Source: a virus
Length of the DNA stretch: 5,026 bases
Virus genome (UHGV): UHGV-0281922
Strand: one strand, 5' to 3'
In this document: positions 1 to 5,026 of the stretch, one piece after another
Numbering within the stretch: the stretch's first letter is position 1
Layout of the letters: every line of letters begins with the position of its first letter
Translations under genes and position numbers: made by a program
Notes under the pieces: generated by a model
Told to the model about the DNA's origin: nothing
Database searches by the model: none
The model's input: the letters and a program-made list of their open reading frames with translations, nothing else

Positions 1-213
1 ATCTTCAAAAGCATAAAATTCTATAAAACATTTTCTATCTGCTTTGAAAGCTTCAAACAAAGTTTTTAAACGTTCAATTCTATCAAAACTATACAATATT
101 CTAATATTTAACACTCCAGGTTCTTTACAATCAAAAAAAGCTGGAAAATCCTCTTCATGTAAAATTTCAAAAAAAGACTGTAAATCTTTAAAATAGTAAT
201 ATGCAAACATCAT
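1..213 (-). CDS. Hypothetical protein, partial in this linear window. The ORF runs off the window start. If the sequence is circular it continues at 5026 and ends at 4982-4984, giving 85 aa.
   Basis: Manual translation of the reverse complement of 1..213 gives MMFAYYYFKDLQSFFEILHEEDFPAFFDCKEPGVLNIRILYSFDRIERLKTLFEAFKADRKCFIEFYAFED with no stop before the window edge. Start ATG is at 213-211 (or 210-208). It is preceded by AAGAGGTG (complement of 221-228) with about 7-8 nt spacing. The ORF is absent from the track only because it is truncated by the window edge. Confidence 0.55.
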   Translation of the reverse strand, partial: MMFAYYYFKDLQSFFEILHEEDFPAFFDCKEPGVLNIRILYSFDRIERLKTLFEAFKADRKCFIEFYAFED

Positions 214-268
214 AAAAAAACACCTCTTATTATATATTGTGTATATATTTAATAAAAGATGTTTAAAT

Positions 269-297
269 ATTATAAAATTCGTTTGAAAAAATAACAA
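269..297 (-). promoter_or_regulatory. Candidate sigma-70/sigma-A promoter for the minus-strand gene cluster. The -35 is TTGTTA (complement of 292-297), then a 17-nt spacer, then the -10 TATAAT (complement of 269-274).
   Basis: The hexamers were read directly from the reverse complement. The -10 is a perfect consensus. The -35 matches TTGACA at 4 of 6 positions and the spacing is exactly 17. It sits about 40 nt upstream of the RBS of the 1..213 ORF. AT-rich DNA produces many such matches by chance. Confidence 0.3.
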
Positions 298-344
298 TTT
301 AGCGTAAAATTAACATTATATTTGGTTTAGTTAATTGATAGGAC

Positions 345-378
345 TAAATAATAATTATTTTAAATAATTTTTAACTAG
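345..378. repeat. Copy A of an imperfect ~27-nt AT-rich direct repeat (TAATAATTATTTT..AATAATTTTT). Copy B is at 551-582.
   Basis: By-eye alignment: A is cTAAATAATAATTATTTTAAATAATTTTTaactag and B is cAACTAATAATTATTTTTAATAATTTTTTgaag. The copies flank the 14-bp hairpin at distances of roughly 85 and 55 nt. Low complexity makes chance similarity possible. Confidence 0.3.
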
Positions 379-460
379 AATAGGAAGAAAGAACTAAATT
401 AAAATCTTCTCAAACTACCTTTAAATAATACTTAGAACAAATTTTATTAAATTTTGTGTC

Positions 461-498
461 AAGGGGGCTTATATAAAACAAGGAATATAAGCCCCCTT
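461..498. repeat. Perfect 14-bp inverted repeat (hairpin). The arms are AAGGGGGCTTATAT (461-474) and ATATAAGCCCCCTT (485-498), with a 10-nt loop (475-484).
   Basis: The arms are exact reverse complements, read directly. It is a GC-rich island inside an AT-rich noncoding region. No U-tract follows on either strand, so it is not a typical intrinsic terminator. A further CCCCC at 510-514 could pair alternatively with GGGGG at 463-467. Confidence 0.6.
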
Positions 499-550
499 TG
501 GGAAGAAACCCCCTCGGTAATAATTATATACCACTTTTTCTCTAAAAAGT

Positions 551-582
551 CAACTAATAATTATTTTTAATAATTTTTTGAA
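551..582. repeat. Copy B of the AT-rich direct repeat (see 345-378).
   Basis: Same alignment as for copy A. Confidence 0.3.
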
Positions 583-665
583 GTTAGCGGACTTTTTGGC
601 GGGGCTAAAGACGGCACAGTTACATTAATTTTATTTATAGTTTTTTAAGTGCCTCCCCGCACTTA

Positions 666-694
666 GGAAAAAGAAAAAGCACCCTTTCGGGTGC
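666..694 (-). terminator. Rho-independent terminator at the 3' end of the minus-strand gene cluster.
   Basis: The minus strand reads GCACCC-GAAA-GGGTGC followed by TTTTTCTTTTTCC. That is a 6-bp GC-rich stem (679-684 / 689-694) with a GNRA tetraloop and a T-tract at 666-678. It begins 18 nt after the stop (712-714) of the 138-aa ORF. Confidence 0.75.
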
Positions 695-711
695 GTAATA
701 AGGAGTTATGC

Positions 712-1128
712 CTATGATGTTTTATCATCAACAACTGGTTGTTCCACAGACAGCTCTGGAAGAGTAGTAACATCTTGAGGTTTTTCATAAACAATTCCAT
801 CCTCAATTTGATAATTATCTGGGTTACTACAATATTCAAAAAACTTTTGAGGAGTTCCAAACATTTCTCTTGTCTTTTCATCCAAATGTAAAAACTTTCT
901 CTCAATCTTCGCTTTCTCATTTTGCCAATCTTCAAAAGTCCATGAACTAGTTTCATAATTATTCATATCATAAACTGGAGTTCTCGGAGTTCCTCTATAA
1001 TTTATTAACAATTGTTCTATCTCACACATTGACTTAAATGACTGGTCAGTCAAACTCTCCATTTCATTTACTGTACCACTGATTTTAGGCCAACTTTCTT
1101 TATTCCAATAGGTTGCAAATTTAGTCAT
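712..1128 (-). CDS. 138-aa acidic hypothetical protein, a possible internal scaffolding (VP3-like) protein.
   Basis: ORF from the track. It has a strong RBS AAGGAGG (complement of 1138-1144) 9 nt upstream of the ATG at 1128. It lies 17 nt downstream of the major capsid gene. It is rich in Glu/Asp with an acidic C-terminus (LPELSVEQPVVDDKTS). The function is assigned only from size, charge and position in a microvirus genome. Confidence 0.6.
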   Translation of the reverse strand: MTKFATYWNKESWPKISGTVNEMESLTDQSFKSMCEIEQLLINYRGTPRTPVYDMNNYETSSWTFEDWQNEKAKIERKFLHLDEKTREMFGTPQKFFEYCSNPDNYQIEDGIVYEKPQDVTTLPELSVEQPVVDDKTS

Positions 1129-1145
1129 ACCAAAAAACCTCCTTT

Positions 1146-2774
1146 CTATATTCTACCAGCTAAAAGACTTGGATTTGATGAAACAGGTAGAGGTCTAGTT
1201 GCTTTAATATCAAACCAAATATCAGCAATAATATCTGGCTCATCTGGTGCACTTAACACTCTATCTATAGGAGTAGCACATTGAATAAACTCCCCATTTA
1301 ATTTAGGTAAAGTTTCAAATTTTTCTGCCAAATGCCAAACATCAAGAGAACCTTCTACACCACTTCTCATCTTACCAGTAATCTTATTAATACCTTCTCT
1401 TAACTCTCTATATCTTTCTTGATAACCAAATACAGCTTCATTAATTGCTTTATCTGGAGATAAGAAAATTTCTTTATTATATACCGCTTGGTCTCCTAAA
1501 TTCCAAAAAGCAGGATTCATATAATCATACCTAGAAAGCTTATTAAACTTTCTCGCTACACCTTGTTGATATGTTACATCAGCACTAGCACAAGCTACAA
1601 TCATAAATATACCATGTTCCACTGCAGATATCTCGCATAATTCCTTATTACCTTGTCCAACTCCAATCCCTGTAAGATTTCCTTGAGGAGAGACTTCATT
1701 TGTACTTGAATTTTGAACAACAGGATTAACTATTATATCAACATTAGCACTTCCTAAATACTGACTTCTACCTAACAGAAAATCTGGACAAGTTACATTA
1801 TAGTGCATTTTAACCAACTCTGGGTATCTCTCACCAGCTCTTGCATCTCTTTCAAGCAACACTTGTAATGCGCTTGCTTTTCTTAATGCTTCAATAGATA
1901 CTCCAGTTACTTGTGACATATCAGCATATAAATTAGTATTAATACCTTCAATAGCAGTCCTTTTATCAGTATTACTTGTAACTATCTGTCTATTAGTAGC
2001 GTCAGAAATTAAAATAGAATTTTCAAAATTTCCATTACTTAGTTTATAATTCAATCTAGTAGGTTGATTATTAATAGTCACAACAGGAGCATTACCAGTC
2101 AAAGGTATCATCACTTCTTCTCCTGCTTGAGGATAAGGTAAACATGATGTAAAATAATCTAAAGGTTTTCCTTTCTTAAGAATCTTATATGTTACTAAAG
2201 TATCTTTACTTTCTACAGAGTCTCCAGATAAATTATCACCTGTATATTCCTTCAAAGGCTCTTGGAGTTCTGAAGCTCTAAACCAATCATTAAAAATTTT
2301 ATTATAGGCTCTAAAAGGTAAAGCGGATACCGAGTAGTCACAAGTTGTTCCAGTGGGCGGACATCCTAAATAGTCTCCAAGACCACCAACTGTATTCTCT
2401 GCTACTTTCATATTCAATTGAGGTACTAAATAATCTACCTTATCATCTTGCCACTGCTTCTCACCCATAAAATTCAAAAAATGTTTCCATAAAAGTCTGT
2501 TAGGTATCCAAAAAGCCATAAACTTTAATTTAACATTATCCATAACTGGGGAAATCATAGGCATAAGTCTACAAACACTTGCCACGGATACCTCGAAATG
2601 GTCTCCTGGGGATAACTCTTCCCAATATACAGGATAAATATTATCAAAATCAAAACAAGTTTTTAATCCTTCTGATAAATTAAAAGTTGACTTCATACCT
2701 TTTGCTTGTGGTAATATGTTACTATCAAGTATTACCTTATCAGGCATCTTCATACTAAATTGTACATTGTTCAT
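1146..2774 (-). CDS. VP1: Major capsid protein (Microviridae VP1 / phiX174 F-like), 542 aa.
   Basis: ORF from the track. Its size and N-terminal region (FSMKMP...TFNLSEGLKTCFDFDNIYPVYWEELSPGDHFEVS with the PGD motif) are characteristic of gokushovirus-type VP1 capsid proteins. It follows GGAAGGAGAG (complement of 2783-2792). Confidence 0.92.
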   Translation of the reverse strand: MNNVQFSMKMPDKVILDSNILPQAKGMKSTFNLSEGLKTCFDFDNIYPVYWEELSPGDHFEVSVASVCRLMPMISPVMDNVKLKFMAFWIPNRLLWKHFLNFMGEKQWQDDKVDYLVPQLNMKVAENTVGGLGDYLGCPPTGTTCDYSVSALPFRAYNKIFNDWFRASELQEPLKEYTGDNLSGDSVESKDTLVTYKILKKGKPLDYFTSCLPYPQAGEEVMIPLTGNAPVVTINNQPTRLNYKLSNGNFENSILISDATNRQIVTSNTDKRTAIEGINTNLYADMSQVTGVSIEALRKASALQVLLERDARAGERYPELVKMHYNVTCPDFLLGRSQYLGSANVDIIVNPVVQNSSTNEVSPQGNLTGIGVGQGNKELCEISAVEHGIFMIVACASADVTYQQGVARKFNKLSRYDYMNPAFWNLGDQAVYNKEIFLSPDKAINEAVFGYQERYRELREGINKITGKMRSGVEGSLDVWHLAEKFETLPKLNGEFIQCATPIDRVLSAPDEPDIIADIWFDIKATRPLPVSSNPSLLAGRI

Positions 2775-2777
2775 ACC

Positions 2778-2876
2778 TTAAAACACTCTCCTTCCACCTC
2801 TTGTATATGGTACAAAAGCTTGTTGATATAAAAAGGTTCTACTAAATTGTACTCTTCTTGCTCTATTAATTCTCAT
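2778..2876 (-). CDS. 32-aa arginine-rich basic peptide, a putative DNA-binding / packaging protein (phiX174 J-like by position and composition).
   Basis: Manual translation gives MRINRARRVQFSRTFLYQQAFVPYTRGGRRVF, with 8 Arg in 32 aa. The ATG at 2876-2874 is preceded by AAAGGAGAG (complement of 2883-2891) with an 8-nt spacer. The stop TAA at 2780-2778 lies 3 nt before the VP1 ATG. It is not in the track because it is too short. Confidence 0.5.
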   Translation of the reverse strand: MRINRARRVQFSRTFLYQQAFVPYTRGGRRVF

Positions 2877-2893
2877 TATCTTCACTCTCCTTT

Positions 2894-3040
2894 TTATTTT
2901 TCAATTTCTTTAATTGCTTTAACACTACGAGTAATAAATTCAGAAAATGACAAATTGAACTCTTCATCTTTAATATATCCTCCATTCTTTAATTTTCTTA
3001 ATGTATAATATCCAATTACCAAATCAATAACATCTTTCAT
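2894..3040 (-). CDS. 48-aa hypothetical protein.
   Basis: Manual translation gives MKDVIDLVIGYYTLRKLKNGGYIKDEEFNLSFSEFITRSVKAIKEIEK. Its ATG (3040-3038) overlaps the VP2 stop TGA (3039-3037) in an ATGA arrangement. AGGAGA lies about 11 nt upstream, inside the VP2 3' end. The stop is TAA at 2896-2894. Confidence 0.45.
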   Translation of the reverse strand: MKDVIDLVIGYYTLRKLKNGGYIKDEEFNLSFSEFITRSVKAIKEIEK

Positions 3041-3780
3041 TTGTTATAATTTCTCCTTTCTCTATTTTTCTTACTCTCATTCCACCACTTTTTAACAGAA
3101 TTAGCAATATTCTTAGCAGTAGTACCTAAACCAGCCATTCCAGCACTAACAATCCTAGAAGGACTAGAGCCAATATCAGCAACTTTCTCAGTATATTTTG
3201 CATCAGGATTCTCATTATAAAAATCAATATCAAAATCCATCAACTGAATTTTTCTTTTAGCTTCTTCTGTTGACATCTTAACATTCTCTCTTTGAGCTTG
3301 TTTCACCAAAACATTAGCCTTAGCGTCAAGTGTTTGAGCTTCATTTAAAGCCCTAATTGTTTTAGCATTTAATATATTCTGTCTTTGTAACTCTGCTTCA
3401 GTTCTAAGCTTATCAGCCTTTACATCAAAAATACTATTTTCTTGTTTTATTGCCTTTGTCTGTTCATCAATCTGTCTAGCCTGTGCATTTGCTACCTTAG
3501 CAGAAGAAAGAGCGGTCAACCACTGAGGGTCAAACCGCTCAATCTGTGCTTGAGAACCAGCAGGAGTACTTGCTCCACTACTTACATTATCAACCGCAAG
3601 TAAAGGATTCAATCCAGAACTCCTTAAATCTGCCATACGACGACTTATAGAAGTATTACTCATTTGCTCCTGCCATTCTCTATTCTTTTGTGCTTCATCT
3701 TTAGCACTATTATTACCAAGTATTGTTGAAGCAATACCGCCAATAGCACCAGCGATACCGCCAAATAATCCCATAAACAT
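3037..3780 (-). CDS. VP2: Minor capsid / DNA pilot protein (Microviridae VP2 / phiX174 H-like).
   Basis: ORF from the track (3037..3783, where the 3783 codon is GTG). It has a Gly-rich hydrophobic N-terminus (MFMGLFGGIAGAIGGIAS), an SSGLNPLLA motif and a long Q/A/K-rich coiled-coil-like middle. The ATG at 3780 is the stop-overlap partner (TGATG) of the upstream 31-aa ORF. A further ATG at 3774 has ideal spacing to AAGAGGTG (3781-3788). The start is therefore one of 3783, 3780 or 3774. Confidence 0.85.
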   Translation of the reverse strand: MFMGLFGGIAGAIGGIASTILGNNSAKDEAQKNREWQEQMSNTSISRRMADLRSSGLNPLLAVDNVSSGASTPAGSQAQIERFDPQWLTALSSAKVANAQARQIDEQTKAIKQENSIFDVKADKLRTEAELQRQNILNAKTIRALNEAQTLDAKANVLVKQAQRENVKMSTEEAKRKIQLMDFDIDFYNENPDAKYTEKVADIGSSPSRIVSAGMAGLGTTAKNIANSVKKWWNESKKNRERRNYNK

Positions 3781-3875
3781 CACCTCTTAAAAAAGTTTCT
3801 AATAAATCTTATCAATTTAAAAATACCAAATAAAAATACAATTCCTAAAATAGAAAACATTAAACTAATTGACAT
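3780..3875 (-). CDS. 31-aa small membrane peptide (one hydrophobic TM segment plus a basic C-terminus), a candidate lysis/membrane protein.
   Basis: Manual translation gives MSISLMFSILGIVFLFGIFKLIRFIRNFFKR. The ATG at 3875-3873 is preceded by TAAGAGGTG (complement of 3882-3890) with a 6-nt spacer. The stop TGA at 3782-3780 overlaps the VP2 ATG (TGATG). It is not in the track because it is too short. Confidence 0.45.
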   Translation of the reverse strand: MSISLMFSILGIVFLFGIFKLIRFIRNFFKR

Positions 3876-3887
3876 ACATATCACCTC

Positions 3888-3986
3888 TTATGGTAATTGT
3901 AGCACAACTTCTGCTATTTTCCAAAGAAAAAATAAACAACTCATTAATCCCAAGACCATAGCAAAATTTTTAAAGAATGATTCCAT
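3888..3986 (-). CDS. 32-aa small hydrophobic membrane peptide, a candidate lysis/membrane protein.
   Basis: Manual translation gives MESFFKNFAMVLGLMSCLFFLWKIAEVVLQLP. The ATG at 3986-3984 is preceded by a perfect AAGGAGGTG (complement of 3992-4000) with a 5-nt spacer, 54 nt downstream of the Rep stop. The stop TAA (3890-3888) overlaps the RBS of the next small ORF. Confidence 0.5.
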   Translation of the reverse strand: MESFFKNFAMVLGLMSCLFFLWKIAEVVLQLP

Positions 3987-4040
3987 ATAAACACCTCCTT
4001 TAATTGAGCATTTTTTATCCAATTGCCAATGTGCAAATTT

Positions 4041-4982
4041 TTATCTATTTTTATTCTTAAAAGAATTATAGATTTCTCTTCTAATTTTTCCCTGTTCCAC
4101 ATGATAGTCATATATTTCTGTCCAATGTAAACCATACTTTTGTTGTATCTCCTTATTGGATTCAAAAATATAATCTTCCATTCTCCGTCTATACTCTAAG
4201 TACATTTCATTCAAATGAATATCACTGGAATTTTCAGCATATTTTAAAAAACTTTTAGGAATTCCAAGCTTTTGACCTCTAGAATCATATATAAATCCAT
4301 TAGTCAAAATTTGTTGATAATTTTCAAGAAAATAATCTATTCCTAAAATCTTTTTTGGATATACTACATAAGGTTTTCTTACTACCTTACCATTGACTAC
4401 AAAGTCATCTGATTTAATCTCTGAAAATTTAGTAATATACTTAACCATATAAGGAGCAGTATGTTCATTAACATCTCCAACATCAACAAACCCAGCTTTC
4501 CAAACAGATTCAAGAAATTTTGATTTATAACAATTATAACCTTTCTTTGACTTATAAAAATATTTTAGGTCTGAAGGTTTATAGCCAAACATTATCATAT
4601 GAAAATGAGGTCTACCATTTTTTTCTCCATACTCTCCAGATACTAAATATTTTATTTTACCTTCAAATCCATGATATTCTAACTTCCTTCTAAGTCTCTT
4701 CATAAATTTTTGAAAATAGGTATGATTTAAAGAACCATTAGGGAATACCTCTTCCAAATGTTCATCATCTACTGTAAGAGTTAAAAAACATATCTCATTA
4801 TAACTATATTTTGTAAGTTCATATCTTACTCTTTGAGCAAGTGAAGTCCTCCATTTCTTTTTACACTCTGGACACTTACCACAAGGAACAATAACACTTC
4901 TAGTAATATCAGCATCTTTAGGATTGAACATATATTTATGCTCTGCTCTATCCCAATAGATTTTTAAAGGAGACATACACAT
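4041..4982 (-). CDS. VP4: Rolling-circle replication initiation protein (Microviridae VP4 / gene A-like HUH endonuclease), 313 aa.
   Basis: ORF from the track. It has motif I ICFLTLT, motif II GRPHFHMIMFGY (HUH; the His codons at 4607-4605 and 4601-4599 were verified), and motif III YMVKYITK with two catalytic Tyr. An N-terminal Cys cluster CGKCPECKKK is present. GGAG lies 10 nt upstream of the ATG (complement of 4993-4996). Confidence 0.93.
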   Translation of the reverse strand: MCMSPLKIYWDRAEHKYMFNPKDADITRSVIVPCGKCPECKKKWRTSLAQRVRYELTKYSYNEICFLTLTVDDEHLEEVFPNGSLNHTYFQKFMKRLRRKLEYHGFEGKIKYLVSGEYGEKNGRPHFHMIMFGYKPSDLKYFYKSKKGYNCYKSKFLESVWKAGFVDVGDVNEHTAPYMVKYITKFSEIKSDDFVVNGKVVRKPYVVYPKKILGIDYFLENYQQILTNGFIYDSRGQKLGIPKSFLKYAENSSDIHLNEMYLEYRRRMEDYIFESNKEIQQKYGLHWTEIYDYHVEQGKIRREIYNSFKNKNR

Positions 4983-5026
4983 TACTCTTCAACTCCTATA
5001 ACATTATATCTAATACTTAAATACAT

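Follow-up and report, generated by a model that had tools for sequence, protein, structure and literature searches.

All recognisable genes of the window, by which we mean the whole stretch of DNA analysed (5026 nt, 31% GC), lie on the minus strand. The genes and features that surround or make up the short open reading frame considered here, ORF32, are the following:

4982..4041, minus strand: Rep/VP4
3037..3783, minus strand: VP2, DNA pilot protein (PHROG pilot-protein families, 5e-26)
2894..3040, minus strand: ORF48, 48 aa, MKDVIDLVIGYYTLRKLKNGGYIKDEEFNLSFSEFITRSVKAIKEIEK, between VP2 and ORF32
2885..2892, minus strand: SD sequence of ORF32, AAGGAGAG, 8 nt 5' of its ATG
2778..2876, minus strand: ORF32, putative VP8/J-class basic peptide gene, 32 codons (ATG 2876-2874, TAA 2780-2778)
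2853..2876, minus strand: ORF32 codons 1-8, MRINRARR, the Arg-rich N-terminus; putative ssDNA-binding part by analogy with SpV4 VP8 and phiX J
2781..2801, minus strand: ORF32 codons 26-32, RGGRRVF, the C-terminal motif; putative anchor into a VP1 pocket
2786..2795, minus strand: SD sequence of VP1, GGAAGGAGAG, within ORF32 codons G28-V31
1146..2774, minus strand: VP1, major capsid protein, 542 aa (Pfam Phage_F, 2e-135), the putative partner of ORF32
1128..712, minus strand: VP3 scaffold (Chlamy_scaf match)

A preliminary description of this DNA had drawn attention to an arginine-rich peptide of 32 residues encoded directly upstream of the major capsid gene, leaving its strand unstated. Such a peptide is indeed encoded there, on the minus strand. 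The product of ORF32, MRINRARRVQFSRTFLYQQAFVPYTRGGRRVF (32 aa, 3.98 kDa), contains eight arginines (25%) and neither aspartate nor glutamate, and the net charge is +8. The other particulars given in that description, namely the arginine content, the SD sequence and the end of the reading frame 3 nt before the capsid gene, are all present in the sequence: the TAA codon of ORF32 is followed by GGT and then by the VP1 ATG at 2774. The ribosome-binding site of VP1 had likewise been placed correctly in the 3' end of ORF32, where GGAAGGAGAG occupies codons G28-V31. A longer form of ORF32 with a GTG start at 2885 (35 aa) was considered and rejected. Because this GTG falls within the SD sequence and the extension is unconserved in the relatives (several carry a stop one codon 5' of the ATG), the gene is taken to be the 32-codon ATG form; GGAG(G) precedes the ATG in every relative. 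Rfam had no match anywhere in the 5026-nt window, a terminator scan of the window found none, and promoter-like matches in DNA of 31% GC are uninformative.

By its protein matches, the genome is gokushovirus-like. VP1 matches the PDB capsid chains 8DES ('Major capsid protein', 3e-115) and 9CGM ('Capsid protein VP1', 9e-71), VP3 belongs with Chlamy_scaf, and VP2 falls in pilot-protein PHROGs. In alignments, VP1 of the window is 43% identical to that of EC6098, 40% to that of Chp2 and 32% to that of SpV4. The gene order in the ORF32 clade is VP4-VP2-ORF48-VP8-VP1-VP3, where ORF32 stands as VP8. Six relatives retain ORF48, at 36-83% identity and with 12 residues unchanged throughout the alignment; the gene often overlaps the stop codon of VP2 as well as the start codon of ORF32, and it matches nothing in Pfam or PHROG.

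Two further small reading frames of the window deserve mention in their own right. Between Rep and VP2, at 3888-3986 on the minus strand, lies a hydrophobic peptide of 32 aa, MESFFKNFAMVLGLMSCLFFLWKIAEVVLQLP, which is found in nine relatives and always ends in LQLP; it had no PHROG match and may be a small membrane protein or serve in lysis. The second ORF, about 85 aa long and beginning MMFAYYYFKDLQ, spans the ends of the window (1-213 and 4982-5026, minus strand), and its stop overlaps the Rep ATG. The relatives have an ORF of 81-100 aa at the same place. Its only PHROG match is weak (phrog_6245, E=0.006), and it may be VP5-like. A reading frame that runs across the window ends and is matched in relatives supports the view that the window is a complete circular genome.

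Relatives of ORF32 were collected from several sources. A tblastn search of the peptide against GenBank phages located ORF32 in five Microviridae records, in all of which it is unannotated and lies in a gap ending at or just before VP1. Further copies came from four IMG/VR genomes, from a fifth at 52% VP1 identity and from one MAG contig, and seven more 32-aa protein clusters of the ORF32 type were obtained from Logan/ENA assemblies. The last were recovered with a 40-aa query consisting of ORF32 and eight upstream non-coding codons; the 32-aa peptide as a query against 1.8 billion proteins gave no match at E<=0.001, being too short for significance. A degenerate DNA pattern scan of IMG/VR returned the four known loci (one re-listed as L014), and an alignment-based VP1 scan of the same database yielded L067 as the single addition. 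Two other candidates of the pattern scan, L013 and L015, were discarded as chance matches in high-GC contigs, where TRR had matched TGG.

In every copy ORF32 has exactly 32 codons with conserved ATG and stop, down to 52% VP1 identity. Thus the short basic ORF upstream of VP1, for which the preliminary description had proposed that related genomes be inspected, is present in all of those examined. The consensus is MRxNRARRxQFSKTFLYQQQFVPYxRGGRRVF, with 13 invariant positions, and the N-terminus is basic across the relatives, reading either MRxNRARR or MATQ[RK]xK/RQ. Peptide identity follows that of the capsid protein: relatives with a VP1 identity of 74-80% have 72-84% in the peptide, and those with 52-55% have 50-59%.

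Some of these relatives are integrated in bacterial DNA. Two of the 32-aa clusters come from bacterial contigs of 2.26-2.27 Mb and others from contigs of 9.4, 25.8 and 45.7 kb, and the relatives in question are prophages of about 5 kb with the gene order of the window (L016:5600-10520, L019:5430-10550, L023:3600-8700, L026 and L027). The neighbour of each is a gene for a XerD-like tyrosine recombinase, whose 3' end faces the prophage; after this gene comes one for a pseudouridine synthase. As a scan of genome contigs revealed no named isolate genome with a close relative, the host was identified from the genes that flank the prophages. In clusters built at 90% identity, the host proteins encoded beside the prophages group under the names Fusobacterium sp. 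and F. necrogenes, which points to Fusobacterium as the host and fits the 31% GC of the window. Kirchberger et al. 2022 do not mention Fusobacteria in their main text. On both sides of the prophages stands a direct repeat with the core CCACATATAATGTTAATT, whose two copies lie 4986 nt apart in L016 (5464-5527 and 10450-10513) and 5191 nt apart in L019 (5272-5354 and 10463-10545). The right-hand repeat of L019 is within an inverted-arm site, CCAAATATAAT-GTTA-ATTATATGTGG, and the window itself carries CAAATATAATGTTAATT at 324..308 on the gene (minus) strand. The repeat core together with the inverted-arm site suggests integration of the Xer/dif (IMEX) type, as described for enterogokushoviruses (PMC7062461).

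The preliminary description had stated that gokushovirus-type phages are generally held to lack J. This does not agree with the literature, in which VP8/ORF8 is a separate small gokushovirus gene described as a J analogue (PMC11281519, PMC11980548, PMC9239249). VP8 is reported inside the capsids of SpV4 and phiEC6098; in SpV4 it lines the wall of the capsid and adds to a beta-sheet of VP1, and Phe38, its last residue, is buried close to the 2-fold axis in a hydrophobic pocket of VP1 (PMC11281519). Structural conservation among VP8 and J proteins is confined to the last four residues, and the N-terminus has been linked to DNA binding (PMC11281519).

ORF32 resembles VP8 at its C-terminus. The known proteins end in SNPRGGRRF (SpV4 VP8), IMRGGIRF (Chp2 ORF8), AMRGGIRL (phiMH2K ORF8) and SMRGGIRL (EC6098 VP8), and phiX174 J ends in WYVGGQQF. 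The ending of ORF32, PYTRGGRRVF, is the VP8 motif R-G-G-x-R-[F/L/I/M]-COOH with one inserted residue. In the 16 family members R26, G27, G28, R29, R30 and F32 are invariant, and position 31 is V or L. Such an ending is rare by chance: RGGxR(x)[FLIM] followed by a stop is expected 0.0017 times per dinucleotide-shuffled genome copy in six frames, and it terminates 6.9e-5 of the composition-preserving shuffles of the ORF32 peptide. Moreover, in the circularised genome ORF32 is the only small net-basic ORF of at least 20 aa on the gene strand.

The same ending is widespread. We surveyed 35 gokushovirus-like prophage/MAG loci, with VP1 30-43% identical to that of the window; a small basic ORF ending in RGGx[RT][LIM] was found in 24, and a 25th locus, L032, which is a close relative of the window, has an ORF32-type peptide ending in RGGRRVF. 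Four GenBank gut microvirus genomes also have a canonical VP8 ending, of the form PMRGG[IF]R[LIM] or NMRGGTRL, in genes that are unannotated: L068:4880-4999 (MG945561), L069:4745-4864 (MG945711), L070:~4995-5111 (MG945703) and L071:2176-2295 (MG945135). Under-annotation of VP8 thus appears to be general and not specific to the ORF32 clade.

Other features are shared by the two groups as well. Gokushovirus VP8s are, like ORF32, small (27-44 aa), strongly basic, free of acidic residues and encoded by a separate gene; in both, the C-terminal RGGxR leads to a hydrophobic or aromatic last residue, and F-S-[RK]-T in mid-sequence is a possible second shared motif. In EC6098 and the gut gokushoviruses VP8 follows VP2, as ORF32 does. 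The differences are nevertheless appreciable. The tail of ORF32 is one residue longer (GG-x-x-x-F versus GG-x-x-F/L), its length is 32 aa where VP8s mostly have 37-42, its family has 5-7 aromatic residues against 1-3 in VP8, and the family carries a net charge of +8 to +10, low for VP8s, which span +8 to +19. In addition, ORF32 abuts VP1, whereas the surveyed VP8s are hundreds of nucleotides or more away, with the exception of one locus (96 nt; see below). On the side of the presumed partner, Tyr83 of SpV4 VP1 is one of the aromatic residues beside the VP8 C-terminus (PMC11281519); the corresponding VP1 position in the ORF32 clade is Met or Phe, hydrophobic too.

Neither ORF32 nor its homologue in L005 matched any Pfam or PHROG family at E<=10, whereas phiX J, run as a control in the same searches, matched PF04726 (1.7e-16) and phrog_2354 (2e-28). 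The VP8 family phrog_10695 recovered its controls from Chp2 (6e-19), phiMH2K (8e-8) and EC6098 (2e-10), but SpV4 VP8, which has been built into capsid density, is missed by this profile as well, so that the profile does not cover the whole VP8 family. A PDB profile search with the ORF32 family alignment gave no J or VP8 chain; its top match, the archaeal ribosomal protein uL4 ('fvPfaRGGRR', E=0.67), was set aside as chance. In hhalign the ORF32 family aligned with 26 VP8s at P=0.0098 over 26 columns, with F-S-[RK]-T and RGGxR in register and a probability of only 4%. Under a canonical-VP8 HMM the ORF32 family scores no higher than composition-matched shuffles, and the reverse test was marginal (best 0.002-0.01, median not significant). 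As these scores are not significant overall, full-length homology of ORF32 and VP8 is not claimed, although it is plausible. Of the comparison with J and VP8 families that the preliminary description had suggested, the outcome was accordingly mixed: the J families PF04726 and phrog_2354 and the VP8 family phrog_10695 were negative, and the VP8 C-terminal motif was found.

We assign ORF32 a probability of about 0.8 of being the VP8/J-class DNA-packaging protein of its clade, an assignment made from sequence comparison. It is called VP8-type because of the motif, the genomic context and its status as the sole candidate. It is probably the functional and evolutionary counterpart of gokushovirus VP8/ORF8 and an analogue of phiX174 J, and it most likely represents not a new kind of gene but a known class, of which it is a divergent member that lacks annotation.

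Several other explanations have to be weighed against this reading. The preliminary description had itself named one that would undo it, namely that the region functions only as the 5' leader and ribosome-binding site of VP1, with a fortuitous ORF conserved through constraint on the RNA and the SD sequence. The position of GGAAGGAGAG within the last codons of ORF32 would fit, as would the lack of annotation in five out of five GenBank relatives. The substitution pattern does not. Among 16 distinct DNA versions of ORF32, the columns that vary at codon positions 1, 2 and 3 number 17, 16 and 28 of 31, an excess at the third position. Read in frame, the versions give a pooled pN/pS of 0.38, compared with 1.59 and 1.64 for the two shifted frames, and the ORF32 frame is the only one open in all 16. 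Serine 12 is encoded by AGT or by TCA/TCC and arginine 26 by AGA or CGT, synonymous switches that take more than one step. The motif RGGRR[VL]F is kept both in L002, which encodes GGRR as GGT GGT AGA CGT and so has no AGGAG, and in L005, whose VP1 has an SD sequence of its own and starts 64 nt 3' of ORF32; the constraint is thus on the ORF32 protein and not only on the VP1 SD sequence. With the fixed length of 32 codons, the ATG and stop conserved in all relatives and no Rfam match, a mere leader is strongly disfavoured and highly improbable. ORF32 is a genuine gene; it is conserved, and purifying selection acts on it as strongly as on VP1, for which pN/pS in the same genomes is 0.335. A gene may also be conserved for the act of its translation, as a regulatory upstream ORF that couples or attenuates VP1 synthesis and whose peptide is dispensable. 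The stop of ORF32 lies -1 to +3 nt from the VP1 start in 14 of the 16 relatives, often as TAATG, and the SD sequence of VP1 is inside ORF32, both in keeping with such a role. Yet 13 residues invariant down to 52% VP1 identity, selection equal to that on VP1 and a VP8 C-terminal motif would be unexpected in a dispensable peptide, and coupling is compatible with a structural role too; we regard the purely regulatory explanation as very unlikely.

The remaining two alternatives accept the protein and question its kind. ORF32 could be a true homologue of the J protein of Bullavirinae, acquired or retained together with the J-F arrangement. J of phiX174, G4 and alpha3 (PF04726, Microvir_J) is located, like ORF32, directly 5' of the major capsid gene; the two are of similar size and high basic charge, lack acidic residues, have comparable endings of the form GG...F-COOH and are presumed to serve alike, at 60 copies per virion, in packaging the DNA and neutralising its charge. 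But the tail of ORF32 is GGxxxF (GG-R-R-V-F) and that of J is GGxxF (GG-Q-Q-F), the motif is RGGRR as in VP8 and not WYVGGQQ, PF04726, phrog_2354 and phrog_3780 gave no match at E<=10, and no intermediate sequences linking ORF32 to J profiles were found. The rest of the genome is gokushovirus-like, with a Chlamy_scaf VP3 and a VP1 43% identical to that of EC6098; compared with the phiX174 type it has gokushovirus-type VP1 and VP3 and is without the external scaffolding gene (D) and the spike gene (G). Common descent with J is therefore scarcely credible, given that a VP8-type RGGxR(x)F ending without a J-family match points to a relocated VP8 and not to an extra J. Alternatively, ORF32 could be another basic protein, resembling VP8 at the C-terminus only, for instance a cement lining the capsid, an assembly factor, or a nucleic-acid-binding protein aimed at the host. 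This would suit the aromatic middle QFS[KR]TFLYQQ, the low charge and high aromatic content in comparison with VP8s and the lack of significant profile homology, and in SpV4 the VP8 protein, too, runs along the capsid wall, where it extends a beta-sheet of VP1 (PMC11281519). On the other hand, the genome offers no other candidate for a DNA-binding peptide, and the C-terminal anchor motif common to both speaks for the same site on VP1, so that we consider a different function unlikely. In another, non-model microvirus, Ebor (Tainavirinae), the basic virion protein Gp10 has been suggested as the charge-neutralising VP8/J analogue (PMC11980548); it has 145 aa and overlaps the 3' end of Rep, in contrast to ORF32 with its 32 aa and its place beside VP1.

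The place of ORF32 in the genome invites the comparison with J. In phiX174, J (848-964) does lie directly 5' of F (1001-2284), as the preliminary description had stated. In gokushoviruses the position of VP8 is variable: it follows VP3 in Chp2, VP5 in phiMH2K, and VP2 in EC6098 and in the nearest gut gokushoviruses outside the clade, and the VP2-then-VP8 order of EC6098 is also that of the ORF32 clade. In the prophage survey the distance of VP8 from VP1 was 700-1500 nt when it came after VP1 and 700-2400 nt when it came before, the exception being L061. In this Bacteroidetes MAG contig (CAWAID010000006.1) a VP8-type ORF ending in IPRGGIRM (L061:36-164) was observed 96 nt 5' of VP1; since the VP1 of L061 is only about 32% identical to that of the window, adjacency of VP8 and VP1 may have arisen more than once. 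The order VP4-VP2-VP1, which the ORF32 clade has, is the hallmark of Pichovirinae according to Roux et al. (PMC3394797), and all six gene orders occur within Family 3 according to Kirchberger et al. (PMC9239249). Given this variability, the 'J position' of ORF32 is better seen as another permutation than as the acquisition of J. Thus, of the earlier suggestion of a J-like gene in the J position of a gokushovirus, the packaging role stands as the best reading, and the additional J gives way to the VP8 of the clade, moved to a new place.

The anatomy of the junction allows a model to be proposed for ORF32 as a packaging protein of the VP8 type. The abutting stop and start, together with the VP1 SD sequence inside ORF32, suggest that the two genes are probably translationally coupled. 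ORF32 would be translated from the same late transcript as VP1, and ribosomes that terminate on ORF32 would probably re-initiate on VP1. Coupling of this kind would favour matched output of the two proteins, both of which would be needed at 60 copies per T=1 particle. During packaging, the C-terminus P-Y/W-x-R-G-G-R-R-V/L-F-COOH would enter a hydrophobic pocket of VP1 that faces the capsid interior, on the model of the final Phe of SpV4 VP8 and J. The ssDNA would be contacted and in part neutralised by MRINRARR and the remaining basic residues, and would in this way be tethered to the wall of the capsid; 60 copies at +8 each would supply about +480 charges for 5026 phosphates. Incorporation into the virion, contact with the VP1 pocket and DNA binding are in this way inferred by analogy with the better-known proteins.

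A more specific version of this model is possible, and we put it forward tentatively. ORF32 may be a remodelled VP8 that acts mainly as an aromatic tether lining the capsid, not as a polycationic condenser, and that has moved beside VP1 and become coupled to it, forming a convergent J-F module. The charge of only +8 and the lengthened C-terminal anchor are the reasons for considering it. If it were true, the J-F arrangement would have been re-created independently in a temperate, Fusobacterium-infecting, gokushovirus-like lineage, and this would imply selection for 1:1 co-production of the capsid protein and the DNA tether.

VP8/J is regarded as a core microvirus gene (PMC11980548), and genomes of the ORF32 clade would otherwise seem to be without one. 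The assignment of ORF32, which belongs to no Pfam or PHROG family and is unannotated in all five GenBank relatives, would thus fill a gap in annotation. The RGGxR(x)-hydrophobic end provides a practical means of finding VP8 where profile HMMs fail, SpV4 included. Apart from its gene order and annotation, ORF32 would be an ordinary microvirus component, and the juxtaposition of VP8 and VP1 would represent a small, testable convergence in gene order with the J-F arrangement of phiX174.

Follow-up and report, generated by a model that had tools for sequence, protein, structure and literature searches.

Two tandem genes for small membrane peptides between Rep and VP2 of a gokushovirus-like phage of Fusobacterium: candidates for host lysis

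The Rep-VP2 gap and its translation signals

The window analysed here, that is, the whole stretch of 5,026 nt, is a complete circular genome with a GC content of 31%, and the circle is closed by a wrap-around ORF of 85 aa. The context is that of the gokushovirus-like Microviridae: an F-type capsid, a Chlamydia-phage-type scaffold, Rep and the VP2 pilot protein are encoded on one strand of a circle of ~5 kb. In the family profile scan, the capsid matched Pfam Phage_F (2.2e-135) and the scaffold matched Chlamy_scaf (2.7e-11). The gene order is ORF85-Rep-pep1-pep2-VP2-ORF48-J-like-VP1-VP3. The 266-nt gap between Rep and VP2 is filled by pep1 and pep2, neither of which overlaps any large ORF. Two tandem small hydrophobic ORFs had been placed here in the first-pass annotation, and their coordinates and sequences were confirmed. 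The features of the locus are as follows.

4041..4982, minus strand: Rep (VP4) gene, the upstream neighbour (Pfam REP_ORF2-G2P, 4.9e-22; phrog_942, 3.2e-72)
4021..4032, minus strand: conserved 12-mer ACATTGGCAATT, in the 54-nt spacer from the Rep stop to pep1
3992..4000, minus strand: pep1 Shine-Dalgarno site AAGGAGGTG, 5 nt before the pep1 ATG
3888..3986, minus strand: pep1 coding sequence, 32 aa plus TAA, MESFFKNFAMVLGLMSCLFFLWKIAEVVLQLP (ATG 3986-3984, TAA 3890-3888)
3882..3890, minus strand: TAAGAGGTG, the pep1 stop fused with the pep2 Shine-Dalgarno site, with the TAA as its first three bases
3780..3875, minus strand: pep2 coding sequence, 31 aa plus TGA, MSISLMFSILGIVFLFGIFKLIRFIRNFFKR (ATG 3875-3873, TGA 3782-3780)
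3772..3788, minus strand: AAGAGGTGATGTTTATG, the VP2 ribosome-binding site enclosing the pep2 TGA (3782-3780), together with the probable VP2 start ATG (3774-3772), which the VP2 N-termini of relatives support
3037..3774, minus strand: VP2 DNA pilot protein gene, the downstream neighbour, hypervariable in its C-terminal half (PHROG pilot-protein families, 5e-26)

The 12-mer ACATTGGCAATT was found in the window, L001, L009, L010 and L090, and partially in L088. VP2 has a hydrophobic N-terminus.

Strong Shine-Dalgarno (SD) sites at good spacing had been claimed for both small ORFs, and they do lie 5 and 6 nt before the two ATGs. The claimed overlap of the pep1 stop with the pep2 ribosome-binding site was also found, since the TAA is inside TAAGAGGTG, which ends 6 nt before the pep2 ATG and contains the SD core GAGGTG. 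GGAGG/GAGGTG sites are present upstream of every homolog, and the stop-in-SD junction (ccaTAGGAGGT, ccgTAGGAGGT, aaaTGAGAGGTG) is common to all relatives. The overlap proposed between the pep2 stop and the VP2 start needed revision: the pep2 TGA does overlap the ATG at 3780-3778, but this ATG abuts the SD with zero spacing and is not the true VP2 start. The VP2 SD AAGAGGTG is located at 3788-3781, and the ATG at 3774-3772 is placed 6 nt after it. VP2 of the relatives begins with MG(L/F)(F/L)(G/S)G (MGFLSG, MGLFSG, MGLFGG), which corresponds to the ATG at 3774-3772, and this ATG is therefore the probable start. Read in this way, the pep2 stop would be located within the VP2 ribosome-binding site, and tight coupling still holds. 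The arrangement shows pep1 and pep2 on the same predicted minus-strand message as Rep and VP2, coupled via stop-in-SD junctions. Promoter-like sites in the scan did not exceed chance (27 vs 25.8 expected). One such site within pep1 (3924-3896) is not claimed to be real. Scans of the window for tRNAs and for the already described families of Rfam (E ≤ 1) were empty.

Conservation and selection in the two reading frames

The Kyte-Doolittle maximum over 19 residues, for which the usual threshold of a membrane call is 1.6, was 2.02 for pep1 and 2.39 for pep2. Among the ORFs without a family match, only these two were hydrophobic enough for membrane peptides. Residues 1-19 of pep2 form an uncharged run predicted to be an N-terminal transmembrane domain (TMD), and the tail KLIRFIRNFFKR is amphipathic and basic, with a net charge of +5. 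The C-terminal segment of pep1 is short and net-neutral. Pep2 is without Pro and the sole Pro of pep1 is its last residue, leaving no Pro in either TMD. T makes up 43% of the coding strand of the gap, and hydrophobic ORFs are numerous out of frame within the large genes as well; the first-pass annotation was thus fair in warning that composition alone is weak evidence. Composition by itself proves nothing, and the decisive evidence for reading pep1 and pep2 as genes is comparative.

T-rich sequence trivially encodes F/I/L-rich peptides, and both ORFs might accordingly be chance products of composition in a non-coding spacer. In the chance test, 20,000 dinucleotide-preserving shuffles of the 266-nt gap were examined. 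In 21% of the shuffles one ATG ORF reached 31 codons or more, and in 0.19% two non-overlapping ORFs did so. At least one SD-led ORF was seen in 1.2%, and two SD-led ORFs were seen in 0/20,000, which argues against chance. The first-pass annotation had proposed a search for small TM ORFs at this position in related genomes, and SD-led hydrophobic mini-ORFs were found in the Rep-VP2 gap of 16/16 relatives, whose Rep proteins are 38-97% identical. These relatives contained 30 mini-ORFs against 2.9 expected; when an SD was required, the numbers were 24 observed and 0.4 expected. At more distant gokushovirus-like loci, mini-ORFs were present at 8/77 (14 observed vs 6.2 expected).

The pep1 homologs (n = 8) each have exactly 32 codons without indels. 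The invariant residues are M1, E2, K6, G13, F20, L21, K23, E26, L29, L31 and P32, of which K23 and E26 are inside the hydrophobic segment. The pooled differences fell on 17.7 of 54.7 synonymous sites and on 15.3 of 224.3 nonsynonymous sites, giving a pN/pS of ~0.21 (Fisher p = 1.7e-6). This indicates purifying selection, the opposite of what the first-pass annotation had said would count against its proposal. The exact length in eight genomes, the synonymous bias of the changes and the enrichment in the clade all stand against chance, and the chance-product reading is effectively refuted. In some relatives the first position is occupied by peptides of 28/29 aa, which gave p = 0.004 in the same synonymous-versus-nonsynonymous test. 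Homology between the 32-aa and 28/29-aa families was unsupported in hhalign profile-profile comparison (probability 0.7%), and on sequence grounds the two are treated as positional analogs only. Taken together, the comparative data show that pep1 and pep2 are real protein-coding genes, each for a predicted single-pass membrane peptide of ~30 residues, and that the cassette is confined to a single clade of gokushovirus-like microviruses, temperate phages of Fusobacterium that integrate at dif.

The second position is a hypervariable slot, which holds unrelated single- or double-pass peptides in one or two copies. Its architectures include an N-terminal TMD with a basic amphipathic tail, as in pep2, a charged N-terminus with a C-terminal TMD, and a 72-aa two-TMD protein, which occupies the slot of L090. 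All 14 relatives whose Rep is at least 41% identical have a TM ORF in the slot or, in the case of L093, after VP2, and L122 and L123, with Rep only 38% identical, have one peptide each. The pep1-like peptides always immediately precede VP2 or the slot. The slot contents are replaced between genomes whose Rep proteins are 94-97% identical. Near-identical genomes diverge in three patches, namely pep2, the C-terminal half of VP2 (as in the window vs L088) and a stretch within VP1, presumably a surface loop of the gokushovirus capsid. The VP2 and VP1 patches are entry-related regions. Only three close genomes were available for the comparison of VP2 and slot co-variation.

The L088 homolog of pep2 has the same length and tail, with pN = pS = 0.42. 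A pN/pS of ~1 in this pair would fit relaxed constraint as well as diversification. It could be argued from this value that pep1 alone is functional, and that pep2 is a young or neutrally drifting ORF that is incidentally open in a T-rich spacer. The 43% T of the coding strand, the 21% of shuffles in which one ORF reached 31 codons or more, and the many hydrophobic out-of-frame ORFs elsewhere in the genome point in the same direction. Against this, the SD-led TM ORF spans the slot almost fully in the 14 relatives (in L093 after VP2), while 63 and 51 stops per 461 codons interrupt the other two reading frames of the 12 tabulated slot ORFs. The pep2-type tail is under purifying selection between L010 and L004 (synonymous 5.5/7.2 vs nonsynonymous 2.5/34.8), the slot peptides of L092 and L108 have a pN/pS of ~0.5, and 100 nt of junk is rarely kept by an ssDNA genome of 5 kb. 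We consider the pep1-only explanation very doubtful.

Fusobacterium host and temperate lifestyle

Host-junction evidence showed that the lineage is integrated in Fusobacterium chromosomes. The NagB search was informative, and the flanking DUF4429/SHOCT protein gave no taxonomic signal. A Gram-positive host, as the first-pass annotation had implied, was suggested by the strong SDs, the 31% GC and the occurrence of L108 in a 'Sarcina' MAG, and was rejected for the lineage of the window because of the Fusobacterium junctions. The Sarcina bin that holds L108 is a lone contig of 4.8 kb. The host has an outer membrane, because the host contig bears an autotransporter.

The phage has a temperate lifestyle, with integration at dif in the host chromosome. 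A dif-like attP, ACCAAATATAATGTTAATTTTACGCTAA, is present in the window at 326..299, and the host dif, ACCACATATAATGTTAATTATATGTGGT, was read in the empty site L120. The junction of L090 is located inside the dif motif, and a relative with a 94% identical Rep is integrated at the Fusobacterium dif site. A second lineage is represented by the occupied sites L112 and L117 and the empty sites L113-L116. In some cassette-bearing members of the clade, no dif-like motif was found. The lifestyle is like that of the enterogokushovirus prophages (EC6098), which are temperate and integrate through XerCD/dif (PMC7062461). The present clade differs from them in its host, which is Fusobacterium and not Enterobacteria, and in its gene order. 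No term for a transmembrane peptide was found in PMC7062461.

Because the phage is temperate, superinfection exclusion becomes a possible alternative to lysis. The membrane peptides would provide exclusion or carrier-state immunity by blocking the incoming DNA of related microviruses, for example via the VP2 pilot conduit, and the hypervariable slot would track an arms race among related phages. Gokushovirus carriage confers superinfection immunity to which no gene has been assigned (PMC7062461). This, together with dif integration in Fusobacterium, favours exclusion, as does the divergence of the entry-related VP2 and VP1 regions alongside pep2 between near-identical genomes. In L117 both mini-ORFs are intact despite a split Rep gene. 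However, pep1 and pep2 are within the Rep-to-VP3 unit, coupled to VP2 and with no evident promoter of their own, and the cassette is also present in the clade members without a detected dif-like motif. Three close genomes are too few for the VP2 co-variation, and scans with PADLOC and other family collections gave no similarity of pep1 or pep2 to known exclusion or defence proteins. Exclusion is regarded as unlikely, though it deserves attention as a live rival. If it applies instead of lysis, the superinfection immunity of gokushovirus carriers would be explained.

A non-lytic accessory role in the membrane concerns mainly pep1, which might serve morphogenesis, replication or DNA delivery, dock Rep or VP2, or tune burst size. 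The protein K of phiX174, for example, optimises burst size. The pep1-type peptide is the conserved element and keeps its place immediately upstream of VP2 or the slot, L122, L123 and L093 included, and K23/E26, an invariant charged pair within the hydrophobic segment, hints at a specific contact between helices. On the other hand, no homology could be detected between the 32-aa form and the 28-aa form, so that position and hydrophobicity are conserved and not a binding surface. The accessory role also leaves the hypervariable slot unexplained. We think it rather improbable, though a VP2-linked role in the membrane likewise deserves attention.

Lysis as a candidate function

By elimination and analogy, we believe that lysis is the most likely function of the cassette (probability of about 0.45), and pep1 and pep2 may be taken as the best available candidates for host lysis by this phage group. 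The inference is drawn because the complete genome has no muralytic enzyme and no other membrane-peptide candidate. No ORF of the complete genome had a peptidase, lysin, holin or cell-wall hydrolase match in Pfam, PHROGs or NCBIfam. In the proposed mechanism, the peptides would accumulate in the cytoplasmic membrane after enough late expression. Pep2 would be the effector, and its charge distribution fits an orientation with the N-terminus out and the basic tail in the cytoplasm. A membrane step in peptidoglycan synthesis may be blocked by pep2, much as MraY or MurJ is inhibited by known lysis proteins of the single-gene type. Type I toxin peptides kill through membrane damage, and by a second route pep2 may permeabilise or depolarise the membrane, like such a toxin or a minimal holin. 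Pep1, as the conserved partner, would control timing, stability or oligomerisation.

The E protein of phiX174, a Bullavirinae 'amurin', has 91 aa, is overprinted inside the scaffold gene D, is oriented with the N-terminus out and the basic tail in the cytoplasm, and holds a functionally essential proline in its TMD. It acts by inhibition of MraY and requires the host chaperone SlyD. Like this microvirus lysis protein, pep2 has a single predicted N-terminal TMD followed by a basic, probably cytoplasmic tail, with no endolysin. Unlike E, pep1 and pep2 are 32 and 31 aa long, stand alone in tandem between Rep and VP2 without overprinting, have no Pro in their TMDs and matched no Pfam family at E ≤ 1, Microvir_lysis included. 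phiX174 is the only microvirus with a lysis mechanism worked out (PMC3394797). The orfN of the Bdellovibrio gokushovirus phiMH2K, itself only a candidate, is also a hydrophobic ORF, for which its annotators proposed a likeness to phiX174 E and K. It differs from pep1 and pep2 in having 109 aa and being overprinted inside Vp4, whereas they are free-standing and about one third of that size; the comparison was made by family scans.

The Sgl proteins of ssRNA phages, such as MS2 L and LysM, are similarly very small and diverse, with one TMD and their own SD. These single-gene lysis genes turn over rapidly, and a genome may contain more than one of them (PMC7693330). Pep1 and pep2 have all three properties used in the search for Sgl genes, namely at least 25 codons (32 and 31), an SD and a predicted TMD. 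In that study, the nearest empirical precedent, expression in E. coli gave no lysis for the majority of ORFs that combined an SD with a TMD (PMC7693330). The fast replacement of the slot between near-identical genomes resembles the turnover of ssRNA phage lysis genes. Unlike the Sgl genes, pep1 and pep2 belong to an ssDNA and not an ssRNA realm and are not embedded in other genes, and pep1 is conserved and not ephemeral. The pN/pS of ~1 for pep2 vs L088 and the lack of similarity to any lysis protein or family are counted against lysis. Because the distant gokushovirus-like loci are mostly without such ORFs, the cassette is not a general gokushovirus lysis solution, and it could be accessory. 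The constant place of the pep1-like peptides just before VP2 or the slot also counts against lysis, since it may point to a VP2-linked role.

The holins and pinholins of dsDNA phages, which accumulate in the membrane before they disrupt it, are likewise small and carry a charged tail at the C-terminus, as is present in pep2. In the L090 slot, the 72-aa protein with two TMDs has the size and architecture of a class II holin. In contrast to holins, the peptides have no endolysin partner in the genome, and neither they nor nine slot variants matched the holin profiles in Pfam, PHROGs and NCBIfam. To our knowledge, the smallest holins are about twice the size of the 31-32-aa peptides. The type I toxins Hok, Fst and TisB are also of ~30 aa with one TMD and a charged tail, but they are chromosomal or plasmid-borne and controlled by antisense RNA, whereas pep1 and pep2 are in a phage operon with no Rfam match.

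The first-pass annotation had proposed two lysis genes, of which one proved to be conserved and the other hypervariable, and a simple version of that reading leaves the contrast unexplained. A modular lysis system of several components, in which the conserved 32-aa pep1 would act with an interchangeable effector from at least three unrelated slot architectures, can be imagined, and we hold it to be unlikely. If true, the paradigm of 'one lysis gene per small phage' would fall, and the slot variants would be natural peptide antibiotics or membrane disruptors active against Fusobacterium, each with its own evolutionary origin. Should pep1 and pep2 prove lytic, they would count as new Fusobacterium-killing peptides of very small size. 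In many viromes of the gut and the environment, gokushovirus-like phages are dominant, and this clade gives a testable candidate pair in a 5-kb genome. The host genus is culturable and medically relevant, and the integration site, the sequences of natural lysogens and empty sites and a panel of slot variants are supplied.

The exact sequences of pep1, pep2 and VP1 were absent from the assembly index, and no hit to pep1 or pep2 was obtained by tblastn in 50,697 phage records (E ≤ 10). Searches of pep1, pep2 and nine slot variants against Pfam, PHROGs, NCBIfam and PADLOC gave only sub-threshold noise (for example, DUF1240 at 0.023 and Pox_A14 at 0.097). With phmmer, pep1 found a single 32-aa relative (91% identity) among 1.84 billion representatives, indicating that the protein databases are nearly blind to the pep1 family. 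A length cutoff had been blamed for the missed ORFs. Gene callers do skip such ORFs in related prophages, and the gap at 11271-11518 of the prophage L112 was left uncalled. The cutoff is not the whole reason, as a 32-aa J-like gene of L112 was called nonetheless. In these phages, real genes with 25-50 codons are overlooked by routine annotation.

Gene order and the coupled pep1 and pep2 genes

The window carries two coupled genes, pep1 and pep2, whose products are membrane-peptide-like; one is conserved and the other occupies a slot of fast turnover. Every gene of the window is encoded on the minus strand, and Rep/VP4, VP2, VP1 and VP3 were assigned by family scans.

Features of the window
4982..4041, minus: Rep/VP4
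3986..3888, minus: pep1, 32 aa, Shine-Dalgarno sequence (SD) AAGGAGGTG at 5-nt spacing
3875..3780, minus: pep2, 31 aa, SD TAAGAGGTG at 6-nt spacing
3774..3037, minus: VP2 pilot protein
2894-3040, minus: 48-aa soluble ORF (DVIDLVIGYYTLRKLK...), between VP2 and VP1
2778-2885, minus: 35-aa Arg-rich peptide, probably J/VP8-like, between VP2 and VP1
2774..1146, minus: VP1, F-type capsid protein
1128..712, minus: VP3, Chlamydia-phage-type scaffold
679-694: terminator-like hairpin, GCACCCGAAAGGGTGC-T-run, after VP3
1-212 joined to 4983-5026, minus: 85-aa acidic ORF, starting at 212, running off base 1 and resuming at 5026

The 85-aa ORF joins across the window ends, which makes the window (5,026 nt, 31% G+C) a complete circular genome. 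The ORF is equal in length to its homolog in the closest relative, L088 (187..444; Rep 97% identical), and ends in a TAA that shares bases with the start codon of Rep (TAATG). Family scans gave nothing significant for it (phrog_6245 came nearest, E = 0.006, unknown function), and it might be a VP5/C-like replication accessory. The 48-aa ORF, for which family scans gave no match, and the 35-aa peptide were kept in all relatives examined.

Conserved G+C-rich hairpins lie in the non-coding stretch 3' of VP3 (462-497, about 590-660 and 679-694). One hairpin there, AGGGGGCTTATAT...ATATAAGCCCCCT, is directly followed by TTGACA on the coding strand, and the L112 prophage has the same layout 3' of its VP3. 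This region may serve as a complementary-strand origin, as a promoter, or as both. The spacer from the Rep stop to the pep1 SD contains the 12-mer ACATTGGCAATT (4021-4032, minus), a possible regulatory or origin-related site, which is conserved in L001, L009, L010 and L090 and partial in L088; the relative L004 has no Rep-pep1 spacer. In L088 the stretch from Rep to pep1 is longer by about 100 nt, which encode a 40-aa acidic, non-hydrophobic ORF (MLKKGDDNLVSIEELLKEQEEKERLW..., L088 1415-1537) that is absent from the window.

The first-pass annotation had proposed both small ORFs as coupled candidate lysis genes, and both were confirmed in the sequence where it had placed them. The translational coupling holds: the pep1 stop TAA opens TAAGAGGTG, the pep2 SD, and the pep2 stop TGA sits within AAGAGGTGATGTTTATG. 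The overlap claimed between the pep2 stop and the VP2 ATG needs a small correction. The ATG overlapping the TGA has zero spacing to the SD and, as VP2 of relatives begins MG(L/F)(F/L)..., translation of VP2 almost certainly starts at the ATG at 3774 instead.

The Kyte-Doolittle 19-residue maximum was 2.02 for pep1 and 2.39 for pep2. The earlier caution about composition is valid: T makes up 43% of the gap's coding strand, and hydrophobic ORFs out of frame are plentiful within the large genes. The 266-nt Rep-VP2 gap was judged against 20,000 dinucleotide-preserving shuffles. An ATG ORF of 31 codons or more turned up in 21% of shuffles, a non-overlapping pair in 0.19%, and a pair both with an SD in 0 of 20,000. 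That both ORFs are chance products is extremely improbable.

Conservation of the cassette and turnover of its second position

Relatives were drawn from IMG/VR, GenBank phage records, metagenome contigs and genome contigs, and the Rep-VP2 interval was inspected in 16 genomes (Rep 38-97% identical). Small membrane ORFs at this position, a check proposed in the first-pass annotation, were present in every one: SD-led hydrophobic mini-ORFs occurred in 16/16, with each stop codon falling inside the SD of the gene that follows (ccaTAGGAGGT, ccgTAGGAGGT, aaaTGAGAGGTG). Scanned uniformly, these loci gave 30 mini-ORFs where shuffles predicted 2.9; with an SD required, the figures were 24 observed and 0.4 expected. 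Of 77 more distant loci of gokushovirus type (Rep identity no higher than 38%), 8 had mini-ORFs, with 14 observed against 6.2 expected (with SD, 2 against 0.6). The enrichment in the clade, set against this rarity, shows that the cassette is real and clade-specific, not general to gokushoviruses.

Sequence comparison shows that the two positions evolve very differently. Homologs of pep1 were found in 8 genomes, each of exactly 32 codons, with 11 invariant residues (M1, E2, K6, G13, F20, L21, K23, E26, L29, L31 and P32). In three phylogenetically independent pairs, pooled, 17.7 differences per 54.7 synonymous sites stood against 15.3 per 224.3 nonsynonymous sites (Fisher p = 1.7e-6). Other clade members have a 28/29-aa peptide (MLDKYLQY...AVAKI..F.GP) in first position, also under purifying selection (p = 0.004); its homology to the 32-aa form was not detectable (hhalign probability 0.7%). 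In two relatives whose Rep is 38% identical, there is one pep1-like peptide only, directly 5' of VP2. Five genomes start pep1 with ATG, L091 (3457) with GTG and L004 (1306) with TTG, and the aligned position in L001 (526-528) is apparently ATA. These non-ATG starts (3/8) may have been selected to keep a toxic membrane peptide at low expression.

The second position is a hypervariable slot. Over most of their length, the window and L088 are 95-100% identical (pS 0.16 and pN 0.016 for Rep). Their pep2 proteins are equal in length and have a common tail, K(L/F)(I/V)(R/K)N(F/I)FKR, with pN = pS = 0.42. Three patches drop to about 65% identity or less.

Patches divergent between the window and L088
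about 3037-3380: C-terminal half of VP2
about 1960-2070: stretch within VP1, probably a surface loop
pep2: N-terminal two-thirds

The VP2 and VP1 patches are host-facing regions, and the whole looks like a mosaic or diversifying pattern. In L090 (Rep 94% identical), the slot holds a 72-aa protein with two transmembrane domains (TMDs) instead; in L004, it holds two copies of the TMD-plus-basic-tail type. Other relatives have a type with a charged N-terminus (SPEFEKFL...) and a C-terminal TMD. In L093, a second peptide of this type (MSEDFERFLKKV..., 2559-2657) stands 3' of VP2, not 5', so the slot gene is mobile within the genome. A function for pep1 alone is improbable, as slot proteins are constrained within sub-lineages: the slot tail of L010 and L004 differs at 5.5/7.2 synonymous against 2.5/34.8 nonsynonymous sites, and pN/pS between L092 and L108 is about 0.5.

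Host and integration site

The lineage of L092 shares 63% Rep identity with the window. L092 itself lies on a 59-kb human-gut contig, and its flanking PdaC-like protein recurs on many contigs. The prophage lies between the PdaC-like gene and an xerC/D-like recombinase gene in L112 (10027-14599) and L117 (5043-9626), and four contigs (L113-L116) carry the empty site. The core common to the junctions is ATATAATATTAA. Among named PdaC homologs, the closest comes from Fusobacterium perfoetens (73% identity), and these human-gut contigs are Fusobacterium-like. In L117, Rep is split into 229-aa and 57-aa pieces and both mini-ORFs are intact. In the annotated L112 prophage, the gene caller leaves the cassette interval (11271-11518) empty; the same caller does report a 32-aa J-like gene nearby.

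L090 is 97% identical to the bacterial contig L120 over L090 1-2121 and turns to phage sequence within the motif ACATATAATGTTAATT (about 2100-2125). At about 9884-9911, L120 carries a perfect 11-6-11 palindromic dif, ACCACATATAATGTTAATTATATGTGGT, adjoining an xerC/D-like gene. This junction indicates that L090 integrated exactly at an L120-type host dif. The window has a matching dif-like attP, ACCAAATATAATGTTAATTTTACGCTAA, at 326..299 (minus), and the motif recurs in L088, L090, L091, L004 and L010. The L120 NagB shares 90% identity with its Fusobacterium hominis counterpart, and all its named matches are Fusobacteriaceae or Fusobacteriia. L120 also encodes an S8-protease autotransporter and therefore points to an outer membrane. 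The junction, the dif sites, NagB and the autotransporter show the phage to be a temperate Fusobacterium microvirus integrating at dif. The same junction, NagB and autotransporter contradict a Gram-positive host, for which the first-pass annotation had suggested a surrogate. The lifestyle is analogous to that of the dif-integrating temperate enterogokushoviruses (PMC7062461). A limited literature search found no paper naming Fusobacterium as a microvirus host.

Possible functions of the cassette

With the genes real and the original observation confirmed, the lysis reading is plausible. We consider lysis the most likely function, at a probability of roughly 45%, because several features point the same way. 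Family scans found no muralytic enzyme in the complete genome, and among the family-less ORFs only pep1 and pep2 are hydrophobic and membrane-type; the VP2 N-terminus is also hydrophobic. The predicted TMD of pep2 is N-terminal and followed by a basic tail, an arrangement like that of phiX174 E. Both peptides are also selected by the three criteria with which single-gene lysis (Sgl) genes were successfully found in ssRNA phages, where such genes show rapid turnover and occasional multiplicity (PMC7693330). Against lysis, profile searches found no homology of pep1 or pep2 to lysis proteins, most TMD-bearing candidates were inert in the ssRNA-phage study (PMC7693330), and the cassette is mostly lacking in distant gokushoviruses (mini-ORFs in 8 of 77 loci).

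Superinfection exclusion, especially for the hypervariable slot, is unlikely but a serious rival, because gokushovirus carriers show unexplained superinfection immunity (PMC7062461). The fixed position of pep1 adjoining VP2 would allow an accessory or VP2-linked role, which we regard as rather doubtful. For lysis, the identified host genus and the natural variants make the reading directly testable.

Pfam, PHROG, NCBIfam and PADLOC gave no family for the window peptides or nine slot variants, and tblastn of both peptides against phage records gave no match. With phmmer, pep1 found one 32-aa relative among 1.84 billion representatives. Membership in the phiX174 E family was rejected (no profile match, not overprinted, no proline in either TMD), as was a canonical holin (no endolysin, about half the usual size, no profile match). 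Reviews and surveys name phiX174 as the one microvirus for which a lysis mechanism is known and report peptidase-type lysis accessories in some microviruses (PMC3394797; PMC9239249). No description of the tandem cassette was found in the literature consulted. The likeness of the peptides to Sgl proteins and type I toxin peptides is confined to size and architecture; the peptides may be placed among known small phage membrane peptides, as candidate single-gene lysis proteins. The closest gokushovirus precedent is phiMH2K orfN, itself a candidate only and, unlike pep1 and pep2, overprinted.
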